A DNA stretch of 64,000 bases from Vicinamibacteria bacterium (GTDB lineage: Bacteria; Acidobacteriota; Vicinamibacteria; Marinacidobacterales; Marinacidobacteraceae), in assembly GCA_964291235.2 (NCBI GenBank), contig OZ219816.1, forward strand, positions 192,001-256,000, in the 5' to 3' direction. The position numbers and the translations under genes are program-made. Of this stretch, positions 1-64,000 are shown piece after piece. The notes under the pieces are model-generated. The model ran no database searches, was not told where the DNA came from, and was given only the letters and a program-made list of their open reading frames with translations. Every line of letters starts with the position of its first letter. Positions within the stretch are counted from its first letter, which is position 1.

Positions 1-394
1 GAATCAAGGAATGGTCAGGCAATACAACCAGTCTCCAGCATCTCCGAACCAACGGATAAACGGACAGTGTACCGAGAATGTTCCGTTCTTTTTCGGGGGC
101 GAAGCGGGGCCGGAATTCTGGTCCGCGCGGTGGCGTGACAATCACCAGAACTATTCCGAAAAAGCCAGCGTCGTCACCGGTCGGGCCCGGCTCCGAGTGG
201 CGGCGGGAAACCAGGCCAGCTCGCGCCCCGAGCCGTCGCGCAACCGTGCGGAGCGTGCGTGAACACCGCGCAGGGAGGCCCCCCTGGCCTGCACCCCGAT
301 CGGCTGGCAGCGTGCGTGCGGCACGATCCCGCCAGCCTCGTCGCCTACCCATTCTGCCTGGCGAGGAGCCATTCTTTACATACGTTGAGAAACC

Positions 395-1075
395 ATGTCG
401 AAAATGCTCATCTCCGCACTCGATCATTCCTTCCGCTGGGTGAGATCCCAGAGGCTGCTCTTCAGGTTCACTCTGCTCACGCGCATCCTGCTCGCCGCCG
501 GCTTCATTCCCGCCGGGTTCGTCAAGCTGCTCGGCCAACGTTTCACGCTCCTCCCCGAAGGGACGCCGATCGGGGCGTTCTTCGAAGCGATATACCAAAC
601 CGGCGTCTTCTGGAACTTCATCGGCGCAGTGCAGGTGGTTGCCGGCGTGCTCCTGCTGATGCCGTCGTTTGCGCATCTGGGCGCTTTGCTATTCCTGCCT
701 GTCATCGCCTGCATCTTCGCAGTAGTGGTTGGAGTGGGCTTCGGGGCGGGCACAACTCTGGTCACGCTGCAGATGCTGCTGGCGGTTCTGTATCTGCTGC
801 TGTGGGACTACGACCGTTTCCGCAGCATCCTCACCACTCATCCAACCCAGTCCGGCCACAGCATTCCCGCCTGGGCCCTCGATCGATGGGAGCGCGCCGG
901 ATTCATCGTGTTCGCCGCATCGCTGATGGCGTACTTCGCCTTCACCCGGAGCTTCGTCCCCGTTCAGGTTGGTCGGGCGGCACTGTGGGTGGGTTTGGCC
1001 GCGGGGGCATTCACACTACTGCGATTCCTCGTTGTCTCCACCCGGCGCGAAGTGCAAACAAACGATCGATGGTGA
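395..1075 (+). CDS. DoxX-family membrane protein
   Basis: 226-aa hydrophobic ORF; RILLAAGF...FFEAIYQTG.FWNFIG..Q...LLWDYDR pattern typical of DoxX-like proteins. Confidence 0.7.
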   Translation: MSKMLISALDHSFRWVRSQRLLFRFTLLTRILLAAGFIPAGFVKLLGQRFTLLPEGTPIGAFFEAIYQTGVFWNFIGAVQVVAGVLLLMPSFAHLGALLFLPVIACIFAVVVGVGFGAGTTLVTLQMLLAVLYLLLWDYDRFRSILTTHPTQSGHSIPAWALDRWERAGFIVFAASLMAYFAFTRSFVPVQVGRAALWVGLAAGAFTLLRFLVVSTRREVQTNDRW

Positions 1076-1409
1076 CCGGCCCGTGACGCGCTAGCTAGGC
1101 GCGCCGGTGCGACCCCCGGCAGGGCAAGGCGTGCCCTGCGGCGTCGTTTGGTCCCAAGACACCGAGACAGGCGACGGTATTGGCGGCCGAAGCGATGGGG
1201 GTCGGAGTACCCGAGGTCACCTCGCTCATCGCCCGGTTCGGCCGGGAGGCGGGCACACCGTGGCGGAAGGACCACAAGCTGGCGGCCGCGGCGGCCCGGT
1301 TCCCTACGACTTTTCCACAAAGCGGCGCGAAAACGCCTCCCCGTGGGAATTCTGCGACGCGATTCTCGTCTATGTCCTCGAGGGGCCTGGCCCCCGAAAG
1401 GAGATCCGA

Positions 1410-1799
1410 ATGAGCCCGGTGACGAAGACAGGCGCGAAGCCGAAACCCGCTGTGGTTGCCACGAACCGGCCCGGAGCCTATTCTGTCGCCGACCTCCTCC
1501 GCGCAATGCTTGCCGACAACGTTCCGGCCGCCACCGCCAACCTCGTCGGCCTGCTCCAGAATGTGGTGGATCGGCTGAGTGCGCTGGAGCTGCGTGTGGA
1601 CAGCCTCGAAGCCCGCATGGACAGGCTTGAAGCCCGTATGGACGGGCTTGAAACCCGCATGGACAGGCTTGAGGCTCGGGTCACCGCCCTCGAAACGGCG
1701 GTTGCAGCGCTGGCGGCGCGTTTCGACACCACCCAACGGCTTCAATGGGCCACTCTCGGGGCGCTGATCGTCTTCGGGGTCGCCAGCTTCGCGCGCTGA
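1410..1799 (+). CDS. Coiled-coil protein with heptad repeats and C-terminal TM anchor (DUF1640/CCDC90-like)
   Basis: ATG at 1410 after AAGGAG; (LEARMDR)-type 7-aa repeats; hydrophobic C-terminus LQWATLGALIVFGVASF. Confidence 0.7.
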   Translation: MSPVTKTGAKPKPAVVATNRPGAYSVADLLRAMLADNVPAATANLVGLLQNVVDRLSALELRVDSLEARMDRLEARMDGLETRMDRLEARVTALETAVAALAARFDTTQRLQWATLGALIVFGVASFAR

Positions 1800-1824
1800 G
1801 GCGCGTCCCGCTGCTCGTTCCGGA

Positions 1825-2478
1825 TTACGTTTCGACCCGGGCCGCCAGCGCCCGGATGTGCTCCCGCGCCAGCGGTTCGAGCGGTCCGTTCCGGAGAAGG
1901 AGCGCCGGGTGGTGGAGCGTGAGGAACTCCCGTCCCGGCCATTCCGGTAAGCGGAAGAAATGGCCCACCTGAGCGCTGAACGGTTTCCGATCGGGGGCGA
2001 AGTGTTTTAGCGCTGTGGACCCCATCAGCACGACGAATCTCGCGGGGGAGAGCGCGAGCTGCCGCTCGAGGAATGGATGGCAACGGGCCATTTCCTCCGG
2101 CTGTGGGTCTCGGTTGGCGGGCGGCCGGCACTTCACTACGTTCACGAGGAGCAGGTGCTTGTCGGTGGAGAGGCCTTCCGCCGCGAAGAGTTCGTCCAGT
2201 TTCCGCCCGGCACGGCCGCAAAAGGCGATGCCTTGGGCGTCCTCCTGGAGGCCGGGAGCTTCGCCGATGGCGATGATCGGGGCGTCCGGATTCCCGCGGT
2301 CCACCACGATGTGCCGCCTTCGAGCAGCCAGCGCGCAGCGCTGGCAGTCGCTCTCGCGGAGCCGCCGCCGAAACTCGGGATACGCCTCGGCGTCCCGGGC
2401 GGGAAGCACCGCGCCGGCACCGGCGACCGCACCGACTTTGAAGAAATCGCGGCGGTCGAGGGTTTTCGGGGTGGTCAT
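1825..2478 (-). CDS. Uracil-DNA glycosylase family 4 ([4Fe-4S]) with N-terminal twin-arginine-like leader
   Basis: CQRC, GEAPG..ED..G.AF.GRAG, NVVKCRPP.NR.P...E...C and HPA motifs; start MTTPKTLDRRDFFK. Confidence 0.88.
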   Translation of the reverse strand: MTTPKTLDRRDFFKVGAVAGAGAVLPARDAEAYPEFRRRLRESDCQRCALAARRRHIVVDRGNPDAPIIAIGEAPGLQEDAQGIAFCGRAGRKLDELFAAEGLSTDKHLLLVNVVKCRPPANRDPQPEEMARCHPFLERQLALSPARFVVLMGSTALKHFAPDRKPFSAQVGHFFRLPEWPGREFLTLHHPALLLRNGPLEPLAREHIRALAARVET

Positions 2479-2518
2479 CGGTCGCTTCTCGAAGTGGATG
2501 GAGCGGGCGCCTCGGTGA

Positions 2519-2998
2519 TCATCCGGGCGGAGCCTTCCCGGTAGTCGACACGAACAGGCGCACTTCTTCTTCTTCCAGAGTCTCAACGTCATCAAGGCGG
2601 CGAATCAACAGACTGCGGAAGTTCGAATCGTCAACACCGTGATACCAGGCAAACGTCTTCAAGTCACGAGGGTCTGTGTCCAGGAAGAGTCCGGCAGCCA
2701 GTCCGTCGAGGACCGGCTTGACGTAGTTGTCCACATCCAACGGAGTCGGACGCGGATGAAAACGGAAGAGAAGCGTGACCGCATAGAGGTGTTTGGAGTC
2801 CCATGTGGATCCCTTTCGTTCGTCTTGGACGGCGGACGCAACCTTTTTCTTCCAAGCACGGAGCTCTGCTCTTCGCTGCTTGGAGCTTGGGGCGAAATTG
2901 ATGATGCGGCCCGGCACCCGTGTTGAGAATGACTTCGCCTCCTTATTGAACCTGACGACACCGGTGTTCACCGAGAAGTTGTTTTCTGAATTCGACAT
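2519..2998 (-). CDS. RusA-like Holliday junction resolvase/nuclease
   Basis: DVDNYVKPVLDGL and DDS motifs; start uncertain (2998 or up to 3031). Confidence 0.7.
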   Translation of the reverse strand: MSNSENNFSVNTGVVRFNKEAKSFSTRVPGRIINFAPSSKQRRAELRAWKKKVASAVQDERKGSTWDSKHLYAVTLLFRFHPRPTPLDVDNYVKPVLDGLAAGLFLDTDPRDLKTFAWYHGVDDSNFRSLLIRRLDDVETLEEEEVRLFVSTTGKAPPG

Positions 2999-3159
2999 GG
3001 TTTCCATTGTTCCCGGTTTCGGGAATTGCACAAGGGGGGGGGTAGGTCAGGAACGAGACCGCTCTGATCCGGCCGTTGCCGTTCGCGTCCTCTCTCGGGC
3101 GGTGGGGACGAATGCACGGGGGCATTGCGCCGTTCCCCGGTGTTTACGCCGACATAGAG

Positions 3160-3830
3160 TCGGAGCGCCGGTCTCTGACCGGCATCGCTCCCCGCCGGGG
3201 AGCGAAACCGCACATCGCTGCTCAGCCGCACGGCGCAGAGGCACGGGGGCGTTACGCCGTTCCCGGGTTGGTGGGTGCTGTGCGGCGGATGGAGTTCGTG
3301 CGTTTCGCGGCCTGCGGCCGCGATGCCGGCCGGAGGCCGGCGCTCCTATCTCCGGGCGGCTGTGGGGCGGGAGAGCGATGCGCGGTCCGCCCGCTGCGCG
3401 GGCGGGTGCCGATCTGGAGATCGGCGTTCCCTTACGGTCGCCCGCCGTCCGGGCTAGGCGGGGTCCGGGCCGCCGCCCGCCTCCGGCCGGCTGTGCCGAT
3501 CTGGAGATCGGCGTTCCCTCGCCTGTGCGCCGTGGGGCTGGAGAGCGAGGCGCGGTTCCGCCCGCTGCGCGGGCGGGTGCCGACCTGGAGGTTGGCGGTC
3601 CCTTGCCTGTGCGCCATGAGGCGGGGCAGCGAGGCGCGGTTCCGTCCGCTACGCGGGCGGGTGCCGACCTGGAGGTCGGCGTTCCCTTACGGTCGCCCGC
3701 CGTCCGGGCTAGGCGGGGTCCGGGCCGCCGCCCGCCTCCGGCGGGCTGTGCCGATCTGGAGATCGGCGTTCCCTTGCCCGTGTGCCGTGGGGCTGAGCGG
3801 CGTTCCCTTGCCCGTGCGCCGTGGGGCTGA
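3160..3830. repeat. Cluster of REP-like palindromes (GCCGAT-CTGGAG-ATCGGCGTTCCC and GGAGCGCCGG..CCGGCATCG types)
   Basis: At least 5 copies of the CTGGAG hairpin in 3405-3775, including a repeated ~115-bp block; inverted pair at ~3162-3210 and ~3292-3348. Confidence 0.85.
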
Positions 3831-3864
3831 GCGGCGTTTGCTTGCCTGTGCGGCACCGCCACGC

Positions 3865-4003
3865 GGGGGGAATGCGTGAAAGGGGGGTGTCCCCCCTTTC
3901 ACAAGACGAAAGCGCAAAATCGGAACTCGCCGAAGCGCGCCCCAGGCGCGCGAGGGAGTTTCGATTTCCGGCACGAAGTGCCGGGCGGTCCGGCAGGGGG
4001 GCA
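3865..4003. repeat. ~140-bp structured dispersed element, also at ~61206 and ~61453
   Basis: GTGAAAGGGGGG..CCCCCCTTTCACA..ATCGGAACTCGCCG..GGGAGTTTCGAT..CCGGCACGAAGTGCCG shared among three copies. Confidence 0.8.
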
Positions 4004-4068
4004 CAGGCTTGGTTCGCCTTTGCTACGCCGTGCTCCCCAGCCCTGTGCCCCCCTGCCGGACCGCTCAG

Positions 4069-4140
4069 TGCGCGGTGCAGGATTTGAACCTGCGACCACC
4101 TGCGTGTAAGGCAGGCGCTCTTCCGCTGAGCTAACCGCGC
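4069..4140 (-). tRNA. tRNA-Val(TAC)
   Basis: Reverse complement GCGCGGTTAGCTCAGCGGAAGAGCGCCTGCCTTACACGCAGGTGGTCGCAGGTTCAAATCCTGCACCGCGCA; cloverleaf, TAC anticodon, GTTCAAATCC T-arm; CCA not encoded. Confidence 0.95.
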
Positions 4141-4266
4141 AGTCTCGGAGACGGCGGGGATTCTCGCAGCAACGCGCGGTTGCCGATGAAGGGTTCGGCG
4201 CCCCGCAGCGTATTTCTCTATATGAACGCTGGAACTCCAACGGGGTCCCCACCGTTAGGAGAGAGC

Positions 4267-5355
4267 ATGAAACGCAAGTCCCTGATCGTGCTGTTTGCCG
4301 CCGCGGTCCTCGGTGTGGCCGCGGTCGGCGCGTTCGTCGTCCCGAACCTGACGAAGGTCAGCGAAGCGAGCGAGATCGACCCGGAGGCCGAAGAGACGGC
4401 GCCGACGCCGGTGAGCGTTGTCGAGGCGCACCTCGGGCCGGTCACCCTCCACCTCACCACCACCTCCGCGGTGGAGGCGGAACGCACCGCCCAGGTGCTC
4501 TCCGAGACCTCCGGCGTGCTGACCGAGATCCGGGTCCGCGAGGGCGACTCGGTGAACGCCGGCCAGGTGCTCGCGCGGGTGGACGCTCGCGAACGGCGGC
4601 TCGCCTTCGAGCAGGCCGAACTCCGCCTCGCCCGCGCCGAAGCGGAACACGCCCGCCAGCAGCGTGCTTTCGAGCAGGACCTGGTGGCCGAGTACGAATA
4701 CGAGAAGGCGCGCTTCGATCGCGACCTCGCGGCCTCCGAGCTGGAGACCGCCCGCCTCGAACTCGAGCGCACCGACATCCGCGCTCCCTTCGCGGGCAAG
4801 GTCACGGAACTCCTGCTGGTCGAGGGCGGCCGGCTCGAACCCGCCCAGCACCTGCTGACGCTCGCCGACTTCAACACCCTGGTGGCCCGGCTCTACGTTC
4901 CCGAGCGGGACGTGGCCGGCCTGGCGCCCGGCCAGCCGGCCGTGGTCCGGCCGGAATCGGACGCGACCGGGACCGGGATCACGGGCCGCATCCGGGAGGT
5001 GAGTCCCGTGGTGGACCGCAACACCGGCACCGTGAAGGTGACGGTGGCGCTCCCGTCCCCGGCCAGAGCGGTCGTCCGTCCCGGATCCTTCGCCCGGGTC
5101 GTCATCGAGACGGGCCGGCGCGAGAACGCGGTGCTCGCTCCGAAACGGGCCCTCGTTCAGGATGAGACCGGTACGCACGTCTTCGTGGTGGAGGAAGGCA
5201 AGGCCGTACGGCGCGACGTGACCGTGGGGGTGGAGATGGAGAGCCCCGAAGGGGCCCTCATCGAGCTCGCGGACGGGCTGGAGGCCGGGGCGCGGATCGT
5301 GGTCGCCGGCCATGGGGCGCTCGATCCCGGGGCCGCGGTCGAAGTCCTTAACTGA
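4267..5355 (+). CDS. RND efflux periplasmic adaptor (MFP) subunit
   Basis: N-terminal TM, lipoyl-like V.EGDSV.AGQ.L, IRAPF.G and beta-barrel motifs; directly upstream of RND permeases. Confidence 0.9.
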   Translation: MKRKSLIVLFAAAVLGVAAVGAFVVPNLTKVSEASEIDPEAEETAPTPVSVVEAHLGPVTLHLTTTSAVEAERTAQVLSETSGVLTEIRVREGDSVNAGQVLARVDARERRLAFEQAELRLARAEAEHARQQRAFEQDLVAEYEYEKARFDRDLAASELETARLELERTDIRAPFAGKVTELLLVEGGRLEPAQHLLTLADFNTLVARLYVPERDVAGLAPGQPAVVRPESDATGTGITGRIREVSPVVDRNTGTVKVTVALPSPARAVVRPGSFARVVIETGRRENAVLAPKRALVQDETGTHVFVVEEGKAVRRDVTVGVEMESPEGALIELADGLEAGARIVVAGHGALDPGAAVEVLN

Positions 5356-5386
5356 CCGGCCGACCGCCAGCCCGGAGATTCGCCCC

Positions 5387-8300
5387 GTGAAGTCCCTGAT
5401 TGCCGGCTGCATCCGGCGCCCGGTCAGCGTCGCCATGTTCACCGTGGCCGCGTGCGTCTTCGGCTTCGTCGCCCTCGGCCGGTTGCCGGTCAACCTGTTG
5501 CCGGAGATCTCCTATCCCACCCTGACGGTCGAGACCCGGATGCCGGGCGCGGCGCCCATCGAGGTGGAAACGCTGGTGACCCGGCCCATCGAGGAGGCGG
5601 CCTCCGTCGTTCCCGGGCTGCGCCGGGTCACCTCCCGTTCCCGCGCCGGGACGTCGGAGGTGACCCTGGAGTTCGTCTGGGATACGAACATGGACTTCGC
5701 CGGGCTCGACGTCAGGGAAAAGCTCGACAGCGTCGTCCTTCCGGAAGACGCCGAACGGCCCCGGCTCCTCCGGTTCGACCCCGCGTCCGACGCCATCTTC
5801 CGTATCGGCGTCTCCGGCGAACTCCCGCTCTCCGCGCTCCGTGAGTGGACGGAAGAGGACCTCAAGAAGGATCTCGACGCGGTGGAGGGGGTCGCCGCGG
5901 TCCGGATCGAGGGCGGACTCGTACGCGAGATCCAGGTGGACGTGGACGAGGGCCGGCTCGCCGCCTACGGGATCACGGTCGCCGAGGTGAGCGCGGCGCT
6001 CGCCGACAACAACGTCAATCTCGCCGGCGGGAGCGTGTACGAAGACGAGGCCCGCTACCTGGTCCGCACGCTCAACGAACTGGACACCCTGGACCGCATC
6101 CGCGCCGTCATCGTGAAGGACGCCGAAGGCCGGCTGGTGCGCCTTCAGGACGTGGCCGAGGTCCGCTCCGGGTTCCAGGATCAGGAAGTGATCCTGCGCC
6201 AGGGCGGGTCCGAAGGCGTCGAGGTGCGGGTCTTCAAGGAGGGGGACGCGAACACCGTGCAGGTGGCCGAGGGCATCCGGGCCCGCCTCGAGACGCTCTC
6301 CGAGGCGGTCCCAGGGACCCTCTCGCTCGCCGTCCTCTTCGACCAGTCGCAGTTCATCGAGGGCGCCATCTCGGAGGTGGTGCGGAACGCCTGGGAAGGC
6401 GGCCTGCTCGCCATCCTGGTGATCGCGCTCTTCCTGCGGGACCGCCGGGCGACGGCGGTCGTCGCGATGGCGATCCCGGTGTCGGTGATCGCCACCTTCT
6501 TCGTGATGCAGCAGATGGGGCTCTCGCTGAACATCATGTCGCTCGGCGGTCTGGCGCTCGGGGTGGGCATGCTGCTCGACGACTCCATCGTGGTCCTCGA
6601 GGCCATCCACCGCCGCCGCCACGGAGGTGAGGGAGCGCGCGACGCCGCGGTTGGCGGCACGGTCGAAGTTGCGGGCCCGGTGATCGCCTCGACCCTCACC
6701 ACCGTCGCCGTCTTCCTGCCGATCGTCTTCGTCGAGGGAGTCGCGGGGCAGCTCTTCCGGGACCAGGCGCTGACCGTTTCGATCTCGATCCTGGCATCGC
6801 TCGGCTTCTCGCTGGCGCTGATCCCGGTGCTCGCGAGCCGGGGCGGCGGCGCTCCGGGAGGCGCCCCGGGAAGCGCCTCCACCGGCCGGCCGACCCTCTT
6901 CGTCCGGGCGCTCCGCGGGGTCCGCGCCGGGTTCCGGGCGGGGGGGCGGGCGCTGGCCTGGCCGCTGAAGCCCGTGTTCCGGGCTTTCGGCGCGGCGGAA
7001 ACCGCGATGCAGCGCGCCTATCCGGCGACGCTTCGCGCCGCGCTCCGCCACCCGGTCCTCGTCTTCGGTCTCGCGATCTCGCTCTTCGCCGGTTCCCTCG
7101 CACTCGGGAGGGCCGCAATCGGCGTCGAGCTGATCCCGGCGCTCTCCCAGGGCGAGTTCCACTTCGACGTCCACCTCCCCGAGGGGTCCGCGGTGACCGC
7201 CACCGATACGGTGGTGGGCGCCGTGGGGCAGTCCGCGCTGGAGGATCCGGCGGTGCTCCGAGTGACCACCGAGGCGGGCACCGCCGCCGGCGGCGGTTTC
7301 ACGGGAGGCTCCGGACGCGCCGAGCACCAGGGCCGCATCCAGGTGGCGATGGCCGACCGGGGAGACAAGGCGGCCGAGGCGGCCGTGATCGAGAGGATCC
7401 GCGCCGACCTCGCGGGGCAGCCCGGGATCCGCTACGAGTTCGGCCGGCCGTCCTTCTTCAGCTTCCGCCAGCCGGTCGAGGTCGAGATCTATTCCGAAGA
7501 CCGCTCGCTGCTGGTCCCGAGCGCCCGCCGGGTGCAGGCGGCCGTCGCCGAGGTGCCCGGACTCGCGGACGTGCGTTCCACCGCGGAAGCGGGCAGTCCC
7601 GAGATCCGGGTCCGGTTCGCTGCCGACCGGCTCGCGAGCCTGGGCCTCACCGTGGATCAGGCGTCCGAGGGACTCCGCGCCAAGCTGCGCGGCGAAGTCG
7701 CCACCAGGCTCGACGAGGGCGACCGCCGCATCGACATCGTGGTGCGGGGAAGCGAAAGCCTGCGCTCGCGCACCGCGGCGGTGCCGGAGCTGATCGTCCA
7801 TGCCGAAGAGGCGCGGCCGGTGCCGCTCCGGGCGCTTGGCGACGCGGAGGTCAGCGAGGGCCCCGCCGAACTCCGCCGAGTGGGCCAGCGGCCCGCGGTG
7901 GTGATCTCGGGCAACCTCGACGGAGCGGATCTGGAAGGGGCCACCGAGGCCATCGGAACTTCGATCGCCGGACTCGGCCTGGCCCCCGGCGTCTCCACCC
8001 GGTTCGGGGGGCAGCGCGAGGAAATGGAGCGTTCCTTCGCGAGTCTGGCGCTGGCGATCGGACTCGCCATCTTCCTCGTCTATTTCGTGATGGCGAGCCA
8101 GTTCGAGTCGCTGCTGCACCCCTTCCTGATCCTGTTCACGATCCCCCTCGGCGCGATCGGGGTGGTGTGGGCGCTGCTGCTCTCCGGATCCACGCTGAGC
8201 GTCATCGTGCTCATCGGGATGGTGATGCTGGCAGGCATCGTGGTCAAGAACGCCATCGTGCTGGTGGACTGCATCAACCGGCTGCGGCGGGAGGGGATGG

Positions 8301-8548
8301 CGAAGGCGGAGGCGATCGTCGCGGCCGGACAGATCCGGCTGCGCCCGATCCTGATGACCACCCTGACCACGATCCTCGCGCTGACCCCGATGGCGCTCGG
8401 GCTCGGCGAGGGGGCCGAGATCCGGGGCCCGATGGCGATCACCGTCATCGGCGGCTTGCTGGTTTCGACCCTGCTGACGCTGGTGGTCATCCCGACGGCG
8501 TATTCGGTGTTCGACCGGAAGAGGTTCACGCCGGAGGCGCCATCGTGA
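5387..8548 (+). CDS. RND efflux permease (AcrB/MdtB family)
   Basis: LPVNLLP, GMLLDDSIVVLE, RLRPILMT; ~1050 aa; GTG start inferred. Confidence 0.93.
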   Translation: MKSLIAGCIRRPVSVAMFTVAACVFGFVALGRLPVNLLPEISYPTLTVETRMPGAAPIEVETLVTRPIEEAASVVPGLRRVTSRSRAGTSEVTLEFVWDTNMDFAGLDVREKLDSVVLPEDAERPRLLRFDPASDAIFRIGVSGELPLSALREWTEEDLKKDLDAVEGVAAVRIEGGLVREIQVDVDEGRLAAYGITVAEVSAALADNNVNLAGGSVYEDEARYLVRTLNELDTLDRIRAVIVKDAEGRLVRLQDVAEVRSGFQDQEVILRQGGSEGVEVRVFKEGDANTVQVAEGIRARLETLSEAVPGTLSLAVLFDQSQFIEGAISEVVRNAWEGGLLAILVIALFLRDRRATAVVAMAIPVSVIATFFVMQQMGLSLNIMSLGGLALGVGMLLDDSIVVLEAIHRRRHGGEGARDAAVGGTVEVAGPVIASTLTTVAVFLPIVFVEGVAGQLFRDQALTVSISILASLGFSLALIPVLASRGGGAPGGAPGSASTGRPTLFVRALRGVRAGFRAGGRALAWPLKPVFRAFGAAETAMQRAYPATLRAALRHPVLVFGLAISLFAGSLALGRAAIGVELIPALSQGEFHFDVHLPEGSAVTATDTVVGAVGQSALEDPAVLRVTTEAGTAAGGGFTGGSGRAEHQGRIQVAMADRGDKAAEAAVIERIRADLAGQPGIRYEFGRPSFFSFRQPVEVEIYSEDRSLLVPSARRVQAAVAEVPGLADVRSTAEAGSPEIRVRFAADRLASLGLTVDQASEGLRAKLRGEVATRLDEGDRRIDIVVRGSESLRSRTAAVPELIVHAEEARPVPLRALGDAEVSEGPAELRRVGQRPAVVISGNLDGADLEGATEAIGTSIAGLGLAPGVSTRFGGQREEMERSFASLALAIGLAIFLVYFVMASQFESLLHPFLILFTIPLGAIGVVWALLLSGSTLSVIVLIGMVMLAGIVVKNAIVLVDCINRLRREGMAKAEAIVAAGQIRLRPILMTTLTTILALTPMALGLGEGAEIRGPMAITVIGGLLVSTLLTLVVIPTAYSVFDRKRFTPEAPS

Positions 8549-11500
8549 GCCTTCCAAAGCTGGCGGTGAACCGCCCCGTCACCACCGCGATGGTGCTGCT
8601 CAGCCTGCTCGTGCTCGGCGGCATCTCGTTCACCCGGATCCCGCTGGCGTTCCTGCCGGATGTGGATTTCCCGGGCGTCTTCGTGACCGTCCCCTACCCG
8701 AACGCGAGTCCCCGGCAGATCGAGCGCGAGATCGTCCAACCGCTCGAGGAGGCGCTCGCCACCATCCCCGGCGCCCGGCGTATCCACTCGACGGCCACGG
8801 CCGACCGGGCTGACCTCCAGCTCGAGTTCACCTGGGGCGAAACCGTGGACGTGGCGCGGGCGAAGGTGTTCGAGGCGGTGGAAGACGCCCGCCGGGATCT
8901 GCCCGCGGATGTCCGGGAGATCTACGTCAACACCTTCTCGACGACCCAGATCCCGATCGTCGAGGCGCGGATCTCCGCGCCCGGGATGGACCTGTCGGCG
9001 AACTACGACCGCCTCGAACGGCGGATCGCGGACCCGATCCGGCGCGTTCCGGGCGTCGCGCGGGTGGACCTCGACGGCGTGGAGCCGCGCGAGGTGCGGA
9101 TCAACCTGCGCCTCGACCGGCTCGCCGCCCACCGGGTGGACATCGGGGAGATCAGCGAGCGCGTGACCGGCATGAACCGGAATGTCTCGCTCGGACGCAT
9201 CCGGGCGCACGGCGAGGTGACGCCCGTCCGCGGCTTCGGGGCGCTTTCGGCCATCGGCGAGATCGGGAGCCTCCCGCTGAACGATCAGGGACTGCGCGTT
9301 GCGGATGTCGCCGACGTCACCTACCGGGAGCCTCCGATCCCCTACGGACGGCATCTCAACGACGAGGCGGCCATCGGGCTGACGGTCTTCAAGGCGGCGC
9401 AGGCGAACACGGTGGAGGTCGCCACCGCGGTTACCGAGCTGATCGAGACCGAGATTGCCGCCGACCCGGCACTCGCCGGGATCAGCCTCTTCGTCTGGGA
9501 GGACCAGGCGGCCGAGATCACCTCGGGCCTCGCGGGCATCCGCACGGAGGGACTGCTCGGGGCGCTCTTCGCCGTCTTCTTGCTCTTCCTGTTCCTGCGC
9601 CGGGTGGACACGACCTCGATCATCAGCCTGACGATTCCGATGTCCATCATCGCGACCGCGATCGTCCTCTACTTCGCCGGCCGGTCACTCAACGTGCTCT
9701 CCATGATGGGGATGATGCTGGGCATCGGGCTGCTGGTGGACGACGCCATCGTGGTGCTCGAATCCATCGTCCGCGAGCACGGCCGCGGAATTCCGGCGCG
9801 GGCGGCAGCCATCACCGGCGCCCGTGCGGTGTCCGGGGCGGTGATCGCCTCGACGGTCACCACCGCGGTGGTGTTCTTGCCGATGGTGGTGGGGCCCAAG
9901 AACCAGATGTCCATCTGGCTCGGGGAGATCGGCCTCGCCATCTCGCTGACCATCTTCTGTTCACTGTTCATTTCGCTGACCCTGATCCCGCTGGTGAGTT
10001 CGCGGCTGCTCGCGAGGAAACCGTCGGTCGCGCCGCGCTGGACCGAGCGGCTGGGAGACCTGTACCAGGCCGTCCTGCGGTTCACCCTGCGCCGGCGCTG
10101 GGTCACGGCGGGAATCGCGGTCGCCTTCCTCGCTACCGCGATCCTGCCGTTCTTCCTGGGTCTCTCCACCGCGGTGTTCTCCGGGTTCAACCGCAACCGG
10201 GTCTTCCTCGCCTACGAGTTCTCGGATTTCCACTACAAGGAGGATGCGCGCGGTGCGGTGCTGGCCGTCGAGCGCGAGCTCGCCGGACTCCGCGACGAAC
10301 TGGGAATCGAGTCGGTCTACAGCTTCTTCGGCGAGAACGAGGCGCAGACGGTGATCTCGTTCGGGGAGCAGCACATCTCCGACGACGAGGGCAAGGAACT
10401 CCGCGAGCGGATCAAGACGGTTTTGCCGCCCCTTCCCGGGGCGCGGATCGTCTTCGGAGACGAAGATCAGGAAACCGGCGGGGAGAGCATGTTCTTCCGC
10501 GTCCGGTTCTATGGCGAGGATTCGGAGCGCCTCGCCGCCATCGCCCGCGAGGCCGAAGACCGGTTGACGGCGGTCGGGGGCGTCGCGGACATCCGGAGCG
10601 GCGAGGACAACCCGCGGAAGGAAGTGGTGGTCCGGCCGCGGGCCGAGGCGGCCGCGCGGATCGGCGTCACGCCGCGCGACCTCGCCGAGATCTTCGGTTT
10701 CACCCTCGGCGGCCGGCCGCTCCGCCGTTTCCAGACCGAGGACCGGGAGGCCGAGGTGCTCCTCACCGTGTCCCAGCAGGACGTCTCACGGGTGGAGGAT
10801 CTCCGGAACTTCACCCTGACGTCCGATGCCGGAGTCCCGGTCTCCCTCGGCGACCTCGCCGATTTCGAGATCGTCGAACGCAGCCGCGCGATCCGGCGGG
10901 TGGACCGGAAGGCGGTGGCCACGCTGCGCGCCAGCTACGAAGGGGAGACGTGGGAGGACGCCCGTACCGAGATCGAGGAGGAACTCGACGAGATGGCGCT
11001 TCCCGCCGGGTACACCTGGTCCTTCGGGGACCGGATCAACCGGCAGGACACCGACCTCCAGAACATGGCGGTGAACTATCTGCTGGCGCTGCTGCTGATC
11101 TACATCGTGATGGCCGCCCAGTTCGAGTCGCTCATCCATCCGCTCGCGATCCTGATTTCGATCCCCTACGCGCTGTGGGGCGCATCCTGGATGCTGCTCG
11201 TGACGAACAGTCCGTTCAACCTGATGGCCCAAATCGGCATGCTCATCCTGATGGGCATAGTGGTGAAGAACGGGATCGTGCTGATCGACCATGTGAACAA
11301 GCTGCGCCGCGACGGGATGGAGCGCACCCAGGCGCTCCTCGAAGGCGGCCGGGACCGGCTGCGGCCCATCCTGATGACCGCCGGCGCGACGATGCTGGCG
11401 CTGGTGCCGATGGGGATCGGGCGGACCGGGCTCGACGGGCTCTACTACTTCCCGCTCGCCCGGACCGTGATCGGCGGACTCGCCGCTTCGACGGTCCTGA

Positions 11501-11631
11501 CGCTCGTCATCCTGCCGTTCTTCTACACGCTGCTGGACGACCTGGCGATGCGGGCGCGCCGCGTTTGGCGGGCGAGCGGGGAGCCGGCGGTTCCGGCGCC
11601 ACCGGCGACAGAACCAGTCACGGTTCCCTGA
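8545..11631 (+). CDS. Second RND efflux permease (heteromeric pump partner)
   Basis: GTGA overlap with previous stop; GLLVDDAIVVLE, RLRPILMT. Confidence 0.93.
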   Translation: MSLPKLAVNRPVTTAMVLLSLLVLGGISFTRIPLAFLPDVDFPGVFVTVPYPNASPRQIEREIVQPLEEALATIPGARRIHSTATADRADLQLEFTWGETVDVARAKVFEAVEDARRDLPADVREIYVNTFSTTQIPIVEARISAPGMDLSANYDRLERRIADPIRRVPGVARVDLDGVEPREVRINLRLDRLAAHRVDIGEISERVTGMNRNVSLGRIRAHGEVTPVRGFGALSAIGEIGSLPLNDQGLRVADVADVTYREPPIPYGRHLNDEAAIGLTVFKAAQANTVEVATAVTELIETEIAADPALAGISLFVWEDQAAEITSGLAGIRTEGLLGALFAVFLLFLFLRRVDTTSIISLTIPMSIIATAIVLYFAGRSLNVLSMMGMMLGIGLLVDDAIVVLESIVREHGRGIPARAAAITGARAVSGAVIASTVTTAVVFLPMVVGPKNQMSIWLGEIGLAISLTIFCSLFISLTLIPLVSSRLLARKPSVAPRWTERLGDLYQAVLRFTLRRRWVTAGIAVAFLATAILPFFLGLSTAVFSGFNRNRVFLAYEFSDFHYKEDARGAVLAVERELAGLRDELGIESVYSFFGENEAQTVISFGEQHISDDEGKELRERIKTVLPPLPGARIVFGDEDQETGGESMFFRVRFYGEDSERLAAIAREAEDRLTAVGGVADIRSGEDNPRKEVVVRPRAEAAARIGVTPRDLAEIFGFTLGGRPLRRFQTEDREAEVLLTVSQQDVSRVEDLRNFTLTSDAGVPVSLGDLADFEIVERSRAIRRVDRKAVATLRASYEGETWEDARTEIEEELDEMALPAGYTWSFGDRINRQDTDLQNMAVNYLLALLLIYIVMAAQFESLIHPLAILISIPYALWGASWMLLVTNSPFNLMAQIGMLILMGIVVKNGIVLIDHVNKLRRDGMERTQALLEGGRDRLRPILMTAGATMLALVPMGIGRTGLDGLYYFPLARTVIGGLAASTVLTLVILPFFYTLLDDLAMRARRVWRASGEPAVPAPPATEPVTVP

Positions 11632-11851
11632 CCGTCAGGCACCGTCAACCAATAGCGCAGCGCACCCCTCCTCCCGAGGAAGAGACCGCCGACCGGGGGA
11701 GGGAACAGGAGCGCCGGCCTCCGATGTTGGCGTCTTCGCACCGAGTTTTCCACATCGACCTCCGCGGGCGGGAAGAAACGGGCCGGAATTTCGTCTATGG
11801 GATGAGTGGGAGACGCCGTGTCTTCCACCGTATCCCCTGGAGGAGTTTCCG

Positions 11852-12346
11852 ATGCCCCAGTCCGCGCCGCAGCCGCCGAAACCCATTCCCGCACGCGCGG
11901 AGAGCGGCGTCCCGAAATCGACCGATAGCGGCGTCCTCTTCCGTGCCCTGGTGGAAGCCGGAGCGGATCCAGGGCTCGCCTATACTGCTGAAGCAGGAAC
12001 GAAGTCCATGGTTTCCGAAGCGGTAGCCACGCAGGTCCAGCCGATTCTGGTGGAAATGCGCCAGCTCTTCGCCGAGCAGGAGCGGCGCTTCGCCGAGCAG
12101 GATCGGAAGCTGGACGCGCTGGCCGCGAAATATGCCGAGCACGACCGCAAGCTGGATGCGCTGGCCGCGCACGTTGGCGAGCACGACCACAAGCTGGATG
12201 CACTGACCACGGAGGTCCGGCGGACGAACGAGGTCGTGGACGTGAAGCTGGACGGCATCCGGCGGGAGTTGCGGCTGATCTGGGGCGCGCTCGGAATCTC
12301 GCTGACGGTGTGGCTGGTGGTCCTCGGGTACCTGCTCTCGAACTGA
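11852..12346 (+). CDS. Coiled-coil protein with 14-aa repeats (3 units) and C-terminal TM
   Basis: GGAGGAG RBS; AEHDRKLDALAAKY-type repeats; LIWGALGISLTVWLVVLGYLL. Confidence 0.8.
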   Translation: MPQSAPQPPKPIPARAESGVPKSTDSGVLFRALVEAGADPGLAYTAEAGTKSMVSEAVATQVQPILVEMRQLFAEQERRFAEQDRKLDALAAKYAEHDRKLDALAAHVGEHDHKLDALTTEVRRTNEVVDVKLDGIRRELRLIWGALGISLTVWLVVLGYLLSN

Positions 12347-12847
12347 TTGCTGCCGCGGCGGAGGCCAGGCCGGTGCCGCCAGGGCTGGTGGGGGGTTTCG
12401 CCGAGAGGGGAGCCATCCTGACGGATGGAGTCCGTCCCGCCGCCCGCCTTCGGCGGGCTGTGCCGGCCTGGAGGCCGGCGTTCCCTTGCGGTCGCCCGCG
12501 CTTTCGCGCTGGGTGGGGGTTTGTGCCGACGCGGGCCTACGGCCCGCTGTGCCGGCCCCCACCGGGAGGACTGGCCTGGGGATCGGCCCAGTTCTCTCGG
12601 CGGGGGCTCCGGTGCCGGTGTGGCGCCAAGGCTGGTGAGGTTCCCGCCGAGAGGGGAACCATCCTGCATCGATCTCTGCGGCGGAAGTATGAGAAATCCC
12701 GGCTGGCATCGCTCGCCCGCGGTCGGCGTCTTCGCACCGAGTTTTCCACATCGACCACCGCGGGCGGGAAGAAACGGGCCGGAATTTCGTCTATGGGATG
12801 AGTGGGAGACGCCGTGTCTTCCACCGCATCCCCCGGAGGAGTGTCCG

Positions 12848-13447
12848 ATGCCCCAGTCCGCGCCGCAGCCGCCGCAGCCGATCCCCCCACGTGCGGAGGG
12901 CGGCGTCCCGAAAACGACCGATAGCGGCGTCCTCTTCCGTGCCCTGGTGGAAGCCGGAGCGGATCCAGGGCTCGCCTATACTGCTGAAGCAGGAACGAAG
13001 TCCATGGTTTCCGAAGCGGTAGCCACGCAGGTGCAGCCGATTCTGGTGGAAATGCGCCAGCTCTTCGCCGAGCAGGATCGGAAGCTGGACGCGCTGGCCG
13101 CGAAAGTTGCCGAGCACGGCCTCAAGCTGGACGCGCTGGCCGCGAAATATGCCGAGCACGACCGCAAGCTGGACGCGCTGGCCGCGAAATATGCCGAGCA
13201 CGACCGCAAGCTGGACGCGCTGGCCGCGAAATATGCCGAGCACGACCGCAAGCTGGATGCGCTGGCCGCGCAGGTTGGCGAGCACGACCATAAGCTGGAC
13301 GCACTGACCACGGAGGTCCGGCGGACGAACGAGGTCGTGGACGTGAAGCTGGACGGCATCCGGCGGGAGTTGCGGCTGATCTGGGGCGCGCTCGGAATCT
13401 CGCTGACGGTGTGGCTGGTGGTCCTCGGGTACCTGCTTTCGAACTGA
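12848..13447 (+). CDS. Tandem paralog of 11852-12346 with 6 repeat units
   Basis: Near-identical N- and C-termini; expanded 42-bp tandem repeat. Confidence 0.8.
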   Translation: MPQSAPQPPQPIPPRAEGGVPKTTDSGVLFRALVEAGADPGLAYTAEAGTKSMVSEAVATQVQPILVEMRQLFAEQDRKLDALAAKVAEHGLKLDALAAKYAEHDRKLDALAAKYAEHDRKLDALAAKYAEHDRKLDALAAQVGEHDHKLDALTTEVRRTNEVVDVKLDGIRRELRLIWGALGISLTVWLVVLGYLLSN

Positions 13448-13779
13448 CTGGTGCCGCCGCGGAGGCGGGGGCCGGTGCCGCCAGGGCTGGTGGGGGTTTC
13501 GCCGAGAGGGGAGCCATCCTGACGGGTGGGGGTCCGTCCCGCCGCCCGCCTTCGGCGGGCTGTGCCGATCTGGAGGCCGGCGTTCCCTTGCGGTCGCCCG
13601 CGCTTTCGCGCCGGGTGGGGGTCCGTCCCGCCGCCCGCCTCCGGCGGGCTGTGCCGATCTGGAGATCGGCGTTCCGTTGCGGTCGCCCGCGCTTTCGCGC
13701 TGGGTGGGGGGATTGTCCGGCGTTTTCCGGAACAGGGTAGGCTGCGCAACGTATTGATCCGTGGAGACAGAACACGGAA

Positions 13780-14520
13780 ATGAACGGGAGCAGCAACGGA
13801 ACCGCCGCAGTGAACGGCGCTGCCGCCGTCTCCATGCGGGACGTGACCAAGGTGTACCAGATGGGGGAGGTCGAGGTGCACGCGCTCCGTGGCGTGAGCC
13901 TCGACTTCGACGAGGGCGGGTTCACCGTCCTCCTCGGGCCGTCCGGGAGCGGCAAGTCCACGCTCCTCAACATCCTCGGGGGACTCGACGTCCCCACGGC
14001 GGGCCAGGTGGTCTATCGGGGCCAGGACCTCACCCGCGCGGACGAGGGCGAACTGACCCGCTACCGGCGGCGCCGGGTGGGATTCGTCTTCCAGTTCTAC
14101 AACCTGATCCCCTCGCTCAGCGCCCGGGAGAACGTGGAACTCGTGACCGAAATCTCCGACGACCCGCTCCCCGCGCTGGAGGCGCTCGACATCGTCGGCC
14201 TCTCGGACCGGACGGACCACTTCCCCTCGCAGATGTCCGGCGGCGAACAGCAGCGCGTGGCCATCGCGCGCGCCATCGCCAAGCGGCCGGACATCCTCCT
14301 CTGCGACGAACCGACCGGAGCGCTCGACATCAGCACCGGCATCCAGGTGCTCGAGGCCATCGAGCGGGTGAACCGCGAGTACGGCGCCACCACCGCCATC
14401 ATCACCCACAACGCCGCGATCTCGACGATCGCCGACCGGGTCATCTCGCTGGCCGACGGCCGCATTTCGCAGGTGCAGCGGAACGAGACGCGCGCCGCCG
14501 CCTCCACGGTCCAATGGTGA
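13780..14520 (+). CDS. ABC transporter ATP-binding protein (MacB/LolD-like)
   Basis: [31 protein letters not shown]. Confidence 0.95.
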
Positions 14521-14530
14521 GGCGCCCCGC

Positions 14531-16897
14531 ATGATCGCCGCGCTCGACCGCAAGCTGCTCCGCGACCTCTGGCGGGTCCGCTCCATGGGGTTCACCATCG
14601 CCGTGGTCGTCGCGTCGGGGATCGCCCTGCTCATCGCGTCGCTCATCTGCTTCGACTCGCTGGAGTCGACTCGCGACCGCTACTACGCCAGGAACGAGTT
14701 CGGCGACGTCTTCGCGAACGCCAAGCGGGTCCCGAGGTGGGTCGCCGGGAGTCTCGACGAGCTGCCCGGGGTGGAGAAGGTGGACACGCGAGTCGTGGCC
14801 GGAGTCACGCTCGACGTGCCGGGCAGCACCGAACCGGTCAACGGCCGCCTCATCTCGCTGCCGGACAGCGGCCGCCCGGTCCTCAACGGCGTCACGCTGC
14901 GCAGCGGCCGCTTCCCCGACCCGGGACGTGCGGAGGAGGCGCTCGTCAACGAACGCTTCGCCCAGGGGCACGGGCTCGCACTGGGCGACCAGGTCTTCGC
15001 GGTGATCAACGGCCGGCGCCAGCGGCTCGAGATCGTGGGGACGGTGCTTTCGCCGGAGTACGTCTATGCGATCGCCGGCGGCGACCTGCTGCCGGACCCG
15101 ACGCGGTTCGGGGTCTTCTGGATGGCGCGCCGGCACCTCGCGACCGCCTTCGACATGGAGGGAGGGTTCAACGACATCTCGCTCGCGCTCGCCGACGGCG
15201 CGCCCGCCGAGCCCGCGATCGTCGAGCTGGACCGCCTGCTCGAGCCGTACGGCGGCCTCGGGGCCATTCCCCGCGCCCAGCAGATCTCCCACTGGTACCT
15301 CCAGAACGAGTTGACGGGGCTCCGCGGCATGGCGCTGCTGATGCCGATGATCTTCCTGGGGATCGCGGCCTTCCTCCTGAACGTCGTGCTCCGGCGGATG
15401 GTCGCGGTCCAGCGGGAACAGATCGCGGTTCTCAAGGCGGTCGGCTACTCGAACCTGCGCCTCGGGCTCCACTACACCCAGTGGGCGGGAGCGGTGTCCG
15501 TCCTGGGGGGCGCGCTCGGGATCGCGCTCGGGGCGCTGATGAGCGCCGGGATGCTCAACCTCTACATGGAGTACTTCCGCTTCCCGGACCTGATCACCCG
15601 TTGGAGCTCGACGCACATCCTCGGCGCGCTGTTCGCCTGCGGGGCGGCGTCCGTGCTCGGCGCCGCGGCCGCGGTCAAGAGCGTGGTGCGTTTGCCGCCC
15701 GCGGAAGCGATGCGCCCCGCCCTGCCGGACAGCTTCCGCGTTTCGCTGCTGGAACGGCTGGGGCTCCGGCGGTGGCTGACCCAGCCCCTGCGCATGGTCC
15801 TCCGCAACCTGTCCCGCCGCCCGCTCCGCGCCGCGATGTCCGTGGTCGGCATCGCCTTCTCGGCCGCCCTCATGGTGATGGCGAGCGCCGCCATGGACTC
15901 CTTCGAGGAGCTCATGCAGCTCCAGTTCAACGTGGTCCAGCGCCAGGACGTAACGGTGACCTTCTTCGAACCGGAAGGGCGCGCCGCCTACTACGAGCTG
16001 GCGTCGGTGCCGGGCGTCCTCGAGGTCGAACCGCTGAACGGGGTGTCCGCCCGCCTCCGGAACGGAAACCGGAACCGCCAGGTCGGGATCCAGGCGCTCC
16101 AGCCCGACGCCCGGCTCCAGCGGGTGGTGGGCGCCGACTACCAGCCGGTGCAGCTCGACCGGGCGGGGCTGATCCTCTCGCGGAAGCTGGCTGACGTGCT
16201 TGGCGTCGAGCCGGGGGACGCCCTGCGGGTGGAGGCGCTCCAGGGCACGCGGCCCGAGCAGGACATGGTGGTGAGCGCCACCGTGGACGATCTGATGGGC
16301 GTTTCCGCCTATATGGAGCCGGATGCGCTCCGGCGCTTCCTCAGCGACACGGCGACCCTGAGCGGAGCGGCGCTCGCGATCGACCCGGCGGCGCGCGAGT
16401 CGGTGTACGCCTCGCTCAAGGGGATGCCGGTGGTGGCGGGCGTCGCGCTCCAGCACGCCATGATGGAGAACTTCGAGACCTTCGTGGCCGAGAACGTGAA
16501 CAACCAGTTGGCGATCAACCTGCTCTTCGCGATGGCGATCGCGTTCGGGGTGATCTACAACACGGCGCGCATCTCGCTCTCGGAGCGGAGCCGCGAGCTC
16601 GCCAGCATGCGGGTCATGGGCTTCACCCGTGCGGAGATCGGCGTCGTGCTCTTCGGCGAACTGGCCATCCTGACGGCGGCGGCGATCCCGGTCGGGCTGG
16701 CGCTCGGCTATTCCATGCTGGCGGGTATGGTGGCCGCCTACGAGACCGAGCTGTTCCGGATGCCGCTGGTCGCCGAACCGGGCACCTTCGCGTGGGCCTC
16801 CGCCGCGGTCGCCGTCGCCATGGGGCTCTCGGCGCTCGTGGTCCGCCGTAAATTGAACCGGCTCGATCTCGTGGAAGTACTGAAGACGCGCGAATAA
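14531..16897 (+). CDS. ABC transporter permease (FtsX/MacB-like, duplicated)
   Basis: 788 aa; two FtsX-like blocks ([21 protein letters not shown]). Confidence 0.9.
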
Positions 16898-16910
16898 TCA
16901 GGGGAGCAAC

Positions 16911-18134
16911 ATGAAAAAACGACGGCGTCTCGTCATCTGGGGCATCGCCCTGGTGGGAGTCATCGCGCTCATCACGCTCGCCTCGCGCCCCCGCCCGATC
17001 CCCGTGGACGTAGCCGCGGTGGTGCGCGGCACGCTCTCGGTGACGCTCGACGAAGAAGGCGAGACGCGGGTCCGGGACCGGTTCGAGATCTCCGCGCCGG
17101 TGTCCGGGCGGGTCCTCCGCATCGAACTCGAGCCCGGCGATCCGGTGCTCGCCGCGGAGAGCGTGCTCGCCACGTTCCTGCCCGCGTCGCCGGTGCCGCT
17201 CGACCCGCGCCAGCGGGCGGAAGCCGCCGCCGCGGTCGAGGCCGCGGAAGCCGCGGTGGGGCGGGCCGAGGCGCTCCACGAGCAGGCGGCGCAGGAGCGC
17301 GCGTTCGCCGAGTCCACCCTGAACCGGCTGCGCCGACTTCAGCAGGAGGGCGTCAGTTCCGAAGAACAGCTTGAAATGGCCCAGCTCGAACTCGACACCC
17401 GCCAGGAGGCGCTCGAGGCCGCGGAGTTCGCGGTCCGGGACGCACGCGGCAACCTGGCGGTCGCGCGGGCGCGCTTGCAGCGCTTCCGTTTCCGCCCCGG
17501 CGGCGGTGCAACCGGCAATCCCGAGGCGATCCAGATCTTTTCCCCGGTGGACGGCGTGGTGCTGCGACGGCTCCGGGAGAGCGAAGCGGTGGTGCCCCCC
17601 GGCGAGCCGCTGCTCGAGGTCGGCGACCCGCGGGAACTCGAAGTCGTCACCGACTATTTGTCGAACGACGCCGTGCGGATGCGCGCCGGGCAGTCCGCGC
17701 TCATCGACCGCTGGGGCGGCGACCGGCCCCTCCGCGGCCGGGTGCTCCGGGTCGAGCCGTCGGGATTCACCAAGATCTCGGCCCTCGGAGTCGAAGAACA
17801 GCGGGTCAACGTCGTGATGGAGCTCGAGGAGCCCTACGAGGCGCGGCCCAGCCTGGGAGACGCCTACCGGGTCGAGACCCGGGTGGTCGTCTGGGAGCAG
17901 GAGGAGCAGGTGAAGGTGCCGGTAGGCGCGCTCTTCCGCCGGGGAACCGACTGGGCCGTCTTCGTCGTCGAGGACGGGACAGCCGGCGAGCGGACCGTGG
18001 AGATCGGTGAACGCAACCGGCAGGAGGCGCAGGTCCTCGGCGGCCTGGAAGTCGGCGACCAGGTCGTCGTGTATCCCGGCGACAGCGTGGCCGACGGGGT
18101 CCCGGTCGCGGCGGCGAGCGCGGCGTCCGGATGA
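16911..18134 (+). CDS. HlyD-family periplasmic adaptor
   Basis: N-terminal TM, coiled hairpin, KISALGVEEQRV. Confidence 0.9.
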   Translation: MKKRRRLVIWGIALVGVIALITLASRPRPIPVDVAAVVRGTLSVTLDEEGETRVRDRFEISAPVSGRVLRIELEPGDPVLAAESVLATFLPASPVPLDPRQRAEAAAAVEAAEAAVGRAEALHEQAAQERAFAESTLNRLRRLQQEGVSSEEQLEMAQLELDTRQEALEAAEFAVRDARGNLAVARARLQRFRFRPGGGATGNPEAIQIFSPVDGVVLRRLRESEAVVPPGEPLLEVGDPRELEVVTDYLSNDAVRMRAGQSALIDRWGGDRPLRGRVLRVEPSGFTKISALGVEEQRVNVVMELEEPYEARPSLGDAYRVETRVVVWEQEEQVKVPVGALFRRGTDWAVFVVEDGTAGERTVEIGERNRQEAQVLGGLEVGDQVVVYPGDSVADGVPVAAASAASG

Positions 18135-19414
18135 CGGAGGGTTCGGGGACCGCCGACCTTCGGGACGCGTTCTGGCGGATTCGCCGGCAGACCACGGAGC
18201 TCGCGGCGCCCCTCGCCATCGAGGACTACGTGGCGCAGTCCATGCCGGACGCGCGTCCGGCGAAGTGGCACCTGGGCCACACCTCGTGGTTCTTCGAGAC
18301 GTTCGTGCTGACGGCGCCCGGCGTTTCCGGCCGCGGCGGCAGCTATTCCCCGGCGCGCCCCGAGTACCAGGCGATCTTCGGCGTGTCCGGCGCCGGCGTC
18401 TCCCAGCCGGGACCGGTCAGCCGCGAGCGCGGCGTCCTGTCCCGGCCGACGGTGGCCGAGGTCTTCGACTACCGGCGGCGGGTGGACGAGGGGATCGAGG
18501 AACTCCTCGCGGGAGAGGTGTCCAGCGAGGCGCGGGAGCTGGTGGTGCTCGGGCTGCACCACGAACAGCAGCACCAGGAGCGGCTGCTCGCCGACCTGAA
18601 GCACCTGTTCTCGATGAACCCGCTCCATCCGGCTTACGGGGAGGCGACGCCGCGCGCGCCCGGAACGGCTCCGCCTCCGCTGCGGTTCCTGTCGTTCGCT
18701 GGGGGAACGCTGCCCTTCGGCCACCAGGGGACGGGTTTCGCGTTCGACAATGAAAGACCCCGCCACGAGCGGCTGATCGCGCCGTTCCAGCTCGGTTCGC
18801 GGTTGATCACGAACGGCGAATACCTCGAATTCATCGAGGAGGGCGGCTACCGGGAGTCCTCGCTCTGGCTCTCGGACGGGTGGGACGCCCGGGTGGCGGG
18901 CGGCTGGGAAGCGCCGCTCCACTGGGTCCGGGAGGGCGACGGCTTCAATGAGTTCACACTCGGGGGGCTGGCGGCGCTCGCGTCCGAAAGCCCGGTCCAC
19001 CACTTGAGCTACTTCGAGGCGGACGCCTTCGCACGCTGGCGGGAGGCCCGCCTCCCGACCGAGTTCGAGTGGGAAACGGCGGCGGCGGACCGGCCGCTCA
19101 CCGGGACGTTCCTGGAAGAAGGCGGCCTCCGGCCCCTGCCGGCGCCCAAGGCCGCCCGCGGCGGATCGTCCGGCCCGGCGCAACTCTTCGGGGACGCCTG
19201 GGAGTGGACCGCGAGCCCCTATCTCCCCTACCCGGGGTTCCGCCCGTCCGGCGTCTTTGGCCAATCGAGCGGCAGATCCATGTCGGGCCGGATGGTGCTC
19301 CGCGGGGGATCGTGCTTCACGCCGGCCTCCCACCTCCGGGCCACCTACCGCCACGTCCTGCGACCCGACGCCCGCTGGCAGGCGACCGGGATCCGGATCG
19401 CTCGCGACCGGTAG
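18131..19414 (+). CDS. egtB: EgtB-like sulfoxide synthase (DinB + FGE-sulfatase), divergent
   Basis: QSMPDA.P.KWHLGHTSWFFE, HHEQQHQE, FDNE.PRH, RLPTEFEWE, VLRGGS; next to egtD. Confidence 0.82.
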   Translation: MTEGSGTADLRDAFWRIRRQTTELAAPLAIEDYVAQSMPDARPAKWHLGHTSWFFETFVLTAPGVSGRGGSYSPARPEYQAIFGVSGAGVSQPGPVSRERGVLSRPTVAEVFDYRRRVDEGIEELLAGEVSSEARELVVLGLHHEQQHQERLLADLKHLFSMNPLHPAYGEATPRAPGTAPPPLRFLSFAGGTLPFGHQGTGFAFDNERPRHERLIAPFQLGSRLITNGEYLEFIEEGGYRESSLWLSDGWDARVAGGWEAPLHWVREGDGFNEFTLGGLAALASESPVHHLSYFEADAFARWREARLPTEFEWETAAADRPLTGTFLEEGGLRPLPAPKAARGGSSGPAQLFGDAWEWTASPYLPYPGFRPSGVFGQSSGRSMSGRMVLRGGSCFTPASHLRATYRHVLRPDARWQATGIRIARDR

Positions 19415-19430
19415 CCTCGGCGGCCTTCGC

Positions 19431-20369
19431 GTGCCTGATTTCGCTCTCGCGCGCACCGCCGCCCGCGCTGAGATCCGGGCCGGACTGCTCGGCGATCCAC
19501 CCCGGATTTCGCCCAAGTTCTTCTACGACCGGGCGGGATCGGAACTCTTCGAGCAGATCACCCGGACGCCCGAGTACTACCTGACCTCGACCGAGGTCGG
19601 GATCCTGGAGACGCGGCGGGCGGAGATCGCAGCCGGGATCGGCCCCCGCGCGGTGCTCGCCGAGATCGCGAGCGGGAGCGCCCGGAAGGCGCGCATCGTG
19701 CTCGGCGCCCTCGACGCGCCGGCCGCCTACGTCCCGGTGGACATCTCGGAAGCGACCCTCGCCGGCGAAGCTGCGGCGCTCCGGCGCGACTTCCCGGGCC
19801 TCCGGGTGCTCCCGGTGGCGGTGGATTTCTCGCGGGACTTCGCCTTCCCGGAGTTCCCCTTCGACCACGACCGGATCGCGATCTTCTACGCGGGCTCGTC
19901 GCTCGGGAACTTCGAGCCGGAGGAGGCGGCGGCCTTTCTCGCGCGGCTCGGGCGCGCCGCCGACCCGGGGTCGCGGCTCCTGCTCGGCGCCGACCGCAAG
20001 AAGGACAAGGCGACCCTCGACCGCACCTACAACGATCCGGGGGGCCTGAACGCCGCCTTCAACCGCAACATCCTGAACAACGTGAACCGGTTGGCGGACG
20101 GCGACTTCGACCCGGAGAAGTGGATCCCGCACCAGTTCTACGTCGAGCGGCGCGGTCGGATCGAGCTATGGCTCGAGAGCGCCGAGGACCAGACCGTCCG
20201 GGTGGCCGGCGAGGTGTTTCGGTTTGCCGCCGGCGACCGGATCCACACCGAGAACTCCTACAAGTACGACGTGGACGAGGTTCTCGCGCTCGCGGCCCCG
20301 GCGTGGACCCCGCTCCACGTCTGGAGCGACCCGGCCGAACGCTTCAGCGTCTTCCTGTTCGGCTGCTGA
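19431..20369 (+). CDS. egtD: L-histidine N(alpha)-methyltransferase
   Basis: PKFFYD..GSELFEQIT..PEYY, GSSLGNF, FNRNIL, IHTENSYKY; GTG start inferred. Confidence 0.9.
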   Translation: MPDFALARTAARAEIRAGLLGDPPRISPKFFYDRAGSELFEQITRTPEYYLTSTEVGILETRRAEIAAGIGPRAVLAEIASGSARKARIVLGALDAPAAYVPVDISEATLAGEAAALRRDFPGLRVLPVAVDFSRDFAFPEFPFDHDRIAIFYAGSSLGNFEPEEAAAFLARLGRAADPGSRLLLGADRKKDKATLDRTYNDPGGLNAAFNRNILNNVNRLADGDFDPEKWIPHQFYVERRGRIELWLESAEDQTVRVAGEVFRFAAGDRIHTENSYKYDVDEVLALAAPAWTPLHVWSDPAERFSVFLFGC

Positions 20370-20590
20370 CCCAGACCGGAAACCGTCGGCCTCTAGTGAC
20401 GTCCGCGCTGGAGGCAATTCAAGATGGCACTATCTTTGCTGCACAAAGCCAATCCATCCGCTTCCACGCCAAAGACGTCACTATCGGCGATGCCGAACCG
20501 CGACCCTGCGCGGGTCATCGCGCCCGGTGGATGGGCCCAACGCACTCGCAAGCCCGACTAGAATCGACGACTGGATCGCGGGCAAGACCG

Positions 20591-21061
20591 GTGCGCAGGG
20601 ACAGCGAACGTCAGCACCTGAAGCTTCTCGTCGCCAAGATAACCGTTCTGGTTTTGTCCTCCGGCTGTGTCTACCAATCGCAGACAGTCCGGCTGCCGAA
20701 CACTGCCGCTCCAACGAAGCCGATCCGATCGATTTCTGTTGCCGCTGGCGGCGTCCTCGCCGAGGCCATCGGCTTCGAGCTGGCTGCCAACTACGAATTC
20801 GAGCTGGTGGCCGATGGTGCCGACGCGGTAATCGAGGCAACGTGGGAAGCTGGATATGACGGCAAGCCGGAGACGGTTTTCGTACAGCTGATCGACGCCC
20901 AATCCGCAGCCGTGGTTGGCGCCGTGAGGTGGCACAACTCCGGCGGTGGCGAGAAAGGCTCCGCGTTGGACCGACGCACCCGGAAGGACGTCACGGCGGC
21001 CGCGGCCGAAATCGCGTACGAATTGATTTACGAGCTACCTCAGTTCTGGCAGAACCGTTGA
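20591..21061 (+). CDS. Hypothetical putative lipoprotein
   Basis: Hydrophobic stretch ending LSSGC; start uncertain. Confidence 0.5.
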   Translation: MRRDSERQHLKLLVAKITVLVLSSGCVYQSQTVRLPNTAAPTKPIRSISVAAGGVLAEAIGFELAANYEFELVADGADAVIEATWEAGYDGKPETVFVQLIDAQSAAVVGAVRWHNSGGGEKGSALDRRTRKDVTAAAAEIAYELIYELPQFWQNR

Positions 21062-21252
21062 GGCCGCAGCTCCCGAGGGTTCATCGGGTCGGCGCCGGCG
21101 CGAAGCATTCTTCCGTTACCGACGCAATGCCGACCAGCACTGGGCGTACCCCGCTGGCGCGCGCCTCAAATCGGTTCCGGAGCGTGCATTCACGACCATG
21201 GTGGCCGCGACGCCGGTCTTGAGACCGGCCGTCCTCCCCGATAATCCCACCC

Positions 21253-23184
21253 ATGATCCGACTCGCCGTCCCGATCCTCCTGGCCGCTTTCGCGGCCGCA
21301 GCCTCCGCCCAACCCGCGGAAGAACGCGTCGAGTGGCCCTCCTGGGGCGGCGATCCGGGCTCGATGCACTACTCCCCGTTGACCAAAATCAACCGGGACA
21401 ACGTCTCCGGCCTGAAACTCGCCTGGGAGTGGGACACCGGCGAGGGACCGCTCAGCGGGCCCCGGCTGCCGGTGCCCGACAACCCGGTGCGCCCCGGCAG
21501 CTTCGAGAACACCCCGCTGGTATACGACGGGGTGATGTACGTGAGCACCTCCTACAACAAGGTGGTGACCCTGAACCCCGACACCGGGGAGGTCCTGTGG
21601 ACCTACGACCCCCGGATCACCGAGTGGGGCCAGGTGCCGAACGGGACCGGCTTCGTGCACCGGGGGGTCGCGCTCTGGGAGGACGCCGACGGGAAGCGGC
21701 GCGTCTTCCTGAACAGCCGCTGGCGGCTCATCTCGATCGACACCGTCACCGGCGAGCCCGACCCGTCGTTCGGGGACGGCGGCGAGATCGATCTCACCGC
21801 CCAGCTGGTCTGGCCCATCAACCGCCTCCACTACACCCAGACCTCGCCCCCGGTCGTCTTCGAGGACCTGGTGATCCTGGGGAACGGGGTCTGGGACCGC
21901 TTCGTTTACGAGCGCGACCCGCCGGGAAACGTGCAGGCGTTCAGCACGAAGACCGGCGAACTGGTCTGGTCCTTCAACCTGATCCCCCAGCCCGGGGAGT
22001 TCGGGAACGACACCTGGGAGGACGGCGCCTGGGACCGGGTGGGCCACACGAACGTCTGGGCGCCGATGTCGCTCGACGCCGAGCGGGGGCTCATCTACCT
22101 GCCGGTGGGAACGCCGAGCAACGACTACTACGGCGGCGGCCGCCTCGGGGACAACCTCTTCGCGGAGGCCATCGTCTGCCTTGACGCCCGCACCGGGGAG
22201 CGGGTCTGGCACTTCCAGACCGTGAAGCACGGCCTCTGGGACTACGACCTGCCGGCCGCGCCGACGCTGCTCACCATCAACGTGGACGGCCGGGAGATCG
22301 ACGCGGTGGCGGCCCCCGCGAAGACCGGCTTCGTGTACGTCTTCGACCGGGTCACCGGCGAACCGGTCTGGCCCATCGAGGACCGTGCGGTTCCGGCGAG
22401 CGACGTTCCCGGCGAGCGCGCGGCCGAGACGCAGCCCTTCCCGACGAGACCGGCGCCCTTCGCCAAGCAGAGCTTCACGGAGGACGAGGTCATCGCCTTC
22501 ACCCCCGAGCTGCGCGAGGAGGCGCTCGCCATCGTGCGGAAGTACCGCATGGGAGGCCTCTACACCCCGCCGTCGCTCGAAGGAACGATCGCCAATCCGG
22601 GAATCCTGGGCGGCGCGAACTGGGGCGGCGCGGCGGCCGACCCCGAAACCGGGGTGATCTACATCAAGGCCAACGAGTTCCCCGCCCTGCTCGCCATCAC
22701 CGAGGCCAACCCGGACCAGACCGAGGGCCGCTACTGGCTCGACCGCGAGCGCCGGTCGCTGAACCTGCCGAACGGGCTGCCGATCAACAAGCCGCCCTAC
22801 GGCACCCTCACCGCAATCGACCTGAACACCGGGGACCACCTCTTCCAGGTGCCGGCCGGCAACAACTCGCTGGTCCGGAATCACCGGGCGCTCGAAGGCG
22901 TGGACCTCGGCGACGAGCGCCTCGGCATCGTGGGGGCGCCGGGGCCGATGGTCACCGGCGGCGGGCTCGTCTTCTTCACCGGAGGCGCCGACCATCTCTT
23001 CGCCATCGACAAGGCCACCGGCGCGGAACTGTGGGCGCACCCGCTGGGAGCGAGTTCCTACGCGAACCCGATGACCTACGAATCACCCGAGGGGGTGCAG
23101 TTCGTGGTGGTCGCGGTGGGGCGCGGCACCGGCAACAAACTGGTCGCGTTCTCGCTCGGGGAGCCGGACTCCGCCGGGAACTGA
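21253..23184 (+). CDS. PQQ-dependent dehydrogenase (glucose/quinate family, secreted)
   Basis: Signal peptide; YSPLTKINRDNV, WHFQTVKHGLWDYD, KPPYG motifs. Confidence 0.9.
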   Translation: MIRLAVPILLAAFAAAASAQPAEERVEWPSWGGDPGSMHYSPLTKINRDNVSGLKLAWEWDTGEGPLSGPRLPVPDNPVRPGSFENTPLVYDGVMYVSTSYNKVVTLNPDTGEVLWTYDPRITEWGQVPNGTGFVHRGVALWEDADGKRRVFLNSRWRLISIDTVTGEPDPSFGDGGEIDLTAQLVWPINRLHYTQTSPPVVFEDLVILGNGVWDRFVYERDPPGNVQAFSTKTGELVWSFNLIPQPGEFGNDTWEDGAWDRVGHTNVWAPMSLDAERGLIYLPVGTPSNDYYGGGRLGDNLFAEAIVCLDARTGERVWHFQTVKHGLWDYDLPAAPTLLTINVDGREIDAVAAPAKTGFVYVFDRVTGEPVWPIEDRAVPASDVPGERAAETQPFPTRPAPFAKQSFTEDEVIAFTPELREEALAIVRKYRMGGLYTPPSLEGTIANPGILGGANWGGAAADPETGVIYIKANEFPALLAITEANPDQTEGRYWLDRERRSLNLPNGLPINKPPYGTLTAIDLNTGDHLFQVPAGNNSLVRNHRALEGVDLGDERLGIVGAPGPMVTGGGLVFFTGGADHLFAIDKATGAELWAHPLGASSYANPMTYESPEGVQFVVVAVGRGTGNKLVAFSLGEPDSAGN

Positions 23185-23228
23185 GCGGACGGTATTCTTC
23201 CGGGTCACCCCACCGAGGAGAGTTCACC

Positions 23229-23753
23229 ATGCCCCTTCCCCCGCTCTACGACCCCGACGCCGTTCGTCCCATGTGGGAGGAACTGGCCGACTGCCGCGTG
23301 ACACCGCTTCATCAGCCGGAAGAGGTGGACCAAATGCTGGAAAGGCCGGGCACCGCCCTCGTGGTGGTCAACTCGGTCTGCGGGTGCGCCGCCGGCTCGG
23401 CGCGTCCGGGAGTCACCATGGCGCTCCAGCACGGCAAGATCCCCGACCACCTGGGGACGGTCTTCGCCGGAGTGGACCGCGACGCCACCGACCGCGCCCG
23501 CGGCTACATGACCGATGTCCCGCCGTCCTCCCCCGCCATCGCGCTGTTCAAGGACGGCCAGTTGATCCACATGCTCGAGCGGCGGCACATCGAACGGATG
23601 GCGCCGGACATGGTCGCGGCGAACCTGGCAGCGGCGTTCGAAACGCACTGCGAGGCCGAGGGTCCCTCGGTCCCGCGCGACGTCTGGGAGCGCTCGGCGC
23701 GTGAACGGATGTGCGGCTCGAACGTCCCGATCTTCAACCCGACCTTCCGGTAG
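23229..23753 (+). CDS. BrxA/BrxB-family bacilliredoxin
   Basis: VVNSVCGCAAGSARP, TVFAGVD, PPSSP.IALFKDG. Confidence 0.9.
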   Translation: MPLPPLYDPDAVRPMWEELADCRVTPLHQPEEVDQMLERPGTALVVVNSVCGCAAGSARPGVTMALQHGKIPDHLGTVFAGVDRDATDRARGYMTDVPPSSPAIALFKDGQLIHMLERRHIERMAPDMVAANLAAAFETHCEAEGPSVPRDVWERSARERMCGSNVPIFNPTFR

Positions 23754-23789
23754 CGCCGCTGGCGGCCTGCCGATCGGACGCGATCCCGC

Positions 23790-24437
23790 TTGTCCGGGGA
23801 TAGAGCGCCCGGGCTCCCGGGTTCGGGGCTGTTCCTGACCGTCGAGGGAGTCGAGGGCGGCGGCAAGTCCACGCTCGCTCAGCGTCTCGGGGCGCGGCTC
23901 CGTCGCGGGAGGCGCGAGGTCACCCTGACCCGCGAACCGGGCGGCACCGCCGCCGGGAGGGTCATCCGGGAACTGCTGCTGCACACCGAAGGACCCCTCA
24001 CGCCCGAAACGGAACTCGCGCTCTTCTTCGCCGCCCGGGCCCAGAACCTCTCCGAGGTGATCCTGCCGGCGCTCCGGCGGGGCGAGGTGGTGATTTCGGA
24101 CCGCTTCACCGATTCGACCGTCGCCTATCAGGGCGGTGGGCGGGGTTTGCCGGTGGAGAAGATCCTGGCCGTGGACCGGGCGGTCACCGGCGGCGTCCGC
24201 CCGCACCTGACGCTGGTGCTGGATCTGCCGGTCGCCGCCGGTTTCGCGCGCCTCAAGGGGACCGACCGCATCGAGCAGGAAGCGGCGCGCTTCCACCGCC
24301 GCGTCCGCGAGGGTTTCCTCCGGATCGCCCGCGCAGAACCCGAACGGGTCGTGGTGGTCCCGGCGGACCGGGCGCCCGACGAAGTCTTCGGGGCGGCGTG
24401 GGCCGCGGTCAGCGCCCGGTTGCCGGGGAAGGGCTGA
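23790..24437 (+). CDS. tmk: Thymidylate kinase
   Basis: EGVEGGGKST, TREPGG, DRFTDST.AYQG. Confidence 0.92.
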   Translation: MSGDRAPGLPGSGLFLTVEGVEGGGKSTLAQRLGARLRRGRREVTLTREPGGTAAGRVIRELLLHTEGPLTPETELALFFAARAQNLSEVILPALRRGEVVISDRFTDSTVAYQGGGRGLPVEKILAVDRAVTGGVRPHLTLVLDLPVAAGFARLKGTDRIEQEAARFHRRVREGFLRIARAEPERVVVVPADRAPDEVFGAAWAAVSARLPGKG

Positions 24438-24441
24438 CCCG

Positions 24442-25530
24442 GTGTCCGGCTTCCGGATCGGGGCCCCCTTCCCGCGGCTCGCCGGGCTGGCCGCCGGCGG
24501 CCGGCTCCCGCAGAGCCTCCTGCTGACCGGGCCCTCCGGCGCCCCCACGATGGAAGCCGCCGTCGCGCTTTCGGCCATCGTGAACAGCTCCGATCGGGAC
24601 CCCGGCTCGGAGGCCACCCGGGTGCTGCACGAGCGCATCGTGGCCACCGACGCGGCGCTTTGCGCCGGCAAAGGGGCGGGCGAGTGGATCGGACCGGCGA
24701 CCGGTCCCTATCCGGACGTGCGGATCCTGCGGCCGGAGAGCGGCAAGCCGATCCGGGTGGACGAGATCCGCCAGGCCATCGCCGGAACCCGCACCCATCC
24801 GTTCGAGGGACGCCGCCGGGTGCTGGTGATCGAAGCGGCGGACACCATGAACCCGCCAGCGGCCAACGCGCTCCTCAAGACGCTCGAAGAACCGCACCCG
24901 TGGCTCGGCCTGATCCTTTGCGCGCGCACCGAGGCGGCGCTCCTGCCCACGATCGTCTCCCGCTGCCAGCGCTGGCGGTTCGCCGCGCCGACCGCTCCCG
25001 AGGTCGCCGCCCGGCTGCGGGAAGAGCACGACTACCCGCCCGCCGAGGCGGCGGTCGCCGCGGCGGCCGCGGGCGGGGATCTCGCGCGGGCGCTCGCGCT
25101 GCCGCGGGACCGGCTGCTGCCGCTCGCCGAGGAGGCCGAGGGAATGGCCGCGGTCGTCGGCCGGGGGATCCCGCCGCCGGCCCGGGCGGCGCTGACCGAG
25201 CGGCTGACGAAGGGAGGCCCCCGCTCCCGGAAGGCGGGCCGCATCGACGAGCTGCAGACGATTCTGGTGCTGCTGCGCGCCACCCTCCGGGACCTGGCGG
25301 CGCTGGGCTCGGGAGGCGCGCCGCTCTCCAGTGATCGCGAATCTCTGGACAAGCTCGCGAAGCTCGCCCCCGGGGGCGCCTTCGCGGAGGCCCTGCTGCT
25401 CGTCGAGGAGGCCGACCGCGACATGTACCGCTCCTACGGCAACAAGCGGATGCAGCTCGACGCGCTCCTGCTGGCGTTCAACGAGATCGCGCGGCCCATC
25501 GTGGTCGCCCGCCGCCGCGCCAAACGGTAG
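24442..25530 (+). CDS. holB: DNA polymerase III delta' subunit
   Basis: [21 protein letters not shown]; follows tmk. Confidence 0.85.
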
Positions 25531-25676
25531 GAGCGCCGGCCTCCAGGCCGGCATCGCTCGCCAAACGCGAGCGAAACTCCCGAACCTTCAGGCGCTTATG
25601 GCGGCAGGCTCGGTGGGGTGATCGCCAACCTGGGCGCCCCGGGGCGCGTATCCTCATCACCCTCAGGAGATCCCCC

Positions 25677-26231
25677 ATGATGACCGTCCTTTCCCTCTGG
25701 CTGCCGATCCTGGTTGCCGCCGTCGCGGTGTTCCTCGCCAGCTCGCTGATCCACATGGTGCTCGGGTTCCACAAGAACGACATGGGGGCGATTCCCGACG
25801 AGCGGAAGGTCGCCGACGCGCTCCGGCCCTTCGCGATCCCGCCCGGCGACTACGCGATTCCCCACGGCCACGCCAAGGACATGGCGACCCCGGAGTTCCT
25901 CCAGAAGACCAAGGAGGGCCCGGTGGCGATCATGACCGTGCTGCCAAACGAGCCGACGAACATGGGCAGGAACCTCGGCCTGTGGTTCGTCTATTCGCTG
26001 GTGGTCGGCGGATTCGCCGCCTACGTGGCGGGATCGGCCGTCGGCATCGGCGCGGAGTACGACGAGGTGTTCCGGGTGGTCGCCGCGGTCAGCTTCGCCG
26101 GGTATTCGCTCGCCGTGTTGCAGGCTTCGATCTGGTGGGGACGGAGCTGGGGCTACACCGTACGCACCATGACGGACGGGCTGATCTACGGCCTGCTCAC
26201 CGGGGGCGTCTTCGGCTGGCTCTGGCCGTAG
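25677..26231 (+). CDS. Conserved hypothetical membrane protein
   Basis: RBS AGGAG; several TM segments; ends [13 protein letters not shown]. Confidence 0.8.
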
Positions 26232-26256
26232 TCCCGGAGTCCCGACACGACCTCGG

Positions 26257-26631
26257 ATGTCCCCCCGGCGAAGGCGCCTCCGGTCGCTCATGGCGGCCGG
26301 CCTCGCCTGCGCGATGACCACGGCAGGCTGTTCCGTCGCCCTGGTCCACGGTCCCCCGAACCCGGACGAAGCGGACTACGACGCTGCCGGCCGCTACGAG
26401 GGTGGCGTGCCCTGCACCGCCAGCCGGGCCTGGCCCGTCGTTGACGCGCTGGTGCTCCTGGCCACCCTCGTCAAGGTGGCGAACTACGGACCCGATCAGC
26501 GGGACGAGACGCGCAGCGGGCTGATGGGTGCGGCGCTCGGCGTGGATCGGACACCGGCGGACGAGCGCCTGCCGCGACGCGCAGGCTTCGGCCGGCGGGC
26601 CTCCGGCCGCGTCCTCGCCCTGGTGAGATGA
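26257..26631 (+). CDS. Hypothetical lipoprotein, possibly degenerate
   Basis: TTAGC lipobox-like motif; C-terminus looks frameshifted. Confidence 0.4.
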   Translation: MSPRRRRLRSLMAAGLACAMTTAGCSVALVHGPPNPDEADYDAAGRYEGGVPCTASRAWPVVDALVLLATLVKVANYGPDQRDETRSGLMGAALGVDRTPADERLPRRAGFGRRASGRVLALVR

Positions 26632-27656
26632 GGAAGCACGCGTACGCGATCGTCACGACCCTGCTGACGCTGGTGGGTCTCGCGGGCCTCTTCGGGCTCC
26701 GCCTCGTGGGCCTCTACAGCCACCAGGCGCTCGGGCTGGCGCTGCTGCTCGGCTGCGGGTGGGCGATCGCGAGCCTCATCCGGTCGGCGTGGAAGGGGCG
26801 GCTCAAGCCGCAGCTTGCCCGGGGATTCCGCGGGCGCGAGAACCGGCCCCGGCTCCTCCAGGCGGTGGGACGCGCGAGCTTCTGGACGCTGAGCGCCGCC
26901 GCGTGCCTCGCGGTCTTCCCCCGCACGGCGGAGCTGACGGCGTTGATCGCCGTGGTGATCGGCGTCTCCGGGCTCCGGATCGCAGCTTCCTTCGTCGTCC
27001 CGGACCGGCTGGGTACCGGGCCCACCATCGTCATGGCAGCGGGCGCCCTGGTCCTGGCGTTCGATCTCGGCCGGGCCTTCCTGGGGGCGCCCGTAGCCGA
27101 GGTGCGGATCGCTCCCCCGTTCGAGGGCGAGTGGGTGGTGCTGCAGGGCGGCGACAGCCCCCTGCAGAATCACCATCTGGTGGCGTACAACCAGCACTTC
27201 GCGCTCGACCTCGTCCAGTTGGAGGACGGCCGGATCTTCGCCGACGGCGACGGCAACGCGGGCGTCCACAGTTGGGAGCAGCTTCTGCAATCGCCCGCGG
27301 ACGGCACGGTGGTCGTCGCGCGCGGCGGGATGGAGGACTCCGAGGGCGCCAACTTCGTGACCGAACTCGAGGACGCGGCGGGGAACGTCATCGTCATCGA
27401 GCTCGACAGCGGTCACTTCGTGGTCCTGGCGCACCTCCGGCAGGGCTCGCTGCGGGTCGGCGAGGGCGACCGGGTGCGGGCGGGCGATCCGCTGGCGCTG
27501 GTCGGGAACTCGGGCAACACGACGATGCCGCACCTGCACCTCCAGGTGCAGACCCATCCCGGCCTCTGGGACGAAGACAACCGCTCGGTGCCGTTCGCGT
27601 TCGGGCCGGACGGCCACGTCCTGGCGCGCAACGACCGGATCGGCGCGCCCAACTGA
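26628..27656 (+). CDS. Membrane-anchored M23 family metallopeptidase
   Basis: N-terminal TMs; HH..FALD, LAHL, GNSGNTTMPHLHLQ. Confidence 0.88.
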   Translation: MRKHAYAIVTTLLTLVGLAGLFGLRLVGLYSHQALGLALLLGCGWAIASLIRSAWKGRLKPQLARGFRGRENRPRLLQAVGRASFWTLSAAACLAVFPRTAELTALIAVVIGVSGLRIAASFVVPDRLGTGPTIVMAAGALVLAFDLGRAFLGAPVAEVRIAPPFEGEWVVLQGGDSPLQNHHLVAYNQHFALDLVQLEDGRIFADGDGNAGVHSWEQLLQSPADGTVVVARGGMEDSEGANFVTELEDAAGNVIVIELDSGHFVVLAHLRQGSLRVGEGDRVRAGDPLALVGNSGNTTMPHLHLQVQTHPGLWDEDNRSVPFAFGPDGHVLARNDRIGAPN

Positions 27657-27713
27657 GCAATTGCCGCTCGGCGTCGATGTCCGCTCCGCTAGCCGATGTT
27701 GCGACGCGCTGAT

Positions 27714-27801
27714 GAGCTGGGGTTCCACGTTCCGCACGACGGTGGACGGGATGATCTACGGCCTGCTCACCGGCGGCGTCTTCGGCAGGCCCTGGCCGTC
27801 G
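27714..27801 (+). pseudogene. Duplicated 3' end of gene 25677-26231
   Basis: [28 protein letters not shown] vs [28 protein letters not shown]. Confidence 0.8.
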
Positions 27802-27887
27802 CCGGCCGTTCACGGCCCGGCCGATTCCGCGGGCCGTCCGGCCGCGTGGTCAGCGGACCCCGGCGTCCCTTGATTACGATAAGCCTC

Positions 27888-28730
27888 ATGCGACTCACGA
27901 TCCTCCCCGCTGTTCTGGTCACTCCGCTCGTCGCCGGTTGTGGCGGCGACCCGGCCCCCGAATCGGCCGGCTCGGACCGCGACGCCGCGACGGAGGCGGC
28001 TTCATCGACGGAGCAGGCGCTTTGCCTCGACATGGGGCCGCAGACGCCGCGGGACATCGCCGACCCGCACGGGCTGAACGCGGACATGTTCCCGCTGGCG
28101 CCGCCAGCGAGCGAGATGAACCTCTGCAACCTCCACACGCACACGAACGCGGAGCACAAGGGCCCCGGATTCAGCGTCTTCGTCAGCGACGCCGAGGACG
28201 GCGGCTACGCCTGCAACGAGACCGCGGATCTCACGCCCGCCGAGCTTGAGCCCGCCGAAGGGGCCTACGGCGGCGTGAGCCCGGGCGACACCATAGAGGT
28301 CCACTGGGTTCACACCTCATGCGACGCGACTCCCGGTGTCGGGCTCGGCGCGTGCGTCCCCGAGAACTGCGAGAACCCGCTCCTCCGCGTGGAGGCTCAG
28401 GTGTTTGTCGTCGTCAACGACCCGGACGCGCCCGATTTCACCACGATGGCCTACGGCGGCAACCCGAGCGGAGGCCTCCATCAGGCGATGATGATCCCGT
28501 CCGACACCGGCGAACCGGTGCTGTTCCGCGGCTCCACCACCGGCCCCTCCTACGACCAGAGCACCTGTTCCCCCGCGCAGGTCACGTGGAGCGTGCGGCC
28601 GCAATGCGCCCGGCTGGACATCAACTCCCTCCACCGCTGGGCCGTAGCGGGCAATGTGTTCGAGGAGACGAAATCGCACGGAGTGAGGCAGCTCGTGACC
28701 GCGCCGGAACTCCTCTCGCCGATCGAGTAA
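27888..28730 (+). CDS. Delta-class carbonic anhydrase-like lipoprotein
   Basis: LVAGC lipobox; MNLCNLHTHTNAEHK, GDTIEVHWVHTSC, GSTTGPSY, CSP.QVTWSVRP. Confidence 0.78.
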   Translation: MRLTILPAVLVTPLVAGCGGDPAPESAGSDRDAATEAASSTEQALCLDMGPQTPRDIADPHGLNADMFPLAPPASEMNLCNLHTHTNAEHKGPGFSVFVSDAEDGGYACNETADLTPAELEPAEGAYGGVSPGDTIEVHWVHTSCDATPGVGLGACVPENCENPLLRVEAQVFVVVNDPDAPDFTTMAYGGNPSGGLHQAMMIPSDTGEPVLFRGSTTGPSYDQSTCSPAQVTWSVRPQCARLDINSLHRWAVAGNVFEETKSHGVRQLVTAPELLSPIE

Positions 28731-28774
28731 CCGCGCCCGGGCTCCGGCTTCGTCGGCAGCGTTCGGGAACCACG

Positions 28775-28811
28775 GCTCACCGGCGACGTCTTCGGCTGGC
28801 TCTGGCCGTAG
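28775..28811 (+). pseudogene. Third copy of the 3' end of gene 25677-26231
   Basis: GCTCACCGGCGACGTCTTCGGCTGGCTCTGGCCGTAG matches 26195-26231. Confidence 0.8.
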
Positions 28812-28934
28812 CCGCGCCTCGGAGGTCCCGACGACAACGCCGATCGCTCGCTGTCGGAGTTGGCGTGGCGCGGGTTTCGTGCAACCGCGCCCCCGTCCGC
28901 TCGGCGTCGTGGTAAATCGTGTGCTCCGTTCGTC

Positions 28935-28967
28935 GATGTCGTGATGCGATGATGTTATAATGCGTCG
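28935..28967 (+). promoter_or_regulatory. Leaderless promoter/operator of the TA operon
   Basis: TATAAT at 28956-28961, 6 nt before the ATG, with no RBS; clustered GATG repeats. Confidence 0.55.
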
Positions 28968-29201
28968 ATGCGAACCACGGTGACGATTGATGATGATGTG
29001 CTGTCGGTGGCGCGAGCGCTCGCCGAGCGGAGCGGCGTGAGCGTGGGCCGAGCGCTGTCGGAGTTGGCGCGTCGCGGTTTCCGGACGGGCGCCGCCGTCG
29101 CTCAGCGCAAGCGGGAGCGGGCGACCGTGTTTGCGGTGGATCCCGATGCCGGTCCCATCACGAACGAGGACGTCCATCGTTCCCTGAGCGACTGGCCTTG
29201 A
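28968..29201 (+). CDS. vapB: VapB-type ribbon-helix-helix antitoxin
   Basis: MRTTVTIDDDVL..AR.LA...S.G..LSELARRG; overlaps the PIN gene. Confidence 0.85.
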   Translation: MRTTVTIDDDVLSVARALAERSGVSVGRALSELARRGFRTGAAVAQRKRERATVFAVDPDAGPITNEDVHRSLSDWP

Positions 29202-29632
29202 TTGCTCTTCCGGACGTGAACGTCCTGGTCGCGCTTGCCTGGCCCAACCACGTGCATCACGACGCCGCCTGGGCTTGGTTCGACGCGGATCGGGACGCGG
29301 GCTGGGCGACGTGCCTGTTGACGGAGGCAGGTTTCGTGCGAGTCTCGTGCAACCGCGCCGCCGTCCGCCACACGGTGACCGCTCTCGACGCCATCGGGGT
29401 TCTGGAAGCCCTCACCCGGCTGGGCTCCCGCCGCTTCTGGCCGCTGGACCGCTCCATCAGTGCGCTGCCGGAATCGGTCAGTGCGCGCCTGCAGGGGTAC
29501 CGGCAGATCACGGACGCCCTGCTGTTGGCCGCCGCGATCCAGCGGGGCGGCCAGTTGACGACGTTTGACGGTGGCCTGAAAGGACTCGTCCCGGCCAGGC
29601 ACCAGTCGTCATTGCGCACCCTGCCGGTCTGA
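29198..29632 (+). CDS. vapC: VapC PIN-domain toxin
   Basis: LPDVNVLVAL.WP.H.HH, TEAGFVR, QITDA.L, TFD. Confidence 0.9.
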   Translation: MIALPDVNVLVALAWPNHVHHDAAWAWFDADRDAGWATCLLTEAGFVRVSCNRAAVRHTVTALDAIGVLEALTRLGSRRFWPLDRSISALPESVSARLQGYRQITDALLLAAAIQRGGQLTTFDGGLKGLVPARHQSSLRTLPV

Positions 29633-29734
29633 ATCCGCGGCGCCCCGTCGCTCGCTGCGCCGGAGCGGTCGCCGCGTGGCCGGGGGGCACAGGCTGCGCC
29701 TCCGCCCCCCGGGGGGGAGATTCCCGGGCGCGCC

Positions 29735-31540
29735 TCAGTGACGCCCGGGGCCAGCGCCCGGTCCCGCCGGGATGATCGGCAGGATGGCCTTCGAAGGATG
29801 GTCGGCGTCGTGGTAGATCGTGTTCTCCGCGATGATCACCGGCATGTCCTCGTCCATTTCCCGGCCGGTGTTGCCGTTCGGCAACCACTTCGGGAAGGCA
29901 CTGCTGGATACCGTCATCCGGATGCGGTGACCCGCCTTGAAGAGGTTCGAGATGGGATACATCTCGATCACGAACTTGTAGACCTCGCCGGGATTCATCA
30001 GGACCGGCGCTTCGTCGCCCTCGCGGTAGCGCGCGCGCAGGATGTTCTGGCGGAGGGTCTGCGAGTAGCCGTCCGGATGCACGTCGGTGATGGTCACCGT
30101 CCAGTCGGTGTCCACCGCGCTGGATGAGGCCCACAGTTCCACCGTCGGCATCCCGGTGACCTCGGTGTCCTCCTCGAGCACCGGCGTCGTGAAGGTCAGG
30201 CTGCGGCGGTCGGCCGGCCGGTTGTCGCGCGCGCCCATGGGCTGGATGAACAGGTCGCCGCCGATAGACGGCACCGGATCGCGCGGGTCGTACTCGTAGG
30301 TGGTTGAACCTTCGTCCCCCGGCGCCTCGGTCGAGAGCGTTCCGTCGTTCAGCGAGTCGATGGAATCTGCCTTGTCGGCCCGGAAGTAGTAGTCGGTCCG
30401 CACTTCGCGGGCGAGCGGATACTCGTTCTCCCGGCGCCAGGTGTTCGCACCCATGATGAAGAGGCTCACCTTCGGCTCGTCCATGATGCCGTTGTCGATG
30501 CCCTTCAGGTGGTAGTCGAACCAGCGCAGGCGCAGCCCGTTGTAGTCGATGGCCGCCTCGGGCCCGAAGTCGAGATCGCCGATCACCCGGGCGTTTACGA
30601 GGCCGGACCCGTGAAGCCACGGCCCGACGAACAGACGCTGGCTGTCCCTGGCGTTCGGCATGCCCTGAGCCTGGATGCCGTTGAAGTGGCCCACCTGCGA
30701 GTGCGGGTAGCGGTCGTACCAGCTCGCGTAGTGCATGATCGGAGTGTCGATCTGGTCCCACTGCTCGTCGACCGCGTACTGCCGCCAGTAGTCGTTGTAG
30801 TACGGGTTCTCGATCATGTCGGTCATCATGCGGGTGAGCATGCTCTGGCCCATCGGCATTTCGCTTTCGAGACGCCGTTCGTGCCACCGCCGCCAGGCCT
30901 GGTCGCGCCCGACGTAGCCGGTCCGCCGTCCGGGGTCGTCGAGCGGCACCGGCTGGACCATCTCGTTCTGGGACAGCAGCCAGGTCGGCATGATCATGTG
31001 GAGCGCGCCACCGGCCCAGTAGAGGTCCTTGTAGGCGTTCGACGCCGAGTGCGCACAAAACATGGCGGCCAGGTGCGGCGGCCGGGTCGGCGCGGTCAGG
31101 TACTGGTTGAAGCAGGTGAACGAGAGCCCCTGCGTCCCGACCTTTCCGGTGGACCAGGGCTGGGTCCCCGCCCACTCGATCGTGTCGTAGCCGTCCTGGC
31201 GCTCGTGCCACGCCTGGTCGAGCAGCCAGTGGTAGACGCCCTCCGAGTTGTAGCGGCCGCGCTCGTCCTGGACGATCGCGACGTAGCCGCGCTCGGCGAA
31301 GTAGGGCGCGTAGCGGTGCGCGCAGTCGCCCTTGTTGTACGGCGTCCGCTCGAGGATGACGGGGAAGGGACCGTCACCCTGGTTCTGCGGCATGTACACA
31401 TCGGTGGCCAGGTTGGTGCCGTCGCGCATCGGCACCATCACCTCTTCGCAGGTGTAGGGCTGGGCAAGGGCGCTCCCGGCGGCGAGCAACATGAGTGCCG
31501 CGCCAAACAGGATCCGGGTCGAACGGCTCATCGAAACCAT
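29735..31540 (-). CDS. CocE/NonD family serine hydrolase
   Basis: MRDGT.LATD, RTPYNK, QD.RGR..SEG, GPW.H, YDPRDPVP. Confidence 0.9.
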   Translation of the reverse strand: MVSMSRSTRILFGAALMLLAAGSALAQPYTCEEVMVPMRDGTNLATDVYMPQNQGDGPFPVILERTPYNKGDCAHRYAPYFAERGYVAIVQDERGRYNSEGVYHWLLDQAWHERQDGYDTIEWAGTQPWSTGKVGTQGLSFTCFNQYLTAPTRPPHLAAMFCAHSASNAYKDLYWAGGALHMIMPTWLLSQNEMVQPVPLDDPGRRTGYVGRDQAWRRWHERRLESEMPMGQSMLTRMMTDMIENPYYNDYWRQYAVDEQWDQIDTPIMHYASWYDRYPHSQVGHFNGIQAQGMPNARDSQRLFVGPWLHGSGLVNARVIGDLDFGPEAAIDYNGLRLRWFDYHLKGIDNGIMDEPKVSLFIMGANTWRRENEYPLAREVRTDYYFRADKADSIDSLNDGTLSTEAPGDEGSTTYEYDPRDPVPSIGGDLFIQPMGARDNRPADRRSLTFTTPVLEEDTEVTGMPTVELWASSSAVDTDWTVTITDVHPDGYSQTLRQNILRARYREGDEAPVLMNPGEVYKFVIEMYPISNLFKAGHRIRMTVSSSAFPKWLPNGNTGREMDEDMPVIIAENTIYHDADHPSKAILPIIPAGPGAGPGRH

Positions 31541-31782
31541 GGGTCTCCTCCACTCAGTCGAGTCGGTTACTGATTTCGCAGCCTACGGGCAGCCTTCGAC
31601 CCTGTCAACGGGCGTCACGCCCGCGGACCCCCCGCCACCCCCACGTTGTGCAGGCACGGGAACGCCGACCTCCAGGTCGGCACAGCGGGCCGCAGGCCCG
31701 CGGGCGGCGCATCGCGGCGCACGCCCACGGCGCGCAAAAGTTGCTGTCTCCCAACTGCGCAAAAGGTTCATGTCTCTCGAAC

Positions 31783-32149
31783 AGCTACTAGTTACGGCCC
31801 AGCCGACTCTCCCTCAGCTACTAGTTGCAGCCCGGCGATCCGCCCCGGCTACTAGTAGCAACCCAGCCGAATCCCCTTCAGCTACTAGTTGCAGCCCGAA
31901 AACCCGCCAAAGCTATTAGTTCAGCCCCCAAAAGCCGGCTCCAGCTACTAGTAGCAACCCAGCCGAATCCCCTTCAGCTACTAGTTGCAGCCCGAAAACC
32001 CGCCAGAGCTACTAGTTCAGCCCCCAAAGGCCGGCTCCAGCTACTAGTAGCAACCCAGCCGAATCCCCTTCAGCTACTAGTCGCAGCCCGGCGACCCGCT
32101 CCAGCTACTAGTAGCAATCCAGCCGAATTCCTTTCGGCTACTAGTTGCA
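31783..32149. repeat. Array of 12 palindromic (A/G)GCTACTAGT sites with 31-33 bp period
   Basis: Starts at 31783, 31816, 31847, 31880, 31911 (AGCTATTAGT variant), 31943, 31976, 32007, 32039, 32072, 32103, 32136. Confidence 0.95.
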
Positions 32150-32234
32150 GCCGGCCGACTTCGACTGTCACGAACGACGTAAAGAACTGTAACTCTAAAA
32201 GCCCTATATTGTTTGGCTTACATTCAACCGTCAC

Positions 32235-33256
32235 GTGCCCGCTCCCCTCAGTCTGTTCGACCCGCCAGAAGAGAAGCCACCCGGACTCGACGCCCTCCGC
32301 GCGTGGCTGCGAAAGCCTCGACCACGGCTTCGGGGCGTCTGGCTGTGGGTCCGCTTGGTCCTCTCGGGGATCGCAAAGGGATTTCGGTTCCTCAAGAAGC
32401 ATTGGCCCGCAGCACGCGAGGGGATCCACAAGCTCGCGGTCGAGAGTGAGAAGGTCGCGCGCGGGGCGATCCGGGTCGGCTACGCCGCCGCGACTTCGGC
32501 GGAGGCGTCGTGCGCAGCACGCGAGCCTTGCGAGGGGACGACGGAAAGGTCAGCGGAACCACGGCGAAGGTTCGGCAAGTGGGCCGAGCGGTGCGGGGCT
32601 TCGGCGGCCGGTTGACCGAGGGAGGCGCCGGAGCAGCGGCGGCGCTCTCCAGCCTGGCCCGACTGTTCCCCGCCGCGGGCAAACAGGAAGCGAGCGGACT
32701 CGGCCTGCTGGACCCACCCGAGGACAGCGAGCCCGGACTCCCCGAGCCTCCGCTGCGACCCCACCACAAACCGGCGGAACCGGATCGCCCGGACCGGCCT
32801 TCCAGCCCCGAGGCGCCGCGACCGGCACTCCCGCGGATCCCATCGGAACGACGCTCCGAGCGTCCGGCAGAAACCACGAAACCCGAGACACCGAACGAGC
32901 CACCCGCGGCGGCGGCTCCCAAACAGGACCGAGAAGCCCGCTTCAAGGGTCTCCCGGAGTTGTTCATCCCCGAGGCAGCCGCTACGGATGCTCGGCCCCA
33001 CCCGGAAGCTCTGCGCGTACTGATCCTCGACATCTGCCGTGAGCGCGACTGGACCACTCCGGGCGAGCTCGCGCGCTGGTTCGACATGCACCGGCGCAGC
33101 CTCTCCAACCGCTACATCCGCCCGCTCGTGGAGGCCGGCCTGCTGGAGCGGCGCTATCCGGACCGCCCGAACTCTCCCAAGCAGGCGTACCGGACCCGGC
33201 GCGACACGGCGCCGCCGCATCCCGGCACCGTTCCTCCCGCGGCCGCAAAGAGCTGA
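32235..33256 (+). pseudogene. Apparently frameshifted gene: amphipathic N-terminus, Pro-rich linker, C-terminal Fic/RecG-C-like winged helix
   Basis: ORFs 32235-32615 and 32510-33256 join near 32490; C-terminus ELARWF..HRRSLSNRYIRPLVEAGLLERRYPDRPNSPKQAY. Confidence 0.6.
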
Positions 33257-33425
33257 CGCGCCGACCACGAAGTCCATGCACATCGTCGCCGGGGACCTCG
33301 GCCTCGAACACCTCTGGGTCGTCTATCCGGGGGAGCTGGAGTACCCGCTGGGTGACGGGATCACCGCCCTGCCGCTCGCGAGGGTTGCGGGCCTGCCCCT
33401 GTCGCACCCGGACCAGGCCCGGTGA
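33257..33425 (+). pseudogene. C-terminal remnant of an AAA+/DUF4143 ATP-binding protein
   Basis: DAPTTKSMHIVAGDLGLEHLWVVYPG...LGDGITALPL resembles DUF4143 C-termini; no N-terminal part. Confidence 0.6.
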
Positions 33426-33534
33426 CAGTCAGCATCCAAAGTCACGGTTCTTTCGACTCGTCGGCCGCATCGCCTCCCGGAACGGCGAAGTAAACCTTCG
33501 CCGCCGCCAGCAACGACGGGTCGAGGAACAGGTC

Positions 33535-34785
33535 CTACAGCACCCGCCACCAGGGCGCGGCGAGCACATCGGACGCGACCCAGGAAACCTCGGTTCCTCC
33601 GTGCAGCAGCAGCCCGGGCCGCGCCATCTCGCCGTACTCTGCCTGGAACACCCGCAAACCCGCGGCGTCCCGGAACCGCGGGGTGGTGGTCGCCTTGACT
33701 TCGATAGGCAGCAGCCGGTCCCCGGCTTCCACTACGAAGTCCACTTCCTCGCCCAGCGTGGTGCGCCAATGGAAGACCTCGGCCCGTCCCCGGCCGGCGG
33801 GCCGGGCATCGCGCCAGGCGAGCAGGTCGCCCAGCACGATGTTCTCCAGATGGGCGCCCGAGGGTTCGCCGCCGCTCAGGTGGAGCGCCAGTCCGCCATC
33901 GCACCAAAAGACCTTCGGCGACTTCATGAGCCGCTTCGTGCGGTTCACGCTGTACGCCGGGACGGGGACGAACAGATACGAAGTCTCCAGGAGGTTGAGC
34001 CACCGCCGCACCGTCGGTTGCGGCAACGCGGCGTCCCGCCCCATCCCGGTGTGGTTGGCGAGCTGACCGAGGCGCAGACTGGCGATGCGCATCAACCGCC
34101 GGAAGTCCGGCAGTGCGGTGATTCGGGCCAGCGCCCTCAAGTCGCGCTCGAGGTAGGTGCGCTCGTACCCCTCGAACCAGTCGGCGCGAGTTTCCGGGTC
34201 GTCGAGGTGGAGCGCCGGGGTCGGAAAGCCTCCGCGCCGCGCCAGGCGACGCCAGTCGGCAGGGCGGTCGGGTTGCGAGGCGACCAGTTCCCGCCATTCG
34301 CCCGCGGCCGTAGCGAGGAGGTCTTCCCAGATGCCGCAGCGCCCGCATCCCTCCGTCTCGCCCCGGGTCATGGGCCAGAGCGCGACGTAGCCGGCGCGCC
34401 CCGCGAGCGATTCCGAGACCTGCCGCATGAGCAGCAGGTCGGCGGAGCCCGTGAGAAGAAATTTCCCCGGCCGCCGGTCCGTGTCCACTGCGCGCTTGAC
34501 TGCGAGCAGCAGATCGGGCGCGCGCTGCACCTCGTCGAGAGTGATCGGTCCGCCGCCCGCGAAAAGTGCCCGCGGGTCGCGTCGTGCGGTGTCGAGAGTG
34601 TCGAAGTCGTCCAGCGACCGGTAGTTCCGCGTCCCGCCCCCGATCTCCTGGGCGAGCGTGCTCTTCCCGGTCTGCCGGGCTCCCGTCAGGACCGCGACGG
34701 GCATGGCGGACAGCACCCGCCGCAGGCGCTCCGCCGCCAGTCGGGGAAGGGATGCACGGTCAGTCATGTGGTGAATGATATTCAT
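33535..34785 (-). CDS. AAA+ ATPase with DUF4143 nuclease-like C-terminus
   Basis: GARQTGKST, LDEVQRAP, LTGS, GGFP, EVDFVVE...IEVK; alternative start 34767. Confidence 0.9.
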   Translation of the reverse strand: MNIIHHMTDRASLPRLAAERLRRVLSAMPVAVLTGARQTGKSTLAQEIGGGTRNYRSLDDFDTLDTARRDPRALFAGGGPITLDEVQRAPDLLLAVKRAVDTDRRPGKFLLTGSADLLLMRQVSESLAGRAGYVALWPMTRGETEGCGRCGIWEDLLATAAGEWRELVASQPDRPADWRRLARRGGFPTPALHLDDPETRADWFEGYERTYLERDLRALARITALPDFRRLMRIASLRLGQLANHTGMGRDAALPQPTVRRWLNLLETSYLFVPVPAYSVNRTKRLMKSPKVFWCDGGLALHLSGGEPSGAHLENIVLGDLLAWRDARPAGRGRAEVFHWRTTLGEEVDFVVEAGDRLLPIEVKATTTPRFRDAAGLRVFQAEYGEMARPGLLLHGGTEVSWVASDVLAAPWWRVL

Positions 34786-34932
34786 TCATGACGTGGCTTT
34801 CGAACGCACAACGACATTTCCCCGACGGGCAAGGGCGATGTCGTTGGGCATCGGAAGGGGCCGTCTCGTCCTGGATCTTTATTTTAGGTAATACTTATAT
34901 AAGTTCATTCTTGAATCTTTGGGGAGAACATC

Positions 34933-35574
34933 ATGGTTTTCGATGTCGAAGGACACCTCGGCGCGGTCGAGCGCTCGGTGGTATCGCTGGAGCGCGACGG
35001 GCGATCCGCTCGTGCGCTCACTCTTTCCCGCAGCTACCCGACGACGGTTGAGGACCTGTGGGACGCAGTGACGAACGGCGAGCGCATTCCGCGCTGGTTC
35101 CTGCCGATCCGCGGGGAACTCGAACCGGGGGGACGCTTCCAGTTCGAAGGGAATGCCGGGGGCAAGATCACCGCGTGTGAACCGCCCGCCCGTCTTGCGC
35201 TCACCTGGGAGTGGGGCGGGGACGTCAGTTGGGTCGAGGTGCGCATCTCGGACGACGGCGCCGGCGGCGCGCGGCTGGCCCTCACCCACACCGTGCTCCT
35301 TTCGGACCAATGGCGTGAGTTCGGGCCCGGGGCGACCGGCCTCGGCTGGGAGGGCGGGCTCCTGGGGCTCGCGATGTATCTCGCCCAGCCGGATGCGCCG
35401 AAGCCCGACGAAGCCGCGTTCACCGCTTCCCCCGATGGCAAGGCCTTCTACACCGGCAGCAGCGCGGCGTGGGGGGAAGCGGCCGTGGCGGCCGAAACGG
35501 ACCCCGAAGCGGCGCGCGCGGCGGCGCGTCGCGTCGCTCGGTTCTTCACCGGGGAACCCGGCGAGCCCGCCTGA
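34933..35574 (+). CDS. SRPBCC/AHSA1 domain protein
   Basis: DLWDAVT..ERIPRWFLP, CEPP, GPGATGLGW. Confidence 0.85.
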   Translation: MVFDVEGHLGAVERSVVSLERDGRSARALTLSRSYPTTVEDLWDAVTNGERIPRWFLPIRGELEPGGRFQFEGNAGGKITACEPPARLALTWEWGGDVSWVEVRISDDGAGGARLALTHTVLLSDQWREFGPGATGLGWEGGLLGLAMYLAQPDAPKPDEAAFTASPDGKAFYTGSSAAWGEAAVAAETDPEAARAAARRVARFFTGEPGEPA

Positions 35575-35900
35575 TGCACGCGTTCGAGGTGCTCCGCGAC
35601 CCGGTCCGGCGGCGCATCCTCGAGCTCCTCGCCGACGGAGACCACGCCGCCGGCGCCATCGCGGAGGTCATCCGGCGCGAGTTCGGCATCACGCAGGCTG
35701 CGGTGTCGCAGCACCTCAAGGTCATGCGTGACAGCGGCTTCGCGACGGTGCGCAACGACGGCGCCCGGCGCCTCTACGCCGTGGACGCGGATCCGCTGAA
35801 GGATGTGGCCGCGTGGCTGGAGCGGTTCCGCCGGCTGTGGGAGCCGACGCTCGATGCGCTGGCGACCGAGGTCGCGAGAGGCAAGCGAAGACGGACGTAA
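35574..35900 (+). CDS. ArsR/SmtB family transcriptional regulator
   Basis: DPVRRRILELL, SQHLKVMR, RRLY; TGATG coupling with upstream gene. Confidence 0.9.
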   Translation: MHAFEVLRDPVRRRILELLADGDHAAGAIAEVIRREFGITQAAVSQHLKVMRDSGFATVRNDGARRLYAVDADPLKDVAAWLERFRRLWEPTLDALATEVARGKRRRT

Positions 35901-36047
35901 TCCGGAACGAGCCGCTCAGCTCTCACCGGCCGACAGCGCGTTCAGCTCGGACCCAACCCCGCCTTAGTGGCCTGGCATCGCCCCGAAGTCTTCCCGGGAG
36001 AACCGCGGACGAGTTGACCGGCGCCGATTGCCGGCAGCCGCCAGGCG

Positions 36048-37628
36048 TCAGTTCTCCTGCCGGACCGTCGGGTACTCGATCCCCAACTGCTCCAGATAGC
36101 TGTCATACCGCTCCGGGTCGTAGTAGAACGGCCGCATGGCCTCTCGGAAGGAGTCCATCCGCTCCTTGTTCAGATGGATGGCTGGAGGGTCGTCATCGCT
36201 GATCAGCGGGCTGTACTGGTGCTCGGCGGTCTGTCCGGCGAAGTAGTCCTTCGCCGCCGCGACCAGTGACGGATTGAGGAACAGGTCCATCAGGGTCATC
36301 GCAATCACGCGCGCCCCGGCGGTCACGCCCTTGTGGGCGATGGGGGTCGCCATAGCCACCGCGTTCGCCCAGTGGTGGCCCGGGCCGCCCGGGATGTTCG
36401 CCGGGTAGCGCATGGTGACGGTGGGGACCTTCCAGGAGATATCCCCGATGTCGTCGGAGAAACCCCCGAGCCGGGGCTCGGGCGCCGGCCCGCCCATCTG
36501 GCCGAGTTCCATGGCGAGACCGCGCTCTTCGACCCCCAGCTCGCGCTGGAGACCGCGGGCGAGCGTCTGGTCGGCCTCGCTCCACTCCGGGAGCCCCACC
36601 CGCTCGATGTTGGCCCACAGCGCCTCGGCGACCGGCTTGTTGAAGTGGCGCGGATACGCGTGGCCCAGGATGCGCCACGACGCCTTGGTCGAGGTCATCG
36701 CGGCCGCCGCCTCGGCCATCGTGTTGCCGAGCTCGTAGAGCTCCTTCATGTGCGGCTGGTCGAGTTCGCGGAAGTAGTACCAAACCGACGCGAGCTGGGG
36801 CACCACGTTGGGCTGATCGCCGCCGTTCGAGATCACGTAGTGCGAACGGTGCGGCAGGCGCAGGTGCTCGCGCTTGACGTTCCAGGCCATGTTCATGATC
36901 TCGACGGCGTCGAGCGCGCTGCGGCCTCTCCACGGCGCCCCCGCGGAGTGCGCGGATTCGCCCTCGAACGTGTATTCCACGGACACGAGGCCGCTGCCCC
37001 TGCCCTGGCCCCAGCTCACCCCGAAGTCGGAGGCCACGTGGGTGAAGATGTTGATGTCGATGTCGTCGAAGTGGCCGGCGCGGATGAACCACGCCTTGGT
37101 GGCGAGCAGTTCCTCCGCGACTCCCGGCCAGATGACGATGGTCCCGGGGATCCCCTCGCGCTCCATGACCTCCTTGGCGGCAAGCGCTCCCACGATGATC
37201 ACCGCCTGACCCGAGTTGTGGCCCTCGCCGTGGCCGGGGGCGCCTTCGACGAGCGGGTCGAGATAGGCGACGCCGGGTTTTTGGGACGCCTTTGGGATGC
37301 CGTCGATGTCGCTGCCGAGCGCGATCACCGGCGAGCCCGAACCCCAGCGCGCCATCCAGGCGGTGGGGATGCCGGCGATCCCTTCCTCGATCTCGAAGCC
37401 GTTGTCGCGGAGCACGTCGGTCAGGTAGCGCGAGGTCTCGACCTCCTGGAAGCCGAGCTCCCCGAAGCTGAAGACGGAGTCCACGATCACCTGGGCCAGC
37501 TTGGCGCGCTCGGCGGCGCCCTGATCGGCGACCGGGCGGAGGGTTTCGAGGTTCTGGGCGGCTGCAGGGGCGACGGCGAACGCCAGCAGGAGTCCCAAAA
37601 GGACGGTGCGTCTGATGAACTGGGACAT
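36048..37628 (-). CDS. M20 amidohydrolase (AbgB-like) with signal peptide
   Basis: ELGFQE, GHGEGHNSG, SAH.AGAPW.GRSALDA, SDDIGD. Confidence 0.88.
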   Translation of the reverse strand: MSQFIRRTVLLGLLLAFAVAPAAAQNLETLRPVADQGAAERAKLAQVIVDSVFSFGELGFQEVETSRYLTDVLRDNGFEIEEGIAGIPTAWMARWGSGSPVIALGSDIDGIPKASQKPGVAYLDPLVEGAPGHGEGHNSGQAVIIVGALAAKEVMEREGIPGTIVIWPGVAEELLATKAWFIRAGHFDDIDINIFTHVASDFGVSWGQGRGSGLVSVEYTFEGESAHSAGAPWRGRSALDAVEIMNMAWNVKREHLRLPHRSHYVISNGGDQPNVVPQLASVWYYFRELDQPHMKELYELGNTMAEAAAAMTSTKASWRILGHAYPRHFNKPVAEALWANIERVGLPEWSEADQTLARGLQRELGVEERGLAMELGQMGGPAPEPRLGGFSDDIGDISWKVPTVTMRYPANIPGGPGHHWANAVAMATPIAHKGVTAGARVIAMTLMDLFLNPSLVAAAKDYFAGQTAEHQYSPLISDDDPPAIHLNKERMDSFREAMRPFYYDPERYDSYLEQLGIEYPTVRQEN

Positions 37629-37629
37629 G

Positions 37630-37675
37630 GGAACCTCCCGTCGGGAGCCTGACCCCCGGCGGGCGATTCTACGGG
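37630..37675 (-). promoter_or_regulatory. RBS and -10 element shared with the S9 peptidase upstream region (52908-52955)
   Basis: ACGGGAGGTTC and CCCGTAGAATCG on the minus strand at both loci. Confidence 0.5.
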
Positions 37676-37811
37676 GGTGGGGGACGGCGGCTCCGCCGCG
37701 ACAGCCGGGAGCGACACGCGGTTTCGCCCGCTGCGCGGGCGATGCCGGTCTGGAGACCGGCGCTCCAAGCCCCTGCGCCGTGCGCGGGAGCGGCTATACG
37801 CGATTCCGCTC

Positions 37812-37849
37812 TCAGTAGGACACGCGCTCGAGTTCCTCCAGATACCCGA
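37812..37849 (-). pseudogene. Short copy of the S9 peptidase 3' end
   Basis: GYLEELERVSY* vs GYLEELKGVSH*. Confidence 0.7.
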
Positions 37850-37901
37850 AGCGTTTGAGCGCCGCGAAACGGGTGCGGCCAGCAATACGATTGCCGACAC
37901 G

Positions 37902-38324
37902 ATGAACACCAAGAAGCTGATCTTGGGAACCGCCGCCTATACGGTCTGCACGTTCTCGCTCGCCGTGGGCTGGCATGTGCTGCTCTTCCGGGAGCGATAC
38001 GAATCGTTCGGCTACTTCGAAGGGGAGCCGGACTTTCTGCTCGGTCTGCTGACGATCGTGCTCCAGGGCGTCTTGCTCTCCGCCCTGTTTCCGATGCTGA
38101 AGGCCGAGGGAACCCCGTTGCGGCGGGGGATCCGGTTCGCTCTCATTACCGGCGCCTTCTTCTGGACCTCGCACGTGCTCGCCTTCGTCGCCAAGCAGCA
38201 AGTGCCGGGAGTAGCAACGTTCGTCGGGATGGAAACGGCCTATCTGGTGCTCCAATTCGGGCTGTTCGGCCTGATCATCGGCGCCATCCACGGTGGAGGG
38301 ATTCGGCAAGCGCGTGCCGGCTGA
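37902..38324 (+). CDS. Hypothetical 4-TM membrane protein
   Basis: MNTKKLILG...; four hydrophobic helices. Confidence 0.75.
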   Translation: MNTKKLILGTAAYTVCTFSLAVGWHVLLFRERYESFGYFEGEPDFLLGLLTIVLQGVLLSALFPMLKAEGTPLRRGIRFALITGAFFWTSHVLAFVAKQQVPGVATFVGMETAYLVLQFGLFGLIIGAIHGGGIRQARAG

Positions 38325-38354
38325 AGCCGGCGGTCCAAGCCTGCGCGCCGCCTT

Positions 38355-38568
38355 TCAGTGCGACACGCCCTCGAGTTCCTCCAGGTACCCGACCCCCGGC
38401 AGCTCGGTGTCCTTTCCCAGGAGATAGAAGTCGAAGAACGCCTTCATGTCGGCGAGCATCTCCATCCTGTTCTCGAAGCCCCTGACGTAGAAGTTCTCGC
38501 CCGCGTAGGCCCTTGTAGCGGGCGGGCTTGTAGAGGCGCCGCAGCTCCCGGAAGAATCCGGTCATCTG
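38355..38568 (-). pseudogene. ~215-bp displaced copy of the S9 peptidase 3' end (att-like)
   Basis: Aligns with 50929-51141; many synonymous changes and one 1-bp insertion. Confidence 0.9.
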
Positions 38569-38699
38569 GTGGCGGGGAGGTTCACGACGCTCGAAATTGA
38601 TCGCGTGGTTCAAGCATCGAAGGCCCGTCGGTATCATCGGGAACCGATGGTCGGCCAAGGCCGAAGCCGTCCGTAGCACCACAAACGAGGACAGTCGCA

Positions 38700-40106
38700 G
38701 TGAAAACAAGAACATCGGACAGAGGCGAGAATGGCGACCCGAGTGGCCATCGCGCCGCGCTTTTTCCGGCGCTTTCGGAAGGATCGAAGGAAAAGCGTGC
38801 CGTATCGATCCTACTCGCGTGCATGGAACAGGTGCCGGAATTCGCCAAGAGTCTGCTCCACGGGCAGGGGGTTCGATTCGGCAAGAAGAGCAGATTGCAG
38901 GCCTGGACTGAAGTCGGACCGGTCGGCAAGAAGGGTGGGGAGCGGCCGGACGGGAGAATAGAAGTCGAAAGCACACGCGGACAACGGTGGGTCGCCCTGC
39001 TTGAGGCAAAGATCGGCAAGGCCGTGCTGAATGACAGTCAGATCGCGGCCTATCTGGCCGAAAGCCGTTCCGTCCGCGCGAATGCGTTGATCACGATCTC
39101 AAACGAATTCGCAGTCCTCGCGAACCATCACCCGACGTACCGCGGAAAGACTCCCAAAGGCATCGCGCTGCTGCATTGGTCCTGGAGTTCAATCTTGACA
39201 AAGTGCCGTCTTCTGACGGACGGCGGCGAGATTGAGGATCGCGACCACCGCTGGGTCATCGCGCACCTAGTTCGGTTCCTCAGTCACCCGAGCACCGGCG
39301 TTGTCCGCTTCGACCGGATGCCGTCGAGCTGGAAGGAAACCGCCCGAGCAGTCTCCGCCGGCGCCGGAGTCAGGAAAGGCAGCGACGCAGCCCTGGAGGT
39401 CGCGGCGGGCTGGACCCAAGAAGCCCGGGACCTCGGACTGCAACTCACCCGTCTCCTTAAGCAGCCAGTACCCGTGAAGCTCAGCCGCCTGGAACGCGAA
39501 GATCCAAGGGCATTCATGAACCGGGTGTTGGACGGACTCTGCAACAACCAGGTGCTGGAGGTGGAATACCTGATTCCCGACGGTGTGTCAGGGCTTACCG
39601 TCCGGGCGGATCTCAGAGCTAAGACCCTCACGACCAGCATGACGGTGGGGGCCCCGGAAGACCGCAAGACCGCCAAGGCGCGTGTCAATTGGCTGCTGCG
39701 TCAACTCGTCAAGACAGAAGAAGAAGAGAGTGTCCACGTCAAAGCCGTCTACGGGCGAAGGGAGGACATCCAGCACTCACTGGCCGCGGTGCGGGAGAAC
39801 CCGGAGGCAATAACCAAGGATGATGTGAAGATTTGCCCGAGAAGGTTCGAGGTGAAACTGATCGGTGAACTCGGGCGAAAGATGGAGAGCCCAAAGTCCT
39901 TCATTCAGGCGCTCGAGAAACACGTCCCCGACTTCTACACGGAAGTGGGGCAGCACCTGCGACCTTGGGTGCCCAGCGCGCCAAGGGTCGCCTCTGAGCC
40001 CAAACAGGCTGCAGAGAAGCAGGGAGGGACTGAGGCTGCGACTTCGAAGCCCGAAGACACGGACACAGGAAGGGCTGGAATGGACGAGCAACAGCCTCAT
40101 CCCTAG
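38700..40106 (+). CDS. Hypothetical protein with PD-(D/E)XK-like motif
   Basis: RPDGRIEV...LLEAKIG; 468 aa. Confidence 0.7.
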   Translation: MKTRTSDRGENGDPSGHRAALFPALSEGSKEKRAVSILLACMEQVPEFAKSLLHGQGVRFGKKSRLQAWTEVGPVGKKGGERPDGRIEVESTRGQRWVALLEAKIGKAVLNDSQIAAYLAESRSVRANALITISNEFAVLANHHPTYRGKTPKGIALLHWSWSSILTKCRLLTDGGEIEDRDHRWVIAHLVRFLSHPSTGVVRFDRMPSSWKETARAVSAGAGVRKGSDAALEVAAGWTQEARDLGLQLTRLLKQPVPVKLSRLEREDPRAFMNRVLDGLCNNQVLEVEYLIPDGVSGLTVRADLRAKTLTTSMTVGAPEDRKTAKARVNWLLRQLVKTEEEESVHVKAVYGRREDIQHSLAAVRENPEAITKDDVKICPRRFEVKLIGELGRKMESPKSFIQALEKHVPDFYTEVGQHLRPWVPSAPRVASEPKQAAEKQGGTEAATSKPEDTDTGRAGMDEQQPHP

Positions 40107-40300
40107 TGGCGCTCGGACCAGTCCTGTTGGAGGCGTCGCCCAGAACGCCGAAAGGCTGGCAACCGGGCGATTTCGGGTCCTGCCGGTCCCGACGGCGGTA
40201 TCGCCCTCACCCCCAGTTTCGATGGACCCGATCCGGAGCTAACTCCCTAGCCTAAACAGTGGCAGACTTGGGGCTAGGCCAAGGTGAGCGCAGGCGATAG

Positions 40301-40663
40301 TCAGCCGATCTTATCGACCCGTCGCGTCTTCGGGTTCAACCTCCAACCGAAGTGTGTGAGTTTCACGTAGTCGTCCGCCCTGGCCTCTTCTCGTATCTTC
40401 TCTCGGACGACTACCACCAGACCCTTGTCTTCCAGTTCAGCCACTACGCGATGAGTCGTCTTGATTTCGATGCTTCCAGACAGGCACAGCAGCCTGCGGC
40501 CTTTGTCGGCCAATGTTGGTGAATCGATGAAGACGCCATTGTCCGTGGTGTCTGACTGCATCCGTTCGAGTACAGCCTTGGCACCGTCTGACAAGGGAAG
40601 TGGTCGAAACTTCCTCCAGAGGTAGTACAGAGCACGAAACGCCAGTCCAATCGCAGCGTCCAC
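40301..40663 (-). CDS. Hypothetical protein
   Basis: 120-aa ORF with GTG start; possible winged-helix-like tail. Confidence 0.5.
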   Translation of the reverse strand: MDAAIGLAFRALYYLWRKFRPLPLSDGAKAVLERMQSDTTDNGVFIDSPTLADKGRRLLCLSGSIEIKTTHRVVAELEDKGLVVVVREKIREEARADDYVKLTHFGWRLNPKTRRVDKIG

Positions 40664-41121
40664 TCTTCACTCCCCCCTTCCGAATTCCGAGGATTCTGAC
40701 TCCTCGCCCTTCTCGTCCTGGTCGGAGGGGGCGTCAGTGGGGGTGGCGGTCATTGGGGTGGTTTCGATGGGAGAAATCACATCACGCCAGAGTGACAGGA
40801 ACTGCCATCCCGGCCCAGCCGTCTGATTGCCGCCCATGATTGCAAAACCGGGAGCACCGTGGACGGCAGAGGCGTTGCCGGTTCGCGCCCTATCCAGCCC
40901 CACAGCTATACGCGCTCCGCGGCCCTGCGGACCGCAATCACCACGTTCCATCTGATTCCGTGCAGATCCGTTGTGTGCTCCTAAATCTGCACTATATCAA
41001 CGGCTTATCGTGCTACAATGTTCCATCCGAGGACGATCATAACCCGCTCGTTCCCGCCATTTATCTGATATCCACTTGGTAGTTGTAGGAACCGACAACC
41101 CTCCTCAGGAACGAAAAAGCC

Positions 41122-42300
41122 ATGATGGAACGACCTTACCGACTCTCCGCACGCTTCGTCGCCACCATTGAGCAGCCCGGACGCTACGGCGACGGCCGCG
41201 GCTCCGGCGGCCTCTCACTCCTCGTCAAGCATACGACCCGAGGGCACCTGGCCAAGTCCTGGGCGCAGCGCATCAGCGTGGACGGCCGCCAGCGCAATCT
41301 CGGACTGGGGTCCTGGCCCCACGTCAGCTTGGCCGAGGCCCGCGAGAAGTGCGCCCTGAATCTCGCCGCCCGGCGGCGCGGGGAGCTGGTGACCGGCCGC
41401 AAGCGGACGGTCCCCACCTTCGAGGAAGCCGTCGAGAAGGTGATCGCGGTGCACCGGGCAGGCTGGAAGGACGGCGGGAGGCAGGAGAAGCTGGTGCGGG
41501 CGAGCCTCCGGGACCACGCCATGCCGAAGCTCGGCGGGAGGCCGGTGGACCGGATCAACACGTCGGACGTGATGGCGGTGCTGCTGCCCATCTGGAATGA
41601 GAAGCGGGTGACGGCGCGTCGCGTTCGCCAGCGGATCGGGGCGGTGATGCGGTGGGCGGTGGCGCAGGGCTACCGGGAGGACAACCCGGCGGGGGAGGCC
41701 ATCGGGGCGGCGCTGCCCAGGAATGGCTTCCGGCCGCAGCACCACCGGGCGCTCCCGTACGCGGAGGTTGCCGGTGCCATCGAGAAGGTGCGGGGATCGG
41801 GGGCCTATCCCGCGACCGTGTTGGCGTTCGAGTTCCTGGTGCTGACGGCGTGCCGGAGCGGGGAGGTGCGCGGCGCGCTGTGGGAGGAGATGGACCTTGA
41901 GCGGCAGGAGTGGCGGATTCCGCCGGAGCGGATGAAGACAGGACGGGAGCACCGGGTTCCGCTGTCCGGGCGGGCGCTGGCGGTGGTTCGGGAGGCGCGG
42001 AGACTCGCGGACGGCTCGGGACTGGTGTTCCCATCGGCGCGTGGCGGCCCGCTGTCCGAGGTGGCGATCCCGAAGATGGTCCGGGATCTGGAGATCGCGG
42101 CGGTGCCTCACGGGTTCCGGTCGAGCTTCCGTGACTGGGCGGCGGAGTGTTCCGACGCCCCGCGGGAGGTTTGCGAACTGGCGCTGGCGCACGTGAACAC
42201 GAACAGCATCGAGGCGGCCTACCGGCGGACCGACATGTTCGAGCGGCGGCGGTCGCTCATGGAGCAGTGGTCCGCGTTCCTGGCCGGGACGAGTTGCTAG
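41122..42300 (+). CDS. Tyrosine integrase, P4-like with Arm DNA-binding domain
   Basis: GLSLLV..LG.WP.VSLAEAR; LTACRSGE, MKTGREH, HGFRSSFRDW, LAH, AY.R catalytic set. Confidence 0.95.
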   Translation: MMERPYRLSARFVATIEQPGRYGDGRGSGGLSLLVKHTTRGHLAKSWAQRISVDGRQRNLGLGSWPHVSLAEAREKCALNLAARRRGELVTGRKRTVPTFEEAVEKVIAVHRAGWKDGGRQEKLVRASLRDHAMPKLGGRPVDRINTSDVMAVLLPIWNEKRVTARRVRQRIGAVMRWAVAQGYREDNPAGEAIGAALPRNGFRPQHHRALPYAEVAGAIEKVRGSGAYPATVLAFEFLVLTACRSGEVRGALWEEMDLERQEWRIPPERMKTGREHRVPLSGRALAVVREARRLADGSGLVFPSARGGPLSEVAIPKMVRDLEIAAVPHGFRSSFRDWAAECSDAPREVCELALAHVNTNSIEAAYRRTDMFERRRSLMEQWSAFLAGTSC

Positions 42301-42343
42301 CATCTGATCGGCAGGAGCCATTCGACGGAGGCGGGAACCAGAC

Positions 42344-42625
42344 GTGATGCCTGACCCTGGAGGGTCGCCGATACCGGGATGGAGAATCACCGCCATCATC
42401 AGACGAACGGCGGAGGGTGCTGTCCGGGTCGTCGATATCAGCCCCAAGGGCTTCCTCCGCAGGGAGCACGTGGGGAAGTCCTACGCCGACGAGGACGTTG
42501 CAAGGTCAGCGATTTCGGAATCGTTCCGCGCGTGGTCGGGGAACACTGCTCTACCTGTCAGCGTCGCGATCGTATACAACCATGAACGGCCCGATCCGAG
42601 TGTGGCTGTGACCCGCGACGACTAA
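42344..42625 (+). CDS. Hypothetical protein
   Basis: 93-aa ORF after GGAGG-like RBS. Confidence 0.4.
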   Translation: MMPDPGGSPIPGWRITAIIRRTAEGAVRVVDISPKGFLRREHVGKSYADEDVARSAISESFRAWSGNTALPVSVAIVYNHERPDPSVAVTRDD

Positions 42626-43505
42626 CCCGCGCTGGAAGAGGAAGCGAATCCGCGGAGGCAACCAGTGCGGTGACTGCACCCGACGAGCGCTGGACGGAGC
42701 CGATTGCGTTGGCCCGCGTCAGGGGCGGGCGCTGGAGGGGATGGCCTGGGGCAAAGGGAACGGCGGACGAGGCGCGGCGGATCGGGCGGGCGAACCAGAT
42801 CGAGGAGGCGGCGGGGCGATCCCGCCGGGCTGATACGGAGTGGTGCCATCGCTCCCCGCTGGCCGCTCCCCCAACCCTTCTGCATGACGCAGCGAAGCGG
42901 CGGTGGACCGTGCGGGCCCGAGTAGCGCGCCGGGCCGTTCCGGCTGTCACGTGATCGGCAGACGGCGCCGCGGTCCGAGGTCGCCGCCACCCCTGGGGAG
43001 GACGCTGTGGTTCCTCCTCCGTGTTGTCATCAAGTACATCGTGATCAATGTTGGCCTCGGGCTCCGCTGGCTGTGGCGGGAGTTTCTGAAGAACCGTGAC
43101 CGTTGGTAGTCCCCGAAAGAGCCGGAAGGCTGCGAGCGCCGGACACGACGCATGGAGGCGCTGAGTACCTGAACTGAGCACGTGGCTCCCCTGGGCTGCG
43201 TTCGGCGCGGTCGCCGCAATCAATGGGTACTTCCTGGTGATGTTCGCGGTGGGCTACGTGCAGTCACTTCGGCGCCGTCGCTGATGAAGCGCCATCGTCC
43301 GCTCTGTGGCGTCGGGCGACGCGCGGGTGTCCGCGCCACGAAGTGGCGTTGCGGCGGCTCACGGAGGCGATGTCTTCCGCGAAGCTGCTCCCGCCGCCGC
43401 TCTGCATCGATCTGTTCCGGGAGTCGCGGCCGTGGTTGCCGAGCAGACGGCGAGGCGACGCTGCCCGAACACCCGTGGGTCGTCGGCTAACATGCGGCCG
43501 GCACG

Positions 43506-43781
43506 GTGAAGGCCAACCTCGTCCATCGGGCGATGGAGGCGACGACTCTGGAGTCTCCCGCCGCGCAGGACGCCGTGGAGGCGCTGTTCGAATCCGTTGC
43601 TTCCGCGCTCGTGCGCGGTGACCGCGTGGTGCTTCGGCGGTTCGGGGTTTTCCACACGCGCCCCCGCAAGACGGGGAAGGCGCGGAATCCACGCACCGGC
43701 GAGCCGGCGGGAATTCCCCCGGGACGCGTCGTGCGTTTCCGTCCCGCGCCGGGTCGGCGGCACTCGCCCGGCGATGGTTGA
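43506..43781 (+). CDS. HU/IHF family DNA-binding protein
   Basis: V.LRRFGVF..RPRK...ARNPRTGE...IP...VVRF. Confidence 0.85.
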   Translation: MKANLVHRAMEATTLESPAAQDAVEALFESVASALVRGDRVVLRRFGVFHTRPRKTGKARNPRTGEPAGIPPGRVVRFRPAPGRRHSPGDG

Positions 43782-43944
43782 GGGAGCGCGGCTCCCCGGA
43801 TAAACGGCCGGAGGGCCGTTCGTTTGCGGCCTATCGCCCGATAGGCTGGTAACGCTCGTCGGGAGACTCGCGCCACCGTTCGGGGCCTCAGCGGAGGCAC
43901 CCGAGATGACCACCAGAGCGCCAGAGCCGGCAGGCCACTTGAGG

Positions 43945-43977
43945 GTAGGCCAGCCTACACAGTGTGCCCACACTGTG
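43945..43977 (-). other. Putative ColE1-type oriT/nic site
   Basis: Minus strand GTGTAGGCTGGCCTA resembles ColE1 GTGTATACTGGCTTA; adjacent IR CACAGTGTG/CACACTGTG; upstream of mobC. Confidence 0.6.
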
Positions 43978-44086
43978 CTCTGGCGAGGGGATGCTGCGCC
44001 CCCCTTCGAACCCCCGGCATCCGCCGCTGCGGGAGCAGCGGGCGGACGGGGGACGCCGTCCCCCGAACCCCCTGGCCGGTGCGCTC

Positions 44087-44425
44087 ATGGCTGAGCGCCG
44101 CTCGGTGGAGGTCCACCTCCGCGTGTCGCCGGCCGAGCGCGCCGCCTGGAAGGCCAAGGCGGCGGCGGCCGGCCTGTCGCTCTCCGCGCTGCTGCGGCAG
44201 GCGATGGCGCGGACGCAGAGCTGGACCGCGCCGGCAATGGCCGTCGAGCGCGAGCGCAGCCGCCAGATCGCGCGCATCGGCAACAACCTCAACCAGCTCG
44301 CGCGCTGGGCGAACACCCACGCCTCCCCCATCGAGGCGGTCCGGGTGACCGACCGGCTGAGGGCGGTCGAGCGGGCGCTGCGCGCCCTGGCCGTGCCTGG
44401 CCGAGAGGACGGCGGTGCACATTAA
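44087..44425 (+). CDS. mobC: MobC/MbeC relaxosome accessory protein
   Basis: RHH N-terminus; IARIGNNLNQLAR. Confidence 0.9.
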   Translation: MAERRSVEVHLRVSPAERAAWKAKAAAAGLSLSALLRQAMARTQSWTAPAMAVERERSRQIARIGNNLNQLARWANTHASPIEAVRVTDRLRAVERALRALAVPGREDGGAH

Positions 44426-45977
44426 GTTCCTCCGTCACGGCGGCGGCTCGGCCCGGGCGGCGGCCGACTATCTCGTCGGCGAACGGGACTCCGCCGGACG
44501 GGTGCGTCCGGGCGTCGAGGTTCTGCGCGGTGAACCGGACCACGTTGCCGCGGTCGCCGACTCGCTGGAGTTCGGCCGCGGGTACACCTCCGCCGTGATC
44601 TCGTGGGCGCCGGAGGACCGGCCCACCGACGAGCAGATCGGGGCCGTCCTCGACGAGTTCGAGAAGACGGCCTGGGCGGGACTGGAGCCGGACCGCTACG
44701 CCTGGACGGCGGTCCTGCACCGCGAGCACGGGGACGGGGTCCACGTGCACGTCCTCACCGCCCGCTGCGACCTGGAGACAGGCCGCAGCCTGAACATCGC
44801 GCCGCCCGGCTGGCAGAAGACGTTCGATCCACTGCGCGACGCCTTCAACCACCAGCACGGCTGGAGCCGCCCCGACGACCCGGCGCGCGCCCGGGCGCAC
44901 CAGCCCGGCCATCGCGCCTACATCGAGGCGGCGAAGCTGCGGGCCGGCCTCGAGCACGAAGCCGGCCCTCGCGAGTTGATCCGTGACTACCTGCTGCAGC
45001 GGGTCGAGCACGGCGCGGTGCGGAACCGCGCCGACGTGGTCGCCTCCCTGAAGGAGGCCGGCTTCGAGGTGCCCCGCCAGGGCAAGGACTACCTGACCGC
45101 CCGCGATCCGGACAGCGGGACGCGGTTCCGGCTGAAAGGAGCGCTGTATGAGCACAACTTCGAACCCGAACGACTTGAGCGCCCGCGTGAAGAGCCGGAT
45201 GGAAGCCGACCGCCGGCAGATCGAGGCGGCGACGACGAGCGAGGTGCGGCAGCTTGGCGCGAACTTGCGCGCCGTCGTGAGCGACGAGCTGCGTACCATC
45301 GAAGCCGATACGGGGGCGACGGTCGCACGGGTGCGGTGGATGCTGGTGAACGCGTGGCTGCGGCCCCTGGTGGCCGGCCTGGTCCTATTCCTCGGGATCA
45401 GTGGCGGGAGCTGGGGGCTGATGCAATGGCTGTCGGTGAGCATCCAGAGCCAGATCGAAACCCTGGCGGTGCTGGAAGTGCGGATCGACCAGGCGCGCGA
45501 GACGCTGGCCGAAATCGAGGACACGACGTGGGGGGTGACGCTGCGGGAGCTCGACGGGGAGCGGTTCGTGGTGCTGGCGGACGGGACGCTGGCCAATCCG
45601 CACTGGACCGTGGGCGGGCGGCCTGCCTTGAAGCTCTTGAGCGAGTGAGGGAGTTGTATGAGCGAGCTAGAGGGACAGTCGACAGTCGCCTTCGAGAGGC
45701 TGTGCGCGCATTTCGAGCTGGGGCAGCGGCGGCAAGCCGAGCAGATCGAGGCCTTGCAGCAGCAAGTCGAGCGGCTGAGCGCGGAGAACGAAGCCTTGCG
45801 GCAGCGAACCGAGCGGCAGGACGCCGAGAGCGCAATCTGGCGGCAGCAGTTCGAGCGGCTCGACGGGCAGGTGACCGGCTTGGCCCAGGACTACAGGAGG
45901 CTCGCCGGGACGTTGCGCGGGCAGTGGAGGTGATGCGGCGGCGCGGACGTACGCGGGATCATGGTCTGGGCCGCTGA
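44415..45977 (+). CDS. mobA: MOBP relaxase (MbeA-like)
   Basis: AADYL, YTSAVISWA, LHREHGDGVHVH, GRSLNIAPPG. Confidence 0.88.
   Translation: MHIKFLRHGGGSARAAADYLVGERDSAGRVRPGVEVLRGEPDHVAAVADSLEFGRGYTSAVISWAPEDRPTDEQIGAVLDEFEKTAWAGLEPDRYAWTAVLHREHGDGVHVHVLTARCDLETGRSLNIAPPGWQKTFDPLRDAFNHQHGWSRPDDPARARAHQPGHRAYIEAAKLRAGLEHEAGPRELIRDYLLQRVEHGAVRNRADVVASLKEAGFEVPRQGKDYLTARDPDSGTRFRLKGALYEHNFEPERLERPREEPDGSRPPADRGGDDERGAAAWRELARRRERRAAYHRSRYGGDGRTGAVDAGERVAAAPGGRPGPIPRDQWRELGADAMAVGEHPEPDRNPGGAGSADRPGARDAGRNRGHDVGGDAAGARRGAVRGAGGRDAGQSALDRGRAACLEALERVRELYERARGTVDSRLREAVRAFRAGAAAASRADRGLAAASRAAERGERSLAAANRAAGRRERNLAAAVRAARRAGDRLGPGLQEARRDVARAVEVMRRRGRTRDHGLGR
45148..45648 (+). CDS. MbeB-like protein nested in the relaxase gene
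   Basis: Alternate frame inside mobA; coiled N-terminus plus central TM, as in ColE1 mbeB; AAGGAG upstream. Confidence 0.6.
   Translation: MSTTSNPNDLSARVKSRMEADRRQIEAATTSEVRQLGANLRAVVSDELRTIEADTGATVARVRWMLVNAWLRPLVAGLVLFLGISGGSWGLMQWLSVSIQSQIETLAVLEVRIDQARETLAEIEDTTWGVTLRELDGERFVVLADGTLANPHWTVGGRPALKLLSE
45658..45933 (+). CDS. MbeD/MobD-like coiled-coil protein nested in the relaxase gene
   Basis: MSELE...AFERL; GGGAG RBS; ColE1 mbeD position. Confidence 0.65.
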   Translation: MSELEGQSTVAFERLCAHFELGQRRQAEQIEALQQQVERLSAENEALRQRTERQDAESAIWRQQFERLDGQVTGLAQDYRRLAGTLRGQWR

Positions 45978-46338
45978 CGCTTGTTGACGGCTTTGACCAG
46001 TACGGGGGATTCCTGCGCTGGACTTGGCAGGCGTGATCCTGTATGGGACACTAGGATGTGGCTGTAGTGGCCGATGTCTCAATCAGGAATAGCAGGGCAG
46101 CGTCGGGCTTGTTGCCGACCGCACTTCGATGGGGCAATCCTGCCGGGAACGGCGTTGCGGGTGACGCGAGAAATGGGGTGACGGGATTCGGCGCGCGGGG
46201 ACGCGATGCTTCTGTTCTTGCCAGTCTTGGCAGTCTGTTGAACAGAGGAACTCCATCATGCCCCAAAGATCGCTCTTCCAGGCGGGGTGTCACACTGACC
46301 ATCCATCGGTTTGGGCACCAATTCTCGCGGGTAGGGCG

Positions 46339-47418
46339 ATGACGCCTGTGCACACTCCCGAACGGGGCGCCTTCACGTTCGCCGACCTGTTCGCCGGCAT
46401 CGGAGGGATGCGCCTCGGCTTCGAGACGATTGGGGGCCGCTGTGTCTTCACTTCCGAGTGGAACCGCTTCTCGCGGGAAACCTATGCCGCTAACCATGTC
46501 TGCGACCATCCGATCGAGGGAGACATCCGCCTAGTTGCAGAGGCGGACATCCCCGCCCACGATGTGCTGATCGCAGGATTCCCGTGCCAGCCATTCTCCA
46601 TCGCAGGGGTCTCAAAGAAGAACGCCTTGAACCGACCGCATGGCTTCCGGTGCGAGGTCCAAGGAACGCTGTTCTTCGACATCGCCCGGATCATCCGAGA
46701 ACATGCCCCGCAGGCGTTCCTGCTGGAGAATGTCCGAAATCTACTCAGCCACGATGGGGGCCGAACGTTCGCCATCATCTGCCAGACCCTCAAGGAGGAT
46801 CTTGGCTACCAGATCGACTACCGGGTCATCGACGCCCGCTCCTTCGTTCCACAGCACCGGGAGCGCGTTTTCATTGTCGGGTTTCGCGAACGGGTGCCGT
46901 TTTCCTTCTCGGATCTCTCCCTTCCGAGTCCCCACGATGGGCCCCGGCTTAGGACTGTCCTGCACCCGGGAGACGGAACCGAACTCCCGGAGCCACCGTA
47001 TACCGTGGGGGAGAGGGCCACAGTTTCACCCAAGTACACCCTGAGTGAGCATCTGTGGACGTACCTGCAGGGCTACGCCGAAAAACACCGGCGCCAAGGA
47101 AACGGGTTCGGTTTCGGACTCGTCGGCGGCGACGATGTGAGTCGAACGCTGTCGGCCCGCTATTACAAGGACGGTTCCGAGATCTTGGTCCGCCGTAAGG
47201 GCCACGGGCGGCCCCGTCGCCTAACCCCGAGAGAGTGTGCGCGGCTGATGGGATTGGACCGGCCCGGCCGCGACCCGTTCGAGATTCCCGTGTCCGACAC
47301 ACAGGCCTATCGGCAGTTCGGAAACGCGGTCGTCGTTCCAGTGGTTGAAGCCGTCGCCAACCACATGGAGCCGTGGATCAAGAAAGAGCAGAAAGACCTT
47401 AGACAGCGTGTCGCCTGA
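46339..47418 (+). CDS. dcm: DNA (cytosine-5) methyltransferase, Dcm/M.EcoRII-like
   Basis: [46 protein letters not shown]. Confidence 0.95.
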
Positions 47419-47866
47419 CATAGTTGATCCGAAGACCCGCAGCCGGATGATGGCGGGCATCAGAGCCAAGGACACCAAGTTCGAAGTCCGCCTACGCAAG
47501 GCCCTGTTCGCGCGAGGATTTCGGTACCGCCTCCATGCCAGACACCTGCCGGGCAAACCTGACATCGTCCTCTCGCGATACCGTGCGGTCGTCTTTTGCC
47601 ACGGCTGTTTCTGGCATGGCCATGACTGCGACCTCTTCCGGCTTCCGGGAACTCGGACCGACTGGTGGCGAGCCAAAATCGAGAGGAATCGGGTGCGCGA
47701 TCGGGAGGTCGAGGGTGATCTCCGCGCAAGCGGTTGGCGGCAAGCCAACGTGTGGGAGTGTGCCGTCAGGGGCCGGGGTCGCCGCACCGTGGAGGATGTA
47801 GCGATCGAAGTCGGCGCGTGGCTGGTGGAAGACAGCCGGTTGGCGCACTTCCGGGCGCAACGCTGA
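47408..47866 (+). CDS. vsr: Very short patch repair endonuclease
   Basis: [30 protein letters not shown]. Confidence 0.93.
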
Positions 47867-47868
47867 GG

Positions 47869-49083
47869 ATGTCGATTGCGGCATTTGACCGCTGGGTAGA
47901 GGCGGTGCGGCTCTGCTCGGCACTCGTATACGCCAAGCGGCTCGCCGCAAATGACACACTCGCGACGGGTGCACATCAGGCGGGGCCGTATATCCCCAAG
48001 GATTTTCTGTTCCTGGTACTTCCCGAGATACACCGCCCTGATCGAGGGAATCCAGACATTAGGTTTCCTCTTCGGATCGAGTCTCATGGCGGAGACACCG
48101 CTCAGGTTCGGGCGATCTGGTACAACAACCGATTACGCGGGAAGACCCGTGACGAGGCTCGCATCACCAACTTTGGTGGTGCTGAGTCTCCTCTCTTGGA
48201 TCCTGCGAACACTGCCGCGTTGACATTGTTCGCGTTTACCCGACGGGACACCGGTCCAGCTTGCCAAGTCTGGATATGTACGACTCTTGCGGAGGAAGAA
48301 CACGCCGAGAGTTATGTCGGTCCTGTTGAACCCGGCGCTGGAGTTGTCTGGGAGCCCTCTACAGGCAATGTCGTGCCGCAGACGCCAGCGCGAGTACGCC
48401 CGAGCTGTCGCCTGTCAGCGGATCAGATTCCCAGCGAATGGCTTCGGGATTTCCCGAGCGGCGCTGAGATTATCCGAAAAACCTTGGACCTCCTGCCCGT
48501 AGGTTCCGCGTCTCCCGATGATCGCTTGCTACGTCGCCGCGATTGCGAGTATGAGGTCTTTCTCAGTGTTGAGGAGGCTGTGGTGCTACCGACAGTGAAG
48601 GAGGGATTTGCGACGATGGAAGCCTTCCTCGCGCGGGCACAATCCGTGCTGCAACGCCGCAAATCGCGTTCCGGCCGCTCCCTGGAACTGCATGTGAAGG
48701 AAATCCTCACTGAGGAAGGTTTGGTCGAGGGCCGGGATTTTCAGCACAACGTGGAGTCCGACCCAGGCCGCCGACCTGATTTTCTGTTTCCTTCGCAGGC
48801 AGCATATCGTGACTACAACTTCCCAACGGATCGATTAGCCATGCTCGCCACGAAGACCACCTGTAGAGACCGGTGGCGGCAGGTGTGCAATGAAGCAGAT
48901 CGGATAGAGCAGAAACACCTCTTGACTCTGCAAGAGGGTGTAACTCGGGATCAGCACGACGAAATGCGAGCGTCAGGTATCCGACTGGTCGTCCCAAGAT
49001 CCCTACATTCGAGGTTTCCGGAGTCCGTACGGGAAGACGTCATCACGCTTGGAGAGTTCCTGCGGAGTCTGACTGTTGAGTAA
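47869..49083 (+). CDS. EcoRII-like type II restriction endonuclease
   Basis: KRLAANDT.ATGAHQAG effector domain; RRKSRSGRSLE, PDFLFP, KTTCRDRWRQ, LTLQEG. Confidence 0.9.
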   Translation: MSIAAFDRWVEAVRLCSALVYAKRLAANDTLATGAHQAGPYIPKDFLFLVLPEIHRPDRGNPDIRFPLRIESHGGDTAQVRAIWYNNRLRGKTRDEARITNFGGAESPLLDPANTAALTLFAFTRRDTGPACQVWICTTLAEEEHAESYVGPVEPGAGVVWEPSTGNVVPQTPARVRPSCRLSADQIPSEWLRDFPSGAEIIRKTLDLLPVGSASPDDRLLRRRDCEYEVFLSVEEAVVLPTVKEGFATMEAFLARAQSVLQRRKSRSGRSLELHVKEILTEEGLVEGRDFQHNVESDPGRRPDFLFPSQAAYRDYNFPTDRLAMLATKTTCRDRWRQVCNEADRIEQKHLLTLQEGVTRDQHDEMRASGIRLVVPRSLHSRFPESVREDVITLGEFLRSLTVE

Positions 49084-49228
49084 GCCAGCGGCATGCCCGC
49101 GCAATTGACATCCGTCGCAGAGCGCCGTTGATGGCCACACCGGTCTGCTCGCGGCCGCGGTGGTCCCAAAGGCAGAAGGGGAGGTCGGCGACTCAAGGGT
49201 TCCTTCGGTTCCCCTCGCATCCTCGCAT

Positions 49229-50712
49229 GTAAGCGTTCGGTCGTGGGTGTATGTGGCGGTCCCTCCCTGCTTCGCTCGGCTGCGGCGCATCCCAAGAGCG
49301 AGGGCGACGCCATCGAACGCCAAGGCGATCTCGCCGTCCTGGTCGCCCACGATTCTTGTGTCGTCCTTGATCTGCGCTGTCGGGTAAGCGCTAGCGCAGT
49401 GCGGCGTTGTCGGCGCGCTCTTTCCACAGGAAACCACCGCTGCCCCGCCCTGACGAGGCCACCGAACCCCGGGCCAGGAACATCCGGCTCTGCCGGCGGG
49501 AGAGTGACACGGGCGTCTGATCCATACACCCACGACCGAACGCTTACGTTCCGGGTAGCACGCCAGATTCTCTTTGGAGCGAACTGGTCACCCTGAACCG
49601 TAGAATGGACTGAGTCGTCGAACCGAATCTGTCATGCGCGAAAAATCACGCCGTTTCCTCGTTGCTGCTGTCCGTCCCGTCGTCGTTCTCGTCACGCTGG
49701 TCGCCAGCGTAGTCACGGTCCTCAGCTACACCGGATCGCTACCACCCTGGGAGGAGGTTCGGAGCTACGAATGGGGGGCTGCGCTGGGGGCCCTGCTAGA
49801 CGCTCTGCTGTCCAACCCTTGGGTTGTCTACCCCGGAGCCCTGTCGCTGATTGGGTGGACAGGAATCGCCGCGGCAAAATGGTGGGAGACTTGGGCCCGT
49901 TGGTTCTTCGTTCCCCTCAAATGGGCTTCCGTGCGGTCCGTTTCCATTCACCGGGGAAGTGAGGGGCGGGAACAAGTGTTCGAGCCGGGCGACTACAAGA
50001 CCAAGTGGGTTCGACCTGGCAGGCTGGTTCGTCTGAAGGTCACCGGCGAAGCGGTGATACACGCCGTAGAAGTTCCATACTCGGAGCGGGTGGAGTTCAT
50101 ACGCGCCCCACCGGTTCCTCAAGCCGGGAGTTCGTGGTGGTATCAATGCAAATTGACCAAACAGGACGGTAGCGAGTGGATGCAATACACAACTGCCGTG
50201 GTCGAGCCCAACAGGAACCCAGAGCGCGGAAGTAGGATCGAGGATCGCTCAATCCTCTGCATCGTTGATCGAGACGTGGATGCGGCCCCTCAGTAATCGC
50301 CTTTGCTGCGGCGAACGCGCATAGACTCTTGCGCCACCCCGCTGTCGGTTCGTCATACCGGCATGACCGAACGGCTACACGGCGGTAAGCGTTCGGTCGT
50401 GGGGGTATGGACATGGATCTGGTCTCGCCGAACGTGCCATCGGCATTCGGAGAAACGGGTGCCGACTGACCAGCTCCTTCTACCGGCCGAGGGCGTTCTT
50501 GGTGTCACGGCGCGCCTCCTCCACCTCCCGGACAGCCGCAAACAGCGTTCACCACAACTCCTCGGACAGCGATCCCCGAGTTCCCGCCTCGGTGCGGATG
50601 GCTCCGCCGACTTCGACTCAGCCCCGCTCCGTTTCTTTGCTGCGCGGGTTCGCGCGCCAGCCACCCCGTTGGCTGTTGGCGGTCCGCTATACCCCCACGA
50701 CCGAACGCTTAC
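49229..50712. repeat. Four copies of GTAAGCGTTCGGTCGTGGG(T/G)GTAT in alternating orientation
   Basis: 49229-49253 (+), 49523-49547 (-), 50385-50409 (+), 50689-50712 (-). Confidence 0.92.
49634..50296 (+). CDS. Hypothetical membrane protein
   Basis: Two N-terminal hydrophobic segments; TAGAAT at 49601. Confidence 0.65.
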   Translation: MREKSRRFLVAAVRPVVVLVTLVASVVTVLSYTGSLPPWEEVRSYEWGAALGALLDALLSNPWVVYPGALSLIGWTGIAAAKWWETWARWFFVPLKWASVRSVSIHRGSEGREQVFEPGDYKTKWVRPGRLVRLKVTGEAVIHAVEVPYSERVEFIRAPPVPQAGSSWWYQCKLTKQDGSEWMQYTTAVVEPNRNPERGSRIEDRSILCIVDRDVDAAPQ

Positions 50713-50928
50713 ACACGGCTACCCGCGCATTCCCGAAGGTTCCCGGCGCGACCCGAAGTCGCCGACATGGTACGCAGTGTGATAGACGGATTTGATAAAG
50801 CGTTCAATAGACTGATAAATCAACGACTTACCACGAACCCACGGTGGACCTGCGGGCCGCGTGCCGGCTGGAAGCCGGCGTCCAAGCCCATGCGCCGTGC
50901 GTGGGAGCGGCTGTGCGCGACTCCTCCG

Positions 50929-52902
50929 TCAGTGGGAGACGCCCTTCAGTTCCTCCAGGTACCCGACCCCCGGCAGCTCGGTGTCCTTTCCCAGCAAATA
51001 GAAGTCGAAGAACGCCTTCATGTCGGCGAGCATTTCCATCCGGTTCTCGAAGCCTCGGACGTAGAAGTTCTCGCCCGCGTAGGCCTTGTAGCGGGCGGGC
51101 TTGTAGAGGCGCTGCAGTTCCCGGAAGAACTCGGTCATCTGCGGTGAGCCCGGATAACGCCCCTCGCCGTGGAGCACGAAGACGGGCGCCTGTGCGTCGG
51201 CGAGGTGGTAGTAGGGGGAGTTCGCGAGGTAGCGGTCCCGGTGCTCCGCGAGCCGCCCCATCTCCTTCCGCAGTTGCTGCAGGTGCCGGAATTCGCCGTC
51301 TTCAAAGAAGGTGACCCGGTCGCAGTAGCCGGACGCCGCGATCACCGCCTGGAAGGTCTCGCCGCCGAAGCTCACCGCCGCGCACGACATGAACCCGCCG
51401 TAGCTGGTTCCGGTGGTTCCGATGCGGTCCGGGTGAACGTACGGGAGGGTCCGGAGGTACTCGGCGGCCGCCACCGCGTCCGCGAAGTCGCACTTGCCCC
51501 AGCAGCCGTCGTTGGCCTCCTCGAACGCGCGGCCGTATCCGGAGCTGCCGCGCACGTTGGGCAGCAGCACCACGTAGCCGCGCTGCACGAAGAACTGGAT
51601 CGCCGGCTCGAAGCTGTCCTCCCATTGCGACGTGGGTCCGCCGTGGGTCCAGACGATCGCCGGATGGCGGCCGTCCTCGTCGCCCCACCCGGCGCCGGGC
51701 CGGTAGAGATAGGAGGGGATCTCGAGGCCGTCCCCGCTCGAGAACGCCACCTTCCCGGGCATGACCAGGCGGTTCTGGATCGCCTCCATCGGCATCGAAT
51801 CGGTCAGCCGGGACGACTTGCCCGATGCGAGGGCATGGACCACCAGATCCCCGGGGCGGGTCGGCGTCTCGAGGGTGTAGGAGATACGGCTGCCGTCCGG
51901 GGACCACTGAGGGGCGCCGATGATTCCGGACCCGGGGGCCGCGACGACGCGTGGCTCGCCGCCATCCGCCGGCGCGACTTTGAGTTCGTCAGTGCCCCCG
52001 TGGTTCTCGACGTACAAGAACCCTCCGCCGTCCGGGGACCAGGCGCCTTCCGTCTGGTCGGCCTCGGCCGCCATCAGCGGTGTGGGCTCTCCTCCCGACC
52101 GGGGCACGCTCCAGTAGTTGATCCACCCGGAGCGGTACGACGGAAAGACGACCGTGGAGCCGTCCGGGGAGACCAGGGGATAGCCGAACGTGCCCCCCTC
52201 GCCGTAGTCGAAAAAGTCCTCGTCGCGAACGATCACCCGCTCTTCCCCGCCGCCGGCCGGGACTTCCACGACCTCATGGTCCATCCAGGCGCCATCGAGC
52301 CTGACGAACAGGACGGAAGCGGAGTCGGGGCTCCAGGCGGGATAGACCTCCAGTGCGGGTCCGTCGGTCAGCCGGCGAGCTTCCCCGGACGGGACCTCCA
52401 CCGTCCACACGTCGTACTGCCCGTGACGGTTGCCGGAGAACGCGATCCGGCGCCCGTCGGGCGACCAGGAGTAACCCTTGATCAGCCGCCCGCCGTTTCC
52501 GGTGATGCGGAACGCTTCGCCTCCCTCGAGGGACCAGAGCCAGATCTCCGGCGTGCCGCTCCGGTCGGACACATAGGAAATCCACTGCCCGTCCGGCGAC
52601 CACTGGGGCTCGGCCGACGCCAGAAAGTGACCGCTGCCTCCCGTAGGGACCGGCAATTCGCGGATCGCGCCGCCTTCGGCAGGGATGAGCCGCAGGTTCG
52701 AGCCCCCCAGCAGGATCCGGTCGCCTTGCGGGGCCCAGCGCGGCGTCTCGCCACCCACGGGAGAGGTGAGCGACAGGAGCGTCTCCACGGGGAGCGGTTC
52801 GGCCGCGTTCGGGGGGTGCAGGTCCTGGCCGGCTGCGGCCGCGGCCAGGAACACCAGCAGGAGGCCCGGGGAAGTCAGGGAGCGCGCCGGTCGAAACTGC
52901 AT
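50929..52902 (-). CDS. S9 family peptidase with PD40/TolB-like propeller
   Basis: WSPDG repeats, HGGP, NVRGSSGYG, GTSYGG. Confidence 0.92.
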   Translation of the reverse strand: MQFRPARSLTSPGLLLVFLAAAAAGQDLHPPNAAEPLPVETLLSLTSPVGGETPRWAPQGDRILLGGSNLRLIPAEGGAIRELPVPTGGSGHFLASAEPQWSPDGQWISYVSDRSGTPEIWLWSLEGGEAFRITGNGGRLIKGYSWSPDGRRIAFSGNRHGQYDVWTVEVPSGEARRLTDGPALEVYPAWSPDSASVLFVRLDGAWMDHEVVEVPAGGGEERVIVRDEDFFDYGEGGTFGYPLVSPDGSTVVFPSYRSGWINYWSVPRSGGEPTPLMAAEADQTEGAWSPDGGGFLYVENHGGTDELKVAPADGGEPRVVAAPGSGIIGAPQWSPDGSRISYTLETPTRPGDLVVHALASGKSSRLTDSMPMEAIQNRLVMPGKVAFSSGDGLEIPSYLYRPGAGWGDEDGRHPAIVWTHGGPTSQWEDSFEPAIQFFVQRGYVVLLPNVRGSSGYGRAFEEANDGCWGKCDFADAVAAAEYLRTLPYVHPDRIGTTGTSYGGFMSCAAVSFGGETFQAVIAASGYCDRVTFFEDGEFRHLQQLRKEMGRLAEHRDRYLANSPYYHLADAQAPVFVLHGEGRYPGSPQMTEFFRELQRLYKPARYKAYAGENFYVRGFENRMEMLADMKAFFDFYLLGKDTELPGVGYLEELKGVSH

Positions 52903-53118
52903 GGGACGAACCTCCCGTGCGGGGCGGTGCCCGCGCCGTCCAGCGATTCTACGGGGAGAGACCGGCGTTCCGCTGTCGTGCCCCGTGAGACTGCCGGGGT
53001 TTCCGCCGAGAGAGAGACCATCCTGGCGCTGGAGGGCCCGGACCGCCGCCCCGCTTCGCGGGGCTGTGCCGGCCTGGAGGCCGGCGTTCCCAGCCCATGC
53101 GCCGTCGCGCCGGATGGG

Positions 53119-53631
53119 CTAACCCAGCGCTTCGCGGGCTTCGCGGTCGGCTTCGCGCTTCCGGATGGTCTCGCGGCGGTCGCGGGTGCTCTTCCCCTTG
53201 GCGAGCGCCACCTGGACCTTGATCCAGCCGTTCCGGAGGTGGATCCGCAGCGGCACCAGCGTCAGCCCCGCGGTGGTCAGCTTGCCGGCGATCCGCTGCA
53301 TCTCGTCCTCGTGGAGCAGGAGCTTCCGGTTCCGCTCCGGATTCCCCTGCTCCGGAGGAGCGTTCACGTAGGGCGCGATGTGGCAGTTCACGAGGAAGAT
53401 CTCGCCGTTCCGCTCGCGGCCGTAGGCGTCCTTCAGGTTCGCCCCGCCGGCGCGGCAGGACTTCACCTCGGCGCCGGTGAGCGCGACGCCCGCCTCGAAT
53501 TGCTCGAGGATCACGAAGTTCCGCCGGGCGCGGCGGTTCTCGGAGAGCACCTGCTCGTTCCGGGTACCGCCGAAGCGGGCGCCCGCGGCGCGGAGCCGAC
53601 GTTTCTTCCTTGCGGTCTTCTTTCGACTCAT
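53119..53631 (-). CDS. smpB: SsrA-binding protein
   Basis: NRRARRN, EAGVALTGAEVKS, RKLLLH, LAKGK..DRR. Confidence 0.95.
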   Translation of the reverse strand: MSRKKTARKKRRLRAAGARFGGTRNEQVLSENRRARRNFVILEQFEAGVALTGAEVKSCRAGGANLKDAYGRERNGEIFLVNCHIAPYVNAPPEQGNPERNRKLLLHEDEMQRIAGKLTTAGLTLVPLRIHLRNGWIKVQVALAKGKSTRDRRETIRKREADREAREALG

Positions 53632-53703
53632 GACCCGAGTCTAACGGGCGGTTGCTGAAAACAACACGGCAGCGGCGCGCAGGTTTACCATGCCAAAAAC
53701 ACG

Positions 53704-54933
53704 ATGCCCGAATTCCTCTGCCAGGTCGGCGAACCCGCCGGGGATCTGCGGCGGCTGCGCCTGACCGCCCGCGACGCCGACGCCGCCCGCCAGGAACTCC
53801 AGAGCCAGGGACTTCACGTTTTCGCGATCCGCCGTACCTCGCCCTTCGCGGCGTTCGGCCGTCTCTTCGAGGGAAGAACTCCCCTCCTGCGCCGCCGCCC
53901 GGTGCGGAGCCGCGAGGTGCTGCTGTTCAACCAGGAACTGGCGGCGCTGCTGCGCGCGGGGCTGCCGCTCGCGGAGTCGCTCTCCATCATGGTCGAGCGC
54001 ATGGAGAACCCGACCCTGCGGGACGCGGTGCAGGGCATCCTGGCCGAGGTCCGGTCCGGCGTCCCGATGAGCACCGCGGTGAGCCGGTATCCGTTCTTCC
54101 CCAGCGTGTATCCGGCCTGTCTGCAGGCGGGCGAAACCAGTGGCGACCTGGCCGGCATGCTCAGCCGGTTCACCGACGCCCTGCGGGTGGCCGTGAAGGT
54201 TCGCTCCAGCATGACCGCGGCCATGGTGTACCCCGCATTCCTGCTGACGGCGCTTCTCGGAACCGCCGCCTACCTCCTCCTCGGGGTGGTCCCGAGCTTC
54301 ATCCCCTTCTTCGCCGGCTTCGACCAGGAACTGCCCCCGCTGACCACCGCGCTCCTCGGCGCCGCCGAGTTCGTCCGCGCGCACCTCGCGGCGGTGACCG
54401 GCGGCCTGCTGGGCCTCGTGGTGTTCTTCGCCGCCTGGTCCCGCACTGCCCGGGCGAAACGCCTCCGCGACCGCTTCGTGCTCGGGCTCCCGGGCGCCGG
54501 CGAGGTGCTGCGGCTCTACGGGGTCTCCCAGTTCTCCCGGGCGCTCGGCACCCTCCTCGGTGGAGGCATGCCCCTCGTGAGCGCCATCCCGGTGGCGGCC
54601 GGCGCGGTGGGCAACCGGCACCTGCGCGGCGCGCTGGAGCCGACCGCGCACGAGGTGCGCGAGGGGCGCTCCTTCGTCGAGGCGCTGGCCGACACCCGGG
54701 AGATTCCGAGCTTCGCCCTCCAGATGGTCAAGGTGGGCGAGAGTTCGGGCGACCTCGCCCGGATGGTGTCGTCCGTCGCCGACTTCAACGACGAGGTGAT
54801 CGAGAACCGGGTGACGGTCCTCCTCAGCCTCCTCACCCCGGTCGTGCTCCTCATCCTCGGCGGTTTCGTCGCCCTGGTGCTCCTCGCGATCTACCTGCCG
54901 CTCTTCAGCCTCGCCTCGGTGCCCCAGTTCTGA
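53704..54933 (+). CDS. Type II secretion/T4P inner-membrane platform (GspF/PilC)
   Basis: FNQELAALLRAGLPL, AGETSGDL, MVYP, VGESSG, IYLPLF. Confidence 0.92.
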   Translation: MPEFLCQVGEPAGDLRRLRLTARDADAARQELQSQGLHVFAIRRTSPFAAFGRLFEGRTPLLRRRPVRSREVLLFNQELAALLRAGLPLAESLSIMVERMENPTLRDAVQGILAEVRSGVPMSTAVSRYPFFPSVYPACLQAGETSGDLAGMLSRFTDALRVAVKVRSSMTAAMVYPAFLLTALLGTAAYLLLGVVPSFIPFFAGFDQELPPLTTALLGAAEFVRAHLAAVTGGLLGLVVFFAAWSRTARAKRLRDRFVLGLPGAGEVLRLYGVSQFSRALGTLLGGGMPLVSAIPVAAGAVGNRHLRGALEPTAHEVREGRSFVEALADTREIPSFALQMVKVGESSGDLARMVSSVADFNDEVIENRVTVLLSLLTPVVLLILGGFVALVLLAIYLPLFSLASVPQF

Positions 54934-54934
54934 G

Positions 54935-55447
54935 ATGCGGGATCGGAAGCGCACCGGGCTCCCCCGGCCCCGGCCGGCCGGCCAGCGCGGCTTCACCCTC
55001 ATCGAGCTGGTGGTGGCCGCCGGCATCCTGGCGATCCTCGCAATGGGGATCGTCCCGGTCGCCAAGGTCGCCTCGGTGCGGGCCGACGAGATCGAACTCC
55101 GCCGCAACCTCCGCACCCTGCGGATGGCGATCGACGCCTACCACGCGGCCGCCGGGGCCGGGGAGATCGATCCCGACTTCATCGAGCCCGACCACGAGAA
55201 CTACCCGCCCGACCTCGAGGCCCTGGCGGACGGGGTCCCGGGCCCCCGGGGGCCGGACGGACGCTCCCCCATCCTGCGCTTCCTCCGCCGCCTGCCGGCC
55301 GACCCGATGACCGGGCGCCCCGACTGGCTGCTCCGTTCCTACCAGGACGATCCGGGGCGGCTCTCCTGGGGCGGCCAGAATGTGTACGACGTCCGCTCCG
55401 CCGCGCCCGGCATCGGCCTCGACGGAACCCCCTACCGGTCATGGTGA
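54935..55447 (+). CDS. Pseudopilin (GspG-like)
   Basis: GFTLIEL prepilin motif; YPPDL, RRLPADPM, DVRS. Confidence 0.88.
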   Translation: MRDRKRTGLPRPRPAGQRGFTLIELVVAAGILAILAMGIVPVAKVASVRADEIELRRNLRTLRMAIDAYHAAAGAGEIDPDFIEPDHENYPPDLEALADGVPGPRGPDGRSPILRFLRRLPADPMTGRPDWLLRSYQDDPGRLSWGGQNVYDVRSAAPGIGLDGTPYRSW

Positions 55448-55878
55448 AACGACCCTCCCGGGCCCTCCTCGCTGGCCGCCCCACGCGGCGGCACGAAGCG
55501 AGCGCCGGTTTCAGCTTCATCGAGATGGTGCTGGTGCTGCTGGTCCTCGGGATCCTGTTCGCCATCGCCGTGCCCCGCTACCAGGCGCAGATCCTCAAGG
55601 CCAAGGAGGCCGTCCTCGAGCACAACCTCGCCACCGTGCGCGAGCGGCTCGATCAGTACCGGGCCGACCACGACGAGTTTCCCGCCAACCTCGCGGACCT
55701 CGTGGTCTCCGGCTATCTCCGGGAGATTCCCGAAGACCCGATGACCCAGTCCATCCTCTGGGAGGAGGTTCGGGACGGCTACGACCCCATGTTCCCGAAC
55801 GCCGCGGTCGGAGTTTCCGACGTGCGCAGCCGCTCGGAGGAGGTGGGCACCGACGGACGTCCCTATCGTGAGTGGTGA
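55441..55878 (+). CDS. Pseudopilin (GspG-like)
   Basis: GFSFIEM, KEAVL..NL, GYLREIP.DP. Confidence 0.88.
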   Translation: MVKRPSRALLAGRPTRRHEASAGFSFIEMVLVLLVLGILFAIAVPRYQAQILKAKEAVLEHNLATVRERLDQYRADHDEFPANLADLVVSGYLREIPEDPMTQSILWEEVRDGYDPMFPNAAVGVSDVRSRSEEVGTDGRPYREW

Positions 55879-56476
55879 ACGCGGGCGCAGCCGGAATTCG
55901 TCGGGCTACGTGCTCTTCGGAGTGCTGGTGGGCGTCACCCTGATGGGAATCGGACTGACCGCCGCGGTGACCCTCTGGAGCCGGGTCGTCCAGCGCGACC
56001 GGGAAGCGGAACTGATCTTCCGGGGCGAGGCGGTGGTGCGCGCCCTCGAACGCTTCCAGCAGGACCGGCCAGGGACGCTTCCCGAGACGCTCGACGAACT
56101 TGTCGAGGGGAAGTACCTCCGGCGCGCCTGGCTCGACCCGATGACCGGCCGCAGCTTCCGGATCCTGCGCGCGGAGGACCGGCTCGGAGCCGCCGCTTCC
56201 GCGGCGGACACCGCCCGGGCGGGTCGGAAGCCCACGAACCCGGCGGGAGAAGAAGCGCGCCCGCGGGCCGGAGAAATCTCGGCGGGCGAAGCCGCCGGGA
56301 CCAGCGAAGCGACGACCGGGATCACCGGGGTGGTCAGCACCAGCGACCTGCTCAGCTTCCGCACCTACCAGGACGCGCGACGCTACCGCGACTGGGTGTT
56401 CGAGGCGCAGATCGGCGGCGCCGCAGGGGCCGAATCAGAGAACCGGCGGTCCGCCGGCGAACGGGAAGAACGCTAA
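55868..56476 (+). CDS. Minor pseudopilin-like T2SS protein
   Basis: GYVL + hydrophobic helix; REAELIFRG, YLRR...DPMT. Confidence 0.78.
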   Translation: MSGERGRSRNSSGYVLFGVLVGVTLMGIGLTAAVTLWSRVVQRDREAELIFRGEAVVRALERFQQDRPGTLPETLDELVEGKYLRRAWLDPMTGRSFRILRAEDRLGAAASAADTARAGRKPTNPAGEEARPRAGEISAGEAAGTSEATTGITGVVSTSDLLSFRTYQDARRYRDWVFEAQIGGAAGAESENRRSAGEREER

Positions 56477-56555
56477 GCGGACTGGCTGGCTCGACGGGGG
56501 TCCAGCGTTCGGGGCGCACTCCTATACTCCAGAACGTGACGGGCAACGCGCGACG

Positions 56556-56933
56556 ATGAGCGGCGGAGAAGTAGCGCAACTCCAAGGCGCTGGGGAGCGT
56601 TCCGGCGATCCGCTCACGCGCGCCGACCGGATCATGGTCACCATGCTCGCGGCCCTGCTCGGCGGCACGATCGTCGGGTTCGTGGCGATCGGCGGTCAAC
56701 TCGTGGGGCTCCAGCGCCAGATCGGCGATCTGCGCGCGGAGATGCACCGGGAGATCGGCGAGGTCGCTGACCGGATTACCCGTGTCGAAACCCGGCTCAC
56801 CGGTGTCGAAACCCGGCTCACCGGTGTCGAAACCCGGCTCACCGGTGTCGAAACCCGGCTCACCCGCGTCGAAACGCAGATCGAGACTCGCCTCGTCCCG
56901 GCGTCTGACTCCGGCGACCCGGCCGGCCCCTGA
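56556..56933 (+). CDS. N-terminally anchored coiled-coil protein with 21-bp tandem repeat (VETRLTG)
   Basis: TM then about 4.5 near-perfect 21-bp units at 56781-56877. Confidence 0.7.
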   Translation: MSGGEVAQLQGAGERSGDPLTRADRIMVTMLAALLGGTIVGFVAIGGQLVGLQRQIGDLRAEMHREIGEVADRITRVETRLTGVETRLTGVETRLTGVETRLTRVETQIETRLVPASDSGDPAGP

Positions 56934-56990
56934 CCGCGACCCCCGAATGCGCCAGCACTGCCGCGCCGGCCGTTAGCAGGGCGTCTCGGC

Positions 56991-57584
56991 CTAACCGCGC
57001 CGCGCGAACGCCTCGAGCGCCGCCTCGGGACAGGTACTCCGCTCGACGTATTCGAGGAGGTTCCGCGCCAGCTTGCGGGTCCGTTTCTCGACCGCCTCGT
57101 CGAGACAGCGTCCTTCCGCGTCGAAGACTTTGTGGACTCCCGCGACCGACACCGGACCGGGAAGGACGATCACTCCCACGTGGGACAGCACGCTCCGCAG
57201 ATGCTCCAGGGCCTTGATGGCCCCGATGGTGCCCGAAGCCGCGCCGATCAACGCGGCCGGCTTGCCCGCCAGCAGCGACGGGAACCCGAGGTTCTCGATC
57301 ACGAGCTTCATCGCCGCAGCGTAGCTGCCGTGGTATTCGGGGGTGGCGAACAGCACGCCGTCGGCGTCCCGGACGGCGGCCTGCAGGCGGTCCCGGCCGG
57401 GGAACTCGCCTGAGGCGCCCGGGAACGGCAGGCCCAGCTCCGCCGGGTCCAGCCAGGTCACCCGGACGTGGGGGCGCTGCTCCAGCTCATTCACCGCGAG
57501 GGCGAGCGCCTTCGAGGTGAGGTTTCCGGGACGGGTGGTTCCCAGGACGGCCGCGATGCGAATTTCCCTGCCTGCTTCGTTCAT
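56991..57584 (-). CDS. NADPH-dependent FMN reductase
   Basis: GTTRPG, ATPEYHGS, GKP..L...S.G..G. Confidence 0.9.
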   Translation of the reverse strand: MNEAGREIRIAAVLGTTRPGNLTSKALALAVNELEQRPHVRVTWLDPAELGLPFPGASGEFPGRDRLQAAVRDADGVLFATPEYHGSYAAAMKLVIENLGFPSLLAGKPAALIGAASGTIGAIKALEHLRSVLSHVGVIVLPGPVSVAGVHKVFDAEGRCLDEAVEKRTRKLARNLLEYVERSTCPEAALEAFARRG

Positions 57585-57698
57585 GGTGGGGTATTACCCG
57601 GTCCACTCGAACCATGTTCCTTTTTCCCTGGAAAGCTCGCCCACCGGAGGCGGGCGGCGCCGGCCTGGAGGCCGGCCCGGTCTCGCGGTGGGCGTTCC

Positions 57699-60593
57699 CT
57701 AGTCCGGGTCCGGTCCGCCCCCGTCCGCCAGGTACTGCGCGATGTACTCCGCCGGGTGGATCGCGTAGCGGTTCGTCGCGTCGAACACCTGGTGGCGGCA
57801 GGAGGTGCCGGCAGCCACCAGCGCGTCCTCGGTCGCGAGGCCCCGCACCGCCGGGAACAGCCGCCGCTCGCCGATCGCGAGGGAGACCTCGTAGTGGTCG
57901 GAGGTGTAGCCGAAGCTGCCCGCCATGCCGCAACAGCCTGAATCGGCCACCGTGACCCGGGCGCCGGTGGTGGAGAGGAGGCCCGCCAGCGGCCCGGTCC
58001 CGCAAAACGTCTTCTGGTGGCAATGGCCGTGGGCGAGGACATGCGCCCCGTCTCCCCGGCCGCCGGTGAGCCGGGCGAGGTCCTCCCGGTGGCCGGCGAG
58101 GAACTCGTCGAAAAGCACCGCCTTGTTCGCGACCTCGCCGGCGGCCGGACGGTCGTCCTCGGGAACCAGATCCGGGATCTCGTCGCGGAAACTGAACAGG
58201 CACGAGGGTTCGAGCCCGACGATCGGAGTGCCCCGCGAGGCGATGTCCCCGAGCGCCTGGACGCTCTCCCGGGCGAGCCGCCGCGCCCGGTCGAGAAGGC
58301 CCCGCGAAATCGCCGGCCGGCCGCAGCACACCGCCGGCGTCAGCACCACCCGGTAGCCGAGCGCCCAGAGCACCCGGCAGGCGGCGACCCCGATCTGCGG
58401 CTCGAAATAGTTCGTGAAGGTGTCGGGGAAGAGCGCCACCTCACCCCGCGGCGACGGCGGCTGGGAGGCGGCTTCGACCTCCCGGAACCAGCGCTCGAAG
58501 GGCCGGCGCGCCAGCTTCGGGAGGCTGCGGCGGCGGTCGAAGCCGATGGTCCGGGACAGCAGCGCGGCAGCCCAGCCCCGCCGTTCGGCAAAGCGGGTGA
58601 GGGGCCCGAACCGGCTCCCCCAGCGGGCCAGCACCTCCGGCGCTCCGAAGAGCCGGTCCGCGAGGGGCCGCTTGCGGTCCCGGTAGTAGCGGTGCAGGAA
58701 ATCGGACTTGAGGCGGGCCATGTCCACCCCGGACGGGCACTCGGCCTTGCACGCCTTGCAGGCCAGGCAGAGATCGAGCGCCCCGAGCACCCGGTCCTCG
58801 GACTCCCGCTCCGGCGGCAGCCGTCCGTCGAGGAGCGCCCGCAGCAGGTTGGCGCGGCCCCGGGTGGAGTGCTCCTCCTCCTTCGTCGCCATGAACGAGG
58901 GGCACATCGTCCCCACCAGTTCCTTGCGGCAGACCCCGGCCCCGTTGCATAGCTCGACGGCGCCGGCGAATCCGCCGTGCCGCTGGTACGGATAGACCAC
59001 CGGCAGTTCTTCGGCCCGGTACCCCTCCCCGTAGCGCAGGTTGTCGGTCATGGCGGGCGCGTTCACCACCTTCCCGGGATTCATGATCCCGGCCGGGTCG
59101 AACGCCGCCTTCAGCCGCTGGAACGCCCGGTACACCTGCGGCCCGAAGACCTTCTCGTTGAAATGGCTGCGCGCCAGCCCGTCGCCGTGCTCGCCGCTCA
59201 TGGCGCCCCCGAAATCGAGCACCAGGTCGCAGATTTCCCGGGCGAGGGTGTCCATCTTCCGGATCTCGGCCGGGTCCTTCAGGTTGATGAGCGGGCGGAT
59301 GTGGAGGCAGCCGGCGCCGGCGTGCGCGTAGAAGCTGCCCTCGGTGTTCCGGCCGGACAGGATTTCCTCGAACCCGCGGATGAACTCGGGCAGCCGCGAT
59401 GGCTCCACCGCGGTGTCCTCGACGAAGGCGATGGGCTTCTTGTCCCCGGGGAGGCTCAGGAGGAGCGGCAGCGCCGCCTTCCGGACCGCCCAGACGTTCT
59501 TCTGGTCCGCGGGATCCAGCATCCGCAGGTGGGGACGGCCCTGATTGCCCAGCCGGCGTTCGAGGTCGGCCAGCTTCGCGACCACTTCCCCCCGGCTCGA
59601 TCCCGCGAACTCGACGAGGATGAGCGCCCCGGGCTCGCCCTCGACGAAGTGGAGCCGCCGCGAATACTCGAGGGACTCGCGGGCGAGTTCCATGACCATC
59701 CGGTCCACCAGTTCCACCGCGGTCGGCCGGAGTTCGAGCGCCACCACCCCCGCCTCGAGCGCCGGGAGCAGGCCGTCGAAGTGGAGGACCGCGAGCCCCA
59801 CCGCCGGCGGAAGCTGGTAGAGCTTCACCCGGGCCTCCACCACGGTTCCGAGCGTTCCCTCGGAGCCGACGACCAGGTGCGCGAGGTTCACTCCCGCCGG
59901 GTCGAGAAGCACGTCGAGGTTGTAGCCGGACACCCGCCGCGGGATGCGCGGGAACCGCTCCCGGATTTCGTCCGCGTACTCGTCCCGCAGCGCGAGCAGC
60001 TCGCGGAGCACCGGGGCCAGCGGCCCCTTGCCCCGCGCCCGGCGCCGGATGTCCTCCCAGCTCAGCCAGCAGAGACGCTCGCAGCTCCCGTCGGGGAGCA
60101 CCACGGTGGCGTCGATCACGTTCTCCACCGTCTTCCCGTACACGAGCGAGCGGGCGCCGGCCGAGTTGTTGCCGATCATCCCGCCGAGATTCGCCCGGTT
60201 CGAGGTGGAGGTCTCGGGGCCGAAACGGAGCCCGAGGGGGGCGAGCGCGGCGCCGAAGGCGTCCTGCACCACACCCGGCTGCACCCGCGCCCACTGCTCC
60301 TCCCGGTTGATCTCCAGGACGCTGCGGAAGTGGACCGACAGGTCGAGCACCACCGCTTCGCCGACCGCCTGTCCGGCGAGCGAGGTCCCGCCCCCCCGCG
60401 GCAGCACCGGGGCGCCCGCCTCCGCCGCCACCCGCACCGCCTCCGCCACGTCCGCGGTGTGGCGGGGAATCACCACCCCGAGCGGCTCGATCTGGTAGAT
60501 GCTGGCGTCGTTCGAATAGAGGATGCGGCTGGCGCGATCGAAACGCACATCCCCCTCGATGCGGTTCGCAAGTTCGCGCGCCAGCTCGCCCAT
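57699..60593 (-). CDS. FAD-binding/(Fe-S) oxidoreductase (GlcD-GlcF-like fusion)
   Basis: RGGGTSLAGQ, GSEGTLG, GEHGDG, CNGAGVC..MCPS, CLACKACKAECP, CCG; start inferred at MGELAR. Confidence 0.92.
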   Translation of the reverse strand: MGELARELANRIEGDVRFDRASRILYSNDASIYQIEPLGVVIPRHTADVAEAVRVAAEAGAPVLPRGGGTSLAGQAVGEAVVLDLSVHFRSVLEINREEQWARVQPGVVQDAFGAALAPLGLRFGPETSTSNRANLGGMIGNNSAGARSLVYGKTVENVIDATVVLPDGSCERLCWLSWEDIRRRARGKGPLAPVLRELLALRDEYADEIRERFPRIPRRVSGYNLDVLLDPAGVNLAHLVVGSEGTLGTVVEARVKLYQLPPAVGLAVLHFDGLLPALEAGVVALELRPTAVELVDRMVMELARESLEYSRRLHFVEGEPGALILVEFAGSSRGEVVAKLADLERRLGNQGRPHLRMLDPADQKNVWAVRKAALPLLLSLPGDKKPIAFVEDTAVEPSRLPEFIRGFEEILSGRNTEGSFYAHAGAGCLHIRPLINLKDPAEIRKMDTLAREICDLVLDFGGAMSGEHGDGLARSHFNEKVFGPQVYRAFQRLKAAFDPAGIMNPGKVVNAPAMTDNLRYGEGYRAEELPVVYPYQRHGGFAGAVELCNGAGVCRKELVGTMCPSFMATKEEEHSTRGRANLLRALLDGRLPPERESEDRVLGALDLCLACKACKAECPSGVDMARLKSDFLHRYYRDRKRPLADRLFGAPEVLARWGSRFGPLTRFAERRGWAAALLSRTIGFDRRRSLPKLARRPFERWFREVEAASQPPSPRGEVALFPDTFTNYFEPQIGVAACRVLWALGYRVVLTPAVCCGRPAISRGLLDRARRLARESVQALGDIASRGTPIVGLEPSCLFSFRDEIPDLVPEDDRPAAGEVANKAVLFDEFLAGHREDLARLTGGRGDGAHVLAHGHCHQKTFCGTGPLAGLLSTTGARVTVADSGCCGMAGSFGYTSDHYEVSLAIGERRLFPAVRGLATEDALVAAGTSCRHQVFDATNRYAIHPAEYIAQYLADGGGPDPD

Positions 60594-60653
60594 GGGTCGG
60601 GGAGGGTACATGGGGAACCGGCAAGGAGCGCCAGGAGCGCCCGCCTCCGGCCA

Positions 60654-61070
60654 GGAGCGCCAGCCTCCGGCTGGCATCGCCGAGCGCAGCGAGGCGAAAC
60701 TCGCAAACCTGCTCATGCCCTGCGTCCCGGACCCGTTCCGTGACGGCGAAAACCCCAACGCCCAGGAGCGCCGGCCTCCGGCCGGCATCGCCGAGCGCAG
60801 CGAGGCGAAACTCCCGTAGCTCGCTCGCCAGGATGGCGCTGCGCCCAGCGGAATGGCGCAGCGTCACTCCTGCGGCGCTCGAGCGCTACGCCGTCATCGT
60901 TTGGGTCGCCGCCATCCGGGCTGACTAGGTCAGGGAGTTTCGCTCCGCTGCGCGGAGCGATGCCGGCCGGAGGCCGGCGCTCCTATGCGTTCGCGACACC
61001 GAGACTGCTGGGGTACGCGCCGCCGCCCGCCTGCGGCGGGCTGTGCCGGTGTGGACACCGGCGTTCCCTG
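60654..61070. repeat. REP-like elements (GGAGCGCCGG..CCGGCATCG-hairpin-CGAAACTC)
   Basis: Direct copies at ~60654 and ~60765, inverted copy at ~60933-60987; also at 25531 and 3162. Confidence 0.8.
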
Positions 61071-61205
61071 TCCTGCGCACCAACTGGCTGAGCAGGGAAG
61101 CGAGCACTTCACCCCCCGCCGTGGGGGTTTTCCACGTATTCCACAACACGGTTTTCCACACCGGTGTGGAAATGTGGAAAACTCGGGCGCCGGACTCTTC
61201 GGCGA

Positions 61206-61704
61206 GGGGGGAAAGCGTGAAAGGGGGGGCACGCCCCCCCTTTCACAAAAAGAAGACGCTGATCGATCGGAACTCGCCGCAGCGCGCCCCCAGCGCGCAA
61301 GGGAGTTTCGATCCCGGCACGAAGTGCCGAGCGGCCCCGGGAGGGGGCCTTCCCGGATGCCTTCACGACTCTCCCTGAAGATGTCCACGCGGCGGCCCCT
61401 CCGGGGGCCGCTCGGTATGACGACGCGGGCCGCCGCTCCCATCCCCTGCTGTGGGGGGGGAAAGTGTGAAAGGGGGGGCTGCCCCCCCTTTCACAAAAAG
61501 AAGGCGCTGATCGATCGGAACTCGCCGCAGCGCGCCACCAGCGCGCAAGGGAGTTTCGATCCCGGCGCGAAGCGCCGGGCGGCCCCGGGAGGGGGCTTTC
61601 CCGAATGCCCCCACGACTCTTCCCGAACACGTCGGCGCGACCGGCCCCCTCCCGGGGCCGCTCAGTGCGAGTCCGGCCCCCTCCCGGGACCGCTCAGTGC
61701 GAGT
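61206..61704. repeat. Two tandem copies of the structured dispersed element plus a 32-bp duplication
   Basis: ~248-bp period; 61641-61672 matches 61673-61704 with one mismatch. Confidence 0.85.
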
Positions 61705-62707
61705 CCGCGTAGTGCTCCGCGAGCAGGTCCCTGCCGAAGTCGCCGCTCAGATCGCGCCAGACCGAATGGATGTGGTTCGCGCCGTTTTGCGTGTTGTCGT
61801 ATTCGATGAGGAACGTCGGGCCGTGGATCCGGTAGTAGTGCGCGTCGCCGGACTTGGCGCTGCCGGCCCAGGCGAAGTGGATGTTGTCGAGGCCGGCCGC
61901 CTCGATCTTCCCGAATTCCTCCTTGGCGAGATCGAGCCGCATCCGGCCGGTATAGACGTGCAGGAGTTGGAGGAACTTGGCGGCCTGTCCTTCGGTCATG
62001 TCGCCGGCAGCGACCCCGAGCGGCTCCCCGGGCTCCGCGACCCGGTCCGTGCCCGTCAGGATGTCGGGCGGCGCCTCGGCGTCGAAGATGACCTTCTCCC
62101 GCGCCGGGCCCTCGAAGAGCGCGAGCAGCTCCCTCGCCACCGTCTGCTCCGCCGCAAGCACTTCGAGACCCTCGTGCTTGCCTTCCCCGGCGATCGCCGG
62201 GTTGGAGCCCATGAAGGCCGGCGACGTCGCGATCACCTCGCCGTCCTTGAGAGTGACGTTGAGCGACAGATGATGCCCCTCGACCCGCCAACCCCAGGGT
62301 CCCGAGTCCGACGGCTCGTCGAACACCGTGACGTAGTAACGGTCGGAGTCGCGAATGTCGCGGCCTTCGCGCTCGTAGAGGATCTGTTCGAGGTACATGA
62401 TGCCGAGCGCCTTGCTGATGCCGTCGTGGCTGAGCGCGGTGCCGAGCAAGAGGTCGGCGAGGCGGCGCTGGGGCGGGGTGAACTCCCCGTACGGCAGTCC
62501 CTCCCGGTCGCGCGGGATGAAGTGCCAGTTGAGGCGCTCCTCGTCGTCGAAGGCGAACGTCGCCCGCTCCCGCTGATCGGTATCGAGCGAGGCCAGGAAA
62601 TGCCGCGCCCGGTCCATCATCTCCTTGCCGATGTCGTGATTCGCGGCCGTCCAGCCGATGGAGGCGGCGAGCACGAGGCAAACGCACAGTCCGGTCCTGA
62701 TCTTCAT
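61694..62707 (-). CDS. DUF3500 domain protein, secreted
   Basis: WHFIP, WGWRVEGHHLS, FAWAG, YYRIHGPTFLIEYDN, NHIHSVWRD..GDFG. Confidence 0.88.
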   Translation of the reverse strand: MKIRTGLCVCLVLAASIGWTAANHDIGKEMMDRARHFLASLDTDQRERATFAFDDEERLNWHFIPRDREGLPYGEFTPPQRRLADLLLGTALSHDGISKALGIMYLEQILYEREGRDIRDSDRYYVTVFDEPSDSGPWGWRVEGHHLSLNVTLKDGEVIATSPAFMGSNPAIAGEGKHEGLEVLAAEQTVARELLALFEGPAREKVIFDAEAPPDILTGTDRVAEPGEPLGVAAGDMTEGQAAKFLQLLHVYTGRMRLDLAKEEFGKIEAAGLDNIHFAWAGSAKSGDAHYYRIHGPTFLIEYDNTQNGANHIHSVWRDLSGDFGRDLLAEHYADSH

Positions 62708-62814
62708 CGTCGATCCCCTTTCCGTTGCCGATTCTTACGCCCGGCGGCGGATCGCGCCAGCGCCATCCGGCGCCCGCCGCCCGCGGTGGACCACGCCGCG
62801 ACGGGCCGTCTCGC

Positions 62815-63777
62815 CTAGGCCGTCAACCGGTTCAACGTCAGGCTCGCGATGGCGAGATCCTGAACGCCCATGCCGGTCAGGTCCACGACCGAGATCCCGT
62901 CCTGCGCCATCCTGGGATCCGGCTCGGCGAGCGCCAGCATTTCGCCGAAGGAGCAGTCGCTGTCTTCGGCGACCGCGCCGGCGCGCACCGCGGCCCCGAA
63001 ATCGCTGTTGTTGAGGCACTCGCGATGGTCGTCGGTGACGATGGTGTGCGCCTTTCCCAGAATGCGCGGATCCAGCTCCGTCTTGCCCGGCGTGTCGGCG
63101 CCGACCGCCACGATGTGCAGCGTCTCGGGGACGTCTTCGAGGTGGACGACCGGCCTCGTCACCGGCGTGGTGGTGACCAGGATCGCGCTCGCCTGGCAGA
63201 CGTCCCTGACCGTGTCCCTCGCGGTGGCCTCCAGTCCGCCGGCTCGCAGCCGCTCGCAGAGCGCGGCCGCCTTGGCGGCGGACCGCCCCCAGACGGACAC
63301 CGATCCGAGCCCCAGGTGGGCGCAGATCATGGTGGCCTGGATCTGGGCCTGGGTTCCGGTGCCGATCACCCCGAGCGTCGCGCCCTCGGACACCGGCTTC
63401 AGGGCGGCGGCAAGGGCCCCGGCGGCGGCGGTGCGGACGTTGGTGAGCCAGCAGTCGTCCTGGAGAATGGCTTCCGGCAGGCCGGTCTCGGCGGAGATCA
63501 GGATGACCATGCCGCCGGCGCCCGGCAGGCCGCGGGCCGCGTTCCGGTACGACCCCGAGGCGATCTTGACCGCCACGTAGGGGAGGCCGCGCCAGGTCGC
63601 CGACTTGACGTGGCACTCGCCGTGCTGCTCCTGCTGATCGTCCCGAAACACGATCTGCGTCGGCTCGGGGCAGTGCACCAGCCCCTGCGCGTGGGCGATG
63701 AATCCGGCCTTGACGGCCTCGATGGCCGCTTCCGGGGTGACGGCCGACTCGATGTCGGCGAGGGGCACGATGCGCAT
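62815..63777 (-). CDS. Ornithine cyclodeaminase/mu-crystallin family protein
   Basis: LT.VRTAAAGA, IGTGTQA, GAD.PGK.E, DLTGMGVQD. Confidence 0.9.
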   Translation of the reverse strand: MRIVPLADIESAVTPEAAIEAVKAGFIAHAQGLVHCPEPTQIVFRDDQQEQHGECHVKSATWRGLPYVAVKIASGSYRNAARGLPGAGGMVILISAETGLPEAILQDDCWLTNVRTAAAGALAAALKPVSEGATLGVIGTGTQAQIQATMICAHLGLGSVSVWGRSAAKAAALCERLRAGGLEATARDTVRDVCQASAILVTTTPVTRPVVHLEDVPETLHIVAVGADTPGKTELDPRILGKAHTIVTDDHRECLNNSDFGAAVRAGAVAEDSDCSFGEMLALAEPDPRMAQDGISVVDLTGMGVQDLAIASLTLNRLTA

Positions 63778-63804
63778 CAGGAGTGTCCTTTTGGGTAAGG
63801 GAGT

Positions 63805-63999
63805 TCAGGAAAACCAGGTCTTCAACTTCTCGGCGGCCTGTTGCTTGTGTTCCGGCTTGATGTGGTGCACCACGGACGCCAGCGCGAGCGCCAGCACGCC
63901 CAGATCGTCCGAATACCCGGCGCCCGGCAGGATGTCGGGAATGGCATCCAGCGGAAAGATGAAGTAGCCGAGCGCGCCCATGATGCGCGCGCGGGCCCA
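63805..63999 (-). CDS. YkvA/DUF1232 family protein, partial at window edge
   Basis: Manual translation GALGYFIFPLDAIPDILPGAGYSDDLGVL...KTWFS*. Confidence 0.85.
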   Translation of the reverse strand, partial: WARARIMGALGYFIFPLDAIPDILPGAGYSDDLGVLALALASVVHHIKPEHKQQAAEKLKTWFS

Positions 64000-64000
64000 T

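Follow-up and report, generated by a model that had tools for sequence, protein, structure and literature searches.

Phased direct repeats that lie beside an AT-rich tract and a gene for a winged-helix protein are characteristic of iteron-type plasmid origins, and in the type III toxin–antitoxin systems (viz. ToxIN, CptIN, and TenpIN) a ToxN-type ribonuclease gene stands after a terminator and is preceded by near-identical structured RNA repeats. The REP and BIME elements associated with RAYT proteins are built of GC-rich hairpin palindromes. The Par system of plasmid pSK1 reportedly achieves partition with a single protein, and RocS, which has a DNA-binding domain and an amphipathic helix, is presumably a tether between DNA and membrane and may be likened to the protein described below. 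Non-coding tandem repeats of constant length and drifting sequence (20–21 and 52 nt, with short conserved words) have been described in bacteria by Subirana and Messeguer, who, in the part of the article available to us, suggest a polymerising protein that recognises these words and name none (PMC8161180). In the accessible sections of the report on plasmid R388, the stbS site is a set of helically phased direct repeats with an 11-bp cycle, located upstream of the gene for the HTH-type protein StbA, which has no NTPase partner (bioRxiv 10.1101/2022.04.29.490116).

In the present work, we have analysed a stretch of 64,000 nucleotides (the window) that corresponds to positions 192001–256000 of contig C2 of the present genome (G000; 3.45 Mb in the two contigs C1 and C2), a member of the marine genus Candidatus Marinacidobacterium (Acidobacteriota, Vicinamibacteria), which we take to be a genus of sponge habitats. 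Our analyses have identified in this window a non-coding array of 12 units (31782–32152, + strand; period 31–33 bp, mean 32.1) that is non-random and, judged from its sequence, part of an undescribed module of predicted function. Its 9-base cores start at positions 31784, 31817, 31848, 31881, 31912, 31944, 31977, 32008, 32040, 32073, 32104, and 32137, span 31784–32145, and lie within a 13-bp frame that is shared with the arrays of paralogs. When recomputed from these positions, the number of cores and all 11 spacings (33, 31, 33, 31, 32, 33, 31, 32, 33, 31, and 33 bp) agree with the original prediction of sites about three helical turns apart. Eleven of the 12 cores are perfect and one carries a single change; matches to the core in the whole window with at most one mismatch, on both strands, number 22 against 1.63 expected, a count that none of 100 shuffles reached. 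The central hexamer occurs 29 times in the genome, 11 of them in this array, and the central tetramer, CTAG, is depleted genome-wide as had been supposed (observed/expected 0.25). Conservation reaches 11–12 of 12 units in the core columns and 5–12 of 12 in the linker columns, where a short C-run is likewise conserved. Alignment of the units bears out the three recurring classes of linker in the order claimed, together with 96-bp block duplications, and the higher-order blocks of 64 and 96 bp indicate slippage-type growth.

Several explanations of the array were considered and dropped. A 405-aa frame that runs over it has only a sub-threshold Pfam match and is broken by the 31/32/33 spacing, and a coding repeat was rejected. 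A miniature TA-flanked element was abandoned after other cores turned out to be non-palindromic; the palindromy stressed in the original prediction is not supported as the key feature, because the cores of most paralogs are asymmetric direct repeats, and it is incidental in the window array. Unlike a CRISPR array, the linkers here recur in three classes rather than being unique spacers and the constant part is only 9–13 bases long; a Pfam scan of the 9 ORFs around the array found no cas gene, nor any rep or parAB gene, as previously noted. A chromosomal origin is also rejected, since dnaA lies on the other contig (C1:941 kb) and there is no skew switch at the array. The cumulative GC skew of C2 turns near 500 kb and 1,350 kb although dnaA is on C1, which suggests an inversion or misjoin. 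Elsewhere in the window, tandem repeats of 21 or 42 bp (1597–1696, 12092–12205, 13067–13306, 45743–45860, and 56771–56875) have in-frame lengths and likely encode coiled-coil heptads in small proteins.

The upstream boundary of the array, previously placed at 31730, has been revised to 31782. The preceding positions 31732–31781 (+ strand) are a degraded right end of an insertion sequence of the IS21 family (49 bases at 86% identity with the terminus of a complete istA/istB element of 2,493 bp), a passenger that directly adjoins the first unit and is not part of the array, and positions ~31653–31710 are a separate REP-like high-copy repeat with well over 100 genome matches. A conserved "leader" 5' of the array, entertained at one stage, was shown to be this IS21 end. 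The order of REP-like repeat, IS21 end, and array is also found, with other cores, at C1:278 kb and C1:440 kb. On the downstream side, the AT-rich tract at 32180–32226 (+ strand) is present in the sequence as claimed, and related tracts separate array and gene at most of the loci where a gene is linked, irrespective of the core, but are found at none of the genes that lack an array. The tract likely holds the promoter of the downstream gene; its region contains no sigma-70 consensus.

The gene that follows (32235–33256, + strand), referred to here as the reader gene, was predicted to end in a winged helix, and this part of the prediction stands, while the gene itself is split by a frameshift near 32505. 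The 5' part (32235–32615, + strand) encodes a Trp-rich amphipathic helix and the start of the heptad helices; its residues 1–85 match homologs in frame at 65–80% identity, and it leaves the homologous frame near the frameshift, where four DNA runs of one study (possibly the source of the assembly) show no indel relative to the assembly. The 3' part (32510–33256, + strand) encodes the second heptad helix, a Pro-rich linker, and a Fic-like_C winged helix (PF21247, E 7.7e-9), within which the predicted recognition helix (33086–33130, + strand) corresponds to helix 285–298 of the ortholog model and has residues that covary with the array core across paralogs. This model, of the intact ortholog L090, predicts long N-terminal helices (at low confidence, the mean pLDDT of this part being 63), a Pro-rich linker without order, and, with confidence, a winged helix; in fold, the C-terminal domain comes nearest to that of a Fic protein (PDB 4rgl, E 0.024), likewise a winged helix. 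In Pfam and NCBIfam, the protein matches only Fic-like_C and, weakly, HTH_20, with no Rep family, ATPase, Fic, ToxN, Cas, or nuclease domain, and neither PADLOC nor NCBIfam assigns a family to it as a whole. Its C-terminal domain is thus a member of the same family as those of Fic and Schlafen/RecG-like proteins, but unlike these proteins it has no Fic or ATPase domain and is fused to a lineage-specific helical N-terminal region.

The N-terminal region has only 59 matches at E 1e-10 among 1.84 billion representative sequences. Of the 54 matches that were inspected, 30 have the same winged helix, and the others are fragments, shifted frames, or long repeat proteins; weak profile matches to long proteins were mostly of the tape-measure type (4 of 10 scanned) and were set aside as compositional, and the ESM Atlas returned no usable match. 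In 48 copies, the first 140 residues carry a net charge of +6 to +21 and a high hydrophobic moment without any transmembrane stretch. The Trp-rich helix has a period of 100 degrees, of the surface-helix type, and the next two helices a heptad period of 103 degrees. Of 70 reader copies, 53 are intact and 9, including that of the window, are broken; purifying selection acts on both end domains in most of the 8 pairs compared (dN/dS 0.09–0.54 for the C domain and 0.16–0.97 for the N domain). As in RicO, in the available part of its description (bioRxiv 10.64898/2026.03.06.710092), a DNA-binding domain and an amphipathic helix are predicted here in one small protein. Unlike both RicO and RocS, the order of the domains is reversed, the sites form long, scattered tandem arrays rather than origin-proximal single motifs, and the distribution is that of a patchy accessory trait; no test of homology was positive. 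The helix properties suggest that the Trp-rich cationic amphipathic helix would bind the inner membrane surface and may hold the DNA there, a tethering step that, on model evidence, we regard as tentative and somewhat less probable than its absence.

Genes of this family are present in 15/15 other genomes of the genus and 21/27 of the family, and in 0/27 others of the order, with up to 9 matches per genome and several paralogs in each. Their linkage to arrays was counted over 70 winged-helix copies, with 12 further regions containing partial copies (including those of G015 and G006) outside the count. Homologs do possess arrays, which answers a check proposed with the original prediction: an array with a period of 29–35 bp lies at most 700 bp upstream, in fixed orientation, in 44 of the 70 copies. 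The other 26 copies comprise 5 in which the cognate sites are otherwise placed (one site alone, sites 715 bp away, or spacings of 21 and 33 bp mixed), 2 at contig ends, 3 damaged, 2 with nothing, and 14 basal. Two of the three damaged loci have been invaded by arrays of other types, and the third lies ~12 kb away from its own array. The 14 copies, which belong to basal clades, lack both the array and the AT-rich tract, and the protein can therefore exist without arrays. One candidate, L159, was excluded from the array-bearing loci because its periodicity is that of a coding repeat.

Co-occurrence was also observed at the level of genomes, where the counts come from related genomes and are not independent. 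The two-core pattern of the window array is found in 8/16 genomes of the genus and 0/25 other relatives; six of the eight have a typed matching gene (3 intact), one has a relic without the helix, and one has a gene that is untyped. Arrays of the L151 type occur in 6/28 genomes, 5 of them with a matching gene, and those of the L118 type in 7/28, again with a matching gene in 5. Among the loci examined, no matching gene was found in an array-negative genome.

All of the cores, read by hand from majority units as 13 bases in gene orientation, fit one 13-bp frame, in which three positions hardly change and the middle varies. Over the 41 helix/core types, one base prevails at each of frame positions 1, 4, and 11 (in 37, 39, and 39 types, respectively), and positions 5–10 vary. 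Cores are specific to clades of the protein, as linkage by itself would lead one to expect, and we therefore tested for an additional signal from the helix. In 22 phylogenetically disjoint pairs (44 genes), change in the core follows change in the recognition helix once the rest of the domain is accounted for (partial r 0.50, p 0.017). With the roles of helix and remaining domain exchanged, the correlation is weaker (0.36, p 0.10), and windows on the recognition helix rank first of 89, with the wing next. The covariation of motif and recognition helix that had been proposed as a check is thus seen beyond ancestry. Taken over all pairs, which are interdependent, the rest of the domain follows the core no less closely than the helix does (partial 0.27 vs. 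0.18), and much of the pairing is therefore plain co-inheritance of linked DNA.

Among close pairs, those whose cores differ have 3.7 of 11 helix positions changed, and those with a common core, at equal backbone distance, 1.25 of 11 (13 and 28 pairs, respectively, which are not independent). The clearest case is that of L111/L112 and L117/L130, which are 13–16% apart outside the helix and differ at 6 of 11 positions inside it, the core having shifted to the form of distant acidic-residue clades. His at helix position 2 accompanies C at base 5 in 20/21 types and other residues accompany A in 18/20, a rule for which there are only two independent contrasts (sign test p 0.5). In a single pair within the His clade, both the helix residue and the base have changed. 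A point against a reading by this helix is that the L151-type core is shared by different helices. At the Nramp-adjacent and RecQ-adjacent sites, different core/helix pairs are found in different species (the Nramp neighbour of L090 was recognised by eye).

It is quite probable that the cores are binding sites for the reader proteins in some role. Since each array type precedes its own reader, with the helix changing along with the core word, the array is likely to be a docking platform for the winged-helix protein encoded just downstream, a reading to which we would give about an even chance. One reading head would occupy each core along one face of the DNA, the recognition helix would read the variable part of the 13-bp frame, and the two heptad helices would oligomerise neighbouring copies, which would account for the spacing at whole turns. 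An occupied gene-linked array would repress the gene's own promoter. Cooperative binding and autoregulation, as in StbA and pSK1 Par, would fit here, and the phased direct repeats upstream of an HTH protein gene without an NTPase are a further likeness to these systems. Unlike them, the present system is chromosomal, with no plasmid homolog, its DNA-binding domain is C-terminal and of the Fic-like_C type, with no homology to StbA or Par in Pfam or NCBIfam, and it has several orthogonal paralogs per genome as well as gene-less arrays. The cycle of 32 bp also differs from the 11 bp of stbS, as given in the available part of that report (bioRxiv 10.1101/2022.04.29.490116). The undescribed nucleoprotein platform of the original prediction has thus come through the refuting conditions set with it that were examined here, since arrays do stand before homologs and core and predicted recognition helix vary together. 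The original prediction overlooked that the gene at this locus is broken, that the 5' flank is an IS21 end, and that arrays also occur far from such genes. With its reader gene frameshifted, the array of the window may have been left without a reader, or the shorter 3' frame may be all that serves it.

The spacing of the sites is highly regular. Of 823 intervals, 93% measure 31–33 bp, and a 33-bp interval is usually followed by one of 30 or 31 bp; this alternation of long and short intervals has a lag-1 autocorrelation of -0.64 (mean of shuffles -0.07, minimum -0.30), part of which duplication of dimer units alone could produce. Among 189 intervals from 13 loci that were selected for short spacings, 171 measure 19–22, 31–33, or 53–54 bp and none 25–28 bp, with 8 off-phase intervals of 13–14 bp in two of these loci. 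Spacings of 19–22 and 53–54 bp often alternate with those of 32–33 bp within one array, giving a mixture of two- and three-turn intervals. The spacings thus equal 2, 3, or 5 helical turns, a restriction to whole turns that is indicative of proteins on one side of the double helix and not of RNA. At L131 (1380–1600), a 32-bp unit contains two different 13-bp words 16 bp apart, and may be derived from a doubled half-unit.

A processed repeat RNA, either type III antitoxin-like or guide-like, had been offered as an alternative, and the upstream position of the array, its fixed orientation, and the folding of its RNA, far better than that of shuffles (z -7.5), are in its favour. For six arrays with other cores, however, folding does not exceed that of shuffles (z -1.3 to +1.7), and for one it does so only slightly (z -2.3), so that strong folding is confined to arrays with palindromic cores. 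There is no terminator between array and reader gene, no Rfam match for the array, and no ToxN-type gene or Cas or nuclease domain, all unlike type III toxin–antitoxin systems, and the spacing follows the DNA helix. This explanation is hardly credible. The arrays also differ from REP and BIME elements in that most cores are asymmetric and most of the other-core arrays tested fold no better than shuffles.

Arrays are not restricted to the neighbourhood of reader genes. The number of matches ranges from a few to >250 per genome, and arrays reach about 50 units. Window-type arrays occupy several unrelated intergenic places, only some of which precede a reader gene. The present genome contains nine arrays: that of the window, three of the type of the paralog at C1:437 kb, three L118-type arrays (one of them degenerate), and two that belong to a further type. 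No matching gene was found in this genome for the L118-type and further-type arrays, and most of the arrays have no such gene nearby. The nine are spread over both contigs, about evenly split in orientation relative to replication, without clustering at the origin; unlike those of RicO, RocS, and Noc, the sites are therefore not confined to the origin region. Three peculiarities of array structure were also seen: a HicAB-like toxin–antitoxin pair (by eye) between parts of the 41-unit array before the paralog on C1 (C1:438271–440071 in the present genome, outside the window), an array at L123 interrupted by a small coiled-coil ORF, and two core types joined head to tail over >2.5 kb in G013 (C4:975846–978422).

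Alternatively, the sites could be real binding sites that are selected only because they let the reader gene repress itself; arrays that are long or scattered would then be neutral minisatellite expansions, spread by IS21 and recombination and without a structural role. That some genes have only 1–3 sites beside them (L164, L167, and L168), that copy number varies so widely, and that the 64- and 96-bp blocks resemble slippage are consistent with such a runaway operator. So are three-copy repeats of 32–33 bp directly before AAA_14/DUF4143 genes in unrelated phyla, which look like simple operators. Against it, gene-less arrays keep their core and phase while their linkers drift, also at orthologous sites of different species (the AroM site, G001 and G013), two- and three-turn spacings alternate in one array, and the conserved N-terminal helices exceed what a repressor needs. 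On balance we hold this account to be unlikely. The docking platform may alternatively be extended to a programmable chromosome-organising code, in which orthogonal satellite/reader pairs would polymerise on their own arrays and pin loci to the membrane, and a change of a few residues in one helix would switch the specificity; this larger proposal, drawn from the sequence patterns above, is possible but rather doubtful. On the docking-platform reading, the arrays would grow by slippage and block duplication and be split and moved by IS21 and recombination.

The neighbours of arrays and reader genes are mostly housekeeping genes, and the module is not accompanied by any shared cargo. In the window, an AAA_14/DUF4143 gene (33535–34785, - strand) that matches the PADLOC candidate defence system PDC-S01 (E 3.6e-108) is convergent on the reader gene; a gene of this kind also adjoins damaged reader copies in G001 and G013, and Schlafen-HATPase and PIN genes adjoin some reader loci. 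Between reader gene and AAA_14/DUF4143 gene, a short frame (33258–33425, + strand) that is conserved at many sites in the genus resembles by eye the tail of a DUF4143 protein, with no Pfam or NCBIfam match. Further along the window are a 468-aa ORF in a stretch of lower GC (38700–40106, + strand; no Pfam, PADLOC, or NCBIfam match) and, after it, a P4-type integrase (41122–42300, + strand).

The frequency of such defence-type neighbours, the membrane-active-looking helices, and the presence of several orthogonal paralogs per genome that are frequently inactivated could be accounted for by a titration or addiction module. The cationic amphipathic N-terminal region would then be a membrane-active toxin against the cell itself that is harmless while bound to the array, loss or degradation of the DNA (e.g. 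by phage) would free it, and orthogonal paralogs would pile up as selfish or defensive units. The protein has no PADLOC or NCBIfam match, though, 14 copies have no adjoining array, and defence-type genes are presumably common in these variable regions anyway. We consider a module of this kind improbable.

The association of arrays with IS21 elements was observed repeatedly. A full 2,493-bp IS21 element (istA, istB) is inserted inside another array with a 5-bp target duplication. By a strict test in ten genomes, 21 of 42 IS21 right ends abut arrays, compared with 5 of 2000 random sites and 0 of 68 REP flanks; the proportion is 13 of 15 in G001, and all 5 of the end relics in the present genome do so. 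The junctions are found in both orientations and at ≥7 core types, and an IS630 sits inside one window-type array. Ends resembling other IS21-type elements also abut arrays at L122, L125, and L191. In the accessible part of the work on IstB, this protein bends its target DNA and selects it by structure or shape (PMC11208146), and the enrichment at arrays would therefore fit a bent or coated array. IS21 would select such DNA, and half-arrays with an end relic are likely to have been carried to new sites by IS21-driven rearrangement.

These same figures raise the prospect of a transposon decoy, i.e. an array selected to soak up insertion sequences in harmless DNA, which the protein bends into a favoured IS21 target. 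A decoy has no need of a paralog-specific code, however; no fixed phase of insertion within the unit was found (24 sites, R 0.05), half of the IS21 ends lie elsewhere, and the preference could be a by-product of any bent nucleoprotein. We judge it very improbable that the arrays exist for this purpose.

A leftover origin or centromere, one per incompatibility group of an integrated plasmid, was likewise evaluated. The order of sites, AT-rich tract, and winged-helix gene, along with the diversified specificity, recalls iteron origins and centromeres, and some arrays are located beside integrases (L087). A broader scan of GTDB genomes also yielded a RepA_C gene at L052, followed after 81 bp by iteron-like 32-bp repeats (4000–4071). 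Unlike an iteron origin, the present system has no Rep family match and no plasmid homolog, its arrays comprise up to about 50 units, and many of them have no gene. A search of 72,556 plasmids found no homolog of the N-terminal region, with one weak winged-helix match only, and the protein was absent from the viral contigs searched, on which grounds a phage or plasmid origin was rejected. The absence of shared cargo among mostly housekeeping neighbours and the purifying selection on the genes are further points against a relic, which we regard as highly improbable.

The same GTDB scan provides a view of similar repeats in other bacteria. It returned 61 loci, 7 of which are arrays of Candidatus Marinacidobacterium, the others being unrelated repeats. 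At 11 of the loci (L028, L029, L031, L034, L037, L038, L045, L047, L051, L058, and L073), in Bacteroidota and one actinomycete, 3–4 copies of a 32–33-bp repeat stand 8–56 bp before AAA_14/DUF4143-type genes, an assignment confirmed for 7/7 genes scanned, and these repeats are possibly phased operators of this large uncharacterised family. At L032 and L067, short-word repeats flank genes for four-helix-bundle 23S_rRNA_IVP proteins, and L036, L040, L049, L059, and L075 share this style of repeat.

Our literature search, which covered few of the subscription papers, found no description of the array/reader pairing or of IS21 together with tandem repeats and a winged helix, no paper on sponge-symbiont Acidobacteria with tandem repeat arrays, and none since 2020 on a constant repeat size with a DNA-binding protein; PF21247 was named in no paper found. 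A match is provided by the repeats of Subirana and Messeguer, which, in what is accessible of that article, are like the present arrays in being non-coding and lineage-specific and in having a fixed unit length near whole helical turns, a drifting sequence, and short conserved words (PMC8161180). Unlike in those repeats as there described, the main period here is 32 bp (three turns), with 20–21 bp a minority, and a linked candidate protein covaries with the arrays (PMC8161180).

Repeats of constant length have so far been unexplained, a polymerising DNA-binding protein having been proposed but, in the available text, left unnamed (PMC8161180), and the arrays of Candidatus Marinacidobacterium now offer a linked candidate. 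They also constitute a natural series of matched variants of site and helix. The preference of IS21 for these arrays would provide a strong natural case of an element choosing its targets by DNA architecture. If the docking platform is real, the Fic-like_C winged helix would gain a function and a rule for its specificity. If the larger proposal of a chromosome-organising code holds, the reader would be the first named for constant-length bacterial repeats, about twenty 13-bp sites would have reading heads to match, and the arrays with their readers would correspond, in bacteria, to satellite DNA and the binding proteins that co-evolve with it.
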